Assembly: GCA_963588055.1 (NCBI GenBank)
Contig: CAVAGB010000001.1
Span: 10,092 to 74,091, forward strand
Reading direction: 5' to 3'
From: Erysipelotrichaceae bacterium
Lineage (GTDB): Bacteria; Bacillota_I; Bacilli_A; RFN20; CAG-826
DNA: 64,000 nt
Part shown: positions 1 to 64,000 of the stretch, piece by piece
Position numbering within the stretch: position 1 is the first letter of the stretch
Layout: every line of letters begins with the position of its first letter
Made by a program: the position numbers and the translations under genes
The notes under the pieces: generated by a model
The model's input: only the letters and a program-made list of their open reading frames with translations
What the model was told of the DNA's origin: nothing
Databases searched by the model: none

Positions 1-1106
1 CCCTCCGCATCGTCGACCTCGACGAGATGGAGGACCGCGACGTCTCCACCCTCTCCGGCGGTCAGCAGCAGAGGGTCGCCATCGCCAGGGCCATCGTCAA
101 CGAGCCGAAGGTCCTGCTCCTAGACGAGCCGCTTTCCGCCCTCGACCACAAGATGAGAAAGGACATGCAGGTAGAGCTCAAGGAGATGCATAAGAAATTG
201 GGCATCACCTTCCTCTACGTCACCCACGACCAGGAGGAGGCCCTTTCGATGTCTGACCGCATCGTCGTCATGAAGAGGGGCGTCATCCAGCAGGTGGGCA
301 CCCCCGAGGAGATCTACAACGAGCCCGTGAACGCCTTCGTCGCGGACTTCATCGGCGAAAGCAACATCTATAACGGGACGATGGTCGGCAAGAAAAAGGT
401 CCGCTTCATCGGGGCGAGCTGGGACTGCGTCGACGACTTCCCCTTAAACGAGAAGGTCGACATCGTCATCCGCCCAGAGGACGTCTTGATCGGCGAACCC
501 GGCCAAGGGATAGTCGACGGGACCATTACCTCCAAGAACTTCAAGGGCGTCCATTACGAATTCATCGTGCGCGTGGGCAAGAACGAGGTCCTCTGCCGCG
601 ACACCCATGACCACGAAGTGGGGGCGGTTATCTCCATCCGCGTCGAGAAGGAGAACCTCCAGATCATGCACAAGGAGCTCACCGAGAACGAATACACCGA
701 CGCCTACATCGACGGCGATGGCAAGGTGGTCATCGGGGAGGACGCTTACGACTGCATCCTCTCTCGCCTCATCCCCGGCTCGAAGCTAAACGAGGACGGC
801 ACCGTCTACGATCCCAAGACCCAAAAGAACTATTCCTTCAAAGACGCCGACGTCGTCGCCGAGGTCGACCTCGACAAAATCGAGCTCTCCGACGATCTCT
901 CTACCGGCGTCGCCCAGGGGCAGATCGTCGCCTCCGTCTGGATCGGCGACCATTATCAGTACATCGTCCGCACCGACGACGACGAGGATTACGTCGTCAA
1001 CTCCCCCTATACCTGGAACGAGGGGGACATGGTCTCCGTCTCGATCGACAAAAAGGACATCAGGCTCCGTTTGAAGGGGAGCCTTGATTCCTACGTGGTG
1101 GAATGA
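1..1106 (+). CDS. potA: Spermidine/putrescine-type ABC transporter ATP-binding protein, 5'-truncated by the window edge, with a long C-terminal regulatory extension
   Basis: The frame is open to the window start. Translation enters at the ABC signature and Walker B region (LSGGQQQRVAIARA...LLLDEPLSALD...VTHDQEEA). PotB/C/D-like genes follow. About 320 aa follow Walker B, which is longer than I expect for PotA. Confidence 0.85.
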   Translation, partial: LRIVDLDEMEDRDVSTLSGGQQQRVAIARAIVNEPKVLLLDEPLSALDHKMRKDMQVELKEMHKKLGITFLYVTHDQEEALSMSDRIVVMKRGVIQQVGTPEEIYNEPVNAFVADFIGESNIYNGTMVGKKKVRFIGASWDCVDDFPLNEKVDIVIRPEDVLIGEPGQGIVDGTITSKNFKGVHYEFIVRVGKNEVLCRDTHDHEVGAVISIRVEKENLQIMHKELTENEYTDAYIDGDGKVVIGEDAYDCILSRLIPGSKLNEDGTVYDPKTQKNYSFKDADVVAEVDLDKIELSDDLSTGVAQGQIVASVWIGDHYQYIVRTDDDEDYVVNSPYTWNEGDMVSVSIDKKDIRLRLKGSLDSYVVE

Positions 1107-1107
1107 A

Positions 1108-1941
1108 ATGAGCGGCGCGAAAGTCAGACGCTTCTTCCGATTCAAGCGGAAGTACCTCAATTTCCCTTACCTCGTCTTCCTCTCCCTTTTCGTCATACTG
1201 CCGATCCTCATCATCGTGGTGTATGCCTTCACGGGGACCGACGCGAACGGGAACCTCTATTTCTCCTTCGACGCGCTTGTGAGCTTCTTCACGACGCCGA
1301 CGAAGATCAACATCCTCGTCGTGTCCTTGTTCATCGGGATTCTCAACACCCTCATCTGCCTGTTGATTGGCTACCCGATCGCCTATCTGTTGGCTAATCC
1401 CAAAATCAACAAGAACTTCATGCTCGTGATGCTCTTCATCATGCCGATGTGGATCAACTTCGTCCTCCGCACCGGGGCGACGCGCGACGTCCTCTCTTTC
1501 CTTGGCATCAACGGGGGCAACCATCCTTATCTAGCGACGATGATCGGCATGGTGTATAACTACCTGCCTTTCACGATCCTTCCTTTGTATACGACGATGA
1601 TCAAGCTCGACCGCTCGCAGATCGAGGCGGCGCGCGACTTGGGGGCCAACCCCTTCCAGACCTTCATCCACGCGATCCTCCCGCAGAGCGTCCCGGGCAT
1701 CGTCAGCGCTTGCGAGATGGTCTTCATGCCGACGATCTCCTCTTACGTCATCTCCGACACCCTCTCGGAAGGCAAGATCACCCTCTTCGGCAACATCATC
1801 TACCTGCATTTCTCCCAGTCCCAATGGAACGAGGGCTCCTTCATGGCTTTGGTCATGCTGATCCTCGTCTTCGCCTCGATGTTCCTCAGCCGCAAATTCG
1901 GCAAGGAGAACGCAAATCCCAGAGGAGGTCAGCTATGGTAA
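1108..1941 (+). CDS. potB: Polyamine ABC transporter permease
   Basis: The ATG at 1108 lies 1 nt after the potA stop (TGA 1104-1106). The protein is multi-TM with a binding-protein-dependent permease fold (EAARDLGA motif). The track ORF starts at TTG 1084, but the ATG at 1108 is preferred. Confidence 0.85.
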   Translation: MSGAKVRRFFRFKRKYLNFPYLVFLSLFVILPILIIVVYAFTGTDANGNLYFSFDALVSFFTTPTKINILVVSLFIGILNTLICLLIGYPIAYLLANPKINKNFMLVMLFIMPMWINFVLRTGATRDVLSFLGINGGNHPYLATMIGMVYNYLPFTILPLYTTMIKLDRSQIEAARDLGANPFQTFIHAILPQSVPGIVSACEMVFMPTISSYVISDTLSEGKITLFGNIIYLHFSQSQWNEGSFMALVMLILVFASMFLSRKFGKENANPRGGQLW

Positions 1942-2852
1942 AGCAAAGAACCATGGACGCAGCCGGGCAGACCGAACGCCGCCTGGCCCATAAGGCGAAG
2001 GCCCTCAAGATCGTCGCCCAGTTCGTGATCTGGGCCGTCCTCATCCTCCTTTACGTCCCCATCCTCACTTTGATCGCCTATTCCTTCACCGAGAGCACGA
2101 ACATCGGCACCTGGATGGGCTTCAGCTTCGGGCTATACCGCGATCTTTTCCAAAGCGAAGAGATCATGACGGCTTTGGGGAACACCATCATCATCGCCCT
2201 CACCAGCTCGCTTTGCTCCGTCGTGCTTGGCACCTGCGGGGCGATAGGGGCCTTCTACTCGGGCAAGAAGATGCGCTCCTTCACCGAGTCGGTGACCGAG
2301 ATCCCGGTCGCCAACGCCGAGATCGTCATCGCGATGTCTTTGACCGTCCTCTTCGTCTTCGCCGGGACCTACATCTTCAACGGAACCAACATCTTCTCCT
2401 TCTGGACCCTGCTCATCGGGCACATCATCCTCTCGCTCCCTTTCGTCTACCTCTCCGTCAAGCCGAAGCTCCAGCAGATGGACCCCGCCCTTTATGAGGC
2501 GGCTCTCGATCTAGGCTGCACCCAGCGCCAGGCCCTTTGGAAGGTGACGATGCCTGAGATCCTCCCTGGCATCCTCTCCGGCTTTCTCCTCTCCATCACC
2601 CTCTCTTTGGACGATTTCATCGTCACCGCCTTCACTAGGGGCGCAGGGCTCCTTTCCGGGGAGAAGACGATCGACACCCTCTCCACCTTGGTCCAAGCCA
2701 AGATCAAGAAAGGCCCGATCCCCCCTGAGATGAGGGCTTTGACCACGATCATCTTCCTCTTCGTCCTTCTAGTCGTCATCGCCGTCACCGTCTATCAGAA
2801 CGTGTCCAAAAAGCGCACGAACAAGCACATGAAATGGAGGAAAGAGAAATGA
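1935..2852 (+). CDS. potC: Polyamine ABC transporter permease
   Basis: The in-frame ATG at 1935 overlaps the potB stop. The sequence MVKQRT...EAALDLGCTQRQALWKVTMPEILPG is a typical PotC-like EAA loop. The upstream part of track ORF 1710..2852 is an Arg/Pro/His-rich off-frame translation of potB. Confidence 0.85.
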   Translation: MVKQRTMDAAGQTERRLAHKAKALKIVAQFVIWAVLILLYVPILTLIAYSFTESTNIGTWMGFSFGLYRDLFQSEEIMTALGNTIIIALTSSLCSVVLGTCGAIGAFYSGKKMRSFTESVTEIPVANAEIVIAMSLTVLFVFAGTYIFNGTNIFSFWTLLIGHIILSLPFVYLSVKPKLQQMDPALYEAALDLGCTQRQALWKVTMPEILPGILSGFLLSITLSLDDFIVTAFTRGAGLLSGEKTIDTLSTLVQAKIKKGPIPPEMRALTTIIFLFVLLVVIAVTVYQNVSKKRTNKHMKWRKEK

Positions 2853-4804
2853 AACGCCAGAAACTCCGCAAAACCTCGCTTTTCCTTGGCCTCTCCCTTC
2901 TTTGCCTCGCTTCTTGCTCGGGCGCGAGTGGCGATGACGCCATCAACCTCCGCGTCCTCAACTGCGAGGACTACATCGGAGACGGCGTATTAGAGGCTTT
3001 CGAGACCTGGGAAAGGGAGACCAACCACAAGAACGTCAAGGTCATCTACGACACCTTCGACACGAATGAGACCATGCTCTCATCCCTCAAGACCGGGAAA
3101 TCCACCTACGACCTCATCTGCCCAAGCGACTACACCATCCAGAAGATGATGTCCTCCGGGATGCTTGAGCCCTTCGACGAGGGCAAGACGCCGAACTACT
3201 TCAAATACGTCTCGCCCTATCTGATCTCGCAACTAGAGAAGATAACCTCCGACGACGGCAGCGGAACCCAAAAGCCGATCGCCGATTACTCGCGCGGCTA
3301 CATGTGGGGCACTTTGGGCGTGCTCTACAACCCCTCCAAAGTGGCTTCAGACAAAGGGCTAGACGAAGACGAGGTCAAATACGACATGGCCTCCTGGGGC
3401 TCTTTATGGGAGAGCAAATACAACCTCGAGATGTCGGTGAAGGACTCGATGAGGGACACCTATTCCGTCGGCATCATGAAGACCTACGAGGACGACATCC
3501 TCGAAGCGATGAAGGAGTCCGGCTGCTTCGACATGGATAGCCTGCAGCTGCTCGAAGGGAAATACGACGAGGCTTTGGACACCGCCGGGGACAATCCCAA
3601 CGCCTATTCCCATAAGCTCTCGGAGATCTTCAACCGCTGCGACAAAGACGAGGTAGCTGAGGTCGAGAAATTCCTCATGGCGCTTAAAGCCAACGTCTTC
3701 GGCTTCGAGGTCGACTCCGGCAAAGACGACATCGTCAAAGGCCTCGTCGGCATGAACCTCGCCTGGAGCGGGGACGCGGTCTATTCGATGGATAGGGGCG
3801 ATAACGAAGGAGACAACGGCAACGGCATCTCCATCTATTACAGCATCCCCAAGACCGGCGGCAACATCTGGTTCGACGGCTGGGTGATGCCCAAATCCTC
3901 TTCTTTGCATAAGGAGGAGGCGCAGGAGTTCGTCGATTTCCTGAGCCTTCCCGACATCGCCGCTTTGGGCATGGACACGATCGGCTACACCTCCTTCGTG
4001 GCGGGGGATACGATTCTGAGCCTCATCAGGCAGTGGTACGACCCAAGGACCTACCAGATGTACGTTTACCACGACGCCGAATCCTGGGAGGACAGCGATT
4101 TCGTCTACGATGAATCCGAAGACCCTGAGGCGGAAGAAGGCTATGAAGACCATGGCTCCTACTATTCCTACGGCGGAAATTCCTACGATACGGATACCGG
4201 CATCCTCCTTAAGGATGGAACGGGGATAGACGAGGAAAGCGGAGACGACCATGGGCCTTATGACATGGTCGGCTCGACTTACGAAGAGGCCGTCGTGGAC
4301 GGCAAGGCCATGGCTTGGGAAGATTACCTCGAGATGGCGAATAAGAGCCTTTCTGAGGACGAGCAGCTTTCCTGGACCGTCCGCGATCTGACCTACATGT
4401 TCGAAGGGACTTTGGAGGAGGCGCCTTCTTCCCTCGGCGACACCCCCGGGACGAACCCTTATCTTTTCTACAGCGACGAGATCGAGTCCATCGAATCCCC
4501 TTATGGGGATGGCGGGACAATCGAGGCGGGGAGGCAGTTCTACGCCCAATACCCCGACAAGAACCTCATCCCGAAGCTCTCCGTGATGAAGGATTACGGC
4601 TACAACAACAAGTACGTCCTCTCAATGTGGGAGAACGTCAAAGGCAACAACCTGCCCATTTGGGGCGTCGTCGTCTTCTCGATCCTCCTCGCCGTGCTGG
4701 TGGCGGTGGTGATCTCCGGGCTCGTGGTCAAGATGCAGTATCGGAAAATCAAAATCGCGCGCAGGAAAGAGATCGCGAAAGAAGTCGAAGAGCAGAACGA
4801 GTGA
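2849..4804 (+). CDS. potD: PotD-like polyamine-binding lipoprotein, unusually long (651 aa), with an acidic insertion and a C-terminal TM helix
   Basis: The ATG at 2849 forms an ATGA overlap with the potC stop, and a GGAGGAAAGAG SD lies upstream. The signal peptide carries the lipobox LCLASC. It sits in the fourth position of a pot operon. The C-terminus has a hydrophobic helix (IWGVVVFSILLAVLVAVVISGLVV) followed by a basic tail. Confidence 0.75.
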   Translation: MKRQKLRKTSLFLGLSLLCLASCSGASGDDAINLRVLNCEDYIGDGVLEAFETWERETNHKNVKVIYDTFDTNETMLSSLKTGKSTYDLICPSDYTIQKMMSSGMLEPFDEGKTPNYFKYVSPYLISQLEKITSDDGSGTQKPIADYSRGYMWGTLGVLYNPSKVASDKGLDEDEVKYDMASWGSLWESKYNLEMSVKDSMRDTYSVGIMKTYEDDILEAMKESGCFDMDSLQLLEGKYDEALDTAGDNPNAYSHKLSEIFNRCDKDEVAEVEKFLMALKANVFGFEVDSGKDDIVKGLVGMNLAWSGDAVYSMDRGDNEGDNGNGISIYYSIPKTGGNIWFDGWVMPKSSSLHKEEAQEFVDFLSLPDIAALGMDTIGYTSFVAGDTILSLIRQWYDPRTYQMYVYHDAESWEDSDFVYDESEDPEAEEGYEDHGSYYSYGGNSYDTDTGILLKDGTGIDEESGDDHGPYDMVGSTYEEAVVDGKAMAWEDYLEMANKSLSEDEQLSWTVRDLTYMFEGTLEEAPSSLGDTPGTNPYLFYSDEIESIESPYGDGGTIEAGRQFYAQYPDKNLIPKLSVMKDYGYNNKYVLSMWENVKGNNLPIWGVVVFSILLAVLVAVVISGLVVKMQYRKIKIARRKEIAKEVEEQNE

Positions 4805-4888
4805 GCCTTCAGAAGGAAGAGGGGAAAAGCCCGCTCCCTTTCTCCAACACCCATTTTGAAAGTAGTCCTTCCCCCCTCTTTTTGAGGG

Positions 4889-4897
4889 TGATATAAT
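4889..4897 (+). promoter_or_regulatory. Extended -10 promoter element (TGATATAAT) for the tRNA-Cys/tRNA-Arg unit
   Basis: TG-n-TATAAT lies at 4889-4897, about 10 nt upstream of the tRNA-Cys 5' end. No good -35 was seen. Confidence 0.35.
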
Positions 4898-4906
4898 CCG
4901 CTTGCT

Positions 4907-4980
4907 GCATCCGTAGCCAAGCGGTAAGGCAAGTGACTGCAACTCACTGATCGTCGGTTCAATTCCGGCCGGATGCTCCA
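4907..4980 (+). tRNA. tRNA-Cys (GCA)
   Basis: A 74-nt cloverleaf was folded by hand. Acceptor stem GCATCCG/CGGATGC; anticodon arm AGTGA-CTGCAAC-TCACT; T arm GTCGG-TTCAATT-CCGGC; encoded CCA. Confidence 0.9.
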
Positions 4981-5044
4981 AAAATGTTAGTTGCTTGCCT
5001 TTGGCAAGTGGACTATAGTATGCAGGCTGTCATCGGCAGCCAAT

Positions 5045-5121
5045 GCGCCCGTAGCTCAACTGGATAGAGTATCAGACTACGAATCTGGGGGTTGTGGGTT
5101 CGAGTCCCCCCGGGCGCACCA
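5045..5121 (+). tRNA. tRNA-Arg (ACG)
   Basis: A 77-nt cloverleaf. Acceptor GCGCCCG/CGGGCGC; anticodon loop CTACGAA; T loop TTCGAGT; encoded CCA. Confidence 0.9.
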
Positions 5122-5132
5122 TCGACATCAAA

Positions 5133-5157
5133 GGGCTGGCGGAATGCCGGCCCTTTT
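5133..5157 (+). terminator. Rho-independent terminator after the tRNA pair
   Basis: Stem GGGCTGGC / GCCGGCCC (one G:U pair), loop GGAAT, followed by TTTT. Confidence 0.7.
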
Positions 5158-5516
5158 GCGTAGATAAGCGGGTTTTGCGGGGATTTCAGTTGACGCTTTT
5201 TGCGTTCGCTTTCTTTGACAAAAGCATTTCTTTCGCTGATTTTGAGGAAGGCGCGAAGGATGAAGCTCCCATAGCGGATGAACGAAATAGCCGTATGTAG
5301 AAAAGAGTCATTATGGTCGGCGCGCGGAAGAACCCTGCAAAGAGATGAAGAGAACCCTTGCGGCAAGGGAATCGAAGTCAAAAATGGGGCCTTTTTGGCT
5401 TTAACCACTTGATTCTTTTCGTTTGCAACCGATAGTTGCGGCGTTGAAAAGCAGAGTTTCTTGTCCGGGACTGGACGCAGCTACAATCTAAAGACGTTCA
5501 AAAAGGAGAAACGAAT

Positions 5517-6407
5517 ATGAACATCGAAATCGCAAATAGACTGGTTAACCTGAGGAAGAAGAACGGGCTCTCGCAGGAGGAGTTGGCTGCCAAACTCGGG
5601 CTTTCGCGCCAGGCCGTGTCCAAATGGGAGAGGGCGGAAGCCTCGCCCGATACCGATAACCTCATTTGCCTCGCCAAACTCTATGGCGTCTCTTTGGATG
5701 AACTGCTCAAGACCGATGACGATGTGGAAACCATCGTCAAGGAGCAGACGAAGAAAGAAGCCCCCGAAACCGACCCCCAAGAGGAGGACGAGGAAGATGA
5801 AGAAGAGAAAAACGATGAGGAAGAAGACAAAAGCAATCCCTCCTCGAAAGAATCCTTCTATATAGGATCCAAAGGGATCCACATCAAAGACGGGGATGAG
5901 GAGGTCCACATCGGGCCCCATGGGATCTACGTCCATGATAGCGATGGCTCGGAAGTCAACCTCGGCTCAGGATCAGGCTATTCCTGGCGCTGGGAGGATA
6001 AAAGCAAGATCCGCCTCGTCGAAGGCATCGTGACCGGCTCCTTGCTTTTCCTCATCACCGCCGCCTACGTCATCTGCGGCTGCTTGATTCCCGGCGTATG
6101 GGGCTGGGGCTGGGTCGCTTTCTTCGCGGTTCCTCTGGCAGCCTCGATCTTCGAGACCATCCGCAGCAGGACCTTCGCCTCTTTCTTGGGCGAGGTCGTC
6201 TTCCTTTCCTGCATCGCTTATTTCGCCATGGGCTACGCCGCTGGGCTATGGCATCCTGGCTGGGTGGTTTTCCTATCCATCCCTTTGTACGCGATCGTGG
6301 GAGGCTTGCTGGACAAATGCCTGCAGAAGTCCCCTGAAATCAAGTTCGAAGGCACGGAAAAAGGGGATGTGGTGTTCAGCCAAGACGACGAAGAAGAGAA
6401 GAAGTGA
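5517..6407 (+). CDS. XRE-family HTH protein with an acidic linker and a C-terminal multi-TM domain
   Basis: The N-terminus LRKKNGLSQEELAAKLGLSRQAVSKWERAEASPDTDNLICLAKLYGVSLDELL is a classic HTH_3. An EEDEEDEEEKNDEEEDK linker follows, then about 4 hydrophobic helices. AAAGGAG SD lies upstream. Confidence 0.7.
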   Translation: MNIEIANRLVNLRKKNGLSQEELAAKLGLSRQAVSKWERAEASPDTDNLICLAKLYGVSLDELLKTDDDVETIVKEQTKKEAPETDPQEEDEEDEEEKNDEEEDKSNPSSKESFYIGSKGIHIKDGDEEVHIGPHGIYVHDSDGSEVNLGSGSGYSWRWEDKSKIRLVEGIVTGSLLFLITAAYVICGCLIPGVWGWGWVAFFAVPLAASIFETIRSRTFASFLGEVVFLSCIAYFAMGYAAGLWHPGWVVFLSIPLYAIVGGLLDKCLQKSPEIKFEGTEKGDVVFSQDDEEEKK

Positions 6408-6428
6408 ATGGAGGCCTTGGGCCTCTTT

Positions 6429-7616
6429 TCATTTGGAGGCGGTGAGGCGGTATTTGCTGGGGGTGAGGCCCGTCTTCTTCTTGAAGACCTTGCTGAAGTA
6501 GTTGTTGTCAGGGTAGCCAACGAGGCTAGCGACCTCGGAGATTGCGAAGGCGTTGTCGTGAAGCAATTCCTCCGCGCGCAGCATCCTTATGTCCTCCATA
6601 TAGTCGCCTATCGCCTTCCCAGTTTCCTTCTTGAAGAGGTGCGAAAGGTAGAATTTGTTCACGCTGAACCGCTTCGAGAGCTCTTCCAAAGTGGTCGGCT
6701 GGTTGTAATGGACGAAGAGGTATTCGCATGCGTCCTTGACCAAGGGGCTTTCGCATTTGGTGTTAACGAGGTAATCGCGCACCTCGCCCGTGAGTTCCAC
6801 GGCGAGCGCGCTAAGGCATTTGAATTGCTCGTTGGGCGAAGAGGCGAGCATAATCTGGGTGTGCTTGGAGATTATGCGGTCGATGATGGGGACGGGAAGG
6901 CCGCTTTTCTCCGCCGATTTCCTTAGCAAGGTGCGGTAAGAGGCCATGGCGGCTTGGGGGTTGGAGGTGTAGAACTTCGTGAGGTAATCCTCCTGAAAGA
7001 CGGAGGAGATATTTTCCAAAGCGAGCTTTATCTCCTCCACGCGCCCATGCTCCACCTGGTAAAGCAAGTTGTTCTCGATCTCGTATTTCTCGTAGATCGC
7101 TTTCTCTGCTAGGTCGCCTTCCTGGAACTGCCTCTTCGTGATCCTCTCCTTGTTGTCCTTGAAGTGATTCACTTTCTGGTAGACGTAGGCGTGCTCGTTC
7201 TTCGCGTCGATGGCGTTGATTAGGGAGTTGAGAGTCTGCTCTATATGATAGGAATCGCGCACGGGCAAATCGAAATACTGCATCTTCAAAGATTCGAGCA
7301 AAGAGAAGGGGATGAGGTTCTGGGCGCCGATCTTGGTGATCTCTGTCTCGCTTAGGAACCTCTTGAGGTAGGGGCCCACGAAGAAGACGGCCCCTTCGAA
7401 CTTGAAGATGAAGAGCCTTTCATTGAGGTTGTCGATGAGTTCGTAATAGGCGTTCTCTTCAATATCTTTAATGAAAGAGGAAAGAAATTCCTCGCTGAAT
7501 TCCAAGGAGAAGCGGTGGGGGTTCTTCTCCTTCTCGAACTTATCCAAATTCCCGTCTATGATGCGGACTTCCGTGTCGATGACGCTCCTGATGAGCCTTG
7601 CTAAAAGCGCGACCAT
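6429..7616 (-). CDS. AraC-family transcriptional regulator
   Basis: The C-terminal dual HTH (LEELSKRFSVNKFYLSHLFKKETGKAIGDYMEDIRMLRAEELL...ISEVASLVGYPDNNYFSKVFKKKTGLTPSKYR) is typical of AraC/XylS. It is divergent from the sugar transporter gene. Confidence 0.8.
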   Translation of the reverse strand: MVALLARLIRSVIDTEVRIIDGNLDKFEKEKNPHRFSLEFSEEFLSSFIKDIEENAYYELIDNLNERLFIFKFEGAVFFVGPYLKRFLSETEITKIGAQNLIPFSLLESLKMQYFDLPVRDSYHIEQTLNSLINAIDAKNEHAYVYQKVNHFKDNKERITKRQFQEGDLAEKAIYEKYEIENNLLYQVEHGRVEEIKLALENISSVFQEDYLTKFYTSNPQAAMASYRTLLRKSAEKSGLPVPIIDRIISKHTQIMLASSPNEQFKCLSALAVELTGEVRDYLVNTKCESPLVKDACEYLFVHYNQPTTLEELSKRFSVNKFYLSHLFKKETGKAIGDYMEDIRMLRAEELLHDNAFAISEVASLVGYPDNNYFSKVFKKKTGLTPSKYRLTASK

Positions 7617-7724
7617 AGACGAATTATAGCAAGATAATGCTATTCAAGAGCAAAAGCGTTCTAATTGAAAGGGCTTTCCTTGTTGTAATCTCAATCCAAC
7701 GAAATATTCTTTAAGGAGAATCTT

Positions 7725-9368
7725 ATGAAAGAAGATGTTTCACAAACGCCTTATAGAAGAGCCAAGACCTGGCACGTCGCGCTCGGCAGCATGACCGGCG
7801 TGATCCAGATGGCCTTCTATGTCCTTTTAGGCTACGCGGCCTACATCGGCAACCTCGGCTACGCAATCACGACCGCGATCGTCGGCGTGCTCATCACCCT
7901 CTCGCGCGTCTTCGACAGCGTCACCGACCCGCTAATCGCCATGATCATCGAGAAGTTCAACTCGAAGTTTGGCAAGATGCGCTTCTTCCTCATCATCGGC
8001 TGGGCCCTCATGGCCATCGCGACCACCTTGCTCTGCAACGTCTTCGCCGGGAAGTTCACCTTCGCGGACGAAGCCAGGACGCTCTCCAGCCCCTTAGGCG
8101 TCACCGTCTTCATCTTGATCTACGCTCTCTACATCATCGGCTACACCTTCGCCAGCTGCACTGGCAACATGATCGGGAACATCCTCACCAACGACCCCAA
8201 GCAGCGCCCGATGCTCGGCGTTTGGCAGACCATCTACTCCTATCTCTCCCCGATGATCGTCAGCATGGTCATCATCACCGCCCTTCTCCCGAAGTTCGGC
8301 AGCCCGACGGCCGATGGCACCGATTTCCAATGGACCAATCAGGTCTTCTTCTACGCGAACTTCCTGGTCGTCGGCGTTTCCTTCATCGCCCTAATCCTCA
8401 CCTGCATCGGCCTCACCCCTTACGACAAGCCCGAGAACTTCGTCGGCATCAAGAAGAACAAGGCCTCCTTCAAGGACATGTGGCTCCTGGTCAAAGAAAA
8501 CAAGGAGTTCCGCAGATACATCGTCGCCGCCAGCAGCGACAAGCTCGCCCAGACCGTCTCCTCCCAGTCGGTCATCTCCACTTTGCTCTATAGCGTCCTC
8601 CTCGGCAGCATGGTCGGGTCCTCGATCGTCTCCGTCGTCGCGATGCTCCCAAGCATCGTCTTCGCCTTCCTCGGCGCGAAGCTCGCCGGCAAGCAAGGCA
8701 ACCGCAAGGTCATGATCATCTGGTCGTGGATCTGCATCGCCTGGAACGTCCTCTTCTCCCTCTTCATCATGTTCGTCCCCGAGAAGAGCGCGAGCTCCTT
8801 CGGCTTCTCGCTCATCCTCTTCTTCATTTTGATGCTAGGCAACAACGCCGTCAAAATGGTCGTCAGCTCCGCCACCGGAGCCATGAGGATGGACGTCGTC
8901 GACTATGAGCTGGAAAGGTCCGGGCGCTATCTCCCCGCGACTGTCTCCGCCGCCTATTCCTTCATCGACAAGCTCATCAGCGCGCTCGCTCCGATGCTCG
9001 CTACCTTGCTGATCGGCTTCGTCGGATACACCGGGGACAAGATCCCGCAGGCTGGCGATGAGCTCACCGTTGGCATCCGCATCATCATCGTCGTCCTCTT
9101 CTGCGCTTTACCCATCATCGGCTGGCTGCTCAACATCCTCGCCATGCGCAAGTTCTCCCTCACCAAAGAGAGGATGGAGGAGATCCAAGAGAAGATCGCC
9201 GACGAGAAGAAAGCCGCCATCGCCGCTGAATCCGGCATGGCTGTTGCCCCCGCCGTCGAAAACGGGGATCCCGTCGACGCCTTGCAAGAGGAGGAGACGG
9301 AGCTAGTGAATCCCTCACCAGAGCCCGCCCCAATTGAAGAAAAGACGGAACCGAAGAAAGAAGACTAA
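7725..9368 (+). CDS. Glycoside-pentoside-hexuronide (GPH/MFS) family sugar:cation symporter
   Basis: About 12 predicted TM helices with the GPH-like N-terminal motif (LSRVFDSVTDPLIAMIIEK). It is the first gene of the glycosidase cluster. AAGGAG SD. Confidence 0.75.
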   Translation: MKEDVSQTPYRRAKTWHVALGSMTGVIQMAFYVLLGYAAYIGNLGYAITTAIVGVLITLSRVFDSVTDPLIAMIIEKFNSKFGKMRFFLIIGWALMAIATTLLCNVFAGKFTFADEARTLSSPLGVTVFILIYALYIIGYTFASCTGNMIGNILTNDPKQRPMLGVWQTIYSYLSPMIVSMVIITALLPKFGSPTADGTDFQWTNQVFFYANFLVVGVSFIALILTCIGLTPYDKPENFVGIKKNKASFKDMWLLVKENKEFRRYIVAASSDKLAQTVSSQSVISTLLYSVLLGSMVGSSIVSVVAMLPSIVFAFLGAKLAGKQGNRKVMIIWSWICIAWNVLFSLFIMFVPEKSASSFGFSLILFFILMLGNNAVKMVVSSATGAMRMDVVDYELERSGRYLPATVSAAYSFIDKLISALAPMLATLLIGFVGYTGDKIPQAGDELTVGIRIIIVVLFCALPIIGWLLNILAMRKFSLTKERMEEIQEKIADEKKAAIAAESGMAVAPAVENGDPVDALQEEETELVNPSPEPAPIEEKTEPKKED

Positions 9369-9373
9369 GGAAA

Positions 9374-9399
9374 GGAGGGCCTGCAAGGCCCTCCCTTTT
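9374..9399 (+). terminator. Strong hairpin with a T-tract between the transporter and GH2 genes (intra-operon terminator or attenuator)
   Basis: GGAGGGCCT-GCA-AGGCCCTCC is a perfect 9-bp stem, followed by CTTTT. The GH2 SD (GGAGG) begins immediately after it. Confidence 0.6.
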
Positions 9400-9410
9400 C
9401 GGAGGTGACT

Positions 9411-11624
9411 ATGAGAAAAACAATCAATATCAATCAAGGCTGGTACTTCTCCAAGAAAATCGCTTTCCCCCAAAAAGCGAATCCTGAGGATATGGAAGCG
9501 ATTTCCATCCCCCATACCTGGAACGCGATTGACGGCGCAGATGGGGGAGGGGACTATTACCGCGGCGAATGCCTCTACTACAAGAACCTAGGGAAGCTAG
9601 ACGCCGAAGGCAAAGAGATCTACCTCGAGTTCAACGGGGCGAATATGCGCCTGATGGCTTTCCTCAACAACCATCTGCTCGGCCATCACGAAGGCGGATA
9701 TTCGAGATTCCGCTTCAATCTAACTCCCTATATAAAGGAGGATGGGGACAATGTCCTTGTCTGCTACGTGGACAACTCTTTCTCAAGGGAAGTCTATCCT
9801 CAGCGCGCCGACTTCACTTTCTATGGCGGCATCTACCGCGATGTGAACCTCATCGAGGTGAGCCATGCCCATTTCGATTTGGATTACTTTGGCTCTAACG
9901 GCTTGAAAATAACCCCTAACGTCAACGGGGATGTGGCGGTTGAGGTCTACGCAAGCAACGCGGACAAACTCCCGGTCGAGGTGAAGATCCTTGATGAAGA
10001 AGGGAAAGAAGCCGCCTCGAAAAAGGCTTTGATTGAAGGGGGCCACGCCTCGCTTTCTCTTCACGTTGATAGCCCGGCTCTTTGGGATGGTTTGGACCGT
10101 GCCTATCTCTACAGAGCAATCGCCTCATTGCCGGAAGACGAGATCAGCGATTCCTTCGGCTTCCGCAGCTTCAGAGTCGATCCTGAGAAAGGCTTCTTCC
10201 TCAATGGCAAGCCCTATGATCTCATCGGGGTGAGCCGCCACCAGGATAGGGAAGGATATGGCTACGCCTTGAGCAAGGAGATGCACAAAGAGGACATGGA
10301 CCTCATCAAGGAGATGGGCGCGACCTCGATCAGGCTCGCCCATTACCAGCATGACCAATATATCTATGAGCTCGCGGATTGCTACGGCTTCGTCCTTTGG
10401 GCGGAGATCCCCTATATCAGCGAGCATATGGAGGAAGCAAAGGGAAACGCCGAAAGCCAGCTCCGCGAGTTGATCGTGCAGAACTACAACCACCCCTCCA
10501 TCTTCTTCTGGGGCCTTAGCAACGAGATCACCGTGACTAGCGGCTGCACCGAAGACATCCTCAAAACCCATGAGCATCTCAACGATCTCGCCCATTCCTT
10601 GGACGCGACCAGGCTCACCACGATGGCCCACCTTTTCATGCTGGATACTTCCTCTCCTCTGGTGAAACTCACCGACGTAAGGAGCTACAATCTCTATTTC
10701 GGCTGGTACACCGGGGAAAAGGAAGACAACGATAAATGGTTCGACAAGTTCCATAAGGAATACCCTGACCTGGCTATTGGACTAAGCGAGTTCGGCGCGG
10801 ACGCGAACCCAAAATACCAGTCGAAGAACCCCGAGAAAGGGGATTATTCGGAGACCTACCAGGCCCTTTACCATGAGCATATGCTCGCGATGAGGATGGA
10901 GCGTCCCTATATTTGGGCGATGCACGTCTGGAACATGTTCGACTTCGGCGCGGACAGCCGCGACGAGGGAGGCAAGAAAGGCCTGAACCAAAAAGGGCTG
11001 GTGACCTTCGACAGGAAGATTAAGAAAGACGCCTTCTACGTCTATAAGGCCTACCTTAGCAAAGACAAGTTCGTCCATCTCTGCGGGAAACGCTACGCCG
11101 AAAGAAGTGGGGAATCCACCCTCGTCAAAGTCTATTCGAACCTCGATGAGGTATCCCTTTACGTCAACGGGACGCTCTTCGAGGCGAGGAAAGGGAAGGC
11201 CGTCTTCTCCTTCGAGGTGCCTTTGAAAGACGATCTCCACATCAAGGCCGTCTCGGGGGATTTCTCCGATGATATGGTCATCAGGAAAGTCGCGGAGGAG
11301 AATAAGGATTACATGGCCGAAAGCAAGGCCGAGGCCGTCAATTGGTTCGATGCCTCCTCCGGGCTCGACGAGACCTGCTTCTCCATCAAAGACAAGGTCA
11401 AAGACATCAAAGCCCATCCCGTCGCCGGGCCGCTTTATGGCAAGATGATGCAGGAAGCCATGAAGAGGATGGGCGACGTCGCCAGAAACGTCGCCATCCC
11501 GAAGGAAGTCCAGGAGAGGATGGACAACATGACTTTGGAAGACAACCTCAAGATGGCTGGCCATCTCGTTAAACCTGAGATGATCAAAGCCCTTAACGAA
11601 ACATTGCAGAGGATCAAGAAGTGA
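9411..11624 (+). CDS. Glycoside hydrolase family 2 (beta-galactosidase/beta-glucuronidase-like)
   Basis: GH2 hallmarks are present: the sugar-binding N-domain, a TIM barrel with WGLSNEI (acid/base region) and GLSEFGAD (nucleophile region). The ATG at 9411 lies 5 nt after GGAGG. The track start GTG 9405 is also possible. Confidence 0.8.
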   Translation: MRKTININQGWYFSKKIAFPQKANPEDMEAISIPHTWNAIDGADGGGDYYRGECLYYKNLGKLDAEGKEIYLEFNGANMRLMAFLNNHLLGHHEGGYSRFRFNLTPYIKEDGDNVLVCYVDNSFSREVYPQRADFTFYGGIYRDVNLIEVSHAHFDLDYFGSNGLKITPNVNGDVAVEVYASNADKLPVEVKILDEEGKEAASKKALIEGGHASLSLHVDSPALWDGLDRAYLYRAIASLPEDEISDSFGFRSFRVDPEKGFFLNGKPYDLIGVSRHQDREGYGYALSKEMHKEDMDLIKEMGATSIRLAHYQHDQYIYELADCYGFVLWAEIPYISEHMEEAKGNAESQLRELIVQNYNHPSIFFWGLSNEITVTSGCTEDILKTHEHLNDLAHSLDATRLTTMAHLFMLDTSSPLVKLTDVRSYNLYFGWYTGEKEDNDKWFDKFHKEYPDLAIGLSEFGADANPKYQSKNPEKGDYSETYQALYHEHMLAMRMERPYIWAMHVWNMFDFGADSRDEGGKKGLNQKGLVTFDRKIKKDAFYVYKAYLSKDKFVHLCGKRYAERSGESTLVKVYSNLDEVSLYVNGTLFEARKGKAVFSFEVPLKDDLHIKAVSGDFSDDMVIRKVAEENKDYMAESKAEAVNWFDASSGLDETCFSIKDKVKDIKAHPVAGPLYGKMMQEAMKRMGDVARNVAIPKEVQERMDNMTLEDNLKMAGHLVKPEMIKALNETLQRIKK

Positions 11625-11625
11625 T

Positions 11626-12471
11626 ATGAAAACAGCGGTGCAGCAAATGATGATCGGCCCTCTATGCAAAGGCTATGAGGGCACCCTTTCCCTGCTCAAA
11701 AAGCTGAAAGAGCTGGGTTTTGCGGGGATTGAGCTCAATTCCTACATGATCCACAAGACGCCTTTCCTCGTGAGGGCGCTGACGAAGATGGCCGGCATGC
11801 CTAGCGGCAACGCGGGGAAGCTCGACTGGCATAAGCTCATCGAGGAGTCGGGCTTGGAAGTCGCTAGCCTCCATACCGATCTGGGCTCATTGGAGAGGGA
11901 ATGCGAGTTGGTCTGCGAGGAAGCGAAGTCCTTCCATACGAAGTATCTAGTCATCACGGGCATGTACCGTTTTGACTATTCTTCTCCTGCTGAACTAGAA
12001 AAGCTGGTCGCTAGGCTCAATGCGGCCGGGGAGAAAGTCGCCTCCTCTGGGCTCGCTCTCCTTTACCATAACCACAACGTCGAGTTCAAACGCCTCCCCA
12101 CGGGCGAGCTCGTCTACGACTATCTCGTCGAGCACCTTGATGAGCGCTACGTCAACTTCGAGCTAGACACCTATTGGGCGAGCGAAGCCGGGGCGAATAT
12201 CTATTCCCTCTCCGAGAGGCTAGGCAAAAGGATGAGGCTCCATCATATCAATGACCGCGGCTTCAAGGACAATGGGCCCTATATGACCCCCATCATGAAA
12301 AGCGATTCGATGGAGCTTGGCACCGGGGCGCTCGATCTGCCTTCCTTGCTAGAGAGCGACAAGGAGAACGGGGTCGACTACGTGGTGCTGGAGACCCACA
12401 AGAACTTCATCGACAAGTCGCGCCTGAAATCCATAGAGATCAGCGCCGATTACCTGAGGAAGAACGCCTAA
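11626..12471 (+). CDS. Sugar phosphate isomerase/epimerase (xylose-isomerase-like TIM barrel)
   Basis: The size (281 aa) and motifs (GFAGIELN..., LLYHNHNVEF, ELDTYW, VVLETH) fit the AP_endonuc_2/xylose isomerase-like family. Confidence 0.65.
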   Translation: MKTAVQQMMIGPLCKGYEGTLSLLKKLKELGFAGIELNSYMIHKTPFLVRALTKMAGMPSGNAGKLDWHKLIEESGLEVASLHTDLGSLERECELVCEEAKSFHTKYLVITGMYRFDYSSPAELEKLVARLNAAGEKVASSGLALLYHNHNVEFKRLPTGELVYDYLVEHLDERYVNFELDTYWASEAGANIYSLSERLGKRMRLHHINDRGFKDNGPYMTPIMKSDSMELGTGALDLPSLLESDKENGVDYVVLETHKNFIDKSRLKSIEISADYLRKNA

Positions 12472-14675
12472 TGGAAGCGAACGAACTGAAAAACCATCTC
12501 ATATGCCTGAAGAAGGATTACGTCGAAGGCGAGGTCTATAAGCTCAAGGAGAGCATCCTCCTCCGCGGCAAAGCCAAAACGGCGAGGCTTTTCATCACCG
12601 GCTTCGGGCTTTATGACGTCCTTCTGAATTCAGAAAAAGTGGGGGAGCAGCTCTTCAAGCCTGGCTTCACCGACTACAACAGAAGGGTCCTTTTCCAAGA
12701 ATATGACGTGACCTCTTTGCTGAGCGAAGAGAACCTCCTGGAGGTCTATGTGGGGCAAGGCTGGCACTGCGGCCGGTTCTTCTGCGAGAACACCACCCAG
12801 AACTTCGGCAAGCTCCCTAGCCTTTCATATTGCCTCGAGGTCGAATACGAGGATGGGAGCAAGGAGAGCTTCTTCTCCCATGAAGGGCAGATGGCCTCCG
12901 TCAGCGAATACGACTACGCGGGCTTCTACGATGGCGAGTCCATCGACTTCTCGAAGCCCGATTTAGGGGCTTTCTGCGGGGAAATGAAGCGGATCGAGTT
13001 CCCGGAAGGCGTCGAAATCGAGAAGACTTTGACCGAGGTGAGACTCCAGGAAGAGATGGGCGCGAAATCCGTAACCAAACTCGGGGATAAGACGATCGTC
13101 GACTTCGGGCAGAATTTCGCCGGGGTGATTTCGATCAACTCCGATTTGCTTCAGAAAGGCCAGCAGATCCTCATCAGGCACGGCGAGATCTTAAGCAAAG
13201 ACGGCTCCTTATATACGGCCAACCTCAGGAAGGCCAAGGCGACCCTCACCTATAAGAAAGGCGAGGAGAAGGGGTGGTACACCCCTCGCTTCACCTACAT
13301 GGGCTTCCGTTACGTCGAGCTGAGCGGGATCGAGTACTCCCCCGATCTCCTCAAGGCGCATGCCATCCACACCGAGATGAAGCGCCTAGGCGAGTTCCAT
13401 TGCGATAACCCCCTCGTCAATCAGCTCTATTCGAACCTCAACTGGAGCCAAAGGAGCAACTACGTCGAAGTCCCCACCGACTGCCCCCAGCGCGATGAGA
13501 GGATGGGCTACACGGGGGATGGCCACGTCTTCGCCCTCACCGGTTCCTACAACTACGACACCTTGGATTTCTGGAGGAACTTCTTCCGGGATCTCTATCT
13601 CCAGCAGCTGGACAACCCAGACGGCAACGTCTCGCCTTACCTCCCCCACCCTAATCCCCGCCCCGTCGGCTTCATCGCCATGCAAGGCTGGGGAAGCGCG
13701 GTGAGCATCATCCCCGAGGAGCTTTACCTCCAATACGGAGCGCTGGATTTCTTCAAGGAGCAATACGAGCCGATCAAAAAATACGTCGACCTAGAGATAG
13801 AGAAGGCCGGGAAGAAGAGGCTTTGGAAAGCCATCTCCCTCGGCGATTGGCTCTCCCCCAGGAAAGGCATCGCCTGGCAGGCCATGAACAACCAGCCCGC
13901 CTCCAATTCCTTCTTCGTCAACGACCTTCGCATCTTCGTCGAACTGCTGGGGCTGCTTGGGAAAAAGGAGGAGCAGAAGTCTTATGAGGCCATCCTCGAA
14001 GAGGTCAAGGAGGCCTACATCAAAGCCTTCGTGAATCAAAGAACGGGCAAAGTCAAAAAGGACTACCAAGGCAATTACGTCCTCATCCTCAAGCACGTCC
14101 TCACCGAGGACACCCCTTTGAGGAGGCTCGTCCAAAGGAGATTCGTCGAGAACGTGAGGAAGAACGGTTTGGACACCGGCTTCTTCGCCACCGAGCACCT
14201 TCTTCCGATGCTAATCGAAGCGGGCGAGCCTAAGCTAGCCTACGACGTCTTGCTCAACGAGACCTGCCCTGGCTGGATGTACCAGATCAAGAAAGGCGCC
14301 ACCAGCATTTGGGAGAGATGGGATTCCCTCCAAGAGAACGGCGAGGTCAACGAAAGCAAGAACAACGGGGACAACATGGTCTCCTTCAACCATTATTCCT
14401 TCGGAGCGGTGGGGGAGTTCTATTATCAGTACATCCTCGGCATCAAGCCCCTTGAGCCTGGCTACAAGAGGATCAAGATCGCCCCTTATCCGGACGCTCG
14501 CTTAGGCGAGGTGAAGGGGAGTTACCTCTCTTCCGCCGGTCTCATCAAAGTCGCCTATTCTTACATTGGAAGTAAAACGAATTTCAGGATTGAGGTCCCT
14601 TCTCCTTCGCTCATCCTCCTCCCTAACGGGGAGAGGCACGAGGTGGAGGCGGGGACCTACGAATACTCGATCTGA
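12471..14675 (+). CDS. Alpha-L-rhamnosidase (GH78)
   Basis: VPTDCPQRDERMGYTGDG, and later WMYQIKKGATSIWERWDS, match conserved GH78 six-hairpin catalytic-domain motifs. There is a TAATG overlap with the upstream gene. Confidence 0.8.
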   Translation: MEANELKNHLICLKKDYVEGEVYKLKESILLRGKAKTARLFITGFGLYDVLLNSEKVGEQLFKPGFTDYNRRVLFQEYDVTSLLSEENLLEVYVGQGWHCGRFFCENTTQNFGKLPSLSYCLEVEYEDGSKESFFSHEGQMASVSEYDYAGFYDGESIDFSKPDLGAFCGEMKRIEFPEGVEIEKTLTEVRLQEEMGAKSVTKLGDKTIVDFGQNFAGVISINSDLLQKGQQILIRHGEILSKDGSLYTANLRKAKATLTYKKGEEKGWYTPRFTYMGFRYVELSGIEYSPDLLKAHAIHTEMKRLGEFHCDNPLVNQLYSNLNWSQRSNYVEVPTDCPQRDERMGYTGDGHVFALTGSYNYDTLDFWRNFFRDLYLQQLDNPDGNVSPYLPHPNPRPVGFIAMQGWGSAVSIIPEELYLQYGALDFFKEQYEPIKKYVDLEIEKAGKKRLWKAISLGDWLSPRKGIAWQAMNNQPASNSFFVNDLRIFVELLGLLGKKEEQKSYEAILEEVKEAYIKAFVNQRTGKVKKDYQGNYVLILKHVLTEDTPLRRLVQRRFVENVRKNGLDTGFFATEHLLPMLIEAGEPKLAYDVLLNETCPGWMYQIKKGATSIWERWDSLQENGEVNESKNNGDNMVSFNHYSFGAVGEFYYQYILGIKPLEPGYKRIKIAPYPDARLGEVKGSYLSSAGLIKVAYSYIGSKTNFRIEVPSPSLILLPNGERHEVEAGTYEYSI

Positions 14676-14684
14676 GGAGGAAAC

Positions 14685-16481
14685 ATGGGAAAATACTTCT
14701 GCAACCCGCTGAACGTCCCTTACAAATACCAGTTCAACAAGGACCCCAGGAGAAGCAAGATGGCCATCTGCCGCGAGGCGGCCGACCCGACCATCGTCCT
14801 CTTCAAGGGGAAATACTACATCTTCGCGAGCATGTCATTAGGCGTCTACGTCTCAGATGACCTCGCGAATTGGGAATACAAGAAACTGCCGCTCAATTTG
14901 CCCCTTTACGACTACGCCCCAGACGTCAGGGTCAGGGGCGACTACGCCTATTTCTGCGCCTCTAGCAGGGACCACGATTGCTACCGTTTCAAGACCAAAG
15001 ACATCGTCAACGGCCCTTACGAAAGGATCGAAGGCAAATCGCGCTACTGGGATCCGAACCTCTTCTTCGACGACGACGGAAAGACCTATTTCTACTGCGG
15101 CTGCACCAACGTCGACCCCATATGGGGGGTGGAGCTGGATTCGGCTACCTTCGAGGCGAAAGGAGAGAGGAAAGGCCTCATCTACGGCGATCCTTACGCG
15201 AAGGGATTCGAGAGGTTGGGCCAGGACAATTCGGTCTACCCAGCCTCGGAAGAGACGATCGAAGCCAAGTACAAAGCCTTCACGAAAAAGAGCAAGGTGC
15301 CCGCTTTCCTCATCCCCAAGAAGTATCGCGTCCTCATCAGGGGGATGTTCAAGGACACCCCTTATATCGAAGGCGCCTGGATGGACAAATTCAACGGGAG
15401 ATACTATCTCCAATACGCGACCCCGGGGACGCAGTACAACACCTACTGCGACGCGGTCTACGTGAGCGATTCCCCTTTGGGAGAGTTCACCCTTCAGGAG
15501 TGCAATCCCTTCTCCTACAAGCCAGGCGGCTTCATAAACGGGGCGGGGCACGGGTCGAACCTGACCGATCTAGAAGGGTCTTTGTGGCACGTCTCCTCGA
15601 TGTCGATCTCCGTGATCCACGACTTCGAGAGGCGCATCGGCCTCTTCAAGGCGGGATTGGACGAGGATGGTCAGCTATTCTGCAACCAGAACTTCGCCGA
15701 TTATCCTTATGAGGTCGACGATCTGAGGAAGGACCCCTGGAGCCTCCCGAAATGGAGTCTCCTCTCCTACAAGAAGAAAGCCAAAGCCAGCTCGTTCGAT
15801 GGGAACCGCGTCCCGGAGAACGCCTTCGATGAGAACATTAAGACCATCTGGCAGGCCAAGGGGAACCAAGGCGAATGGATCGAGGTGGACCTAGGCAAGG
15901 AGCTGGACGTCAGGGCCATCCAAGTCAACTTCGGGGACGGCCTCATCGAGATGGATCCCCCGGGCAAGATAAGAGGCACCACCCAGGCGAGGTACATCGA
16001 GGAACGCGATCTCTATACCCGTTATATCCTCGAAGGTTCGCTGGATGGGGAAACCTACTTCCTCATCGAAGACAAAAGCGAAGCGCAAACCGACCTCACC
16101 CACGACCTCATCGTGAGGGAAGAGGGCGTCAAAGCGCGTTACGTCAAACTCAAAATCGTCGAGGTGCCCTATGGGCAGAACCCCGCGATCTCTGGGCTAA
16201 GGGTCTTCGGCAAAGACGGCTCGATCGCCTTGCCGAAAATCCCAAGGTTCAGCGTGAAGAGGCTATCCGACATCGACGTCGAAGTCGAAATCGAGCCTCA
16301 AGAGAACACGACTGGCTTCAACGTCCTTTTCGGGACGAAACCCGAGAAGCTATACCATTCTTATATGGCCTTCGGGAACAAGGCGCGCATCGGCGCCTTG
16401 CTGAAGGGAAAGGAATACTATTTCCGAGTGGACTCGTTCAACGAGAGAGGAATCAATAAAGGAGAGACCAAACATGAGTAA
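14685..16481 (+). CDS. GH43-like beta-propeller glycosidase with a C-terminal discoidin (F5/8 type C/CBM32-like) domain and an Fn3-like domain
   Basis: The N-terminal REAADPTIVLFKGKYYIFAS and the later propeller-type repeats resemble GH43-clan enzymes. The C-terminal segment WQAKGNQGEWIEVDLGKELDVRAIQVNF...YVKLKIVE is discoidin-like. Confidence 0.55.
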   Translation: MGKYFCNPLNVPYKYQFNKDPRRSKMAICREAADPTIVLFKGKYYIFASMSLGVYVSDDLANWEYKKLPLNLPLYDYAPDVRVRGDYAYFCASSRDHDCYRFKTKDIVNGPYERIEGKSRYWDPNLFFDDDGKTYFYCGCTNVDPIWGVELDSATFEAKGERKGLIYGDPYAKGFERLGQDNSVYPASEETIEAKYKAFTKKSKVPAFLIPKKYRVLIRGMFKDTPYIEGAWMDKFNGRYYLQYATPGTQYNTYCDAVYVSDSPLGEFTLQECNPFSYKPGGFINGAGHGSNLTDLEGSLWHVSSMSISVIHDFERRIGLFKAGLDEDGQLFCNQNFADYPYEVDDLRKDPWSLPKWSLLSYKKKAKASSFDGNRVPENAFDENIKTIWQAKGNQGEWIEVDLGKELDVRAIQVNFGDGLIEMDPPGKIRGTTQARYIEERDLYTRYILEGSLDGETYFLIEDKSEAQTDLTHDLIVREEGVKARYVKLKIVEVPYGQNPAISGLRVFGKDGSIALPKIPRFSVKRLSDIDVEVEIEPQENTTGFNVLFGTKPEKLYHSYMAFGNKARIGALLKGKEYYFRVDSFNERGINKGETKHE

Positions 16482-17757
16482 ATTTCTGATCGGCAGCTCG
16501 ACCGCCCCCCATCAGGTCGAGGGCAACAACGTCCATAGCGATTATTGGGCGCTGGAGAACATGACCTACACGGATTTCTGCGAGAAATCGCTGGACGCCG
16601 TGAACCATTACGCTCTTTACAAAGAGGACATCAAGATGATGAAAGAGGCAGGGCTTAACGCCTACCGCTTCGGCATCGAATGGGCGCGCATCGAGCCCAA
16701 AAAAGGCGAATTCGACGAGAAGGAGATCGCCCATTACAAAGACGTCCTGGAGGAATGCTTGAAGAACGGGATAGAGCCCGTGGTGACCCTCATGCATTTC
16801 ACCAGCCCCAAATGGCTCATCGACGAGGGCGGCTGGGAGAATCCCCAAGTGGTTTTCTACTTCAAGCGCTACGTAAAGAAAGTCGTCTCCGCGCTAGGGA
16901 AATACATGAGCTACGTCTGCACGATCAACGAGGCCAACATGGGCGTTCAAGTCTCTAGGCTTGAGGAACGCTACAAAAAGCAGTTCATGGCCGCCAAGAG
17001 CAGCAAGAGCCAAGAGGGCAGCGTCCAGATCGGCATGAACTTCGACAAGATCATGGCCAACATGCAGAAGAAGGCAATGGAAAGCGCCCAGATATTCGGC
17101 ACGCCGAAGCCAGAGACCTTCGTCTCCGCCCGCACCACCGAGGGGGATCTCCTCGTCTGCAAAGCCCATTTGGCCGCCAGAGAAGCCATCAAGAAGCTCT
17201 ATCCGAACATCAAAGTCGGAATCACCCTCTCCCTGCACGACATCCAATCCGTTTCAGGAGGTGAGGCGAACGCGAAGAAGGAATGGGACGATGAGCTCGA
17301 ACACTACATCCCTTTCATCGAGGGCGACGATTTCTTCGGGCTGCAGAACTACTCGCGCTCGCTCTTCGGGGAAGAGGGACTATTGCCCAACCCCGCGGGG
17401 GCGAAGCTCACTCAAATGGGCTATGAGAATTACCCGGAGGCACTAGGCCACGTCATAACCAGGGTCTACGACGAACTGCATAAGCCGATTCTCGTCACCG
17501 AGAACGGCATCGCGACCGCCAATGACGAGGAGAGGTGCGAGTTCATTAAGAAGGCTCTTTCCGGGCTCGAAGAGGCCCAAGGCAAAGGCGCTGAGGTCTT
17601 AGGTTATCTCCATTGGTCATTCTGCGACAACTTCGAATGGCAGAAGGGGTTCTCGATGCAATTCGGCCTCGTCTCCGTGGATAGGAAAGACAACTTCAAG
17701 CGGACCAAAAAGCCTAGTTTGGATTTGCTTGGGAGCTATGCGAAGCAGTTCAACTGA
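16474..17757 (+). CDS. GH1 beta-glucosidase/6-phospho-beta-glycosidase family
   Basis: APHQVEGN, YRFGIEWARIEP, TINEAN (acid/base) and LVTENGIA (nucleophile) are GH1 signatures. It overlaps the upstream gene by 8 nt. Confidence 0.85.
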   Translation: MSKFLIGSSTAPHQVEGNNVHSDYWALENMTYTDFCEKSLDAVNHYALYKEDIKMMKEAGLNAYRFGIEWARIEPKKGEFDEKEIAHYKDVLEECLKNGIEPVVTLMHFTSPKWLIDEGGWENPQVVFYFKRYVKKVVSALGKYMSYVCTINEANMGVQVSRLEERYKKQFMAAKSSKSQEGSVQIGMNFDKIMANMQKKAMESAQIFGTPKPETFVSARTTEGDLLVCKAHLAAREAIKKLYPNIKVGITLSLHDIQSVSGGEANAKKEWDDELEHYIPFIEGDDFFGLQNYSRSLFGEEGLLPNPAGAKLTQMGYENYPEALGHVITRVYDELHKPILVTENGIATANDEERCEFIKKALSGLEEAQGKGAEVLGYLHWSFCDNFEWQKGFSMQFGLVSVDRKDNFKRTKKPSLDLLGSYAKQFN

Positions 17758-17786
17758 GATGAGGACCTCCTCTCTAAACTAAAGAT

Positions 17787-17830
17787 AACCCTGCAAAAAG
17801 CCGATATCCTTAGCTTCTGCAGGGTTTTTA
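17787..17830 (+). terminator. Terminator of the glycosidase operon
   Basis: AACCCTGCA ... TGCAGGGTT is a 9-bp stem with a roughly 22-nt loop, followed by TTTTT. Confidence 0.5.
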
Positions 17831-17917
17831 GTTGGGCTTCTTTGTGCATGTTTGTGCATATTCAATAATTTTGTGTATGTTTGTGTATGTTTGGCTGTTT
17901 GAAGATAAGATTGCGCG

Positions 17918-19069
17918 ATGGCCGAGCTCACGGGCGAACTTGGATTCCTCTTTTTGTTTCTATGGAACGCGTTAAGGTCTAAAATCCCCGCGAACATGAA
18001 AAAAAGCAAAGCCTTGAATCTCACTTCCGAACGCAGGATCGAACTGCTCGGCCATTACTTCCAAATCGACCAGGAGAAGCGTTTGGTATACGTCAAACTT
18101 CGCTACGAGAAAGCCTCCGACATGCTTGAGGACAGCTTCGGCGAAGAAGGATGCGGGATGTTCAAGAACTCCGTTCTAGAGAGTATGGCCCAAATTTACG
18201 GCAACATACCGGTGGAATACCGCGCGGAGATTGAACTTTACGTGGGGGATTACGAGGGATACGATCCCAAGGTGATCCTTACCCGCTTCAACGAGGCGCT
18301 TGAGCTCAACAACTACCAAAGCCAAAGGGACAAGAAGAGGAGGTGGCTCCGCGCTTCTTTGCTCGTTCTCGCCGGCGTGGCCATCCTGGCCCTTATGGGC
18401 ATCGGGGTCTCCCAGCATTGGTTTGGATCGGAAGGAAGCGAGAAATCCTCCATCCTCACCGAGATCTTGGACATCGCCGGATGGGTCTTCATTTGGGAAG
18501 CCGTGACCGTGTGCTTCCTGCAGCCTAGCGCCTATGGCGTCTTGGGCGTGAAGATCCTCTCCAGGACGAGCGGCATCCGCCTCTACAAGAAAGGCGAAAG
18601 CGAGATCCTCGCCGAGGAAAACGGCGCGGCGATCGTCGCCAAATGGGAGGAGGAAGGCAAGCTGGAGAAAAGCGGCAAGCTTTCGTTGCTCTTATCTTCG
18701 TCCGCGTTCCTCGCGATGGGCTTCGCCTCTTTCTTCACGACCCTTTTCTCCTTGGGGGGCTATTCCGCGAGCGACTGGGAGTTCTGGATGATGCTCATCG
18801 GCGTCCTCATCGTCCTCACTTTGGACATATTGGGCGGCATCGGAGGGCTCTCTCGCTACCTTGGAAGAGGCCCTTTGAAGAACTTCGTCTTCGTGCTGGC
18901 CGCCTTCAACATCATCCAGCTCATCGTCACGATCGTCGGCTCCATCCAGTACCAGACCTGGCATTTCACCTTCTCCGCCATCGCGACCTTCATCCTGCAG
19001 ATCGGCTACGTCTATGGGGTGGTGATCGACATTCTGAAGAGCAAGAAGCCGCTTAAGGAATCGAAATAG
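17918..19069 (+). CDS. Hypothetical multi-pass membrane protein
   Basis: The ORF uses backbone-like GC3 codon usage and has about 6 hydrophobic segments. No family was recognised. The start is uncertain (ATG 17918 or ATG 17996, MKKSKALN), and neither has a clear SD. Confidence 0.5.
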   Translation: MAELTGELGFLFLFLWNALRSKIPANMKKSKALNLTSERRIELLGHYFQIDQEKRLVYVKLRYEKASDMLEDSFGEEGCGMFKNSVLESMAQIYGNIPVEYRAEIELYVGDYEGYDPKVILTRFNEALELNNYQSQRDKKRRWLRASLLVLAGVAILALMGIGVSQHWFGSEGSEKSSILTEILDIAGWVFIWEAVTVCFLQPSAYGVLGVKILSRTSGIRLYKKGESEILAEENGAAIVAKWEEEGKLEKSGKLSLLLSSSAFLAMGFASFFTTLFSLGGYSASDWEFWMMLIGVLIVLTLDILGGIGGLSRYLGRGPLKNFVFVLAAFNIIQLIVTIVGSIQYQTWHFTFSAIATFILQIGYVYGVVIDILKSKKPLKESK

Positions 19070-19161
19070 GCGGCTTTTGCGTTCTTTTTGATTGATTCGT
19101 CCAACCAAGAGGAAACCGATTCTTGCAACTTGTCCCACGCGCGAGCAAAATAGGACGCGCT

Positions 19162-19239
19162 CGGGACGTAGCGTAGCTTGGTTATCGCGTCTGCTTTGGG
19201 AGCAGAAGACCACCGGTTCGAATCCGGTCGTCCCGACCA
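19162..19239 (+). tRNA. tRNA-Pro (TGG)
   Basis: Acceptor CGGGACG/CGTCCCG; anticodon arm TCTGC-TTTGGGA-GCAGA; T arm ACCGG-TTCGAAT-CCGGT; encoded CCA. Confidence 0.9.
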
Positions 19240-19250
19240 TTTGGAACGAT

Positions 19251-19275
19251 CCCAGCCTCCCTTGGCTGGGTTTTT
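19251..19275 (+). terminator. Rho-independent terminator after tRNA-Pro
   Basis: CCCAGCC-TCCCTT-GGCTGGG followed by TTTTT. Confidence 0.75.
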
Positions 19276-19451
19276 ATTGCAAAGAAGCAGCGGATGAACT
19301 TGCGATTCTCCGCTCGGCTCGCGTGATGCCAGAACGCTTTGAGACGCGAGCCTTCGGAGAATGCCGACGCTTAAACGCTCACTAAAACGATGAGAAGTTT
19401 TTACGGTCGTTTCCTTTCGGTTGGCTTTCCTCGCTTCCGCTTTAAATTGGG

Positions 19452-19895
19452 TTAGCGGCTTTTACCGAGATATTTTTTTGATGCTTCTATAACTTTGGGA
19501 TCTCGCCAAAACTGATAATAAGGGTCTTTCACCAGGTCTATTTTCAAGGCTTCGTTTGCAAAATCGTCAAACTCTCCTCCGCATTCGTCCCAACGCTTTT
19601 CAAGATCGACCTTCGAAAGGATATAGCCTAGCAGGTCGTAAGCGTCGTAGCCAGATGGGATGGTAAAGGAAAGGCCAACGTGCCTAATGAAGAGGTAGAC
19701 GAAATTGATGACGGAGTCTTCCGTTTTGCACTCGTTTTTTAGAAAACGATCGAAAAAGTAGAACACATCGTTCCAATCGTTGTCCCTTAGAATTTCTTCC
19801 GCGAGTCCGTCCGTCTCCTCTTTGCTTTTGTCATCCAAGGACAAAAAGTTCTCTGGAAATAGTCTCTTGCAAATTTCATCGTTGATTTTAATCAT
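19452..19895 (-). CDS. Hypothetical acidic cytoplasmic protein, immunity-protein-like by context
   Basis: 147 aa with no signal peptide or TM helix. Its start codon forms an ATGA overlap with the stop of the upstream toxin-like gene. A strong AAGGAGG SD is embedded in that gene's last codons. Confidence 0.45.
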   Translation of the reverse strand: MIKINDEICKRLFPENFLSLDDKSKEETDGLAEEILRDNDWNDVFYFFDRFLKNECKTEDSVINFVYLFIRHVGLSFTIPSGYDAYDLLGYILSKVDLEKRWDECGGEFDDFANEALKIDLVKDPYYQFWRDPKVIEASKKYLGKSR

Positions 19896-20371
19896 TTTTT
19901 CTTTCCTCCTTTAAACAAATAATCGGGTAATCTTCCAAAAGCTTCTCGTGCAACTTTAATTGACTTGATGTTGGGTTTGAAGTGCCCGCTCATGTGGTCG
20001 TATCCCGCAATCTTTCCTTTCTCAACACGAAGGATTCCGGCCATCTGCACGCGAGGGTTTTCTCCGCCTATTAATGTTGGATGCGGCGTGGCTTTCCCAT
20101 TCCAGCCATTGCCGTTTCGCTCCCCGATGATGATGTTTCCTTGAAGGTCAACAACATAGGTATAACTTTTGCTTTTGTCTTTGGAGAATAAATATTCTCC
20201 ACGTATGAAGCTATCAATGGTTCCTGCTGTAGGGTTTTTATCGTAAGTTCCGTTGTAAACACCTCTTTTGATGTCATACTCTTTCATTTCCGGGGTCACG
20301 CCATAATCTTTGGCGTAAGGTTGCGACTCTTCTTTGGTGCCGCTGTAGCTGCTCGAACTTCCGCTTCCCAT
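19892..20371 (-). CDS. Hypothetical protein resembling a free-standing polymorphic-toxin C-terminal domain
   Basis: 159 aa. A Gly/Ser-rich N-terminus (MGSGSSSSYSGT) is followed by a compact domain with HPTLIGG...AGILRVEKGKIAGYDHMSGHFKP. The start lies 1 nt after the DUF4417 stop (TGA-A-ATG). The family assignment is from memory only. Confidence 0.4.
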   Translation of the reverse strand: MGSGSSSSYSGTKEESQPYAKDYGVTPEMKEYDIKRGVYNGTYDKNPTAGTIDSFIRGEYLFSKDKSKSYTYVVDLQGNIIIGERNGNGWNGKATPHPTLIGGENPRVQMAGILRVEKGKIAGYDHMSGHFKPNIKSIKVAREAFGRLPDYLFKGGKKK

Positions 20372-20372
20372 T

Positions 20373-21020
20373 TCACCTACCCCCTTTCATTTTGGTGATG
20401 TAGGCTTCGTAATGAACGAATCTTGTTTCGGAAGCCAAATCGGCGAACACTTCATCAGGCATGGATCCGTGAACGAGAACAATTTGAGGTCGAAGCGTTT
20501 TGAGCATTGTCTCAAGGCCCAGCCTGAAGTAATACTTATTCTCTTCGCCCCTTATGCAACCATGGGTGCTTATGCAGACGATGTCATGTGAAGGCAAGGC
20601 GTCGAAGCAAAATTCAAAGCTTCTTTCGTCACCCCATCTGACGTTTGGGATGACGTATAGTCCGTTTTCCTGCAGATAGTAAGCGATTGCCCTGTTCATG
20701 TAGGTATTTGCTATTTGCAGGCACAGCGGCATGTCCCTATAAAGTGAGCAGTCGGGCGATATCACGCATTGAAATTGCGAGAGTTCGGGCAGATACCTGC
20801 TCGTTGCCGTCAAGACCTGCCTGAACCTTAGGTCATGCATGTAGAAGTCGACCGCAAGGCATCTGTCTTTAACCACGTTCCTTTTGTCAAAGGGAATCAT
20901 GTCCTTTGGGACGAGGAGCTCGTCGTGCCTTTCAAGCATGGGAAACTGATATTTCCCGACGAACGTAGCGCCTTTGACAAGGTAAGGCGCAAAACCATCA
21001 TCAACGATTGTTTTTCTCAT
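20373..21020 (-). CDS. DUF4417-like protein
   Basis: The ATG at 21020 lies 7 nt after GGAGG. The block VDFYMHDLRFRQV...ISPDCSLYRDMPLCLQIANTYMNRAIAYYLQENGLYVIPNVRWGDERSFEFCFDALP matches my recollection of the DUF4417 (PF14386) core. Confidence 0.55.
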   Translation of the reverse strand: MRKTIVDDGFAPYLVKGATFVGKYQFPMLERHDELLVPKDMIPFDKRNVVKDRCLAVDFYMHDLRFRQVLTATSRYLPELSQFQCVISPDCSLYRDMPLCLQIANTYMNRAIAYYLQENGLYVIPNVRWGDERSFEFCFDALPSHDIVCISTHGCIRGEENKYYFRLGLETMLKTLRPQIVLVHGSMPDEVFADLASETRFVHYEAYITKMKGGR

Positions 21021-21176
21021 TTTAACCTCCTGAAGAATCGGAACGCGTTGATTACGTTCGCGCCCCATTTTATAGGAGGGTTCAAAACGCTCGTATTTTG
21101 CCGAAATACATCGACGATGGCGAACAATTGGGCTTTTTTCGGCGTGATTAGTCGTTTAAGAGCGGCTTATGTATTT

Positions 21177-24100
21177 TCATAAAATAAATTTCATTTTGCT
21201 TTCTTTGTTAAACACCTCTTTTCCCAAAGCTCTAAGCAATTCGTTGGCTACCTGTGCTTCGACCTTCGATTCCAAAAGGAAGGCATAAAGCACATCCTCC
21301 TCAACGTATTTGGACAAAGCCGTGCCGTTTAGAGCCAGCAGATAATTCCTTTCTGGGCCCGGGAGCTTGAGCCCAATCAACAATTGGACCATGGTTTTCT
21401 TCGCCATGTGGGGCCTTTGGCCGTTCTTGATTTTGCTGAAGAGGTCTCTGCTCAGGAGGGTTTCGGCATTAAACTGGCTGTAATCCCATCCTCTCTCTTT
21501 GAACAACTTGGTCAGACATTCATCGAGAGAAGGAGGGCTGCCGTTTTGGAATTCGCTTTGGATGATCTTCATCTTGGAAAGGTAGCTTTCGTATTCGAGA
21601 TTCTCGTCATCGTTAAAGGGAGTCACGGCGATTCCGATGATGCGTCTCTCCTTGAATGCGTCTTCAAATTTCAATGGTTTGCCATCTTTCGTTGCAAAGG
21701 ATCCATCTGAGTAAGAGACGAAACCAGATGAGATCATTTTGCGGAAAGACTCGTCGTTCTTATAAAGCTCGAAAGCGTCTTTCAGCGAGACTTCCGTTTT
21801 GCTGTCTTGCTCTTTCAATTCCCTAAGCAGCCTCTGGTCCGGATAATCCATCAATCTTTCGATTTCTTCGGCTTTGGCGTTCCTCTTGGCGTTTTCTATG
21901 CGCTCATCAATGAATTCGGCTTGCGCGATGGATCCTCGATGCAAGAAGGCCCTTTTGAGCGACTCCAAACCGTTGATTTCCGACGCGTAGTGTTTTTTGG
22001 AGTCGTCGTACCAGCAAACTTTGCTTTTGAGAGCTCTTTCCAACACCTCTTTGCATTTCCCTTTTTGGTAGTATTCAATGATGATTTGGTTCTTATACGG
22101 ATTGCCGACTTGCCCCAAATAGCTGAACAACGTCAGCATTTTCTTGTCGTCCTTGTATCCCCGTTCGATATATGAGCTAATCCAATTAGACAACGTTTCC
22201 TTATCGATGTTGTCGGCCATCAGAATCTGCAATTTGACGGAGTGGAAATAGTCCGATTGCTTGTCTAAACATGTCTTCATGCATGCATCCATGAAAGCGG
22301 AGCAACAAGACTCGCTCAGTATGAAATTTTCCGCGCTTTCATAGTCAACTTTCCCTTCCACGAAATTCTTGGCGACGGTTTTGATGTAGTTTGGCTTTGC
22401 TGAAAGCAATTCTTTGAGCCTCTGGCTTCCATAATCAGTTTCGCCGCTGTCAATCAGAAAACCATATACTTCCGCCGCCAAATTCTGATTTAACTCGAGC
22501 AGTTCCTTAAACGCTCCGTTTTTGAAGAAGAAAGGGGAAAGGTAATTAGCGGCTATTTTGGAGTTGTATTTGCGTTTTCTGAAAAGGATTTCCACCAATT
22601 CGATGTAACTGATTCCGGATTTTTCTGAGATTTTCCTTAAGTTCAATACGCTCCTTGTCCATGATGTCGTGGTGCTCTTGTCCACTTTGGATTTGACCCA
22701 ATTGGCGAAACCAAAAGTATCGGGACAGTCCGTTTTGCTGAGATTTTCGTAGAAGAAATAGGAATATTGATCCCTAACATCTTTTTTCTCTATTTCGTTA
22801 ATCAGCGTATAGAGTTTGGCTTTTCCGCATAGATCAGCAAACCGGTCGACTACGTAGCCGGGGTTTATGCTGGTGCTCGAAAAGAAAGAAAACCAATCGG
22901 GGCAGCTCTCCTTTATATTTGGCACCAAAGCGGAGAGGAATTTTCTTTCTTCGTTTAGAAAATATAGGTCTAGGAAAACTTTACATCCTTGGAGAAGCAC
23001 CAAAAGCGAGTTTTCGTTTGCTTGGAAATATGCGGAAACGGCCTCGCTGTACTTCTTCTCAGCTTCGTCATAGTTTCCATTGGGCATGCCCGCTTCCAAA
23101 AGAATGTGGAAAAAGCCCAAATACTTTTGCTCGTTTTCGAAACCGAGTTCGTTGGCTTCGCGACCAAATTTTGTGATAAGAACCGCTTTGACCATTTGTT
23201 CTTTCTCTGATTCGCCCAAATGGCGGCCTATTGCGGCCATATCGTTTTTTATGATTTCCTCACAGCCTTTGACTTGCGAATGCTTTGCAAAATCGATGAC
23301 GGCGTCAATCGCTCCTGTGCAGTCGACGTCGAACAAAAAATCCCAGCACGCGGTCCGGAAGGGCAAAATATTCGGGATTTCATCATTTATGACGATAGAC
23401 CCGTATTTCAATTCATTCCGGCCGCTCCATTCCGAAAAATCTATCCGAAATTTCAGATAGGAGGAAACTAAACCGACGAACCTCTCGCGAGAGGCTTTTC
23501 TTTCTCTGACACAAGCGATGAAGTCCATGACGTATCTGAACTTCGCATTTACGTGCCATTCGTCAAGGGTATACGCGCCGCTTATTGCCTTGAGCACCTC
23601 TTCGGATTTGCTCTTAGCTTTTTCTAGCAGCTTTATTGCGCCTTTCATCGCGATCTGGGAATAGTCGGTAAGAGCTAAGTTCGCGAATATCCTCAGCAGC
23701 CATTGTGCGTCTTTGATCTCAGCGTAGTTTTCGACCCCGTCGTTGAAATCGGAGGCAACGTAAGCGGGAGCTACTTGCGCAAATGCTGCTTCAATCTCAT
23801 GCTTCGTCTCCAAATCCCCACTTAAAGCATCGCACGCCGCGATAACCTGATCCCTTATGTAGGAGAGCGTATCCGCGCTGAAATAGACGTGAAGAATCGT
23901 CTTGGCGGATTCGACGATTTGCTTCCTGTAGTATTTGAATCCGATCGCGAGAAGGTCGCTTATTTTCGCGAGCCTTTTTTCTATCAGCGTGTAATTTAGC
24001 ATATAGTCCGCAAAACATTGATCCGAAATTCGTATGACGCCTTTGTAATCATCGGCGATTTCCGCGTTGACCAGGAGATTGGCGTTTTCGATGAACCTTT

Positions 24101-24890
24101 GCTTGCTCATCCCCAGTTTTTGAAGTACTGGGGCGATGTAAAAAAGCTGATCCAGATAGACGCATCTGAAAAAGGCTATCAACCCAGCCGTGGCGGTTAA
24201 ATCATCTGACTTTTCTATCTTTGAAATTTCGTTTTTGTAAAAACGGTTAAGAACGTCTTTCTGATCAAAAAGCGAGGAGAACCCGTTTCTATCTTTAAGA
24301 GCACCATCGGCGGCTAGGAAAGCGACCCTTATGTTTCCCTTCGCAATTTCGGCAATTTGGTCCAACCATTTTTCGTTTTGTATCGGGGTGTTTGCCGATA
24401 TCGCCTCCTTCACGGATTTGTTCTCTAGCGGCTTCACCTCGTAAAATCTGATTGCGAGGTGGTCCCCTTCATTAAAGCATTCTTTCAAATAATCCCTTAC
24501 TGTGAATACGACTTTGATGTTTTCTGCGTTCTTGTATTTCAAGAAATCCACCAGCTCAGTTAGCTTGGAGTATTTATTGGCGTCATCGACGAAAATAACA
24601 TATTGGTTTTGTTCGTTGATTGAGGCTTCTAAATCTGCAATGTAATCGCTGAAACTTTTTGTGCACAGGACGATTGTGCCTGCGGCTGAAAGACAATAGT
24701 GTTCAATGGCCGCGACTGCGAGCCTGCTTTTTCCAACTCCGGATGGACCGGTGATTACAAGAAGGTCGCATTGGCGAATTTCGTTGCACAGCTCGCTAAC
24801 TTCCTTATCCCTTCCGACAAGCGTGGTCGTCAGAGATTCGCTGATGCCGTTTCTATGCTTTTTGAAATTGTTTAAATCATCAACTCCCAA
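21177..24890 (-). CDS. 1237-aa P-loop NTPase (STAND/AAA-like) with a long all-helical region and a C-terminal XRE-like HTH
   Basis: Walker A VITGPSGVGKSRLA, Walker B YVIFVDDAN and sensor-like VVFTVRD all lie in the first roughly 140 aa. About 900 aa of helical sequence follow. The C-terminus LTKLFKERGWDYSQFNAETLLSRDLFSKIKNGQRPHMAKKTMVQLLIGLKL resembles an HTH_3. TTG start, with no ATG in the first 100 codons. Confidence 0.6.
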   Translation of the reverse strand: MGVDDLNNFKKHRNGISESLTTTLVGRDKEVSELCNEIRQCDLLVITGPSGVGKSRLAVAAIEHYCLSAAGTIVLCTKSFSDYIADLEASINEQNQYVIFVDDANKYSKLTELVDFLKYKNAENIKVVFTVRDYLKECFNEGDHLAIRFYEVKPLENKSVKEAISANTPIQNEKWLDQIAEIAKGNIRVAFLAADGALKDRNGFSSLFDQKDVLNRFYKNEISKIEKSDDLTATAGLIAFFRCVYLDQLFYIAPVLQKLGMSKQRFIENANLLVNAEIADDYKGVIRISDQCFADYMLNYTLIEKRLAKISDLLAIGFKYYRKQIVESAKTILHVYFSADTLSYIRDQVIAACDALSGDLETKHEIEAAFAQVAPAYVASDFNDGVENYAEIKDAQWLLRIFANLALTDYSQIAMKGAIKLLEKAKSKSEEVLKAISGAYTLDEWHVNAKFRYVMDFIACVRERKASRERFVGLVSSYLKFRIDFSEWSGRNELKYGSIVINDEIPNILPFRTACWDFLFDVDCTGAIDAVIDFAKHSQVKGCEEIIKNDMAAIGRHLGESEKEQMVKAVLITKFGREANELGFENEQKYLGFFHILLEAGMPNGNYDEAEKKYSEAVSAYFQANENSLLVLLQGCKVFLDLYFLNEERKFLSALVPNIKESCPDWFSFFSSTSINPGYVVDRFADLCGKAKLYTLINEIEKKDVRDQYSYFFYENLSKTDCPDTFGFANWVKSKVDKSTTTSWTRSVLNLRKISEKSGISYIELVEILFRKRKYNSKIAANYLSPFFFKNGAFKELLELNQNLAAEVYGFLIDSGETDYGSQRLKELLSAKPNYIKTVAKNFVEGKVDYESAENFILSESCCSAFMDACMKTCLDKQSDYFHSVKLQILMADNIDKETLSNWISSYIERGYKDDKKMLTLFSYLGQVGNPYKNQIIIEYYQKGKCKEVLERALKSKVCWYDDSKKHYASEINGLESLKRAFLHRGSIAQAEFIDERIENAKRNAKAEEIERLMDYPDQRLLRELKEQDSKTEVSLKDAFELYKNDESFRKMISSGFVSYSDGSFATKDGKPLKFEDAFKERRIIGIAVTPFNDDENLEYESYLSKMKIIQSEFQNGSPPSLDECLTKLFKERGWDYSQFNAETLLSRDLFSKIKNGQRPHMAKKTMVQLLIGLKLPGPERNYLLALNGTALSKYVEEDVLYAFLLESKVEAQVANELLRALGKEVFNKESKMKFIL

Positions 24891-24916
24891 CGGCGTCCAA
24901 CCTCTCTTTCCAAGAG

Positions 24917-24925
24917 ATTATAACA
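24917..24925 (-). promoter_or_regulatory. Extended -10 element (TGTTATAAT on the minus strand) upstream of the giant NTPase gene
   Basis: The reverse complement of 24917-24925 is TG-T-TATAAT, about 27 nt upstream of the TTG start. The -35 is weak. Confidence 0.35.
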
Positions 24926-25132
24926 CGCTTGTTAGGCTGACTTTGGCCTTAATGGTCGCGTCGTTTGGCGTGAACGCGCGAATCGTTCAATAGATGGGGC
25001 CCAGAGTGCTGCAAAATGAAATTCCGAACGTAACTGTCTGGCCGATTTACGTAGAGGAGATGCTTTTGCAAAAGTTCAAATGGAGAATGCCCCTATTCAA
25101 AAATGGCGCGTGTTGCAAACCGGTCTTTAAAC

Positions 25133-25163
25133 TTGACTTAAAGCCAGCTTTAAGTTTTATGTT
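25133..25163 (+). promoter_or_regulatory. MerR-type promoter: TTGACT -35, 19-nt spacer containing a perfect 9-2-9 palindrome, TATGTT -10
   Basis: TTGACT lies at 25133-25138. The palindrome ACTTAAAGC-CA-GCTTTAAGT lies at 25136-25155. TATGTT lies at 25158-25163. It sits directly upstream of the flavodoxin-merR gene pair. Confidence 0.55.
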
Positions 25164-25181
25164 ATCCCCGGAGGCAAAAAA

Positions 25182-25652
25182 ATGAACGCGTTGATCGTCT
25201 ACTTCAGCTATTCCGGGAACACCAGGAAACTCGTCAAAGGAATCGAAGATAAATTCCATCTCCCCATCGTTGAGATCGAAAGGGAAACCCCTTATTCCCC
25301 GGACTACGACACCTGCGCCTACAAAGAGGCGAAAGAGGAGTGGGAGGGGAGGCTTTGCCCGAAGATAAAGAGAATCGACCTCGATGGATCTTCCTTCGGC
25401 AAAGTCTTACTTTTCTACCCCATCTGGTGGTACACCCACCCGATGGTCGTCGAAAGCTTCGCGAAGACCTATCTTAAGGATTACGAAGGGGAGGTCTACC
25501 TCTTCGCGAACAGCTACACGAACGACCCCTCCTACATGAAGAATACCTTGAAGGATCTGAATGGCCTTGGGATGGGCGTCGAATTCAAGGAGGGTCTCTT
25601 CAACAAGGGCCTTGAGGAGCATCTATCCTTCATTGGCAAGCTGCTCGGGTGA
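25182..25652 (+). CDS. Flavodoxin-family protein
   Basis: The N-terminal ALIVYFSYSGNTRKL is the flavodoxin FMN phosphate-binding loop. It is 156 aa. Confidence 0.7.
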   Translation: MNALIVYFSYSGNTRKLVKGIEDKFHLPIVEIERETPYSPDYDTCAYKEAKEEWEGRLCPKIKRIDLDGSSFGKVLLFYPIWWYTHPMVVESFAKTYLKDYEGEVYLFANSYTNDPSYMKNTLKDLNGLGMGVEFKEGLFNKGLEEHLSFIGKLLG

Positions 25653-25657
25653 AGCTT

Positions 25658-26110
25658 ATGGAATGCAGCATCGGCGAAGCGGCGAAGAGGATCGGGGTCG
25701 CCCCCTCGACCCTCCGCTATTACGACAAGGAAGGATTGCTCCCCGAGGCGAAGAGGACGAGCGGGGGCGTCCGCTCCTTCTCCGAGGCGGATTTCCGCTG
25801 GCTCTCCCTCATCGAGTGCATGAAGAAGGCGGGGATGTCCATCCTCGAGATCAAGAAATACCTCTCCTTGATGAAAGAAGGGGACGCGACCATCCAAGAG
25901 AGACTCTCGCTCTTCGAGAACAGGAAGGCGGAGCTCGAAAGGCAGATAGAGGAGCTCAACCAGACCAAGAAGGTCCTCGAATACAAGGTGTGGTTCTATC
26001 AAAGGGCGAAGGAGATAGGCTCGGTAGACCAAGTGAAGGAGACCCCCATCGAGCTCGTGCCGAAAGAATTCCGAAAACGCTTCCTGGATTCCTTCTTGCC
26101 TAAGGATTGA
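25658..26110 (+). CDS. MerR-family transcriptional regulator
   Basis: IGEAAKRIGVAPSTLRYYDKEGLLPEAKRTSGGVRSFSEADFRWLSLIECMKKAGMSILEIK is the MerR HTH and wing, followed by a coiled coil. GTG 25649 is an alternative start. Confidence 0.85.
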   Translation: MECSIGEAAKRIGVAPSTLRYYDKEGLLPEAKRTSGGVRSFSEADFRWLSLIECMKKAGMSILEIKKYLSLMKEGDATIQERLSLFENRKAELERQIEELNQTKKVLEYKVWFYQRAKEIGSVDQVKETPIELVPKEFRKRFLDSFLPKD

Positions 26111-26115
26111 ACGGC

Positions 26116-26913
26116 TTATTTGGGGAGTTTGATCGAAGCGACCAGCTTCCCTTTTTTCGAGGTGCCCCCTTCGCCTAGATAGACGAACTTGCCCTTGCCT
26201 CTAAGCGAGACGTGCTCCCCCTCTTTCAAGACTGCGTCCGGCTTAGGGGAAGAGGAGGTCAGATAGACATTGCCCGCGTCGATCTGACGCTTGGCCTCCT
26301 CGCGCGAGATGCGGAAGGCCCCCGCGAGCAAAGCGTCAAGCCTCAAGGAGGCGACGCTGATGCGCCTTTCTTCGAATTTGGGGGCGTAAGGGCAGGAGAA
26401 AGAGGGGAGTTTTGCGCACTTAACGGGGTTTCTGCCAACGCTTATCAGATTCTCTTTGAGATAATCCGCAAGTTCATTCAAGACGTAGACGTAGGCGTCT
26501 TTCTCCCCGCAGAGGATGTCCCCGATGCGGTTCCTCTCCACCCCCAAAGAAAGCAAGGCGCCCAGATAGTCGCGATGGCTCAAGGGGGAGGCGAACTTCT
26601 CGGATTTCGGAAATATGTGCAGGCAGCAAAGGACATCAGGGGATTCCCTCTCGCTTTGAAGGAAGCCCTCTTTGGCTAGGTAAGGAGGAAGGAAGACGAA
26701 GCACTTCCTCTCGCTCTCTTCCTCTCCCCCGAAAAGGAAGTAGGGGACCCCGTTGATCTCCTCCTGCTTGTTTTGCTTCCGCAGGGCTTCTAGCAAGGCG
26801 CTTTGCTCGGAGAAGCCGTAGAAAGGGCTGCAGGTCAAATAGCTATTCCCCTCACATTCCCTGGAAAGGTCGTTAAGGCGCGCCAAGGCGAGTCTAGTTT
26901 CCTCTTCGTCCAT
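26116..26913 (-). CDS. YlmH-like RNA-binding protein with a C-terminal S4 domain
   Basis: The C-terminal LRLDALLAGAFRISREEAKRQIDAGNVYL is an S4 motif. The overall length (266 aa from the ATG at 26913) and layout resemble YlmH. The longer track ORF (to 27156) would run into the divergent gene. Confidence 0.55.
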   Translation of the reverse strand: MDEEETRLALARLNDLSRECEGNSYLTCSPFYGFSEQSALLEALRKQNKQEEINGVPYFLFGGEEESERKCFVFLPPYLAKEGFLQSERESPDVLCCLHIFPKSEKFASPLSHRDYLGALLSLGVERNRIGDILCGEKDAYVYVLNELADYLKENLISVGRNPVKCAKLPSFSCPYAPKFEERRISVASLRLDALLAGAFRISREEAKRQIDAGNVYLTSSSPKPDAVLKEGEHVSLRGKGKFVYLGEGGTSKKGKLVASIKLPK

Positions 26914-27073
26914 GCCCCAAAGGATAAAGCAGTTCCTTCGGAAAGAGAAAAGATTTCTCTTATGGCAAGGGAAATACGCGGGAAAGCGCTTTTTGAATGA
27001 CATTTTTCGCGCATAACCCTTGCGCTCGCGCGCAAACCACATTAAATTCTTGCCCGTAAAGGAGCAATTCATC

Positions 27074-28084
27074 ATGAATGCCAAAAAACTATCCGTCTCT
27101 CTGTCCGTCCTCGTCCTCGGACTGACTTCCTGCGGATCCAATGGGATCAGCCGCAAGGAAGCCTACACAAAATTGGATGAGATCGTCGCCGCGACCCCCG
27201 CGAAGCAGACCAAGCTGACCTCCGTCAACAAGACCATGAAGGACGTCACCAACTCCGCCGGAGTCACCACCAAAGCCGGCGACGTCGCCTCCTACGTCTT
27301 CGATGCCGAGACCAACTATTCCCACGTCACCATCAACTCGTCCAAGACCGTCACCTACACCAGCGGCGACGACGAAGAGGAGCTGAACCTCGGCTCCGGC
27401 GATGAGCTCTTCGCCTACGCCGATGGCACCTCCTACGTCTTCGGCTACAAGAGCAAAGACGAGTCCACCGGCACCACCAAGGCCGTCAAGGTGACCGTCC
27501 CCAACACGAGCATCACCTCCTACGCCCTCGCCTCCGCTCTTATGAAGGACCTCGCCCAGAACCAGATCGATTCCTTCATCAAGTGCGGCCGCGAGCATTG
27601 GCATAACGGCGCAGGCGGACTCTCCGCCTACCTCAAGAGGCAAGACACCCTCGACCAGAACAAGGAAGACGTCGTCGTCGACGGGGAGACCATCCAGGCC
27701 GGCGCGACCGAGAAAGGCTCGCACATCGTCCTCAAAGACGAGAAGTACACCTCCACCGGCGAAGGCAACCTCACCCTCGATTTCGACGCCCTCTACCCCA
27801 ACCCCGAAACTCCCGCTAAGCTCCATGAGCCGCTGAAGTTCGAGTTCAACAACAACCTCCTCACCCATTGGTACAACGCCAAGGCCAGCAACTATGCCGG
27901 CAATGAGTGGACGATGGACTACGGCACCGCCGAAAACGCCAAGTGCACCTTCGACGAGGTCACCGACGCCGCCACCATCGCCTCGACCGTCGTCGCCGTG
28001 CCCCTTGCGATCACCGCCCTCGTCGCCGCTGAGCAGCCGACGACCGACGACGTCCTCTACAAGGCCAAGTGGAACATTAAATAA
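27074..28084 (+). CDS. Hypothetical lipoprotein
   Basis: MNAKKLSVSLSVLVLGLTSCGSNG carries the lipobox LTSC. AAAGGAG SD. No family was recognised. Confidence 0.6.
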   Translation: MNAKKLSVSLSVLVLGLTSCGSNGISRKEAYTKLDEIVAATPAKQTKLTSVNKTMKDVTNSAGVTTKAGDVASYVFDAETNYSHVTINSSKTVTYTSGDDEEELNLGSGDELFAYADGTSYVFGYKSKDESTGTTKAVKVTVPNTSITSYALASALMKDLAQNQIDSFIKCGREHWHNGAGGLSAYLKRQDTLDQNKEDVVVDGETIQAGATEKGSHIVLKDEKYTSTGEGNLTLDFDALYPNPETPAKLHEPLKFEFNNNLLTHWYNAKASNYAGNEWTMDYGTAENAKCTFDEVTDAATIASTVVAVPLAITALVAAEQPTTDDVLYKAKWNIK

Positions 28085-28104
28085 GACTCAGCCGAAAGCC
28101 TATC

Positions 28105-28131
28105 AAGGAGGGCCGAAAACCCTCCTTTTTT
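28105..28131 (+). terminator. Rho-independent terminator
   Basis: AAGGAGGG-CCGAAAA-CCCTCCTT followed by TTTT. Confidence 0.75.
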
Positions 28132-28229
28132 GTTCGCTTCAAAAATTGGTAAATCGGTAACGTTTTATCGCTTCTAATTGCGCGCGGGCGAACTTATAAT
28201 CTCGGAAAAGGAATGGAGTCACCATTTTT

Positions 28230-29546
28230 ATGATTGCAAAGTCGAATCATCTGCAGACGCCGAAGGGCTATTCCGTCGAGCTTCCCTTCCGCGTCCTGCC
28301 GACTCAGAAATTCCTTTGGATCCCGAAGACCAATTTCCGCTGCGCGAAAGCGGACATCTGCATCGAAGTGGGGGCCAAAGTCAATTTCTGCCAAGAGATC
28401 GGCGTCCGCCACGGGCCTTTCTTCGACCAGCCCATCTTCGCCCCCTGCTCGGGGACTTACGTGGGGCTGGAGAAGCATGGTTACCGCAACGGCAAGGTCG
28501 TCGAATACCTCAAATTCGAAAACGACGGGAAAGACACCCTCGACCCTAGCGTCAAGACCAGGACCAAGGAAGAGCTTAACTCCCTCACCCAGGACGACCT
28601 CGTCAACGAGCTGAAGCATTACGCGGCCGTCGGCTTAGGCGGATCTAGCTTCCCTTCCTACGTCAAGATGCAGACGAAGGAGAAGATCAGCACGATCCTC
28701 ATCGACGGAGTCGAATGCGAGCCTTACGTGACCGCGGACCATCAGGCCCTCTCCGATGAGGAGAGCCTCCGCCGCGTGATCGAGGGGATGATCCTGCTTG
28801 AGAGGATCTTCGACTGCCACGACGCGCGCATCTGCATCAAGAAGAAGCACGCGGAGCTCGTCCCCATATTCGATTCAGTCATCAAAGACTATCCGAACAG
28901 CGGGGTCACCATGCAGCTGCTCGGCTCCTATTACCCCCAGGGCTGGGAGATCGAGATGATCCGCCGCGCCACCGGGATCGAGGTCAAATCAGGGACCCTT
29001 CCCGCCAAATACGGCATCCTCAACTTCAACGTCAACACGATGATCCAGATGATGTCCATCCTCGAGGATGGGCGCCCGGTGATGGAAAGGGCCATCAACG
29101 TCAATGGCGACCAGGTCAACGACCCCTGCACGGTCCTGGCTAGGATAGGTACCCCCTTCAGCGAGCTCATCGCCGCGGCGGGGGGATACAAAGACGAGGA
29201 GAAGGAGAAGACCCTCATCGTCGGAGGCGCCATGATGGGCGCTTCCATCCCTGACGACGACTGCTTCGTCACCCGCACCGTCACTTCGTTGGTCATCAAC
29301 GAGAAGAAGCATTACCTCGAGGAGCCCTGCATCCGCTGCGGCTCCTGCGTCCTCTCTTGCCCGGCCCACCTCCATCCCGTCCTCGTCATGAAGGCGATGA
29401 AGAGCATGCCGGTCAACAAGGAGAAGATCAAATCGCTCAACGTCCTCTCCTGCATGGAATGCGGCCTCTGCAGCTATTCCTGCACCTCGAAGATCCCCCT
29501 CACCGACTACATGAGGAGAGCGAAAGTGGTGGCCAAGCTGCCCTGA
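28230..29546 (+). CDS. rnfC: Rnf electron-transport complex subunit C
   Basis: It has the NADH/FMN-binding-like core and two C-terminal 4Fe-4S motifs (CIRCGSCVLSCP, CMECGLCSYSCT). It is the first gene of a CDGEAB-ordered cluster. Confidence 0.85.
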   Translation: MIAKSNHLQTPKGYSVELPFRVLPTQKFLWIPKTNFRCAKADICIEVGAKVNFCQEIGVRHGPFFDQPIFAPCSGTYVGLEKHGYRNGKVVEYLKFENDGKDTLDPSVKTRTKEELNSLTQDDLVNELKHYAAVGLGGSSFPSYVKMQTKEKISTILIDGVECEPYVTADHQALSDEESLRRVIEGMILLERIFDCHDARICIKKKHAELVPIFDSVIKDYPNSGVTMQLLGSYYPQGWEIEMIRRATGIEVKSGTLPAKYGILNFNVNTMIQMMSILEDGRPVMERAINVNGDQVNDPCTVLARIGTPFSELIAAAGGYKDEEKEKTLIVGGAMMGASIPDDDCFVTRTVTSLVINEKKHYLEEPCIRCGSCVLSCPAHLHPVLVMKAMKSMPVNKEKIKSLNVLSCMECGLCSYSCTSKIPLTDYMRRAKVVAKLP

Positions 29547-29564
29547 TGAAAGGAGAAAAGGAAC

Positions 29565-30689
29565 ATGAATTTCACAGTTGAGACCTCTCCGCACATTAGG
29601 AGAAAAGCCAGCGTCGTCACGATGCTTGGCGACGTCCTCATCGCCTTGCTCCCCGTCATTATCTGGAGCTGCGGCTATGGCTGGGCTGGAATCAAGAACC
29701 TCTTGATCCCCCTCATTGTCATGGAAGCGGCCGAGCTCATCTTCGTCTTGATCAAAGGCAAGGGCTCGCTCAAGGATTACCGTCCTAGCAACGCCATGGG
29801 CGCCGCGGTAAGCGCGCTCATCTTCGGGCTCATGATGGAGCCTAGAAGCGCCTCGATATCCGGCATGGAGTATTTCTACCTCGTCGCGGGCAGCGCCTTC
29901 GGCATCATCGTCGCGAAGCTCCTCTTCGGGGGATTCGGCCAGAACATCTTCAACCCCGCCGCCGCGGGCTTCGTCTTCACCAAAATCTGCTTCGGCTCAT
30001 CTTGGAACGGCGCCTATGCGACCAACGACTGGGTCAGCCTGTTCGGTTTGGACGCCTCCCTTTCCACCGGGGCGAGCTATCTCAGCAGCAACCCCCTCGC
30101 CAATTCCTCCTCCTGGTCTTTCCTCGACCTCTTCCTCGGCAATACGCCGGGCGCGATGGGCGAGGTCTGCAAGGTTGCAATCCTCATCGGGCTGCTCTAT
30201 CTCCTGATCCGCCGCGCGGCTGATTGGAGGGTGGTCCTCTCCTATGGCGTGAGCTTCGCCGTGCTGATGCTCTTCGCGGGCATCTTCCAGAAGAGCGGGG
30301 AGAACGCCTTCGCCTTCGCCCTCTACCAGATCCTCTCCGGAGGCATGCTCTTCGGGCTTGCCTTCATGATCACCGACCCCGTCACCATGCCTATCGACGC
30401 CCCAGCCAGGGTGACCTATGGCATGGTCGCCGCGATCTTAGCGGTCTTCATGCGCTTATTCGCCTCCAATCCGGAAGGCGTGGCTTACGGCATCTTGATC
30501 GCCAACGGCGTCAGCGCCTTCCTCGACCATTACAAGTGGGCCCATTCGCGCTACTCCTGGAAGGATTTCATGACCTACGGTATCATCGCCGCGGCCGCGA
30601 TCCTGATCGTCTGCCTCGCCACTCCCGCGAAAGCGAATGAACTAGCCGAAGCGGCGAAAGCTTCCATCGTTTTGAAAGGAGGCTTCTGA
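29565..30689 (+). CDS. rnfD: Rnf complex subunit D (NqrB/RnfD family)
   Basis: A polytopic membrane protein with the SPHIR... N-terminus and the FMITDPVT motif. Confidence 0.85.
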   Translation: MNFTVETSPHIRRKASVVTMLGDVLIALLPVIIWSCGYGWAGIKNLLIPLIVMEAAELIFVLIKGKGSLKDYRPSNAMGAAVSALIFGLMMEPRSASISGMEYFYLVAGSAFGIIVAKLLFGGFGQNIFNPAAAGFVFTKICFGSSWNGAYATNDWVSLFGLDASLSTGASYLSSNPLANSSSWSFLDLFLGNTPGAMGEVCKVAILIGLLYLLIRRAADWRVVLSYGVSFAVLMLFAGIFQKSGENAFAFALYQILSGGMLFGLAFMITDPVTMPIDAPARVTYGMVAAILAVFMRLFASNPEGVAYGILIANGVSAFLDHYKWAHSRYSWKDFMTYGIIAAAAILIVCLATPAKANELAEAAKASIVLKGGF

Positions 30690-32179
30690 TGAAAGACCAA
30701 ACTAAGAAATATTTCCTCTGCGGCGGAGTCTTGCTCGCCCTTGGCGTCGTCAGCGCGGGGCTTTTGGCGGGCGTGAACCTAATCACCGCCCCGATCATCG
30801 CAGACGAAGCCGTCAAGAAGGCCAACGCGGGCTACCTCGAGGTCTTCGAAGGAGCCTCCTTCTCCTCCAAGATGGATTTCTCCACGGAGGAAGAGAAGAA
30901 AGCCCTCTCTGAGGCCGGGCTCACCCCATCGACCGTCGATTATTACGTCACCGCCTATAGCGATGAGGCCAAAACGAAGGAGATCGGCAAGATCTTCCAC
31001 GGCTCTACCGCGGGAAGGGACGCCGACCTCGAGCTGCTCGTCGGCTTCGTCGACGATAACGGCACCCCCGCCCTCAAGAAGATCTCGATGCTCACCTGCA
31101 GCGACTCCTTCAAGGCCACCTTCGAGAAGAACTACCTCGATCCCGTGAATAGCGGCAGCAAGAGCTACGACGACCTCAAAAACATCGGCGCGACCGTCAC
31201 CGCCACCGCGGTGAGCAAGATCGTCGGCGAGGCCAACAAGCTTTTCTCCGCCCTCTCAGGAGGCATCGTAGAAGACCCCTCCGCCTGGAACACGGCGGCT
31301 TTCGCGGGGAAAAGCTACAAGGTTTCCTCTTCCTCTACCGCCCTAACGAATTCCGATTTCTCCAAGTACTATTCCTATTTCGACGACGAACTCGGCCATA
31401 ACGAGATCGGGAGATGGTACATCGGGAAAAGCGGCGACTTCGCCGCCGCCATCGCCCTCAGCGCCAAAGGCTTCGAAGGGGGTTACGTCCTCTCCTCGAG
31501 CTACACCGACGTCGATTACAAGAGCGCTCCTTATTACAGCGCCTCCTCCTTGCCTAGCGGAGACACGGGCAAAGCCCTGACTGCCTTAAGCGCCAAGGCC
31601 TCCTCCCTTGCTTCCTCTTCGCCTTTTAAGACCATCGAGTATCAGGCGATCAGCCTCTACGCGAATGGCGCGAGCGCGAAGAAAACAACTATCGGCCAAG
31701 CCATCACTGGCATCAGTAATCTCAGCACCGACGATAACGAGCGCCCTTGGCCAACCGAGAGCAAGCGCCAGATCATCGCCAATAGCTATACCGTCTTCGA
31801 CAAGGACGGCAACGAGCTCGGCATCGTCTACGAAGCCGAATACCACATCGTCAAAGACGAGAAAGGCGCGGATGAGACCGAGGCCCATGGCGGGCTCTAT
31901 TTCCTCCTCGGCTTCAGCGGGGTGGATTACGATAACCCCGCTTTGACCAATATCTCCGTCCTCGAGAACAGCTTCTCCAAGGCGAGCGACCTCAAGAAAA
32001 AAGTCGTCGACGCCTTCAATGAGGGCTCCGACCATTCCTGGGCCGCGTTCAAGGAGAAATGCGAGGCCGACGCCAAAATCGATTCAGGCAGCACGGGGGC
32101 GACCATCTCCTCCCATAGCCTCTTCGGCGTCGCGAACCTGGAAAGACAGCTTTACGCTTCTACGAAAGGAGGCAAATGA
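30689..32179 (+). CDS. rnfG: Rnf complex subunit G, about twice the usual length (496 aa)
   Basis: It has an N-terminal TM anchor and an FMN_bind-like region with IGATVTATAV. About 300 aa further on there is a second STGATISSHS motif near the C-terminus. It sits in the G position of the operon. Confidence 0.75.
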   Translation: MKDQTKKYFLCGGVLLALGVVSAGLLAGVNLITAPIIADEAVKKANAGYLEVFEGASFSSKMDFSTEEEKKALSEAGLTPSTVDYYVTAYSDEAKTKEIGKIFHGSTAGRDADLELLVGFVDDNGTPALKKISMLTCSDSFKATFEKNYLDPVNSGSKSYDDLKNIGATVTATAVSKIVGEANKLFSALSGGIVEDPSAWNTAAFAGKSYKVSSSSTALTNSDFSKYYSYFDDELGHNEIGRWYIGKSGDFAAAIALSAKGFEGGYVLSSSYTDVDYKSAPYYSASSLPSGDTGKALTALSAKASSLASSSPFKTIEYQAISLYANGASAKKTTIGQAITGISNLSTDDNERPWPTESKRQIIANSYTVFDKDGNELGIVYEAEYHIVKDEKGADETEAHGGLYFLLGFSGVDYDNPALTNISVLENSFSKASDLKKKVVDAFNEGSDHSWAAFKEKCEADAKIDSGSTGATISSHSLFGVANLERQLYASTKGGK

Positions 32180-32913
32180 GCATGGCCAAAAAACAGCACG
32201 GGACCCATTACGAGTCCTTCATCGCCCCGATTTGGAGGGCGAACCCGCTCTTCGTGTTGATCCTGGGCACCTGCCCGGCGCTGGGGGTCACCACGAGCCT
32301 AGAGGCCGCCTTTGGCATGGGGCTGCTATTCACCTTCGTCTTGGTGGGCAGCAACGTCTTGGTCAGCGCCCTGAAGAAGTTCATCCCCGAGGAGGTCGAG
32401 ACCCCCGCCTACATCGTCATCATCGCGACCTTCGTCTGCTTGGTGGAGATGTTCTCCGAGGCCTTCCTGCCTGAGCTTTACTCAAGCCTAGGCGTCTTCA
32501 TCTCGCTTCTGGTCGTCAACTGCATCGTTTTGGGCAGAGCCGAGGCCTTCGCGAACAAGAACACCGTCCTGGATTCGCTTCTAGACGGCATCGGCAACGG
32601 CATCGGCTACACCCTCGCAATCTGCATGATCGGATTCATCCGCGAAGTGCTCGGCACCGGCTGCATCACCTTCGGCTCGACCTTGACCTTCCTCCCCAAA
32701 TGCACCCTGCACATCCTCGACTTCTCCGATTTCGGAGGGCCGAACTTCTCGATCTCCCTCTTCTCCCAGCCCGCCGGCGCCTTCATCGTCTTCGGCGTCA
32801 TCATGGCCATCATCCAGGCTTCTAAGCTCGCGAAGGCCGCGAAGGAGAAGGAAAGGAAGAAACAGGAGCTTCTCGCCGCCAAGCAAGCTGCCGCCGCTAA
32901 GGAGGTCAAGTGA
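32176..32913 (+). CDS. rnfE: Rnf complex subunit E
   Basis: NqrD/RnfE-type hydrophobic protein (NPLFVLILGTCPALGVT). There is a 4-nt overlap with rnfG. Confidence 0.85.
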   Translation: MSMAKKQHGTHYESFIAPIWRANPLFVLILGTCPALGVTTSLEAAFGMGLLFTFVLVGSNVLVSALKKFIPEEVETPAYIVIIATFVCLVEMFSEAFLPELYSSLGVFISLLVVNCIVLGRAEAFANKNTVLDSLLDGIGNGIGYTLAICMIGFIREVLGTGCITFGSTLTFLPKCTLHILDFSDFGGPNFSISLFSQPAGAFIVFGVIMAIIQASKLAKAAKEKERKKQELLAAKQAAAAKEVK

Positions 32914-33497
32914 ACATGCAATATCTAGTTTCCTTCCTATTGGCGATCGTCTCCTCGATGCTCATCGAGAACGTCGTCCTATCCCGCTTCTACGGCATCT
33001 GCTCCTTCGTCGGCGTTTCCAACAAAATCAAGAACGCCTTCTCGATGGGGCTCGCCGTCACCTTCGTCATCGTGATCAGCGCCCTGATCTGCTATCCGCT
33101 TTACATGCTTCTAGAAGCAGCGGGGCTTACCTTCCTGAGGACCATCGTCTTCATCCTCGTCATCGCCTCCTTGGTGCAGCTGATCGGCTTCTTCATCAAG
33201 AAGTACAGCCCGGCCCTATATAAGGCGCTTGGCATCTATCTGCCTCTCATCACCACCAACTGCGCCGTTCTGGGCGTCGTCGAAGAAAACGCTTCGCAGG
33301 GCTTGGATTTCGGGATGTCTATGGCCAACGCCATCGGGACGAGCCTAGGCTTCCTCTTCGTCATCGTCCTCTTCTCCGCGATCCGCCTTCGCATCGAGGA
33401 CCACGACGTGCCCAAAGCCTTCAAAGGCCTGCCTATCGCCCTCATCACCGCGGCGCTGCTCGCGATGGCCTTCTCTGGGCTAGGCGGGATGGTCTGA
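32910..33497 (+). CDS. rnfA: Rnf complex subunit A
   Basis: NqrE/RnfA-type protein (ENVVLSRFYGICSF..., ITTNCAVLGV). There is a 4-nt overlap with rnfE. Confidence 0.85.
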   Translation: MNMQYLVSFLLAIVSSMLIENVVLSRFYGICSFVGVSNKIKNAFSMGLAVTFVIVISALICYPLYMLLEAAGLTFLRTIVFILVIASLVQLIGFFIKKYSPALYKALGIYLPLITTNCAVLGVVEENASQGLDFGMSMANAIGTSLGFLFVIVLFSAIRLRIEDHDVPKAFKGLPIALITAALLAMAFSGLGGMV

Positions 33498-33739
33498 TGC
33501 CGCAATACGCTTGGATCATCATCGCCATCGCGGTGCTGCTCGCCTTGGTCGCCGTCTTCGTCTTGAGCTTCTTGCTCTACGTGAGGACCCCGGCCCCGAA
33601 AGGCTGCGAGAAGAAGCCAAGCGATCTCTGCTCATCCTGCCCGAATTCGCGCTGCGAGTTCCAGCTCTATGAGCCCAAAGGCGATCTGAAGAACGAACTA
33701 GAAGAAAAGGAGAACGAAAATGAACACAATCCTGACTGA
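33497..33739 (+). CDS. Small membrane protein with a four-Cys cluster, nested between rnfA and rnfB
   Basis: 80 aa. One TM helix (AWIIIAIAVLLALVAVFVLSFLLYV) is followed by C-x8-C-x2-C-x4-C. The ATG shares a base with the rnfA stop, and the 3' end overlaps rnfB by 20 nt. Codon usage is backbone-like. Confidence 0.55.
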   Translation: MPQYAWIIIAIAVLLALVAVFVLSFLLYVRTPAPKGCEKKPSDLCSSCPNSRCEFQLYEPKGDLKNELEEKENENEHNPD

Positions 33740-34067
33740 CGTGAATCCCTTGACCATCCTCTGGGGGATATTGATCCTCGGGGGGCTCGGCCTCGTGTTC
33801 GGGGTGGCCCTCGCCTTGGCGGAGAAGTTCCTCCACGTCGAGGAAGACAACCGCATCGCCGACGTCGAGAAGATGCTTCCCAACGCCAACTGCGGTGCCT
33901 GCGGCTACGCGGGCTGCCACGATATGGCCGAAGCCCTCGTCACCGGCGCGGCGAAGAAGGTTAGCCTATGCAAAGCGGGCAAAGCCGACAAGAACTTCAA
34001 GCCGATCATCGAGTACATGGAAGCCCATCCCGACGCGGATGGCACCAAGCACGTCCCCACATTATGA
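33720..34067 (+). CDS. rnfB: Rnf complex subunit B, short form (115 aa) lacking ferredoxin-type 2x[4Fe-4S] domains
   Basis: It has the N-terminal TM helix and the RnfB-type cluster motif CGACGYAGC...C, and then ends. GGAG SD lies 7 nt upstream. Confidence 0.7.
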   Translation: MNTILTDVNPLTILWGILILGGLGLVFGVALALAEKFLHVEEDNRIADVEKMLPNANCGACGYAGCHDMAEALVTGAAKKVSLCKAGKADKNFKPIIEYMEAHPDADGTKHVPTL

Positions 34068-34070
34068 AGC

Positions 34071-34092
34071 GAAGCCCTTCGGGGCTTCTTTT
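34071..34092 (+). terminator. Rho-independent terminator of the rnf operon
   Basis: GAAGCCC-TTCG-GGGCTTC followed by TTTT, starting 4 nt after the rnfB stop. Confidence 0.8.
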
Positions 34093-34175
34093 CATTTCCT
34101 CCGAATAAGGGGCTTTTGCGGGTTTTCTTGAAATCATGATTGGCTTTTGCGGGCTTTTCGACCCTTCATCTTTCC

Positions 34176-34205
34176 TTAGACCTCGCTTAATCCCGGTGCG
34201 ATAAT
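34176..34205 (+). promoter_or_regulatory. Putative sigma-70 promoter for the apbE operon
   Basis: TTAGAC (34176-81), an 18-nt spacer, then GATAAT (34200-05), 8 nt before the ATG region. Confidence 0.35.
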
Positions 34206-34212
34206 AGCCACG

Positions 34213-35223
34213 ATGAAAAAGGCTTCCCTCGGAAAAGCGATTCTTCTCTGCTCACTTCCTTGTTTTTTGATGTCTTGCTCCAGGCAGAGCAGCTATCAGA
34301 AAACCGTCTTCGCGATGGACACGAGCATCTCCTGCAAGGCGAAGACCTCAAATGAGGACGAGCTCGAAGACGTCCTATCCGCCTTCGAGGAAATCGAAGC
34401 CTACGCCGACGCGACCTACCATCATTATCAGGTCGTCGGGGTATACGACATCAACAAGGCAACCTCGCCCATCGAGATAAGCGAGGAACTCTACGAATTG
34501 CTCAGTTTCTCCCTGGAAATGGAAGAAGCGACGAAAGGGTATTTCAATCCCCTTTGCTTAGGCCTCGACGACCTATGGAAGGGCAGCCTCCATCCTAGCG
34601 AGGAAGGCGTTTCCGCCTCCCTCCCTTCCGACGAAGACGTCCAAAAAGAGGTCGCGAAGATCGCGAACACGACTTTGAAACTCGCAAAGAGCGGGGACGT
34701 CTACACGGCTTATCTGGAGGCGGAAGACGTCTCGATCGGCAGGGCTTCTCTCGATCTTGGCGGCATCGCGAAAGGCTATGCGGCAAAGAAAGCCAAAAAG
34801 AAGGCCGAATCCTATTCCTGGAAGAACTATTACATCAACGGAGGAAACTCCACGATGGTTTTAGGCGAGGCCGAGCAGAACGACGGGTATTACTCCGTCA
34901 CCTGGAAAGACGATCTGCCCGGAAAGAAAATGAAAATCAAGAACGCCTGCCTCTCCACGAGCTCGGTGACCGTGCAGGGAGTGGAGGTCGGAGGCAAGAT
35001 GTATTCCCATCTCATAAACCCTTTCACCGGCGAGGCCTCTCCTTCGATAACCGGGGTCACTTTAACGGGGGAAGACCCTGCGATGCTCGATGCTTTCTCG
35101 ACGGCTTTGATGTGGATGGATGAGGAAGATCGTTTGGCTTTGGAAAAGGAATACGGCATTCAGACGGTCTATTACAAAGACGGGGAAGTCCTACGCGATG
35201 GGATAGGGCTTTTGGATGCATGA
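34213..35223 (+). CDS. apbE: FAD:protein FMN transferase (ApbE family) lipoprotein
   Basis: Lipobox FLMSC, then FAMDT, LDLGGIAKGYA and DAFSTALMWM, which are ApbE-type motifs. Confidence 0.8.
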   Translation: MKKASLGKAILLCSLPCFLMSCSRQSSYQKTVFAMDTSISCKAKTSNEDELEDVLSAFEEIEAYADATYHHYQVVGVYDINKATSPIEISEELYELLSFSLEMEEATKGYFNPLCLGLDDLWKGSLHPSEEGVSASLPSDEDVQKEVAKIANTTLKLAKSGDVYTAYLEAEDVSIGRASLDLGGIAKGYAAKKAKKKAESYSWKNYYINGGNSTMVLGEAEQNDGYYSVTWKDDLPGKKMKIKNACLSTSSVTVQGVEVGGKMYSHLINPFTGEASPSITGVTLTGEDPAMLDAFSTALMWMDEEDRLALEKEYGIQTVYYKDGEVLRDGIGLLDA

Positions 35224-35618
35224 AGGAAGGATTTTGGAAGACCCACCTAGGGGATGCCATATTGATCGGCGTCTGCGCCTGCCTGGCGACTGGCCTCGCC
35301 GTTTTCGCTGCCCTTCCGAAGGGGGACACCTCCCATCAGGCGGAGATCGCCTTGGACGGGAAAAGGCTGGAGAACAATGGGCTCCTCGATCTTTCCAATT
35401 ATGGCGAAGAGACCACGGAGATCGTGGTAGAGGGGCTCAAAAGCCAGATGAGGATCGGGGTGAAAAAAGACGCGATTTGCGTCCTTTCCAGCTCCTGCCC
35501 CTCGCAATACTGCGTCCATCAAGGATGGATAAGCGAGGCGGGGAGGCCGCTTGTGTGCGCCTACAATCACATCACCATCTCGATATTGGGGAGCGCGGAA
35601 GCGGATTTCATCCTATGA
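35220..35618 (+). CDS. NusG domain II-containing membrane-anchored protein
   Basis: ATGA overlap with apbE. It has an N-terminal TM helix and the motif SSSCPSQYCVHQGWISEAGRPLVCAYNHITISI, typical of the NusG_II (DUF1312) family. Confidence 0.6.
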   Translation: MKEGFWKTHLGDAILIGVCACLATGLAVFAALPKGDTSHQAEIALDGKRLENNGLLDLSNYGEETTEIVVEGLKSQMRIGVKKDAICVLSSSCPSQYCVHQGWISEAGRPLVCAYNHITISILGSAEADFIL

Positions 35619-36148
35619 AGAAGAAACGTTTCAGCGTCCATAAGATGACTTTGCTCGCCGTGCTGCTCGCCCTCGCCGTGGCGGTGGGGGTGGCGGAGAG
35701 CTTCCTGCCCCCTCTTGGGCCGGTTGGAGGGATAAGGCTCGGATTAGCGAACCTCATCATTCTGCTTTGCCTATATGAGCTGGGCTTCTTCGAGGCTTTG
35801 TTCCTCGACCTGGCGAAGGTGCTGCTGGTGAATCTCCTCCGCGGGAGCTTCCTTCAGATGGGTTTCTATATGTCCCTAGGCGGGGCGATCGTCTCTTTCT
35901 TAGCCATGGCCGCGCTTTATAAGTTCCATGTCTTCACCGAAGCCGGGGTCTCGACCGTCGGCAGCCTCCTCCATAGCTTCGCCCAAGTGGCGGTGGGGGC
36001 CATCTTCCTAGGGACGGGGAACGTCTTCTATTACTATTGCTTCTTGATGCCCATCTCTTTGGTCACGGGGGTCCTCATCGGGATGCTCGTGAGGAAAATC
36101 CGCTCAACGAAGATCATTGAGCGGCAGAAAGAAAGATACGGGTTCTGA
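35615..36148 (+). CDS. Gx transporter family protein (heptaprenyl diphosphate synthase component I-like)
   Basis: ATGA overlap with the upstream gene. It is 177 aa with 5 hydrophobic helices and the motif RLGLANLIILLCLYELG. It is the usual partner of NusG_II proteins. The upstream part of track ORF 35216.. is off-frame noise. Confidence 0.6.
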   Translation: MKKKRFSVHKMTLLAVLLALAVAVGVAESFLPPLGPVGGIRLGLANLIILLCLYELGFFEALFLDLAKVLLVNLLRGSFLQMGFYMSLGGAIVSFLAMAALYKFHVFTEAGVSTVGSLLHSFAQVAVGAIFLGTGNVFYYYCFLMPISLVTGVLIGMLVRKIRSTKIIERQKERYGF

Positions 36149-36150
36149 TC

Positions 36151-37578
36151 TTAGGCGAGGAAGAAAAGCTTCCCTTTCGTCGCTTTGCCGTTGTCTTTGA
36201 TAATGCCTTTCTCTTTGAGAGAATTCAGCGCGCGGCTTGCAGCGGCTTGGCTGATGCCCAGGGCTTTCGCGATCCGAGAGGAGCCGGATGGACCGTCTTT
36301 GAGAAGTTGGTTCATGATCTTTCCTTCAATAGATGCCTTATTCGTGTCTAATTTGACCGAGGGGAGAAGGAGGGTCAAGGTGGTCGAACTCGGAAAAGCC
36401 TCCTCGACCCAAAGAGGCTTAGGGTAGCTTAATGCCTTCATCTTCAGCAAGATGTTCGGAATGCCCGTGCCGGCTCTTTCGCCTAGTTTCACCAAATGAA
36501 GCAAGTTCATGACGCCTTCGTTGCGGGGGTGGCTGTACCCTCCAAGAAGCGCCTGCTCAAGAGGCACGGCCATCCTGCCGCCGTTCCTAAAGGTGATGCG
36601 CGTTCCCTCAAAAATGACGGTGACGCCCCAGGAAAGATAGAAATCGCAGTTGTTGATCGCGTTCACGAAGCCTTCGCGGACGCATTCGTAAATCAAAGCG
36701 CCGCCATTTTCGTGGATCCCATCATCTGACAAATGAAATGGATTGGGGAGCAGGGGCTTGATGTGGTTCAAAGCCATGGTGATGAAGTCATAGACGTTCC
36801 CGCTCCAGGAAAGGGAAGAAGCATCGAGGCGATAGTCCCAGCGCTCCGTCCCTGCGAATTTCTCACGGTAGTCCAGGTTGAACTCGGGGAAGATCTGCTT
36901 GATTTGGATGTAGTTTCCAAAAAGCAATACCGCGGCGTTCGTCGGGATGTATTTCCCTTCCTTTTTGCCCAAAGCCCCAATGGCTTTGAAAAAGGATTCA
37001 TCGTCCAGCTTTTGAAAAATGTTGTCCTTGTTTTCTTGATTGAACGAGGCACGGTATTTTTGCAGGGTGTCAGTGTTCAAATCGCCGAATTCCAAGCCGA
37101 TCTTGTTTGGTTGCATGTCCATCTTGACATCCGAGGAGTCAAGCTCCATCGCGAGTCTTTCTTGCTCGGTGGCGCGATAATCCCGGTCGTGCCTTCGCAC
37201 ATAGCAGTGGCTTGGGTTCCCATCCAAATACACGGGCTTCGATTTGGCTTCGGCTTCTGGCACGTTGATCTCAATGATTGCTTTACCTTCGACTTCGTAT
37301 TCGCGCCAATCCGCGTCGCCACATAGGGAAAGGGAGACTTTCGATTTGTTGGAAATCGTGTTGAAGAAATCCTTTTTCCTGACGGACGGGTTTTCTACCC
37401 CGACGAGGATGTTCTCGCCCGCGCTTTCCTTGACCCCGAGGACGATGGTCCCTCCTTTGGTGTTGGCAAAACTGCTGTATGTCTCGTAAATGCTTGCTGG
37501 CAGCCCCTTTTCAGCGGTCTTGAGTTCAATTGTTTGCGATTCTTTTAGATGAATGTACGAATTTTCCATGGCATCCAT
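36151..37578 (-). CDS. AlbA_2 (Schlafen-like divergent AAA) domain protein with an HATPase_c_4-like region and a C-terminal winged HTH
   Basis: ESQTIELKTAEKGLP...TYSSFANTKGGTIVLGV is the AlbA_2 signature. The C-terminus GSSRIAKALGISQAAASRALNSLKEKGII is a wHTH. There is no SD, and a TATAAG element lies 1 nt before the ATG, so it may be leaderless or start at ATG 37569. Its stop lies 2 nt from the convergent Gx gene stop. Confidence 0.7.
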   Translation of the reverse strand: MDAMENSYIHLKESQTIELKTAEKGLPASIYETYSSFANTKGGTIVLGVKESAGENILVGVENPSVRKKDFFNTISNKSKVSLSLCGDADWREYEVEGKAIIEINVPEAEAKSKPVYLDGNPSHCYVRRHDRDYRATEQERLAMELDSSDVKMDMQPNKIGLEFGDLNTDTLQKYRASFNQENKDNIFQKLDDESFFKAIGALGKKEGKYIPTNAAVLLFGNYIQIKQIFPEFNLDYREKFAGTERWDYRLDASSLSWSGNVYDFITMALNHIKPLLPNPFHLSDDGIHENGGALIYECVREGFVNAINNCDFYLSWGVTVIFEGTRITFRNGGRMAVPLEQALLGGYSHPRNEGVMNLLHLVKLGERAGTGIPNILLKMKALSYPKPLWVEEAFPSSTTLTLLLPSVKLDTNKASIEGKIMNQLLKDGPSGSSRIAKALGISQAAASRALNSLKEKGIIKDNGKATKGKLFFLA

Positions 37579-37680
37579 ACTTATACCATGTATTTATCCA
37601 AAAACAAAACTATTTATACCGACTTTGATTTATTTATGCATTTATTTATTTTTTTATTCACAACTGACGGATAAATACGT

Positions 37681-38100
37681 CTATTCCGAATACGATTCTT
37701 CCAAAATCCGCTTGAACTCAGGATCCAAGGCATCGCTTTCCTCATTCCACCCGAAAGGCTTGAACTCGCCGGAGAAAACGTTCTCGTAAAGCTCACCGAG
37801 TTCCCCTTCGAACAGGACTTCTGGATCTTCTTTTGAAGGGGAATAGGCAAGAATAGGAAAGAGCCTGAACCCTTTCAAAGAGGAATAGCCGAACTGGTCC
37901 TTCAACCAAGGCAAGGAGGAGAAGAGAGTCTCTTCCTTGCTATATATATTAATAAGGATAAGGGTGAGCCTCTTCGGATCGATGTCCTTTTGGACGAGCT
38001 CGACCTCAAAGCCGTTCTCGCCGAGGATCCTCCCGATTTTGAGGGCGATGTCCCTGTTTTGGTCTTCGTATGCTAATTGCAGGTTCTTTTCCATGGGCAA
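37681..38100 (-). CDS. Hypothetical 139-aa protein (weak TIR/flavodoxin-like impression only)
   Basis: It lies downstream of, and on the same strand as, the DUF4143 ATPase gene (45-nt gap). It has an alternating beta-alpha pattern (LQLAYEDQNRDIALKIGRILGENGFEVEL...LILINIYS). No conserved catalytic motif was recognised. Confidence 0.4.
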   Translation of the reverse strand: MPMEKNLQLAYEDQNRDIALKIGRILGENGFEVELVQKDIDPKRLTLILINIYSKEETLFSSLPWLKDQFGYSSLKGFRLFPILAYSPSKEDPEVLFEGELGELYENVFSGEFKPFGWNEESDALDPEFKRILEESYSE

Positions 38101-38145
38101 ATGGTAGCAAATTTCTTTGGACGAGTGATTTAAATTCGGACCGGT

Positions 38146-39525
38146 TCACAGGCTCGTTAATGCATCCAAAGAAAAGCCTCCGTCTAAAAGCAACGAAAAG
38201 CAATAGTAGGGGACCGTCAGGATCTTTTGCGCTTCATCGTACCCGAATTGGTTCGCGGACACTTTGATGACGACGTCTTTGGGATTGTGGGTTCTGTATT
38301 CCTCAATCGAATTCAAGGAGCCTTTCGTTTTTTTCGCGTCAATCGGGACGATACGTCCTTTCAGATCGAGCAGGAACTCAAGCTCGCTGTCGCGCTTTCC
38401 TTTCCAATAGAAAAGGCCATGGCCATGAGCCGCCAGCTCGATGGAGATGTAATTCTCGTAGAAGATGCCGGACAAGGCGTTTTTCTTGTTAGTCACGAAA
38501 GTCTTCGCGTCGATGCCGCTTTGGAAGGTGAATAGGCCCATATCGGATAGATATAGGCGATACAAGGATCCCTCGCTTTCCACTAGCGGCGAGGTCACGC
38601 GCTCCTTCGAAAGATAGGACTTGTTGACGACGTTGGCCGTCACCAGCCACTCGATGGGGGTGACCACGTCATTCGTCTTGTAGTTCTTGTTGATCTGCGA
38701 GCATTTGAAATTCTTGTTCTCCTTGTTGAGCTGGGAGTAAATGTCACGGTAGATGAGTCTGCTTTTCATGATGGACTCTGGGCTTGCTTGGTAAAGCTCC
38801 ATGTCCGCCAAATAGTCCGTGTATATGTCCTTAATGTTGGCGGATACCTTCTCGTAAGCGGTCGACATATCGTTTTTGTGCTTGATGAAAGTCTTCACCG
38901 CTTCCGGCATGCCTCCGACGAAAAGGTAATCGCTGAAGATCTCCATGAAATCCTTGTGGATCTCATAAGGGATCTCTTTCCGCTTTTCGAGCGCCTCGAC
39001 CAAATAGTCATAAGCCGGCTTCTTGTAGTTCATCAGGAACTCATCGAAGGTCATGGGGTAGACGATCAGCTGATTTATTTTTCCGACCGGGAAGAGGAAC
39101 TCTTTTTCGGCAAACGCCCCTCTTTTACGTGCGCTGCGCTTGATTTTTATACGCACCAGCGACCCGGAGACGATGAGAGGGATATCCCTTCTCTTCTCGC
39201 AGAAGTGCTTCATCATTTGGACGATAGGCAGGCATTCCTGCGCCTCGTCGAAAATCAGAAGGTGGTGGGCGTCGGGGATGAAATCATAATGGATTTTGAT
39301 GTAATCGAGCACCTTCGCCAAATTGGGGTTCTCGAAGGCGAAATTGACGAAATCGGGTTCGTCTGAGCAGTCGATTCTCAAATAGGAGTTCTTATAATAC
39401 TTCTTCGCGAAAAGCTCTTCGATCAAATAGCTTTTGCCTACCTGCCTTGCGCCTAAGACGAGCAACGGCTTGCGATCTTCGTCTTCGTTCCATTTCACGA
39501 GGTCTTCTAGTTGCTTTCTTTCCAT
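38146..39525 (-). CDS. AAA-family ATPase with a DUF4143-type C-terminal domain
   Basis: The ATG at 39525 follows an AGGAG SD. Walker A LVLGARQVGKSYL and Walker B HLLIFDEAQ are present. The overall AAA_14 plus DUF4143 layout spans 460 aa. The 64 extra N-terminal codons of the track ORF are a read-through of the tandem repeats. Confidence 0.75.
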   Translation of the reverse strand: MERKQLEDLVKWNEDEDRKPLLVLGARQVGKSYLIEELFAKKYYKNSYLRIDCSDEPDFVNFAFENPNLAKVLDYIKIHYDFIPDAHHLLIFDEAQECLPIVQMMKHFCEKRRDIPLIVSGSLVRIKIKRSARKRGAFAEKEFLFPVGKINQLIVYPMTFDEFLMNYKKPAYDYLVEALEKRKEIPYEIHKDFMEIFSDYLFVGGMPEAVKTFIKHKNDMSTAYEKVSANIKDIYTDYLADMELYQASPESIMKSRLIYRDIYSQLNKENKNFKCSQINKNYKTNDVVTPIEWLVTANVVNKSYLSKERVTSPLVESEGSLYRLYLSDMGLFTFQSGIDAKTFVTNKKNALSGIFYENYISIELAAHGHGLFYWKGKRDSELEFLLDLKGRIVPIDAKKTKGSLNSIEEYRTHNPKDVVIKVSANQFGYDEAQKILTVPYYCFSLLLDGGFSLDALTSL

Positions 39526-39569
39526 GGGATGTCTCCTCATTCGTCGCGTTATCTTCAGCCATAATTTAT

Positions 39570-39705
39570 CATAATTGGTACCTTTTCGCAAGGATTGGCC
39601 TCTCATAATTGGTACCTTTTTGCGGGGGTAGCGTCTCCATAATTGGTACCTTTTTGCGGTGGTAGCCTCTCCATAATTGGTACCTTTTTGCAAGATTTCG
39701 CCATT
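39570..39705. repeat. Four tandem 34-bp repeats, each with the core CATAATTGGTACCTTTT(T/C)GC
   Basis: Cores start at 39570, 39604, 39638 and 39672, an exact 34-bp period. Units 2 and 3 are nearly identical throughout. Each contains the palindrome GGTACC. A partial CCATAATTT copy lies at 39559-39567. The array starts about 45 nt upstream of the ATPase start codon. Confidence 0.85.
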
Positions 39706-39928
39706 CTTTTTGCACAAAAATGATGCCCATAAATTAGAAATTTATCGGTGTGGCGCGCGGTTTTTGCGTTCATAAGAATTGGGTGGCCGATGTTTTTCGA
39801 TTCGTCAAGTTTTTAGAAATGGGCCAGTTTTTGAGAGCCAATGGCCACGCAGAAAGGTCCGGATTCCTTATTAAAAGCGTGGAAATGAGGCTTTTTAGGA
39901 AATTTGTTAAAAAGTATTAACTTCTCTA

Positions 39929-39956
39929 TTGACACGCTTGTTAATCTAACTAAACT
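39929..39956 (+). promoter_or_regulatory. Putative sigma-70 promoter of the feo operon
   Basis: TTGACA (39929-34), a 16-nt spacer, then TAAACT (39951-56), about 30 nt upstream of feoA. Confidence 0.45.
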
Positions 39957-39987
39957 TAAGCCCGGTTAATAACCAAGGACCATTGCC

Positions 39988-40206
39988 ATGCCATTGCTGT
40001 TCGCTCCAAAAGATCAAGACCTGAGGATCCTCTCCGTCCACGGGGAGGCGAAGGTGAATAAGCACCTCGCCTCTTTGGGGATAGTGGAAGGGGGCACAAT
40101 CAGGCTTTTGGACGATGCCAACGGCGCCGCCATCGTCTCCGTGAAGGGCTCCCGTCTGGGGCTCGACCACAAAGTCTCGATGTCGATCATGGTGGCGGTG
40201 GCCTAA
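39988..40206 (+). CDS. feoA: FeoA-family protein (copy 1)
   Basis: 72 aa with an SH3-like FeoA pattern (LASLGIVEGGTIRLL...GAAIVSVKGSRLGLDHKVSMSIMV). Confidence 0.75.
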   Translation: MPLLFAPKDQDLRILSVHGEAKVNKHLASLGIVEGGTIRLLDDANGAAIVSVKGSRLGLDHKVSMSIMVAVA

Positions 40207-40222
40207 GGAAAGGATAAGCGAT

Positions 40223-40459
40223 ATGACTCTCAATGAATTGCCCGTCGGCTCCTCTTGCCTCGTCAAGAAGATCACCGGGGAAGGCAAGATCCGCAGGCGC
40301 ATCTTCGACATGGGCATCACCCCTGGCGCCGAGATCTACCTCCGCAAAAAGGCCCCGCTAGGCGACCCGCTGGAGGTGACTTTGCGCGGCTATGAGCTCA
40401 CCCTGCGTCAAAGCGAAGCGAGCTTCGTCGAAGTCGAAGAGGAAGGAGATGCCAAATGA
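40223..40459 (+). CDS. feoA: FeoA-family protein (copy 2)
   Basis: LNELPVGSSCLVKKI...RRRIFDMGITPGAEIYLRKKAPLGDPLEVTLRGYELTLR is canonical FeoA. It overlaps feoB by 4 nt. Confidence 0.8.
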   Translation: MTLNELPVGSSCLVKKITGEGKIRRRIFDMGITPGAEIYLRKKAPLGDPLEVTLRGYELTLRQSEASFVEVEEEGDAK

Positions 40460-42759
40460 TCCGCGTAGCGTTAGCAGGCAACCCCAACTGCGGGAAGACC
40501 ACCCTTTTCAACTCCCTCACCGGCTCCACGGCCTACGTCGGCAACTGGCCCGGCGTCACCGTCGAGAAGCGCAGCGGCACCTTCTATTTCAAAGGGAAGA
40601 AAAAGAAGGAGGATGGGATCGAGGTCATCGACCTCCCCGGCATCTACAGCCTTTCCCCATACACCCCTGAAGAAGTGATCTCCAGGAACTACATCCTGAA
40701 CGAGAAGCCCGACGTCGTCATCAACGTCCTAGACGGCACTAACCTTGAGCGCAACCTCTACATGACCACCCAGATCATGGAGATGGACGTCCCCGTGATC
40801 GTCGCCGTCAACATGATGGACGCGGTCAAAGACGCTGGCCAGGTCATCGACGTCGATGGGCTCTCCAAAGCCCTTGGCATCCCGGTCGTAGGCATCTCCG
40901 CCCTTCGCGAGAAAGGCCTTGAAGATCTCATGAAGGAGGCTGAAAAAGCCGCAAAATCCCCCCGAAAAGGCACTTCCTGCCTCAAAGGGGACGAAATCTC
41001 CGCAAAAGCCGTCTCGATTTATGAGGAAGCAGGCGTCTCCTCGCCTCTCTTCCACGCTACCAAAGCCCTTGAGAAGGACGAGATCGAAGCGAAAGAGCAC
41101 CCCGAGGAATACAAGAAGATCGCCTCTCTTACCGTAAGCAGTGAGAAAGACTACGAGGCCGAGATCGCCGATGAGCGCTACCAATACCTCACCCCGATCT
41201 GCCATAAGCTCGTCAGCGGCGCCGCCAGGCAAGAGAAGGAGAAGCTCTCCCTCTCTGACAAGATCGACAAGGTCCTGACCAACCGCTGGGCCGCCATCCC
41301 CATCATGATCGCGGTTCTATTCCTCATCTTCCACTTCACCTTCGCAAGCGACCTCTTCTACCTCAGCGCGATGGGCGTGAACTTCGGGGAAGGCTACCCC
41401 GGCTTCATCACCCTCACTGTGGACGGGGAGGAATTCAAGCCATTCGCCGGGCTCTTCTGGACGGATGGGGGCATCAACTCGATCGGCGAGTTCCTCCATT
41501 GCCTCGCCGGCGATTCCGAGACCGGCATCCTCGGCTGCATTGGCCTTGGCATCAAGCAGCTGCTCATCGTCTGGAACGCCCCTGAATGGGTCATCGGATT
41601 CATCTACGAAGGGGTATACGGAGGCATCAGCGCCGTCCTCGGCTTCGTGCCTCAGATCCTCCTCCTCTTCGCCTTCTTCTCGATCCTCGAGGATTCGGGT
41701 TACATGGCGCGCATCGCCTTCGTGCTCGACCGCATCTTCCGCCGCTTCGGGATCTCCGGGCGCGCCATGCTCCCGATGATCATGGGCTTCGGCTGCGGCG
41801 TCCCCGCGATGATCAACACCCGCACCCTCTCCACCGACAAGGAAAGGGTCAAGACCATCAGGGTCATCCCCTTCTTCACCTGCGGGGCTAAAGCCGAGTT
41901 CCTCGTCCTCATCGCCGCCTGCGTCGCCAGCGCAGCCCATTTCGACAAGGGAGTCTTCACCTTCCTCATCTATCTATTAGGCATCGTCGTGGCCTTCGTC
42001 TCGGTCATCATCATGAACCACACGACCCAGAGGGAGAAAGTGCCTCCCTTCATCATGGAGCTCCCCGCTTACCACGCCCCTCAGATCAAATCGCTTCTGA
42101 TCCACGTCTGGGACAAAGGCAAGCACTTCATCAAGAAGGCTTTCACGATCATCCTCGTCTCAACGATCCTCGTCTGGTTCTTCACGAACTTCACCTGGGA
42201 CTGGAAATTCATCCCGACCGCGGATGAATCGCTTGGACTCACCGTCGAGAATTCCATCCTCGCGAACCTCGGCATGCTGATCGCCCCGATCTTCACCCCG
42301 ATGGGCTTCGGCAGCCAAATCCAATACAGTTGGATGTTCTCCGTCGCCTCGATCCAGGGCATCGTCGCCAAGGAAGCCGTCACCTCCTCCATGGAGACGA
42401 TGGCTAGCGTCATCCCCGGGGCGAGCTCCTTTGAGGATGTGGTCGCGGTGGTCTTCGCCAACAAGAGCGAGCTTGAGACCGCGGCCGCGCTGAGCGCCTT
42501 CGCCGCCTTCAACATGACCACCATCCCTTGCTTCGCCTCCGTGGCGACCGCCAAAGCGGAGCTAGGCAAAGGCAAGAACTACGTCGGGACCGTTCTCTTC
42601 TGGCTCGTCGCCTCCTACATCGTCGGCTGCCTCACCTACGTGACCGTCCGCTGGTGCTGGACCCTCGCAATCACCCTCCCCGTCCTCGCCTTGCTCTTCG
42701 TGGGCATCTACTTCTACGACAAGAAGAAGCCGATTCAGGAGGAGGCCCCTCAGGCCTGA
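40456..42759 (+). CDS. feoB: Ferrous iron transporter B
   Basis: The N-terminal G-domain has GNPNCGKTTLFN, DLPGIYSL and NMMD, followed by a large polytopic membrane domain. It is 767 aa. Confidence 0.9.
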   Translation: MIRVALAGNPNCGKTTLFNSLTGSTAYVGNWPGVTVEKRSGTFYFKGKKKKEDGIEVIDLPGIYSLSPYTPEEVISRNYILNEKPDVVINVLDGTNLERNLYMTTQIMEMDVPVIVAVNMMDAVKDAGQVIDVDGLSKALGIPVVGISALREKGLEDLMKEAEKAAKSPRKGTSCLKGDEISAKAVSIYEEAGVSSPLFHATKALEKDEIEAKEHPEEYKKIASLTVSSEKDYEAEIADERYQYLTPICHKLVSGAARQEKEKLSLSDKIDKVLTNRWAAIPIMIAVLFLIFHFTFASDLFYLSAMGVNFGEGYPGFITLTVDGEEFKPFAGLFWTDGGINSIGEFLHCLAGDSETGILGCIGLGIKQLLIVWNAPEWVIGFIYEGVYGGISAVLGFVPQILLLFAFFSILEDSGYMARIAFVLDRIFRRFGISGRAMLPMIMGFGCGVPAMINTRTLSTDKERVKTIRVIPFFTCGAKAEFLVLIAACVASAAHFDKGVFTFLIYLLGIVVAFVSVIIMNHTTQREKVPPFIMELPAYHAPQIKSLLIHVWDKGKHFIKKAFTIILVSTILVWFFTNFTWDWKFIPTADESLGLTVENSILANLGMLIAPIFTPMGFGSQIQYSWMFSVASIQGIVAKEAVTSSMETMASVIPGASSFEDVVAVVFANKSELETAAALSAFAAFNMTTIPCFASVATAKAELGKGKNYVGTVLFWLVASYIVGCLTYVTVRWCWTLAITLPVLALLFVGIYFYDKKKPIQEEAPQA

Positions 42760-42764
42760 TCTCC

Positions 42765-42968
42765 ATGAGTTGGATAGAGATCGTCGTGATCGCCCTCACC
42801 GCCACCTACCTCCTCTCCATGCTCGCCCTCTATATCTACAAGAGGGTCCATCACGAGGCGGTGAACGCCTGCTACGACGCCAAAGGGCCGCGCCTTGTCG
42901 AGGAATACCACAAGGCCAAGCGCAAAGAAGAGCGGATGCAGAGGAAAGGTGCGAAGAACGCGGAGTGA
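42765..42968 (+). CDS. Small single-TM protein downstream of feoB
   Basis: 67 aa. One TM helix (WIEIVVIALTATYLLSMLALYIY) is followed by a basic tail. It starts 6 nt after the feoB stop. It sits where FeoB-associated small proteins usually lie but has only one Cys. Confidence 0.4.
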   Translation: MSWIEIVVIALTATYLLSMLALYIYKRVHHEAVNACYDAKGPRLVEEYHKAKRKEERMQRKGAKNAE

Positions 42969-43073
42969 TCCCAACTTAGATTGAATCGGCCAGCCGCCGT
43001 TTCATAAATCTCCAAAAACCAGGAGGACCCCTTCTTAGCCAGGAGGGGTTTTCTTGTTATACAATAGCCGCGC

Positions 43074-43150
43074 GTCCTGGTAGCTCAACTGGATAGAGCA
43101 ATGGCCTTCGAAGCCATCGGTTGCGGGTCCGAGTCCCTCCCAGGGCGCCA
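43074..43150 (+). tRNA. tRNA-Arg (TCG), with a non-canonical T loop
   Basis: Acceptor GTCCTGG/CCAGGGC; anticodon arm ATGGC-CTTCGAA-GCCAT; encoded GCCA end. The T loop reads TCCGAGT, with C at the normally invariant U55, and the T stem has a C:U mismatch. Confidence 0.75.
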
Positions 43151-43161
43151 CAAGATGCCTC

Positions 43162-43183
43162 GGCCGGGTTTTCCCGGCCTTTT
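43162..43183 (+). terminator. Rho-independent terminator after tRNA-Arg
   Basis: GGCCGGG-TTTT-CCCGGCC followed by TTTT. Confidence 0.8.
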
Positions 43184-43239
43184 CGCTTGACTTGAAGTGG
43201 GCTTCAAGCGCTAATGTTTGCCCATACGGAGGGAAAACC

Positions 43240-43914
43240 ATGGATAAACCTTACATCGTCTGCTTCATGATCATGTCTTTGGACGGGAGGATCGATTGCC
43301 CGATGACGGAGCATCTTAAGGGGAGCGATGACTATTACCCGGTCCTGGAATCGCTTAAGGCGGACGCGCGGATATCGGGAAGGGTGACGGCGGAGCTAGA
43401 GATGGCAAAGAAAGGCAAATTCGCCCCGGAAAGCAGTGCTGCTATAGGCAAGCCCTCCTTCAAGAAGAACGTGGAAGCGCCTAGCTACGACGTCATCTGC
43501 GACACCAAAGGGACCTTGCTTTGGGATAAGCCCGAGGAGCCTTTGCTCATCATCACCTCAGAGGATGCCTCCGTTGAGTATCTTCAATATCTGGATTCCC
43601 TTGGCATCTCCTGGATCGCCTGCGGGAAGGGGAGGATCGACCTCGCCATGGCGATGGAGGTCCTCAAAAGGGAATTCGACGTCGGCAAAGCCGCGGTCTT
43701 AGGCGGAGGGACCATCAACGGAGCCTTCCTCAAAGAGGGCCTGCTCGATGAGATCGTCATGATCGTCGGGGCGGGGATAGACGGAAGGAAAAGCCAAGTC
43801 AGCGTCTTCGACGGCCTGCAGGACGATTTCCCTTTGGCCCAGCTTCGATTGAAGGAAGCCAAAACCCTCCCAAGCGAAGGCGTTTTGCTGAGCTACGAAG
43901 TCGTCCATTCCTAA
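43240..43914 (+). CDS. RibD C-terminal domain / dihydrofolate-reductase-like family protein
   Basis: The ATG at 43240 follows a GGAGGG SD. MSLDGRI...GGGTINGAFLKEGLLDEIVMIVGAGIDG is the RibD_C/DHFR-like fold pattern. Confidence 0.6.
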   Translation: MDKPYIVCFMIMSLDGRIDCPMTEHLKGSDDYYPVLESLKADARISGRVTAELEMAKKGKFAPESSAAIGKPSFKKNVEAPSYDVICDTKGTLLWDKPEEPLLIITSEDASVEYLQYLDSLGISWIACGKGRIDLAMAMEVLKREFDVGKAAVLGGGTINGAFLKEGLLDEIVMIVGAGIDGRKSQVSVFDGLQDDFPLAQLRLKEAKTLPSEGVLLSYEVVHS

Positions 43915-43975
43915 GCGCCCGTCTTGCTTTTCCTCCCTTTTGAGGGGATGCTATAGCCAGAAAGAAGGAAAGGGC

Positions 43976-44431
43976 ATGAAGAAAGCGAAGATCATCCTAC
44001 CGCTCACCTGCGCCTTGCTTTTGTTCGGCTGCGACTCTTCCTCATCCTCTTCCTCCTCTTGCTCGGATTGGCGCGAATGCGTCTGCAAAGATAGCGTTGG
44101 CTCCATCAGCCTCTACATGGCTGGCCAAGACCCCGGTGAGTCCTCTTCCGGAGAGAAAGCGACCGCCACGATGAGCGTGGGCGAAGAGAAGACGGCCTAC
44201 GTATCCCTCGTCTGCATCTGGGACGCCTATGTCAAATATTCCTTCAGCGACCCCAGCGTCGCCAAAATCGAGGTCGACCACGTGAACACCTCCGGCGGTT
44301 CGGTTATTCTCGTCAACTGCCAGGTGACCGCCCTTAAGGAAGGCACAACCACCATAAAAGCCTCTTATGGGGAGGTCAGCTCCGAGCTTGAGCTCACCGT
44401 CCTCGCCCCTTCCTCCAGCCAAAGCGCTTGA
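43976..44431 (+). CDS. Lipoprotein with a poly-Ser linker and a bacterial Ig-like (Big_2-like) domain
   Basis: MKKAKIILPLTCALLLFGC lipobox, then an S8 tract. The C-terminal VTALKEGTTTIKASYGEVSSELELTV resembles Big_2. Confidence 0.55.
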   Translation: MKKAKIILPLTCALLLFGCDSSSSSSSSCSDWRECVCKDSVGSISLYMAGQDPGESSSGEKATATMSVGEEKTAYVSLVCIWDAYVKYSFSDPSVAKIEVDHVNTSGGSVILVNCQVTALKEGTTTIKASYGEVSSELELTVLAPSSSQSA

Positions 44432-44553
44432 AGAGGCGGCCTATGCAAATAGAGAACGTTCCGATGGATTTTCGCTTTTCTTTTGAAACGGAAGGCAAAG
44501 AAGGCGCGATGGTGCTATCTTAATCGCGCATCATCTAGCGAAGGAGGATACCC

Positions 44554-45933
44554 ATGAGCTATTTGAAGGACGATTTCCTGCTTGGAAGCGAGACGGCGAA
44601 GAAGCTTTATTTCGGCTACGCCGCGAAGATGCCCATCTTCGACTACCATTGCCACCTCTCCGAGAAAGAGATCCTCGAGGACAAGGAATTCGAGGACGTC
44701 TATGACGTTTGGCTGGGCGGAGACCATTACAAATGGAGGCTCATGAGGAACTGCGGCGTCGATGAGAGCCTCATCACCGGGGACAAGCCGAAGAAAGAGA
44801 AGTTCAAGGCATATTGCAAAGCCCTGGGGACCGCGTTTGGGAATCCGCTTTACCATTGGTCGCAGGTGGAACTGAAGGAATTCTTTCATTGCGAGCTTGA
44901 GATCAACGACAAGAACGCCGAGGCGATATACGAGCAGTGCAACGCCTACATCAAGGCGCATCATCTCTCCCCGGTCTCGCTCATCAGCCAATCCAACGTC
45001 AAAGCCATCTTCACGACCAATGAGATCTTCGATGACCTTGAGGTGTTCTCTCTGATCAAGAAGAAAGGTTACCCCTTCCTTGTCGCGCCCGCTTTCCGAG
45101 CGGATAAGATCATGAACATCGAGGCGCCCAAATACCTCGATTTCCTTGCAAAACTCGGCTCGATTCTCACTTTGGACGACCTTGAGAAGGCGATTGAGGG
45201 CCGCTTGGACGCTTTCATAGAAGCGGGCTGCGTTGCTTCCGACATCTCCCTTGAGCGTGTCTATCCCATCGCAAGCAAAGAAAGTGCAGCAAAGGTCTTC
45301 GCCAAAAGGAAAAAGGGGGAAACTTTGGAAGAAAGCGATATTGAATGCTTCAAGGGCTACCTCACTTATTTCCTGCTTGGCCTATACGGGGAAAGGGGCA
45401 TCCGCAGCGAGCTACATCTAGGGGCGATGAGGAACAACAACTCCCTGATGTTCGCTAAGCTCGGGCCTGATACTGGCTTCGACACGATCGGGGAAAGCGA
45501 CAGCACGAAGAACCTCTCCCGCTTGATGGACAGACTCAATAGCGAGGGCCATCTGCCTCCGATGATCCTCTTCAACCTGAACCCCAAAATGAACCTCGAG
45601 CTGATCGGGTTGATGGGCTGCTTCCAAGACTCTTCGCTCAAAGGCAAGATCCAATACGGGCCGGCTTGGTGGTTCCTCGACAACAAGCCCAATATGGAGA
45701 AGCACCTAAGCGACCTCGCCTCAAACGGCCACCTCGCCTCGTTCGTGGGGATGCTCACGGATTCGCGCAGTTTCCTCTCTTATCCGCGCCACCATTATTT
45801 CAGGCGCATCCTCTGCGATTACCTAGGAAGCCTCATCGAGAGAGGGGAGATGACCTCCGATCTTGAGCTCGTCGGCAAAGTGGTGGAGGACATCTCCTAC
45901 AACAACGCGATCGCTTATTTCGGGCTCAAATGA
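44554..45933 (+). CDS. uxaC: Glucuronate isomerase
   Basis: The N-terminus FLLGSETAKKLYFGYAAKMPIFDYHCHL...GDHYKWRLMR and the overall 459-aa length are characteristic of UxaC. Confidence 0.9.
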   Translation: MSYLKDDFLLGSETAKKLYFGYAAKMPIFDYHCHLSEKEILEDKEFEDVYDVWLGGDHYKWRLMRNCGVDESLITGDKPKKEKFKAYCKALGTAFGNPLYHWSQVELKEFFHCELEINDKNAEAIYEQCNAYIKAHHLSPVSLISQSNVKAIFTTNEIFDDLEVFSLIKKKGYPFLVAPAFRADKIMNIEAPKYLDFLAKLGSILTLDDLEKAIEGRLDAFIEAGCVASDISLERVYPIASKESAAKVFAKRKKGETLEESDIECFKGYLTYFLLGLYGERGIRSELHLGAMRNNNSLMFAKLGPDTGFDTIGESDSTKNLSRLMDRLNSEGHLPPMILFNLNPKMNLELIGLMGCFQDSSLKGKIQYGPAWWFLDNKPNMEKHLSDLASNGHLASFVGMLTDSRSFLSYPRHHYFRRILCDYLGSLIERGEMTSDLELVGKVVEDISYNNAIAYFGLK

Positions 45934-45946
45934 GCCGAACCTAAAC

Positions 45947-45978
45947 CCCATTCTGGAAGCCTTCGGAATGGGCTTTTT
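45947..45978 (+). terminator. Terminator after uxaC
   Basis: CCCATTC ... GAATGGG stem with a 12-nt loop, followed by CTTTTT. The T-tract merges into repeat copy A. Confidence 0.55.
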
Positions 45979-46098
45979 AGTTGCACGAAACGCGATTTTC
46001 AAAGCTGAATAATAAAGAAAATGCGATGGCACCGAAAGTTTTTTAGTTAACACTTAGTTAACACTTAGTTGCAGATTTAGTTAACACTTGGTTGCAAA
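45976..46098 (+). repeat. 123-bp direct repeat, copy A (upstream of the AlbA_2 gene)
   Basis: TTTAGTTGCACGAAACGCG...TTAGTTAACACTTGGTTGCAAA. It aligns without gaps to 47609..47731, with 15 mismatches by hand alignment. It contains internal TAGTTAACACTT(A/G)G sub-repeats. Confidence 0.9.
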
Positions 46099-46144
46099 TG
46101 ACTATATTTTGCTTTATTATTTTAGCGATAGAGGAGTTGGATTT

Positions 46145-47608
46145 ATGACGAAAGAATGGAATTGGATGCTGCTTATTAAACGCCTTGCCAATCAAAAGAA
46201 AGAAAGCGAGACCGTCGAATTCAAGCACAACAATCCCGACGCCAGCATGATCGGACAAGACATCGCCGCCCTCGCGAACATGGCCGCCCTTATGGGTGAA
46301 GAGAAAGCCTACATGGTTTGGGGCGTCGCCGATTCGAGCTTTGATCTTGTCGGAACGGATTTCTCCCCCAATAAGACTAAGGTTGGCAACGAGGATCTGG
46401 GCAATTGGCTTTCCACTCAGCTTCAGCCCCGGCTTTTCATCGATTTCCATGAGGTCACGGACGGGGATAAAAAATACGTTGTTTTGGAAGTCGAGAAGTC
46501 ACGCGGCTTTGTCACATCGTTCAAGAAAGTTCCCTATTGCCGCGTAGGGAGCTACACAAAGCCCTTGAAGGATTTCCCGCTTATCGAAAAGAAGCTATGG
46601 GCCAAGCTGAACGATGCCGTCGCAGAAGAGCGCCTCGTCGCCTTCGACCTCTCTGAAAACGAGGTTGCCTCCCTTCTTTCTTTCGGCACGTATTTCAAGG
46701 TGCTGGGGACCCCCGTCCCATCGACTTTGGAGGAGATGCTTCGCAGGCTGACGAACGATGACATGGTGAAGAAGCAAGAAGACGGGCTTTATTCCATCAC
46801 CCTGATGGGCGCGTTGCTATTGGCCAACGATTTGGCCGCTTTCCCTTCGCTGGGGAGGAAACAAATCACTATCACGCTTTTTGAAGGCGAGAGCAAAATC
46901 CAGAATCGCGAAAGCAAGGAATTCAAAGCCGGCTATCTGCTTTCTTTCGAAGAAGCTGTTTCCTACCTGAAATCCTTCACTCTTCAAAGGACCTACGTCA
47001 ATGGAAATGGGTACACCGTCTCCTCTTATTTCTACCCCGACATCGTTCTGCGCGAAGGCCTCACAAACGCCATTATCCACCAGGACTTGCTTGAAAGAGG
47101 GGCGGGCCCAATGGTCAATATCACGAGCTCGTTCATTGAATTCGTCAATCCTGGGGCGCTTAAGATCAGCCCTGATCACATCATCGACGCCGAGCCGATT
47201 GCCGAGAATGAAAAATTGTCTTCCTTCCTCCGCCGGGCCGGCATCGGAGACGCCCGCAGGACGGGTTTCGACAAAATCGAGAACGCTCTTGAGGAAGCGA
47301 AGATGCTCTCCCCGTCTGTTCACGAACTTTCCGGCAGCGTTAGCGTCTATGTCCACGCGCTCAAGCCTTTTTCGCAATGGACCTTGGACGAGAAGCTAAG
47401 CGCCGCCTATTACCATGCTTGCCTTTTCTATTATTCCGCGGGAAAGGCGATGACGAACGAGACGCTCAGGGAACGCTTTGGATTGAATGCGAAAGAGAAA
47501 AGCACCGTCTCGCGAATCATCCGCGTGGCCGTAGAACGCGGAATGCTTAAAGTCGTGAATGTTGGCGCCTCCGATAAGAACCGCTCTTATGTGCCGTATT
47601 GGGCGTGA
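46145..47608 (+). CDS. AlbA_2 (Schlafen-like) domain protein with an HATPase_c_4-like region and a C-terminal HTH, paralogous in type to 36151..37578
   Basis: KKESETVEFKHNNPDASMIGQDIAALANMAALMGEEKAYMVWGV is the AlbA_2 signature. The middle segment EGLTNAIIHQD fits the ATPase-like region. The ATG at 46145 follows a GAGGAG SD. Confidence 0.7.
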   Translation: MTKEWNWMLLIKRLANQKKESETVEFKHNNPDASMIGQDIAALANMAALMGEEKAYMVWGVADSSFDLVGTDFSPNKTKVGNEDLGNWLSTQLQPRLFIDFHEVTDGDKKYVVLEVEKSRGFVTSFKKVPYCRVGSYTKPLKDFPLIEKKLWAKLNDAVAEERLVAFDLSENEVASLLSFGTYFKVLGTPVPSTLEEMLRRLTNDDMVKKQEDGLYSITLMGALLLANDLAAFPSLGRKQITITLFEGESKIQNRESKEFKAGYLLSFEEAVSYLKSFTLQRTYVNGNGYTVSSYFYPDIVLREGLTNAIIHQDLLERGAGPMVNITSSFIEFVNPGALKISPDHIIDAEPIAENEKLSSFLRRAGIGDARRTGFDKIENALEEAKMLSPSVHELSGSVSVYVHALKPFSQWTLDEKLSAAYYHACLFYYSAGKAMTNETLRERFGLNAKEKSTVSRIIRVAVERGMLKVVNVGASDKNRSYVPYWA

Positions 47609-47731
47609 TTTAGTTGCACGGAACTCGATTTTCAAAACCGAAAAATAAAGAAAGCGCGGTGACATCGAAAGTTTTTTAGTTAACACTTGGTTAACACTTG
47701 GTTGCAGGTCTAGTTAACAGTTGGTTGCAAA
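47609..47731 (+). repeat. 123-bp direct repeat, copy B (immediately after the AlbA_2 stop codon)
   Basis: It starts 1 nt after TGA 47606-47608 and has the same length and register as copy A. Confidence 0.9.
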
Positions 47732-47901
47732 CCCTTTTTTTGCCCCTTTGATTTGGCTCTGTATGAGCTGTCTTAATGCCCGCTGATCGCCGCCTGTTAC
47801 CGCTTTCAAGAGAAAAGAAGACGGAAAAGAGGGAAATTTCTTTTTGATAAAAAGAAAATGCCGTCTATTATGAGGCTGTCTGAATCCAAGGAGGGAATGC
47901 C

Positions 47902-50685
47902 GTGCTGAAACTCATCGACATCGTTAAAGACTATCTCGTCGCAGGCAAGTCCTTCCGCGCCTTGGAAGGGGTGAGCCTGACCTTCCGCGACAACGAATTC
48001 GTCTCGATCCTCGGCCCTAGCGGCTCGGGCAAGACCACGCTCCTGAACATCATCGGGGGCCTTGACCACTACACCTCGGGCGACCTTTTCATCGACGGGG
48101 TCTCAACGAAGGATTTCTCCGACCGCGATTGGGACAATTACCGCAACCACAAGGTCGGCTTCATCTTCCAATCCTACAACCTCATCCCCCATCAGAACGT
48201 CCTCCAGAACGTCGAGCTCGCCCTTACGATCTCAGGCGTTGGCAAAGAGGAAAGGGAAAGAAGATCCATCGAGGCTTTGGAGAAAGTGGGGCTGGGGGAG
48301 ATGCTCCATAAGCGCCCCAACCAGCTTTCCGGCGGCCAATGCCAGAGGGTCGCGATTGCGCGCGCCCTCGTCAACGACCCCTCCATCCTCCTCGCCGATG
48401 AGCCCACCGGGGCTTTGGACACCAAGACCAGCGTCCAGATCATGGACCTCCTCAAAGAGGTGGCCAAGGATCGCCTGGTCATCATGGTCACCCACAACCC
48501 CGAGCTCGCTGAGAGGTACTCCTCGCGCATCGTGAAGCTGCGCGATGGCAAAATCGAGGAGGACAGCAATCCCTATTCCTTCAAGGAGGAGAGGAAAGAG
48601 CCCCCCGCGAGCAAGAAGGCGAAGCTCTCCCTTTGGCAGGCTTTCCGCCTCTCTTTGCAGAATCTAGGCTCCAAGTCCAAACGCACGGCGATGGTCTCCT
48701 TCGCCGGCAGCATCGGCATCGTGGGCGTTTCTTTGGTTTTGGCCATCTCCAGCGGCGTCCAAGGCTACCTTTCCTCGATGCAGGACGACATGCTCTCCGG
48801 GAACCCCGTGAGCATCTCTAAAAGCACCCTCGACATCGAATCTTTGCTTTCCAGCTCCTCTTCCTCAACCCAAGCCTCTATCGTCTCTAGCTCCATCAAA
48901 GACGGGAAGGTGGACGTCAATTTCATCATCGAGCAGCTCGTGAAGACCTCGAAGACGACCTCCTCCTCTTTGGTCTCCAACACGATCTCCCAAAGCTACG
49001 TGGATTTCCTCAACGCCATGCCGAAGGAATACTACAACGCCCTTTCCTTCTCTTACGGCATCGCCCCCGAGCACAACATCTACACCGACGTCACCATCGA
49101 CGTCGCCTCCGACACGCAGGAAACGCAGACCCGCTCCCTCTCCTTCATGGAGCAATTCGCGACCTCCATCGTGCGCCAAACCGACTATTCCTCCTACGCC
49201 GACCTCGTCTCCACCTACGGCTCGCCCCTCTCCCAAGGGCTTGCCAACGAGAGCTACGTCCTCTCCCAATACGAATTCGTCGATGGGGGAAGGTTCGCAA
49301 AAAAAGAGGACGAGATGGTCTTGGTCCTCAATAAGAACGACCAGGTAACCGACTTCCTCCTCACCGAGCTAGGCTTCTATTCCCAGGACGAGTTCCTGAA
49401 CATCATCGACAAGTTCTCGAAGGAGAACGACGAGACCTACGAGTACAGCTACGACCCCTCGATCTACAAGGATAAATTCAGCTTCGAGGAGCTCAAGAGC
49501 AAGGATTTCTATTACTATCCGAACGACACGATCTACACCCCGAAAGAAGGCATCAAAGCTTACTTAGACGATGGCGAGGTCCCTTCCAAGGAGGACATCA
49601 CCCGCCCCTTCGACTACGAATCTAGACGCCAGGAGAAAGACTGGGGCGAGGGCATGAAGATGAAGATCGTCGGCATCTTGGCCCCGAAGGAAAGCGTCAG
49701 CTACGGCTGCTTGAGCAGCGGGCTTTATTACACGCCCGCCTTCACCGAGAAATACCGCGAGGACAACGCGAACAGTTACCTCGCGGGGCTGCTCAACCTC
49801 TATTCCTCCTTGGCGGGCGCGGACTCGATCACGACGACCATCACCACCAACCCGACGACCGGGGAAGTCAGCGGGACCGGCATCTATTACGAATTCGACT
49901 ATTACCTCAAGTGGCATGAGCACGACCACGCGGTGAGCGATTACGGGATCGTGGGCAGAAGCTCCTCGACCTCGGCTTTGCTCAGCACCTTCGCCTCGGC
50001 GATGGGGCTAAGCGGGACTTCGGGCAGGACGGGATCGCTAAGCCTCGCGCAGGCCGGAGGCTCGAAAACGCCCACCTACATCAGCATCTACCCCCTTGAT
50101 TTCAACTCAAAGTACCTCGTCACCGATTACCTTGATACCTGGAACGCGGAAGGGGACGTGAAGGGGATCGATTCAGACGGGATGACCTATTACATCTCTT
50201 ACATCGATAGGAAAGACAGCTCGGTCAAATACACGGACAACCTGCAGCTGGTCATCTCGATGATCAACACGATCCTCGACATCGTCACCTATTCCCTCAT
50301 CGCCTTCACCGCGCTCTCCTTGCTCGTTAGCACGGTCATGATCGCCATCATCACCTACGTTTCGGTCATCGAGCGCATCAAGGAAATCGGAGTCATCAGG
50401 AGCCTCGGCGGCAGAAAGAGGGACGTGGCCAACCTCTTCGTGGCGGAGACCATCATGGTGGGGCTCTTCTCCGGTGTCGTCGGAATCGGACTGACCTACC
50501 TGCTCTCGTTGGTGGTCAATCTCATCGTGGGCAATTTCACCGGCGTCTACACGATCGCCTCCTTGCCTTGGTATCTGGCTCTCTTGATGATCGGCGTCTC
50601 CATCGTTTTGACCTCGATCTCCGGCATCGTCCCGGCGATGTCGGCGGCCAGAAAAGATCCGGTGACCGCGCTTAGAAGCGAGTAA
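47902..50685 (+). CDS. Fused ABC transporter ATP-binding domain and FtsX/MacB-type permease with a very large extracytoplasmic domain
   Basis: The GTG start lies 6 nt after AAGGAGGG. The N-terminus carries GPSGSGKTTLLN, LSGGQCQRVAIARAL and LLADEPTGALD. One TM helix is followed by a roughly 530-aa extracytoplasmic region, then 3 TM helices with the FtsX motif (ERIKEIGVIRSLGGRKRDV). Confidence 0.8.
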   Translation: MLKLIDIVKDYLVAGKSFRALEGVSLTFRDNEFVSILGPSGSGKTTLLNIIGGLDHYTSGDLFIDGVSTKDFSDRDWDNYRNHKVGFIFQSYNLIPHQNVLQNVELALTISGVGKEERERRSIEALEKVGLGEMLHKRPNQLSGGQCQRVAIARALVNDPSILLADEPTGALDTKTSVQIMDLLKEVAKDRLVIMVTHNPELAERYSSRIVKLRDGKIEEDSNPYSFKEERKEPPASKKAKLSLWQAFRLSLQNLGSKSKRTAMVSFAGSIGIVGVSLVLAISSGVQGYLSSMQDDMLSGNPVSISKSTLDIESLLSSSSSSTQASIVSSSIKDGKVDVNFIIEQLVKTSKTTSSSLVSNTISQSYVDFLNAMPKEYYNALSFSYGIAPEHNIYTDVTIDVASDTQETQTRSLSFMEQFATSIVRQTDYSSYADLVSTYGSPLSQGLANESYVLSQYEFVDGGRFAKKEDEMVLVLNKNDQVTDFLLTELGFYSQDEFLNIIDKFSKENDETYEYSYDPSIYKDKFSFEELKSKDFYYYPNDTIYTPKEGIKAYLDDGEVPSKEDITRPFDYESRRQEKDWGEGMKMKIVGILAPKESVSYGCLSSGLYYTPAFTEKYREDNANSYLAGLLNLYSSLAGADSITTTITTNPTTGEVSGTGIYYEFDYYLKWHEHDHAVSDYGIVGRSSSTSALLSTFASAMGLSGTSGRTGSLSLAQAGGSKTPTYISIYPLDFNSKYLVTDYLDTWNAEGDVKGIDSDGMTYYISYIDRKDSSVKYTDNLQLVISMINTILDIVTYSLIAFTALSLLVSTVMIAIITYVSVIERIKEIGVIRSLGGRKRDVANLFVAETIMVGLFSGVVGIGLTYLLSLVVNLIVGNFTGVYTIASLPWYLALLMIGVSIVLTSISGIVPAMSAARKDPVTALRSE

Positions 50686-50696
50686 GACAATAAAAT

Positions 50697-50727
50697 AAGG
50701 CGGTTTTGCGGGGAAAACCTCCTTTTT
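50697..50727 (+). terminator. Terminator after the ABC/FtsX gene
   Basis: AAGGCGGTTTT-GCGGGG-AAAACCTCCTT is an 11-bp stem with one mismatch, followed by TTT. Confidence 0.55.
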
Positions 50728-50829
50728 GCAGGCTTTTAGTAACTTTAATGCAAACCAATTCCTTCCAAGAGAGAAGGCGATTTGGCTTATTTCCATTTCG
50801 CGAACGGCTTAGCGAAAGCGATTGATGCT

Positions 50830-51104
50830 TTATATGTCCAAGGCTTCCTTCAGATCTTCCATGCTGGAGTAGGTTTTCCCGGCTGGGTCGGAAAGGATCT
50901 CCTTACCTTCTTCTATCGCAAGCCTCGTGGCTTTGTTTGGGATGTCCAATTTGAGGTCGAAAGGAATGGCTTGCTCCCTGACCGCGCATTTCAGGAAGGC
51001 GTTCACCGCGGTGGTCATGTCGATGCCAAGCTCATCGAAGAGCTTTTCTCCGCCTCCTGCTTCGTCGCTTTGTCCGTCCTGATGCTGAGAATCACTGTTT
51101 CCAT
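50830..51104 (-). pseudogene. RelB/DinJ-family antitoxin gene split by a frameshift, with no toxin partner
   Basis: The ATG at 51104 (AAGGAG SD) gives METVILSIRTDKATKQEAEK, then the frame ends early. The continuation LFDELGIDMTTAVNAFLKCAVREQAIPFDLKL... lies in another frame. The junction is an A4 run on the coding strand (51044-51047). Confidence 0.55.
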
Positions 51105-51272
51105 AATATTGTCTCCTTCAATATTGGCTCTATGGCTAATAGGTGCGTCAGCAATACAAAACCATAAATTGTTATGCAATTGAAGAATATTGCCGTAGAA
51201 GGATCCTAATCGGCTTTCAAAAACCTTGGTTAGCGATAGCCGTGGCAAAACGTCTTCAAACTAGCTTATGGA

Positions 51273-52106
51273 TCAGCAAAGGCCAAGGCTTTTGAGGAAA
51301 TAGGGGATGGCCCTCTCGAACTCAGGGCCGTATATCTTCCCGTCCAGCCCATCCTCCTCGTTGAAGGAGAGGGCCTTGGCGACGTAAAGGGCGGCGAGGT
51401 GGGCGCTCTCTGGCAAAGAATTCCCAAGCAGATAGGCGGAAAGGAGGGCGCTTGAGAAAAGGTCGCCCGTCCCGTGCGCGCTTTGCTTCGCTTCCTCATA
51501 GAAAGAAGAAAACTTCCCGTCGTCGAGCACCAAGCAGCCGATCTTCCCTTCCCTTTCGATCCCAGAGAGGACGACTTTCTTCGGGCCTAAGGAAGAGACT
51601 TTGCTTATGAGCTCTTCCAAAAAGCCGTCGCTGGGGGCGCACTGGGGATAAGGGGTGTTGGTCAAGAAGCAGGCTTCGGTGATGTTGGGCTTAGCCAAAT
51701 CGGCTTCCTTCATTAGAGCATGCATGGCTTCGATGTGGCTCATGGAGAAGCCTGCGTAGAGCTCGCCGTGGTCTCCAAAGGCGGGGTCGACGAAAAGCAA
51801 CGTGTCTTTGCCCCGGAAACTATGGATGAGCGAGAGGGCCATCTCCACCTGGGCGGTGGCTAGGTATCCCGTGTAGATCGCCTTGAAGGAGACGTCGTAT
51901 CCTTCCCATTTTCTAGGGGCTTCCATCAAGGAGGGGAGGGTGTCGATCCAAGTCCAGGAGGGGAAGACGGTGTGGTTGGAAAGGACGGAGGTGGGGAGGC
52001 CGACCGCCTCGATGCCGGCGGCTGAGAGGGTAGGCAGGGCGACGGTGAGGGAGCATCTCCCTAGACAGGAATAATCTTGAATCGTCAAAACGCGGGTTTG
52101 CTTCAT
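51273..52106 (-). CDS. pdxK: Pyridoxal/pyridoxamine kinase (ribokinase superfamily)
   Basis: MKQTRVLTIQDYSCLGRCSLTVALPTLSAAGIEAVGLPTSVLSNHT and the C-terminal GTGDLFSSALL are PdxK/PdxY hallmarks. The start is the ATG at 52106. Confidence 0.8.
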   Translation of the reverse strand: MKQTRVLTIQDYSCLGRCSLTVALPTLSAAGIEAVGLPTSVLSNHTVFPSWTWIDTLPSLMEAPRKWEGYDVSFKAIYTGYLATAQVEMALSLIHSFRGKDTLLFVDPAFGDHGELYAGFSMSHIEAMHALMKEADLAKPNITEACFLTNTPYPQCAPSDGFLEELISKVSSLGPKKVVLSGIEREGKIGCLVLDDGKFSSFYEEAKQSAHGTGDLFSSALLSAYLLGNSLPESAHLAALYVAKALSFNEEDGLDGKIYGPEFERAIPYFLKSLGLC

Positions 52107-52175
52107 GGCGACTAGGCTAGTCCAAAACAAGGGAAAATGGAAGGAAAAGAGGCGTGCTCGTGCTAAAATCGCCTC

Positions 52176-53264
52176 ATGGACATCTGGAAGATAAAAAGCA
52201 CTTTGAAAACGGTCTCCAACGTCTTGGACGCGGTCTCCAACCCCAAAGAGGCCCTGACCCCTGAGACGGCGCTGAAGATGGTCTTTGAGAGAAGGTTCTC
52301 CACCGTCGACGGCTTCCGCTCTTCCTGGGATTACCTCGAGCGCTGCTCATTCGAGGATTTCCCTTCGCTGCAGAAGAAGAAGATGGTGCCGGTCTATTCT
52401 AACGGCAACAGGCTCTGCCTCCATCTTTATGAGCAGCCTTGCCCAAAAGGGCTCTTCCTCTGCGTGCATGGCATCGGGGGGCTGAGCGAGGATTCCTCTT
52501 CCTGCATCCACGATTATCTCTTTAGAAGCGGATACGACGTGGCCGCGCTCGACCTCACCGCCTCAGGAAGAAGTGAGGGAGTGGGGGTGAAGGGGCTTTC
52601 GCAAAGCGCCCTCGACGTCGCCTCGGCGATGAGTTTCATCCACCAATCGAGCCTAGGGAAGCTGCCTTTGTTCCTCCTTGGGCATTCCTGGGGGGCTTAT
52701 GGGGTCTCCGCCTCCTTGCATTTCGACAAGACCCCTTTGGCCGTCTTCGAGCTCGCGGGCTTCCGCGACCCCGTTTCCATCATGACCGCTCTGCCCTCTT
52801 CTTACGTCGGCTTCGATCTCTCCTTCACCGAGCCTTCCTTGAGGAGGGCGATGGAGGAAAGGGACCCGAAGCACGCCTTCCTCTCCGCCAAAGACGCCCT
52901 GGAAGAGGCGAAGAACGTTTATGCGATGCTCATCCATGGCGACAAGGACAAAGTGGTGGTGCCCGATTCCGCCTTATTTAGCGCGGACTACGCGCGCAAC
53001 GGGATCGAGAAGCTGCAGATGAAGGGGAGGGCGCATGGCGATGTGATGATGTCCCTAGACAGCGTCCTTTACCTCTCCAAAGCCAAGGAAAGCTGCTCCG
53101 CCATCTATCAAAAATACAAGAAGAGCCCTGCTAAGATTGGCGAGGAGGACCTTTCCGCTTATCGCGCCTGCTTCGATAAGCGCATGGCCTCTTTCCTCGA
53201 TCAAGGGCTCTTCGGGAAGATCGTCTCAACCGCCGATTCGCTCGCTAGGAAGGCCTTGGGCTAG
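52176..53264 (+). CDS. Alpha/beta hydrolase
   Basis: Nucleophile elbow GHSWGAY, an HG-type oxyanion region (VHGIGG), and Asp and His candidates downstream. Confidence 0.65.
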   Translation: MDIWKIKSTLKTVSNVLDAVSNPKEALTPETALKMVFERRFSTVDGFRSSWDYLERCSFEDFPSLQKKKMVPVYSNGNRLCLHLYEQPCPKGLFLCVHGIGGLSEDSSSCIHDYLFRSGYDVAALDLTASGRSEGVGVKGLSQSALDVASAMSFIHQSSLGKLPLFLLGHSWGAYGVSASLHFDKTPLAVFELAGFRDPVSIMTALPSSYVGFDLSFTEPSLRRAMEERDPKHAFLSAKDALEEAKNVYAMLIHGDKDKVVVPDSALFSADYARNGIEKLQMKGRAHGDVMMSLDSVLYLSKAKESCSAIYQKYKKSPAKIGEEDLSAYRACFDKRMASFLDQGLFGKIVSTADSLARKALG

Positions 53265-53292
53265 GCTTTCTTCGACGCAAGCCAAAAAATGT

Positions 53293-53321
53293 TTGCTTAA
53301 GCAAGGGGGCGCGCATATAAT
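53293..53321 (+). promoter_or_regulatory. Sigma-70 promoter of the tRNA-Ala/tRNA-Met unit
   Basis: TTGCTT (53293-98), a 17-nt spacer, then TATAAT (53316-21), followed by the GC-rich discriminator GGGCGAGCC. Confidence 0.55.
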
Positions 53322-53355
53322 GGGCGAGCCGCTTTGAGGCGGCAGGTAATCTAGC

Positions 53356-53431
53356 GGGACCTTAGCTCAGCTGGGAGAGCGCGTGCTTTGCAAGCATGAG
53401 GTCGCCGGTTCGATCCCGGTAGGTTCCACCA
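53356..53431 (+). tRNA. tRNA-Ala (TGC)
   Basis: Acceptor GGGACCT/AGGTTCC includes the G3:U70 Ala identity pair. Anticodon arm CGTGC-TTTGCAA-GCATG; encoded CCA. Confidence 0.9.
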
Positions 53432-53435
53432 CGAT

Positions 53436-53512
53436 GGCTGAGTAGCCCAGCTGGTTAGAGCAACCGGCTCATACCCGGTATGTCGAGGGTTCAAATCCCC
53501 CCTCAGCCACCA
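53436..53512 (+). tRNA. tRNA with a CAT anticodon (elongator Met or lysidine-type Ile2; not initiator-like)
   Basis: Acceptor GGCTGAG/CTCAGCC with G1:C72 paired. Anticodon arm ACCGG-CTCATAC-CCGGT lacks the initiator GGG/CCC. Encoded CCA. Confidence 0.85.
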
Positions 53513-53523
53513 CTTGTCAATGA

Positions 53524-53551
53524 AGGTCTGATTCTGCGTCAGGCCTTTTTC
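53524..53551 (+). terminator. Terminator after the tRNA pair
   Basis: AGGTCTGA-TTCTGCG-TCAGGCCT (one G:U pair) followed by TTTTT. Confidence 0.7.
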
Positions 53552-53794
53552 TTTCCGCGCGCTGAGGCAAACAAGAGAATCGTTGTCTGATTGGGCGGCC
53601 TCTACGCGTGTGCCTTAGAGGGGGCTCAACCAAAGAGAGGCCTTTGGAAAACGAGGCCAATCCAAATACGCTGCAAAAAAAGAAAAAAACGGGTTTTTGC
53701 AGGGTTTTCGATTCGATTTCCCCTTCAAGAGGAAAGAGGCGTGGCATCAAGAGTTTTCTTTCTTTTTGCCACCTACCCATATAGAATATGGGTT

Positions 53795-56700
53795 ATGAAC
53801 TTTTCACCCTTCCCCAAGAAGTACTCGGAAGAGATCGCTTCTTCAAGCATTCCCCTCGCCCTGTTTCGGATAGAATCAAAGCACGCCACGCCGGTGTTGG
53901 TCTCCTCCGGCTTGCTCCTTAGCTTATCCATGAGCGAAAGCGAGGCCATGCAAGCCTTCGAGGAGGATCCTCTCTTCTTGCTTAGGGAAGACACCAAGCC
54001 TGGGATCAGGAAGACCTTGCTTTCCTTCCTCAAGGAGCAAAGCGGGTTCGATGAGGAAATCATCACCAAATACGGCACCCACACGACCTTCCATAAGGTC
54101 CGCGTCTCGGCGAAGATGCTGGATTTCAATGGGGCGCGCTACGCCTATTTCCTCTTCACCGATCTGAGCCCTTATCTCCTCCATCACAAGAACGAGCGGA
54201 GCAACACCCTCGCTTTGCACAACACCGATGAGCAGATCCGCAGGGACCTCTTCGACGGGCTGACCGGGCTCCCCAACATGGCCCACTTCATCGACCTAGC
54301 CAAAGTCGGCAGGGCTTCGATGCTAGCCAGGAAAGAGCCTTTCTGCGTCCTCTCCTTCGACTTCATCGGCATGAAGTCCTACAACCTCAAATACGGCACC
54401 GCGGAAGGGGACGCTTTGCTGAAGGATTTCGGCAAACTCCTCTCCGACACTTTCTCCCCCCTTTGCTGCGCCCGCTTCGGCGAGGACCATTTCTACGCCT
54501 TCGCCCTCACCGCGGGGATCGAAGCCGTGGTATCGTGCTTCTTCGACGAGGCCAAAAAGCTCAATAAAGGCAACAGCCTCCCGGTGAAGGTGGGCATCTA
54601 CCGCTGCACCGACAAAGACAAAGGCGACGCCGTCACCGCCTTCGACAAGGCCAAGTTCGCCTGCGACTCCGACCGCTTCACCTACGCCTCCCATTACATC
54701 TTCTTCACCGACGAGATGGAGGCCAACATCGAGATGAGGGACTACGTCCTCTCCCATCTTGACGAGGCACTAGAGAAGAATTGGATCAAAGCCTATTACC
54801 AGCCGATCTTCCGCTCGGTGAGCGGCTTAGTCTGCGATGAGGAGGCCCTCGCGAGGTGGGAGGACCCCGTCTTGGGAATCGTGAGCCCCAAGGACTTCAT
54901 CCCCTATTTGGAAGAAGCCCACTTGCTTTACAAAGTGGACATCCGCATGATCGAGCTCATCATCGAGGGATTCGACGCGAAGAGGAAAGCCAACATCCCC
55001 CTCGTCCCCGTCTCGCTCAACCTCTCGCGCTTCGACTTCGAGCAGGCCGACATGGTGGAGGAGGTCAAGAAAGCGATGGACAAAGCGGGCTATCCGGCCT
55101 CTTTGCTCACCATCGAGATCACCGAAGCCGTCGCCGGGCACGACCAGGAATTCATCTCCGCCCAGATCAAGCGCTTCCACGAAGCCGGCTTCAAGGTGTG
55201 GATGGACGATTTCGGCGCGGGGTATTCCTCGCTAAACGTCTTAAGCGACCTCGAGTTCGACCTCGTGAAGATCGACATGAAGTTCATGCGCAACTTCATG
55301 ACCAACGACAAGGTCCAGCCCCTTCTCTCCAGCATCCTGCAGATGGCCCAGTCCCTAGGCGTGGACACCCTCTGCGAAGGCGTGGAGACGCTGGAGCAGC
55401 TGATCTTCCTTCAAAACAACGGTTGCGACAGGATCCAGGGCTTCTACTACGAGAAGCCGATCCCCCTTTCAAAGGTGCTGGATCGCACCTCGAAATGGGC
55501 GAGGGAGAACGTCCTCGACACTCCTTATTACGACGAAGTCGGCGAAGCCTGCTTGGAGCATCCTCTTGGCATGGATTCCAGCCTCGGCGTGCGCTCGGGC
55601 ATCTTGGAATACCAAGACGGGAAATGCTACTTCCTCCGCGGCACCGCGGCCTACCGCGAGTTCCTGGAGAAGGGCGGGATGGTCAATTTCTCCTCCTTCA
55701 CGAAGACTCGCCTCCCCTTCGCCCGCCAGCCCACCCCGGCCTTCGTCGACGCGATCGAGCGCGCCATCTCTTCCGGGAACCCCGTCACCGCGCCTTTCCT
55801 TGAGAAAGGCCTGCCCGCGTTTCAGATCACCGTCAGGGAGATCGCCCGCAAAGGGGTGAGCGTCCCTTGCTACGCCGTCCTCGTCGTCCTTGAGCCTTCT
55901 AGCGAGGAGTACCTCGTCGAGGAATCGCTCTTCCCGACTCTCACCGTCAAATTGCTTTACGACGGCAAAGGGAAACCGAACAACCTCGCTTATCAAGACT
56001 GCAACAAGAAGCAGGAGGCCTATAGCGGCATCCCCAAGAAGAAGCTCCTTTCGATGACCCTCAACGACACCTTCCCCAATCCCTCCCCCTTTTGGATCGA
56101 ACTCTGCGTGGAGGCGAGGGACAGCAAAAAAGAGCAAACGGGCCAGTTCTACGCCAAGGAGCTCAGCCGCAACATCTTCTACTCCGTCTCCCCGCTTTGG
56201 GAGAAGGACGTCTTCCTCTTCCGCTTCTACGAGATCGACTCCGACGAGCTGCTCAACATGCAGGACCGCCACGACGTCGGGGCGGACACCTTGCTTTTCA
56301 GGGCCTCGAAGACCCTCGCCGAAGGGCATTCCATCAACACGATCAACCTCTTCTTGGAAGAGCTTTCGAGGGGACTGGGCTGCCGCTTCGGGCTTTACCG
56401 CACCAGGAAGGGGATCTCCCGCTTAGTGACCTACGCCCCCCAGATCGAGAAGACCCCGTCTTTCTATTTCTCCGCTTCGCGCTTGCCTAGCTTCGATGAG
56501 CAGATAGGCAAGTACGGGCATTACGATTCCGCCCTCGCCCCGGAGAGGAACGGGCTTTCCTCCTGCAGCAGGGCGATGGCCGCCCCCATCAAGAAAGCGG
56601 GGGAGATCCTCGGCTATCTGGTCTGCTTCGACTATGGGCTTGATAAGCAAAACGAGACCACGGTTTGCCTCCTAGAGGGGGCGAATCTACTCACCACCTT

Positions 56701-57859
56701 CCTCTCCTCGGGCAAGAAAGAGAACCCCGAGGAGATCGATCTGAAGCATGAAGGCGCGAGGATGAAGGAAACCAAGGTAGAAGGCTCCTCTTTCGCCGAG
56801 AAGAACTGCATGGATACCTTCAACATGAACTTCCTCAGCTACGGCGCCCCTTTCTATGCCTTGCTCCTAGTGGCCCTCATCTTCGCGGGGATGCAGCTTA
56901 GCTCGGCGACCTTCCCCGAGCTTTCGCTCACCCGAATCCCCGAATACGCCTTCCCTCGCTACATCGTTCTGGGGGTTTATTCGCTCCTTTCCCTCGCCGC
57001 CTGCGGGTTCGCGATCGTCTATAGGAAGAGGAGGCAGCTCTTCTCCCATCTGCTCACCGAGGCCGTCCTGGGGGTCTATCTCGCCTTGACGATGGCTGCG
57101 GGCTTCTTCTTCAGCTGGCAGGATTATCAGCTGGGGGTCTTCGATTTCCTCTATGCCCTTTCCGTCCTCTATCTTTTCTCCTGCTACAGGCTCCGCCCGT
57201 GGAAGATCCTCGTGTATCTTTTCTCCGGCTTCCTCATCCTTTCCCTTTTCTGCGCCTTCGTGCCTTGCCTGCCCTCTTCTTATGGGGCGCTCTACACCGA
57301 ACTGAGCCCGCTATATTTCCTAGTGAACGGGGGCCTCATCGTGGTCTCCGCCTTCCTCAGCAGCGTCCTCTACAAGCTCAACCTCCGCCAGCTCCGCCTC
57401 TCCACGGTGGATCCGCTCACGGAGCTCAGGAACCGCTTCGCTTTGAGCTTGGATAAGAAGAAATACTACGGCCGCCCATGCTTCCTCATGGTCATGGACA
57501 TCGACGACTTCAAGCATTGGAATGATACCTACGGGCACGATAAAGGCGACCAGCTTCTGGTCGAATTCAGCTCGCTTCTGCAGACCATCTTCGGCAAGGA
57601 GAACGTCTACCGCTACGGCGGGGACGAGTTCGTCGTCCTCGCGGGCATCGACCGCACGGGGTTCGAGGATAAGATCGGCTCCTTCCAGAACAGCGTGAAG
57701 CACGAACTCTCGCAGGGGTTCGAGAAAGTCTCCTTCACCGGGGGCTATCGCGAGGTCATCTTCAATAGCGACGCGAGCTTCCTCAGCGCCGTCTCAAGCT
57801 GCGACGCGCTTCTTTACGAAGGGAAGAAATCGGGCAAATCGACGATCGTGGGAAGGTGA
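53795..57859 (+). CDS. Large c-di-GMP signalling protein: N-terminal sensor region, degenerate GGDEF, EAL, PAS/GAF-like region, multi-TM block, C-terminal canonical GGDEF
   Basis: The first GGDEF-like domain has ARFGEDHF in place of GGDEF. The EAL domain has EALARWE, EITE, DDFGAGYSSL, KIDMKF and EGVET. About 6 TM helices lie near aa 1000-1190. The C-terminus has DPLTELRNR...DIDDFKHWNDTYGHDKGD...YRYGGDEFVVL. The start was chosen at ATG 53795. Confidence 0.8.
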   Translation: MNFSPFPKKYSEEIASSSIPLALFRIESKHATPVLVSSGLLLSLSMSESEAMQAFEEDPLFLLREDTKPGIRKTLLSFLKEQSGFDEEIITKYGTHTTFHKVRVSAKMLDFNGARYAYFLFTDLSPYLLHHKNERSNTLALHNTDEQIRRDLFDGLTGLPNMAHFIDLAKVGRASMLARKEPFCVLSFDFIGMKSYNLKYGTAEGDALLKDFGKLLSDTFSPLCCARFGEDHFYAFALTAGIEAVVSCFFDEAKKLNKGNSLPVKVGIYRCTDKDKGDAVTAFDKAKFACDSDRFTYASHYIFFTDEMEANIEMRDYVLSHLDEALEKNWIKAYYQPIFRSVSGLVCDEEALARWEDPVLGIVSPKDFIPYLEEAHLLYKVDIRMIELIIEGFDAKRKANIPLVPVSLNLSRFDFEQADMVEEVKKAMDKAGYPASLLTIEITEAVAGHDQEFISAQIKRFHEAGFKVWMDDFGAGYSSLNVLSDLEFDLVKIDMKFMRNFMTNDKVQPLLSSILQMAQSLGVDTLCEGVETLEQLIFLQNNGCDRIQGFYYEKPIPLSKVLDRTSKWARENVLDTPYYDEVGEACLEHPLGMDSSLGVRSGILEYQDGKCYFLRGTAAYREFLEKGGMVNFSSFTKTRLPFARQPTPAFVDAIERAISSGNPVTAPFLEKGLPAFQITVREIARKGVSVPCYAVLVVLEPSSEEYLVEESLFPTLTVKLLYDGKGKPNNLAYQDCNKKQEAYSGIPKKKLLSMTLNDTFPNPSPFWIELCVEARDSKKEQTGQFYAKELSRNIFYSVSPLWEKDVFLFRFYEIDSDELLNMQDRHDVGADTLLFRASKTLAEGHSINTINLFLEELSRGLGCRFGLYRTRKGISRLVTYAPQIEKTPSFYFSASRLPSFDEQIGKYGHYDSALAPERNGLSSCSRAMAAPIKKAGEILGYLVCFDYGLDKQNETTVCLLEGANLLTTFLSSGKKENPEEIDLKHEGARMKETKVEGSSFAEKNCMDTFNMNFLSYGAPFYALLLVALIFAGMQLSSATFPELSLTRIPEYAFPRYIVLGVYSLLSLAACGFAIVYRKRRQLFSHLLTEAVLGVYLALTMAAGFFFSWQDYQLGVFDFLYALSVLYLFSCYRLRPWKILVYLFSGFLILSLFCAFVPCLPSSYGALYTELSPLYFLVNGGLIVVSAFLSSVLYKLNLRQLRLSTVDPLTELRNRFALSLDKKKYYGRPCFLMVMDIDDFKHWNDTYGHDKGDQLLVEFSSLLQTIFGKENVYRYGGDEFVVLAGIDRTGFEDKIGSFQNSVKHELSQGFEKVSFTGGYREVIFNSDASFLSAVSSCDALLYEGKKSGKSTIVGR

Positions 57860-59398
57860 TCAAGCCTTCGTCGGGGTCGTCAGGAAAGGAGGCAGGTCCT
57901 CCTTTTCTTTGTTCACGAACTTCCTCTTGTCCTTCTTGCAGACCTTGTAGGCGGCGTGCTTGCCGGTGAAAAGGGCGATGGGCAGCCCTCCGGGGGACAT
58001 CGTCCATTGCCCGGCGTAGAAGAAATTCTCCGCCGCGGGGAAATCGCCTTTCCGCCAAAGCTCTTTGGACCTCTTCGTGGAGAGGAAGGACATATAGGAG
58101 CCTTCGTAGGCGTTGGTGTAGCGTTCGTAGGTCAAGGGGGTGACGACGTCGAGAAGCTCCAAATCGCCCTCATTGAGCCCCATCTTCTTCTCCAAGACGG
58201 CGGCGATCTGACGGCCTTTTTCTTCCTTGAAGGAAAGATACTCCTCTTTGCTCATCGCCTTCATCTTGGCGTAGTCGCCTTCCTCGGATAGGAGGAGGAC
58301 GGTGAGGGGGGTGTTGCCCCTAAGGCAAAGGGAGGGATCGAAGGAGAAGGAGCGGACCGAAAGCGAGGTGATCTCCCTCCCTAAGAAAGGCAAGGAGCAG
58401 AGGTAATCGGCGGTGGTGGGGACGCTAGAGATGTCTTTCTTCGTCGCGAAGGAGAACTGGAAGCCGCTGATGAGGGGGAAATCCCCTTTGCGCGCGAAGC
58501 GCTTATCGAAGTAGGGGTCTTTGACTTTCCCCTCCAAGAGCTTCTCAAAGGTGAAATGAGCGTCGGCGGTGCTGATCACGTAGTCGGCATCGACTTTACT
58601 GCCGTCCTCCAAAGTGATGCCTTTGGCGACCCCGTCCTCGAGGTTGATTTTGCTGACGGGGGAGGAAAGGCGCAGCAAGCCGCCCTCTTTCTTGAACTTC
58701 TCCTCGATGCGGCGGATCATCGGGATCGAACCGCCTTCCAAAAGGCCACATTCGCCTTTGGAGAAGGAACTTGCGATGTAGTAGAAGGAGTGCATGTTGA
58801 ACTCCGGCTTCAGGTAGCGGGTGAAAATCGAGCCCAGCTCCTTCGATTTGGCTTTGGAGGCGAACTCGCCTACGGAGATGTGGGTGTAGCGGAGATAGCT
58901 TAGGGCCATCGGGATCATCTTGAAGGCGTAGCCGATCTTCTCGAAGAGGTTCATGTTCTCGACGGGCTTCTTCGTGGGGATGCTCACGGAGCGGTAGGCG
59001 CGGCAATTGAAGATGAAGGAGCGGATGAGGCGCTTGTCTTCGGGGAAGAAGGAGACCATCTCCTTTTGCAGGGCTTTGAGGTCGCCGTAGAAATGGAAGA
59101 AGCGTCCATCGCTCATCTCAAAGGAGGTCAGAATGCGCGAGGGGAAGGTCTTCACCTCGGGGCCGATCGCCCCGATGTGCGACCAAAGGGGGTAGAGCTC
59201 GGAAGGGGGGTAGATGCCCACGATCCAGTGGGCGCATCCTTCGATGTAGACCCCTTTCCTCCACCAGCCGGCGCACACTCCTCCGGCGACGGGGCATTTC
59301 TCGTATATCTCTACGTCGAAGCCGTTGTCCAAACAGTAGATCCCGGCGGTGAGACCGCTGATCCCGGCTCCGATGATGATGACTTTTTTCTTCGGCAT
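57860..59398 (-). CDS. FAD-dependent oxidoreductase (phytoene desaturase/amine oxidase-like family)
   Basis: The N-terminal KVIIIGAGISGLTAGIYCLDNGFDVEIYEK is a dinucleotide-binding fold. It is 512 aa. Its stop codon abuts the convergent GGDEF gene stop with no spacer. Confidence 0.7.
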   Translation of the reverse strand: MPKKKVIIIGAGISGLTAGIYCLDNGFDVEIYEKCPVAGGVCAGWWRKGVYIEGCAHWIVGIYPPSELYPLWSHIGAIGPEVKTFPSRILTSFEMSDGRFFHFYGDLKALQKEMVSFFPEDKRLIRSFIFNCRAYRSVSIPTKKPVENMNLFEKIGYAFKMIPMALSYLRYTHISVGEFASKAKSKELGSIFTRYLKPEFNMHSFYYIASSFSKGECGLLEGGSIPMIRRIEEKFKKEGGLLRLSSPVSKINLEDGVAKGITLEDGSKVDADYVISTADAHFTFEKLLEGKVKDPYFDKRFARKGDFPLISGFQFSFATKKDISSVPTTADYLCSLPFLGREITSLSVRSFSFDPSLCLRGNTPLTVLLLSEEGDYAKMKAMSKEEYLSFKEEKGRQIAAVLEKKMGLNEGDLELLDVVTPLTYERYTNAYEGSYMSFLSTKRSKELWRKGDFPAAENFFYAGQWTMSPGGLPIALFTGKHAAYKVCKKDKRKFVNKEKEDLPPFLTTPTKA

Positions 59399-59479
59399 GA
59401 ACGGTATTATATCCTTAAGAGGATGAACACATAGCCATTTCTCTTTTTTCTATCAATTAAAAAGACGCGTTTGTACAAT

Positions 59480-61141
59480 ATGGCTATGAAAAGCCATGCG
59501 CTGCTACTGATTTTCCCTCTCCTCGCATCCTGCGCCATAAGTTTCGGCCCAATCGGAGACAATAAGAGCGAAAGCTCGGACGTTTCCTCCTCCTCGTCGT
59601 TAGTTTCTTCTTCCTCATCAAGTTCCTCGTCGAGTGCCTCGTCTTCATCGCCCTCGTCTCAGAGCAGCTCTTCCATTGTCTCTGGACCGAGGACGTTGGA
59701 GGTTTACGCGATCAACGACTTCCACGGGGCGATAAAGGAGGAGGGCTCCTTCCCAGGAATCAAAACCCTTGGCAGCTATTTCGCGGATAAAGGGGACGAC
59801 GAGAACACCGTTCTTGTCTCCTCTGGAGACATGTTCCAAGGGAGTTTGGAAAGCAACTACAACAGCGGCCACTTATTGGCCGATGTGATGAACGAATGCG
59901 AATTCGACGCCTTCTCCCTAGGCAACCATGATTTCGATTGGGGCTTAGAAGCGCTTAAATCGAACAAGGACCGCGTCTCCTCCAGCGGCTACCAAACCCC
60001 CTATCTCTGCGCGAACCTCTACGATTATTCTTCCTCTTCTGGAGAAGGCAACGCCCAGCAAAGCGACTACGGCGGAGAATACGCAATCAAAGTGCAAGAG
60101 AACGGGCTCCGCGTCGGGATAATCGGGGCGATTGGGAGACAGCAGCTGACCTCGATTACATCAACCTACATGCAGGACGTCTGCTTCAAAGACCCGGCGC
60201 CGATCATCAAAAACATCTCCGACAAGCTGCGGACGGAGGAGAATTGCGATGTCGTCATCCTCTCTTTCCACGCCGGGCAAAGCTCAATGCTTGGCCAGGG
60301 GATTACCTCAACTTCCTCCGTAAGCGGAAAGCCCTACGTCGATCTCGTTTTATGCGCCCATACGCATAAATTCGAAAGCACGACCGAGAATGGGATCATC
60401 TTCACTCAGAACGACGACAAGGGGGAAAACGCCTCACATGTCACCTTGACCGTCAGCGAAAGCGGCGAGGTGAGCGGCGAATTGGAGACCGTCACCGTCT
60501 CCGACATGAAGGCGGAAGTGCAGCAAAATGGCTACGACCAGGCAATCTCTGATCTTGTTGCGAGCTATGGGCAAGAGACCGATGCTGTCGGTAGCCAGGT
60601 CCTTGGAAACTTAAGCGGCAGTTTCTATTCAAGCGAGCAATTGCCCAACCTCGTGGCCCAGGCGATGCTTGAGGAAGCGAGCGAATCCTTCTCTGACATC
60701 GACCTCGCGATGGTGAACAACGGAAGGGCCACCCTCTATTCCGGCTCGCTGACATACAGCTCTCTTTTCTCCGCGATCCCCTTCGACAATGAGATTTATA
60801 TCCTTGAGGTCAGCGGCAGCGTCCTCATCAAAGAGGCTAGCTACAATTACATCGCCAGGGGCAGGGAAGAGGCCTTCGAGAGCACCCCCACCTCGACTTA
60901 CCGGGTGGCCGTCATCGATTACCTCGCCGTCCATCAGGACCTCAGCCGCGTCTATGATTATTTCCCTGGCTTCACACTCGTTGGCAAAGTCACTGCTGAC
61001 GGCGGAGGGAAGCGCGTCTACCGCGACATCGCCGCCGACTACATCAAAAGCAAAGGCACCGTCAGATCCTCCGACTACGCTTCCTCTTTGAATAGGCACA
61101 ACCATAATAGAGACACCTTAACCACCGCCGTCACGCTCTGA
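59480..61141 (+). CDS. Lipoprotein 5'-nucleotidase / metallophosphoesterase (UshA-like)
   Basis: Lipobox PLLASC, then a long Ser-rich linker, then INDFHG, SSGDMFQGS, GNHDFD and CAHTH metallophosphatase motifs and a 5'-nucleotidase C-terminal-like domain. Confidence 0.75.
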   Translation: MAMKSHALLLIFPLLASCAISFGPIGDNKSESSDVSSSSSLVSSSSSSSSSSASSSSPSSQSSSSIVSGPRTLEVYAINDFHGAIKEEGSFPGIKTLGSYFADKGDDENTVLVSSGDMFQGSLESNYNSGHLLADVMNECEFDAFSLGNHDFDWGLEALKSNKDRVSSSGYQTPYLCANLYDYSSSSGEGNAQQSDYGGEYAIKVQENGLRVGIIGAIGRQQLTSITSTYMQDVCFKDPAPIIKNISDKLRTEENCDVVILSFHAGQSSMLGQGITSTSSVSGKPYVDLVLCAHTHKFESTTENGIIFTQNDDKGENASHVTLTVSESGEVSGELETVTVSDMKAEVQQNGYDQAISDLVASYGQETDAVGSQVLGNLSGSFYSSEQLPNLVAQAMLEEASESFSDIDLAMVNNGRATLYSGSLTYSSLFSAIPFDNEIYILEVSGSVLIKEASYNYIARGREEAFESTPTSTYRVAVIDYLAVHQDLSRVYDYFPGFTLVGKVTADGGGKRVYRDIAADYIKSKGTVRSSDYASSLNRHNHNRDTLTTAVTL

Positions 61142-61144
61142 AAA

Positions 61145-61190
61145 GCCCGCAAAACCCTTCTATCCAATAAAAAGAAGGGCTTTTTGCGGC
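61145..61190. terminator. Bidirectional hairpin between convergent genes
   Basis: GCCCGCAAAACCCTTCT ... AGAAGGGCTTTTTGCGGC form imperfect long inverted repeats, with A/T runs on both sides. Confidence 0.5.
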
Positions 61191-61209
61191 CCTTCTCTTA
61201 GAAAGGAAA

Positions 61210-62235
61210 TCAGAAATCGATGGAAGTCGTCTCTAAGCCTACGGTCACGTCGGCGAGATAGCTCCTCAGCTTCGTGACGTCTGCCTTTAAGGCCCAACGG
61301 ACCGTATAAGTCATTCTGTTTCCCTCGTCGAGGTAGATGAGGCAATCGTAGGACCTCGCTACGCCTATGACGCCTTCCTTGTTCAGCCTCCTTTGATCGG
61401 AGTAGGAGAGCTTCTCGTAAACTTTGGCGACCCCTTCCAAGACGACGGAGGGGGCATCGCTCAGCCAGACCGATTCCTCGCTTGCGCTTTCGACTTCATC
61501 TATCGCCTTCTGGATGCGCGCCTGCAGGGCGTTGTCGTTAAGGAATTCGCTTTGAACCCAGGGGACGGTGCCCGCGTAATTGACGGTGTAGGTGGCGTTA
61601 TATCCGCTGGGGTAGGGCTTGGTGTAGGTGACCGAGAATTTCGGGTAATAGCGGGCGGTGGACTGGGTCTTCTGGGAGGTCAGGAAGGCTTCTTGGTCTG
61701 AAAGGGAGGTGACCGTCAGCAGATCCTCCCCCAGCACGGTTTCCCCTTTTACCCTGTCTTGGCAATTCTCCACGAAGGAGATGAAGCGCTGGACGTAGTT
61801 GAGCTCGAGGGTCGCGTAGAGGCTTTCGTCGATCGCCGAGGTGACCTTCGCCTCCATCACGTGATCGAAGGGGGCGGAGCAGGTGAGGGTGATGGTTTGC
61901 TTCTCGGAATCGATGGCGAAAGTCACATAATCGGCGACGTCGGCTTCGTAAGTGGCATCCTTCCAATATAAGGATAGGTTCACCTCCTTAGAGGCGTTGG
62001 CGGGGGTGATGGTGTAGCTGAACGTCTTGATCGACTTCTTGGCATTCTGGACGGTGCCGATGTGGCTCACGCTGATGCCGTGGCTAGTGACGTCCGTCTC
62101 ATCGTCTAAGCTCTGCGAGGCGTTTTCTCTCGCCTCGCCTCCTCCTTTTTTTAGGATGCCTCCGGCGATGAGGGATGCGCTGAGAGCCATGGCGAGCGAT
62201 GTGATGAGGATGGTTTTCGTCTTCTTTTGCTTCAT
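61210..62235 (-). CDS. Hypothetical secreted or membrane-anchored protein
   Basis: It has an N-terminal signal/anchor (KTKTILITSLAMALSASLIAGGIL). The remainder looks beta-rich, and no family was recognised. Confidence 0.5.
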   Translation of the reverse strand: MKQKKTKTILITSLAMALSASLIAGGILKKGGGEARENASQSLDDETDVTSHGISVSHIGTVQNAKKSIKTFSYTITPANASKEVNLSLYWKDATYEADVADYVTFAIDSEKQTITLTCSAPFDHVMEAKVTSAIDESLYATLELNYVQRFISFVENCQDRVKGETVLGEDLLTVTSLSDQEAFLTSQKTQSTARYYPKFSVTYTKPYPSGYNATYTVNYAGTVPWVQSEFLNDNALQARIQKAIDEVESASEESVWLSDAPSVVLEGVAKVYEKLSYSDQRRLNKEGVIGVARSYDCLIYLDEGNRMTYTVRWALKADVTKLRSYLADVTVGLETTSIDF

Positions 62236-62459
62236 TGGTGGATCGACCTCTTCTTTCTAAGGGGATTGCCCCTCACCTTATCAATAAAAGCGAATTCGGC
62301 TTTTTACCCAATGAGCGATGAAATATTCTTCTTTTTCTTTTCTAGGGCCTCCTTATATATAAGGAAAGGAGAGGGGCGGTCCGGGCCGTTTGCCGCCCTT
62401 TTCTAGGGCAATGTGCTTCTTTCCCTCGGGGGAAAGGGAAGGTATAATCCTTCTCGCGC

Positions 62460-62535
62460 GGTCCATTAGCGCAGCGGTTAGAGCTCACGACTTATAATCG
62501 TGTGGTCATTGGTTCAAATCCAATATGGACCACCA
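62460..62535 (+). tRNA. tRNA-Ile with a genomically encoded TAT anticodon
   Basis: Acceptor GGTCCAT/ATGGACC; anticodon arm CACGA-CTTATAA-TCGTG, with positions 34-36 = TAT and A37; T arm ATTGG-TTCAAAT-CCAAT; encoded CCA. A TATAAT box lies at 62443-62448 upstream. Confidence 0.8.
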
Positions 62536-62536
62536 C

Positions 62537-62628
62537 GGAGGAATACCCAAGTGGTTGAAGGGGTCGGTCTTGAAAACCGATAGTGGGGCTCCGCTCCAGC
62601 TGGGGTTCGAATCCCCATTCCTCCGCCA
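62537..62628 (+). tRNA. tRNA-Ser (TGA)
   Basis: Acceptor GGAGGAA/TTCCTCC; anticodon arm TCGGT-CTTGAAA-ACCGA; long variable arm; T arm TGGGG-TTCGAAT-CCCCA; encoded CCA. It starts 1 nt after tRNA-Ile. Confidence 0.9.
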
Positions 62629-63006
62629 GTTCGTTAGCGTCCGAATCCCGTATTCACATCACTATGGGGTTGGATAGGCATAGATCACAAAAACATAAGG
62701 AATCGATGAAGAAATCCACCAGATAGCCGCGGTTGATTCTTCACAGCATTCCTAAGCTTTTCGGACAAAAGCATTGCAGGATGCGTGCGCACGCCATGTG
62801 CAATATGGTCCGGTTAGGAATCAAGCCGCTTGGCGCATTCCGAATCGCTAAGCCGATGGTGAACGTCGAACGTGACAGAAGGCTTTTTTAAGCTTTCGAT
62901 TTAAGGTAGTATAAGAGTGCTTCGTTACTTTTCTCTACGAATCGCCGACGTTTTATTGGCTGTGTTTTGAAGGAAGGCAAGGATGTGAAACAAAGGAGGA
63001 ACCGCG

Positions 63007-64000
63007 ATGCCCAAAGCTCTTAGTTTCGTTTCGTTGCTAGGATCGGCCTTGTCTTTGGGATCAGGGCATCTGCTGAACGGTACCCATCTGTATCAAGCCG
63101 ATTCGACAACTGCTAGTTCACAAGCTGAGGAGAAGCCTACTCTAAAAACGGAAGCGCAGATCCGGAAAGGCATCAATTCCGTCGAGGAAGAGTTGAATGC
63201 TTTGATCGGAATAAGCTCATCTGAGATTTTAGGGTCAAAGATCATCCGTGATTTTGCGAACAATGAATATCTGTTCGTAAGTTTTTCTGGGCGAGGCTAT
63301 GGGGTTTTGAATGTCAGCAACGACGACGTCGTTGAGCTCGCCCCCTTTGCTCCATACCCGATTGATGTAAATGCAGAAACCGACGACCGTTATGTGCCGT
63401 GGGTGGGGTTTTTCCAAAAAGAAGGCGAAAACTTCAGAGACTTGAAAACCGGATTGCTGATCAGCGAAGCTGAACGCGAAGTCTTGGCTGATGAATCGGC
63501 TGAATTCCTCACGCGATCCATCAGCGATGCCAATGAAGCCGAAGAGAGAGAATCGGATGGCCTTTCGGTGGCTAACGGTTCTAGGATTGTAAAGAAATCA
63601 GCACCCGTAAACCATTCTTTGAGTGCGGGGCTGCTATATGCAGATAAGGAAATCCCCTACGCTTGGTATTTCAAGCGCAACTTCAACTCATTCCCCAGCA
63701 ACGATGGGGACGACTGCGGATACGTCGCCGCATCGATGCTTTTGGCCTATTCCGAAATATTCGAATGCACGGGGTACTTTTCGTCCTCTGAAGCGGCGAC
63801 CTACATCACGCCGTATAACGGCACTAGGTCTACGGTCGATGGCGAAGCAACTTGGGATGGAGTGCCGAAGCTGTCCAACGCCTTCCCTTATGGTGCCTGG
63901 GGTTCGGATATTGGGGGAAGCACCCCTTCTGAAATCGATAGCGCCATCAAGGGTTTTCTCTCTAAAAAATCAGTTTCTTATAGCCTTTATCACCGCTATT
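63007..64000 (+). CDS. 3'-truncated secreted protein, possibly a papain-fold (C39-like) cysteine peptidase
   Basis: It is absent from the ORF track because it has no stop in the window. I translated it by hand: ATG 63007 follows a AAAGGAGGA SD, and 331 codons stay open to the window end. The N-terminus is signal-like (MPKALSFVSLLGSALSLG). The motif SNDGDDCGYVAASMLLAYSE resembles a catalytic-Cys helix. Confidence 0.5.
   Translation, partial: MPKALSFVSLLGSALSLGSGHLLNGTHLYQADSTTASSQAEEKPTLKTEAQIRKGINSVEEELNALIGISSSEILGSKIIRDFANNEYLFVSFSGRGYGVLNVSNDDVVELAPFAPYPIDVNAETDDRYVPWVGFFQKEGENFRDLKTGLLISEAEREVLADESAEFLTRSISDANEAEERESDGLSVANGSRIVKKSAPVNHSLSAGLLYADKEIPYAWYFKRNFNSFPSNDGDDCGYVAASMLLAYSEIFECTGYFSSSEAATYITPYNGTRSTVDGEATWDGVPKLSNAFPYGAWGSDIGGSTPSEIDSAIKGFLSKKSVSYSLYHRY

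Follow-up and report, generated by a model that had tools for sequence, protein, structure and literature searches.

What does a gene island encode that pairs a very large NTPase with a small toxin module beside a tRNA gene, and how is that module controlled? We addressed this question for positions 19240-25180 of a 64,000-nt stretch of contig CAVAGB010000001.1 from an Erysipelotrichaceae bacterium (the window), for which a preliminary description had proposed a conflict or defence system.

A foreign island next to tRNA-Pro

All 500-nt intervals between 19250 and 25250 had a GC content of 0.41-0.49, whereas both flanks ranged from 0.52 to 0.61. The GC content of the island as a whole (0.452, compared with 0.539 for the window) was the lowest among all 5.94-kb intervals (mean 0.538, sd 0.028), and GC3 was 0.46-0.57 in its four genes versus 0.70-0.85 in six flanking genes. 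These values bear out the A/T-rich island reported to follow tRNA-Pro, and the windowed-GC comparison that had been proposed placed the most AT-rich part of the window at 19.25-25.2 kb. The tRNA-Pro gene is the left border of the island and lies outside the system (Table 1); no tRNA-derived direct repeat was found at the other end or flanking the island.

The gene content consists of four ORFs, all on the minus strand and located where they had been described, and we likewise found no integrase, transposase or secretion gene within 19240-25180. The three small genes (DUF4417, toxin and 147-aa protein; the trio) are translationally coupled, through a TGAAATG junction between DUF4417 and toxin and an ATGA overlap of the toxin stop with the 147-aa start. 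Because GC and GC3 are unlike those of the flanks, and because other genomes have the same cassette at unrelated places in the chromosome, there without recognisable mobility genes, we conclude from sequence that the 5.9-kb island is a foreign, horizontally acquired cassette.

Table 1. Coordinates of the island's genes, border elements and predicted regulatory features within the window.
Feature	Position	Strand	Remark
tRNA-Pro(tgg)	19162..19239	+	ARAGORN
Terminator-like hairpin after tRNA-Pro	19251-19270		
147-aa acidic protein, pI 4.6	19452..19895	-	directly downstream of toxin
159-aa basic protein, pI 9.5	19892..20371	-	toxin-domain homology
DUF4417 protein, 215 aa	20373..21020	-	PF14386, E=8e-53
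5'-UTR inverted repeat GAACG-N9-CGTTC	21041..21059	-	
Predicted -10 box TATAAA, operon promoter	21069..21074	-	conserved TAnAAT block in alignment A5
Operator-like site 2, palindrome GTATTTCGGCAAAATAC	21093..21109	-	77 nt from site 1
Operator-like site 1 TATTTTATGAAAATAC	21171..21186	-	invariant in 12 aligned intergenic regions
1237-aa STAND NTPase, nSTAND3/NB-ARC type	21177..24890	-	Pfam

A free-standing toxin domain, its partner and DUF4417

The 159-aa protein matched no Pfam, NCBIfam or PADLOC family, and its AF2 model (pLDDT 87) matched no PDB fold, known RNase or other. It has 257 close homologues, and the domain formed by residues ∼20-155 recurs in 910 clusters, in many of which it forms the C-terminus of an Rhs, VgrG-like or eCIS-core protein; the carriers contain RHS repeats, Phage_GPD or eCIS_core, and the domain is placed directly after the Rhs core motif. 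Because the same domain ends these proteins, the 159-aa protein is, by homology, a free-standing polymorphic-toxin/effector domain, and its earlier assignment as a delivery-less polymorphic-toxin C-terminal domain was correct. Invariant residues include Y72, R85, H97-P-T-L and G-H130, and an N-terminal tail, MGSGxSxxYSGT, is conserved, disordered and confined to the free-standing forms. We found no signal peptide, receptor-binding or translocation domain in this protein and no transmembrane segment in it or in the 147-aa protein. Phage collections contain practically no members of the toxin family.

In agreement with the immunity position previously given to the 147-aa protein, its family occupies the place immediately 3' of the toxin at 63 of the 75 stand-alone loci; it evolves fast (one invariant column in 28 sequences) and matched no known family or solved structure. 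By position, it is a putative immunity protein or antitoxin. Delivered (fused) toxins are accompanied by a different, 126-aa immunity family (8/8 loci) and never by the 147-aa protein (0/8), which argues that the latter is not simply a means of cross-protection against delivered toxins.

The DUF4417-like gene was verified (Table 1) and also matched phrog_8680 and phrog_940. As listed, its ORF spans 20373-21068; translation most likely begins at the ATG at position 21020, a choice backed by homologues, and an RBS, AGGAGG, lies at 21026-31. The best non-self folds for its AF2 model (pLDDT 89) were phage TGT/DpdA-like barrels (prob 0.98-1.0, TM 0.41-0.53), a likeness at the level of fold only, with 10-13% sequence identity and no sequence-level match; EAL/PdxJ barrels were also among the best matches. 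The protein is thus predicted to be a TIM-barrel-like enzyme. DUF4417 is common in phage genomes, beside DNA-packaging genes (terminase), and in phages the protein often carries a fused ParB-CTPase fold (bioRxiv 10.1101/2025.10.10.680097).

A giant NTPase and paired operator-like sites

The STAND-like NTPase claimed for the 1237-aa giant was confirmed by a match of residues 32-135 to nSTAND3 (PF20720, E=1e-7), and the claimed HTH was supported by weak matches. Pfam found nSTAND3 in 16/16 members of the giant family and NB-ARC in 13/16, and residues G48, G51, G53-K54-S55 and D102-D103, in the Walker A (GPSGVGKS, ∼48-55) and Walker B (FVDDA, ∼100-104) motifs, are invariant. The giant has about 20 full-length homologues, at 40-61% identity. 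Its NTPase begins at about residue 20, preceded by neither an effector nor an effector-associated adaptor domain; about 900 uncharacterised residues come next, and then a C-terminal HTH of Cro/C1 type at ∼1120-1190. HTH_26 matched the C-terminal 115 aa of 9 of 12 family members (best E=1.3e-4); the HTH of the window's giant falls below threshold if scanned alone.

The gap between the giant and the operon contains two palindromic 16-bp TATTTY-N3-RAAATAC sites 75-77 nt apart, a motif whose expected count in the window by chance was 0.00. The pair is invariant across 12 such regions. Site 1 overlaps the stop codon of the giant (21177-21179), and site 2 is centred ∼39-41 nt before the predicted start of transcription. 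Measured start to start, the sites are 75 nt apart in each of 11 further modules and 77 nt apart in the window, a spacing that would place both on the same helix face. In 1.39 Mb of related loci, paired sites were found only where the giant was present; none of about 70 trio loci without it had the pair. The sites precede the toxin operon and not the giant's own gene, and in two loci (L001 and L009), which have a further module upstream of the giant, the pair stands upstream of both toxin modules. At the predicted operon promoter no -35 match stands at the appropriate distance, where the right half of site 2 is found instead; the promoter was not among the entries of a generic promoter scan, and its position, like that of the transcription start, is a prediction. 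The inverted repeat in the 5'-UTR (98% of cells paired in 11 loci, with 3 of 5 pairs changed on both sides) may form a stem-loop or be a second operator.

Because the giant has a Cro/C1 HTH, because the paired sites are found only beside it and because site 2 lies at about -40, we read the giant as a MalT-like sensor/transcription factor rather than an Avs-type executioner, and predict that it both acts as the operon's sensor and controls its transcription.

The predicted regulator is exchangeable in related genomes

Of 75 stand-alone toxin loci, 63 contained DUF4417 and about 63 the complete trio, which spans Bacillota, Treponema, Fibrobacter, Planctomycetota, Bacteroidota, Bifidobacterium and others. 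At giant homologue loci a toxin module adjoined the giant in 13 of 13 cases. The preliminary description was right in placing an NTPase sensor beside a toxin module; the giant looks more like a DNA-binding regulator of the operon than like a sensor that would act on the toxin directly. The giant was present in only about 1 in 8 trio loci. Because most trio loci lack it, the four genes do not form an obligatory set, and the giant is, on this comparison, an optional, exchangeable partner of the trio. The co-conservation asked for by the preliminary description was found, both in the trio and in the adjacency of giant and toxin module.

In about 30 related loci, the trio is found behind an Xre-type HTH protein and an M78 (IrrE/ImmA-like) peptidase, representatives of which matched PADLOC capH and capP. 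These regulators and the giant are nearly mutually exclusive (overlap in 1/8 loci), and in the window, which has no CapH/CapP pair, the STAND-HTH giant occupies that position. CapH and CapP regulate immune operons (bioRxiv 10.1101/2022.04.27.489752; PMC13228613), and the pairing of the trio with regulators of this type argues for control at the level of transcription. Defence-island neighbours in relatives include type I RM, LlaJI-type restriction and Lamassu-like genes, the last near the trio, with a DUF2326 neighbour protein matching LmuB. The replacement of the giant by CapH/CapP-like pairs and the nearby Lamassu-like genes suggest that the trio serves as an inducible effector operon in immunity or conflict.

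Tpt1/KptA is an RNA-repair enzyme whose role in bacteria is a long-standing puzzle. We found it in 35 of 83 related loci (42%), Rhs-type loci included; 20 of the 35 genes lie on the toxin strand and start about 260-680 nt past the toxin stop, and the R-H-R-R tetrad and HGT motif are kept in 35/35.

Comparison with described systems and alternative explanations

Searches of Pfam, NCBIfam, PADLOC and PHROG and structure searches matched no island protein to a described system or housekeeping family. The gene combination had been called unnamed, and the PADLOC check upheld this, with no meaningful match for the island. With no known match, we regard the island as an undescribed, probably STAND-regulated toxin-immunity cassette, none of whose proteins has been studied before. 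On the points open to computation (composition, co-conservation, resemblance to known systems), nothing was found that refutes the preliminary description.

MalT has the order NTPase-sensor-HTH and acts at repeated sites, the proximal one at ∼-40, before a promoter without a -35 box. The giant shares with MalT/LAL proteins the N-terminal STAND NTPase, the large sensor region and the C-terminal HTH, and its operon shares the repeated sites and promoter geometry. It differs in that its HTH is of Cro/C1 type rather than LuxR type, its NTPase is nSTAND3 (Avs5 type) and outside the MalT clade, and its predicted target is a toxin-immunity operon rather than a catabolic regulon. A horizontally acquired, transcriptionally gated toxin-immunity cassette controlled by a MalT-like giant is the explanation we favour, at somewhat better than even probability.

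Polymorphic toxin systems (Rhs, T6SS VgrG, eCIS cargo) have a homologous C-terminal domain and a small acidic gene directly after it, but the island toxin lacks a carrier or trafficking part, has its own conserved N-terminal tail, is coupled to DUF4417 and is followed by the 147-aa protein rather than the 126-aa family of Rhs-type loci. One explanation, of low but appreciable probability, is that a domesticated cassette serves addiction or kin competition with no immune role, stabilising the island in a TA-like manner or giving immunity to neighbours' Rhs/T6SS/eCIS toxins, with the giant and DUF4417 as accessories. It would fit the wide occurrence of the domain among delivered effectors, the movement of the cassette without recognisable mobility genes, and the type II TA-like layout, in which small overlapping genes encode a basic toxin and an acidic partner. 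However, the immunity family used by delivered toxins is a different one, exchangeable sensor/regulator modules (STAND-HTH, CapH/CapP-like) and type I RM, LlaJI-type and Lamassu-like neighbours are unexpected for plain addiction, and the strict DUF4417 linkage is left unexplained.

The nSTAND3 NTPase family is found in Avs5 (bioRxiv 10.1101/2025.07.08.663546), and the island resembles Avs (AVAST) systems in this domain, in the very large size of the protein, in its mobile setting and in the linked cytotoxic module. It is conceivable, though improbable, that the giant oligomerises on a phage protein and activates DUF4417/toxin, or frees the toxin from its immunity protein, by protein contact, the HTH and sites serving only autoregulation or housekeeping. 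In favour of this, the giant itself carries no effector domain and always adjoins a toxin module, and its large unannotated region, probably helical, could be a ligand sensor. Against this, PADLOC Avs models did not match the giant, which lacks a fused N-terminal effector or adaptor and has a C-terminal HTH with conserved DNA sites; those sites stand before the toxin operon; and the separate effector genes also occur without the giant, the trio being paired in many more genomes with transcriptional regulators of the CapH/CapP type.

CapH/CapP-regulated operons such as CBASS share the regulator pair found ahead of the trio in relatives, but the genes downstream of it are unrelated to CBASS. DpdA and DpdB are a TGT-like DNA transglycosylase and its ParB-like ATPase partner; the DUF4417 fold and the phage DUF4417-ParB fusions echo this pair, and no 7-deazaguanine synthesis genes were seen near DUF4417. 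Very unlikely is a bacteriocin/colicin logic, in which stress induces a toxin that is released by lysis or another route and kills competitors, immunity shields the producer and DUF4417 aids maturation or release: co-transcription of toxin and immunity under an inducible promoter and DNA-damage-type regulators in relatives mirror colicin operons, and the tail could be a targeting or processing signal, but the toxin, at just 159 aa, has none of the export, receptor-binding or membrane features sought above, no gene for lysis or export is present in the island, delivered forms need Rhs, VgrG or eCIS carriers, and DUF4417 is modelled as a soluble barrel-like enzyme, common in phages beside DNA-packaging genes.

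Proposed working of the cassette

In the favoured model of a cassette gated by a MalT-like giant, the roughly 900-aa middle region would sense a trigger that is probably produced by a phage or mobile element, and ATP-dependent oligomerisation would put the HTH domains onto the two operator-like sites. Site 2 would then turn the operon on from its position at about -40; geometry alone does not decide between activator and repressor, and we favour activation, with relief of repression less likely. Once expressed, the basic toxin would damage a conserved nucleic-acid target and growth would stop. RNA is the likeliest target, with a lesion that probably bears a 2'-phosphate or cyclic phosphate, because a catalytically intact Tpt1/KptA so often follows the toxin-immunity pair; the hint is drawn from relatives, the window itself being without KptA. 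The immunity protein would set a threshold or permit recovery, and DUF4417 may be a nucleic-acid-directed co-factor or co-effector specific to the non-secreted toxin form. Because toxin and immunity protein are co-transcribed and coupled, simple induction need not be toxic, and the model needs unequal stability or stoichiometry of the two, or a non-host target. Given the CapH/CapP-like regulators, the Lamassu-like and restriction neighbours and the absence of the toxin family from phages, we infer from context that the cassette may have an anti-phage or abortive-infection role.

The island beside tRNA-Pro

The preliminary description had placed an AT-rich island next to tRNA-Pro, and both windowed GC and GC3 bear this out. 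Every 500-nt window across 19250-25250 has a GC content of 0.41-0.49, versus 0.52-0.61 on both flanks, and the 19240-25180 segment (GC 0.452 versus 0.539 for the whole window) is the lowest among all 5.94-kb windows (mean 0.538, sd 0.028). GC3 is 0.46-0.57 in the four island genes versus 0.70-0.85 in six flanking genes. The four minus-strand ORFs of the original description were recovered at the same coordinates: a 1237-aa STAND NTPase (hereafter the giant) and, downstream of it, a trio consisting of a DUF4417 gene, a 159-aa toxin gene and a 147-aa gene in the immunity position. The three small genes are translationally coupled, first through TGAAATG and then through an ATGA overlap. Just to the left of the tRNA, between the GH1 glycosidase gene and the start of a 383-aa membrane-protein gene, GC dips a second time (0.46-0.48) over a shorter stretch.

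Features of the island and its control region. Positions are those of the window; an empty strand cell means that none was assigned.
Feature	Position	Strand	Remark
Second GC dip	17500-18250		
tRNA-Pro(tgg)	19162-19239	plus	
Terminator-like hairpin	19251-19270		
147-aa gene	19452-19895	minus	immunity position
159-aa toxin gene	19892-20371	minus	
Tail MGSGxSxxYSGT	20330-20371	minus	first 14 codons of toxin gene
DUF4417 ORF	20373-21068	minus	231 aa, mechanical start
GAACG-N9-CGTTC	21041-21059	minus	inverted repeat, RBS downstream
TAnAAT box	21069-21074	minus	conserved, downstream of site 2; predicted -10 box
Site 2	21093-21109	minus	near-perfect palindrome
Site 1	21171-21186	minus	overlaps giant's stop codon
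Giant	21177-24890	minus	1237 aa

As first described, no integrase, transposase or secretion gene is present among the island genes. No att-type direct repeat matching the 3′ end of tRNA-Pro was detected on the far side of the island, so that integrase-mediated integration at the tRNA is unsupported; a search for a relative with an empty site likewise yielded none. For the defence-model searches of the DefenseFinder/PADLOC type that had been proposed, PADLOC was run on the four proteins and gave no match to a known system and nothing informative. Taken over the PADLOC, NCBIfam and PHROGs scans of the four proteins, DUF4417 was the sole informative result, and PDB sequence searches with single sequences and family profiles of all four gave no significant match.

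The 159-aa protein is a polymorphic-toxin tip domain

The suggestion that the 159-aa protein is a polymorphic-toxin C-terminal domain was upheld by homology to the tips of Rhs, VgrG-type and eCIS carriers. Its 257 close relatives are nearly all free-standing proteins of 155-175 aa. A profile built from 40 relatives reached 910 representative clusters, in many of which the domain is the last, C-terminal part of a protein that can be as long as 7535 aa; sampled carriers bear RHS repeats with DUF6531, VgrG-type Phage_GPD, or the eCIS_core cargo-loading domain. In several loci the motif that ends the Rhs core (RYY.P..GRF...D.Y.GD.LNLYAYC.NNPV.Y.DPSGY) immediately precedes the domain.

The pI of the 159-aa protein is 9.5 (basic) and that of the 147-aa protein 4.6 (acidic), and no hydrophobic segment was found in either. 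Neither has a match in Pfam, NCBIfam, PHROGs, PADLOC or PDB sequences, and relaxed-threshold Pfam scans of each member of the two families found no recurrent family. Residues invariant in the toxin family include Y72, R85, a P-H97-P-T-L-x-G block and G-H130; the two histidines and the arginine would suit metal-independent phosphotransfer chemistry. The AlphaFold model is confident (pLDDT 87, pTM 0.83), and Foldseek found no match to it in the PDB (best E = 0.19, TM 0.12); kinship with an ART, BECR-type RNase, deaminase or 2H fold was therefore not taken as demonstrated.

Free-standing toxins add a conserved, disordered N-terminal tail (MGSGxSxxYSGT...SQPYA) that carrier-fused forms do not have. 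The MGSGxSxxYSGT stretch is nearly invariant across phyla (G2, S3 and G4 at least 90%, S6 invariant) and agrees with the consensus for N-myristoylation in eukaryotes, M-G-x-x-x-S. The stretch may bind a partner or be a site of processing, or the pattern may be a coincidence.

The trio recurs across phyla with two unrelated immunity families

In a scan of one genome per species, the toxin was found in 132 species, mostly gut and rumen Bacillota, with others in Treponema, Fibrobacter, Planctomycetota, Lentisphaerota, Bacteroidaceae, Bifidobacterium, Anaerolineae, Nostoc, Photorhabdus and Paenibacillus. We then surveyed 83 non-redundant loci by calling ORFs, searching iteratively with the four window proteins and clustering the neighbours (loci from other genomes are numbered L001 onwards). 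The preliminary description had made its case depend on co-conservation of the gene set, and the trio does recur, with the giant always beside a toxin module. DUF4417 is present in 63 of 75 loci with a free-standing toxin, as is the 147-aa family, the former nearly always directly upstream of the toxin and the latter directly downstream. Both are absent from all 8 loci in which the toxin is fused to a carrier, which indicates that the two accompany the toxin in its non-delivered form. The idea of a phage-borne trio was rejected: a search of 2.9 million viral contigs gave a single marginal match, and one of 50,697 phage genomes gave no match.

Among 28 sequences of the 147-aa family a single column is invariant, a sign of the fast evolution that is typical of immunity proteins. 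Position, gene overlap, charge and fast evolution all fit a cognate immunity protein, which is predicted to neutralise the toxin. A 126-aa family, unrelated to the 147-aa family and without a Pfam match, is directly downstream of the toxin in most of the loci that have it. It is found in 8 of 75 free-standing loci and holds the immunity position in all 8 carrier-fused (Rhs-type) loci (examples, some stand-alone, are L014:3280-3660, L056, L061, L069, L070, L077, L080-L082 and L085). Because this second family is unrelated to the first, the toxin domain has at least two non-homologous immunity families. The 126-aa family and KptA (below) were both searched for within the window and are absent from it.

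DUF4417 has a predicted barrel-like fold

The DUF4417 ORF scores 179 bits with PF14386 (cut-off 28.9; E = 8e-53). Homologues and a gene caller place its start at the second ATG (21020; 215 aa; RBS AGGAGG), whereas the mechanical ORF starts 16 codons early, with its ATG (21021-21068 region) within the predicted -10 box. The AlphaFold model is confident (pLDDT 89) and has an alpha/beta barrel-like fold. Foldseek against the PDB returned weak, generic TIM barrels (EAL and PdxJ, TM about 0.4). Against viral models, the next matches after true homologues were phage barrels annotated as 'queuine tRNA-ribosyltransferase' (TGT/DpdA-like; probability 0.98-1.0, TM 0.41-0.53). This resemblance is at the fold level only: Pfam and NCBIfam scans of DUF4417 matched no TGT family, and sequence-level membership among TGT/DpdA transglycosylases, which are marked by catalytic Asp residues and a zinc site, is not supported.

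Homologues of DUF4417 occur in 492 phage records or genomes. In many cluster-A-like mycobacteriophages, including D29, DUF4417 is the first or second gene, at the left end of the genome, and in streptococcal phages it lies near terminase. Phage copies are variously annotated as 'nuclease', 'DNA modification methylase' or hypothetical (e.g. LC730318.1 (D29) 584-979, NC_055858.1 453-956 and OL774873.1 30673-31170). Fusions of DUF4417 to a ParB-CTPase fold are common (bioRxiv 10.1101/2025.10.10.680097), and we found no functional study of it in the literature searched. Our best guess is that it is a nucleic-acid-directed enzyme. At an Elusimicrobia-type locus (L002-L004:10800-13773), a truncated second DUF4417 of 104 aa, possibly a decayed second module, adjoins an AAA_14/DUF4143 ATPase downstream of an intact trio, a Cys_rich_CPCC gene and KptA.

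The giant is a STAND NTPase with a predicted C-terminal HTH

Residues 32-135 of the giant match nSTAND3 (PF20720) with 32.2 bits, above the gathering threshold of 27.2, and among full-length relatives nSTAND3 is matched by 16 of 16 and NB-ARC by 13 of 16. Walker A (GxxGxGKS) and Walker B (hhhhDD) are invariant among aligned relatives, and the giant has the P-loop domain with both motifs intact that marks a STAND NTPase of the nSTAND3 clade. Its last ∼115 residues show a Cro/C1 HTH pattern; 9 of 12 family C-termini match HTH_26 (best E = 1.3e-4), and the window copy scanned alone matches HTH_31 below threshold. The C-terminal HTH that defines MalT/LAL-type STAND NTPases is thus a property of the giant family and is weakly seen in the window copy alone. 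The ∼900 residues between NTPase and HTH matched nothing. The ORF begins with TTG at 24890, and relatives begin MSLKLDDL....

Although rarer than the trio genes (9 of the 83 toxin loci), the giant adjoins a toxin module wherever it is found (the window, L001, L008, L009, L014, L038, L066, L068, L071, L088, L089, L090 and L093), on the same strand except for a fragment on the opposite strand in L066. In L014, L066 and L071 it is represented by short ORF fragments of 244-430 aa. Giant cassettes stand at unrelated chromosomal positions, for example beside glycolysis genes, an MFS transporter or LlaJI-type restriction genes, which fits a mobile unit.

A pair of operator-like sites is restricted to giant-containing loci

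We aligned the DNA from the giant's stop to the next gene in 12 modules. Two 16-bp sites, TATTTY-N3-RAAATAC, are invariant across all 12 modules, whereas the surrounding sequence is divergent; measured from start to start, they lie 75 nt apart in 11 modules and 77 nt apart in the window. The chance expectation of the pattern in the window is 0.00 occurrences. Across the related loci, ∼1.4 Mb in all, two sites at this spacing are confined to giant-containing loci: in L001 and L009, where the giant has a toxin module on either side, they precede both modules, and they are absent from ∼70 trio loci without a giant. The candidate sites lie at about -40 and about -117 of the predicted promoter, with the centre of site 2 at about -39 to -41 of the predicted start. 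No -35 match was found at the right distance from the TAnAAT box, where the right half of site 2 occupies the place. The simplest reading would be that the giant's HTH binds both sites and controls the operon promoter. MalT provides an example of activator-dependent promoter geometry, which the arrangement predicted here resembles; control might alternatively be by repression.

Two further elements were seen in this region. The conserved 5-bp inverted repeat GAACG-N9-CGTTC lies just past the predicted transcription start, with an equivalent at the same position in 10 related loci; 98% of cells are paired, and compensatory changes affect 3 of the 5 pairs (GAACA/TGTTC, AAACA/TGTTT, GAGTG/CGCTC), with G-U-compatible variants as well. 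It could be either a 5′-UTR stem-loop or a second operator. One giant-containing subclade (L038:∼9165-9200, L068, L071, L088 and L089; not the window) has a conserved 8-codon mini-ORF (MKNxSKSP-stop) with its own GGAGGA RBS between sites 1 and 2, which could encode a leader peptide.

The trio lies behind exchangeable putative regulators among defence genes

Among 54 stand-alone loci with enough upstream sequence, the giant is present in 8, an Xre-type HTH and/or M78 peptidase in 30, and both in one. Representative Xre and M78 proteins match PADLOC capH (E = 1e-10) and capP (E = 4e-12), and CapH and CapP form a repressor-protease pair through which immune operons are induced in response to DNA damage (bioRxiv 10.1101/2022.04.27.489752; PMC13228613). 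Nine loci carry Lamassu-type genes, namely an LmuB-like ABC ATPase (DUF2326; PADLOC LmuB, E = 4e-14) and an ABC-3C CTD11-domain protein. Both lie next to the trio, upstream of DUF4417 (L010, L017, L032, L043, L074, L078, L079 and others), a linkage that suggests two possibilities: the trio may also function as a Lamassu-type system, or it may simply lie beside one. In other loci the trio adjoins restriction genes, of type I or of the LlaJI type. The trio therefore behaves like an effector operon that can stand behind different sensor or regulator modules within defence islands, and this genomic context, of regulator exchange and defence-type neighbours, supports a probable role in conflict or immunity.

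An RNA 2′-phosphotransferase is linked to the toxin domain

Of the 83 loci, 35 have a gene for an RNA 2′-phosphotransferase (Tpt1/KptA; PF01885, E = 6e-45) no more than 7 kb from the toxin. In 20 of these 35 it is on the toxin's strand and starts about 260-680 nt past the toxin stop, most copies directly following the immunity gene (examples are L088:8962-9510, L089:11479-12030, L014:3657-4202 and the Rhs-type loci L056 and L069). The Arg-His-Arg-Arg tetrad and HGT motif, whose roles in Tpt1 have been described (PMC6333775), are kept in all 35 copies. KptA occurs in 4 of 8 Rhs-type loci as well as in the full five-gene cassettes L088 and L089, and because both fused and stand-alone loci have it, the linkage follows the toxin domain and not DUF4417. 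Some enzymatic immunity proteins reverse the modification made by their toxin, and by analogy Tpt1 may repair the toxin's lesion. If so, the lesion would be an RNA 2′-phosphate, or a cleavage end processed to one.

A model for the locus and its rivals

We propose that the giant would sense a trigger, oligomerise with ATP, bind both sites and turn on the operon; the toxin would arrest the cell by RNA damage, the immunity protein would buffer the toxin and DUF4417 would act as a co-factor. In its most specific form, this would be a transcriptionally triggered abortive infection, with the sensor STAND ATPase acting as transcription factor for the toxin operon, a toxin lesion involving an RNA 2′-phosphate, Tpt1/KptA as a repair-type 'second immunity' and DUF4417 as a TGT-like base-exchange or glycosylase co-effector, a combination that we consider improbable. 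If it were true, bacterial Tpt1 would gain a long-sought physiological substrate, a question that Shuman and colleagues call a 'longstanding conundrum' (PMC6333775). Transcriptional triggering faces one main difficulty: with toxin and immunity genes expressed together, induction alone would not explain toxicity without unequal stability or stoichiometry of the two products or a non-host target.

One rival is direct Avs-like activation of the system. The giant is an antiviral-type STAND NTPase, but it differs from Avs in having no fused effector (none in Pfam, NCBIfam or PADLOC scans; the NTPase starts at ∼residue 20), and the curated Avs profiles in PADLOC left it unmatched, with weak, unrelated matches to mad8, HerA and DrmC (E = 4e-4 to 2e-3). 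A selfish addiction or competition module is a second rival. The locus differs from type II toxin-antitoxin systems in that the protein in the antitoxin position has no DNA-binding domain (no HTH, RHH or AbrB match in the 147-aa family). A released, bacteriocin-like toxin is the third rival. The toxin domain is shared with the C-terminal tips of the large delivered proteins of polymorphic toxin systems, but the 159 residues hold no carrier, signal peptide, transmembrane segment or other trafficking part, which sets the locus apart from those systems proper.

The transcriptional model has the logic of MalT-type STAND regulators, which also combine an NTPase with a C-terminal HTH (of the LuxR type in MalT, Cro/C1 in the giant), and of CapH/CapP-controlled immune operons. 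In the profile libraries and literature searched, we found no description of the toxin family, the 147-aa family or the gene combination. We read the locus as one of the regulated toxin-immunity conflict cassettes, in which three uncharacterised families make up a mobile set of genes that is conserved: the toxin (no Pfam model, no PDB fold match), its immunity family and DUF4417. DUF4417, known from hundreds of phage genomes including that of mycobacteriophage D29, thereby gains a cellular conflict context. The linkage of the toxin with KptA, in delivered and stand-alone forms alike, offers an experimental route to the substrate of bacterial RNA 2′-phosphotransferase. The findings further suggest that some antiviral-type STAND NTPases may be transcription factors for a separate effector operon instead of carrying the effector fused, with a precise DNA motif at hand.
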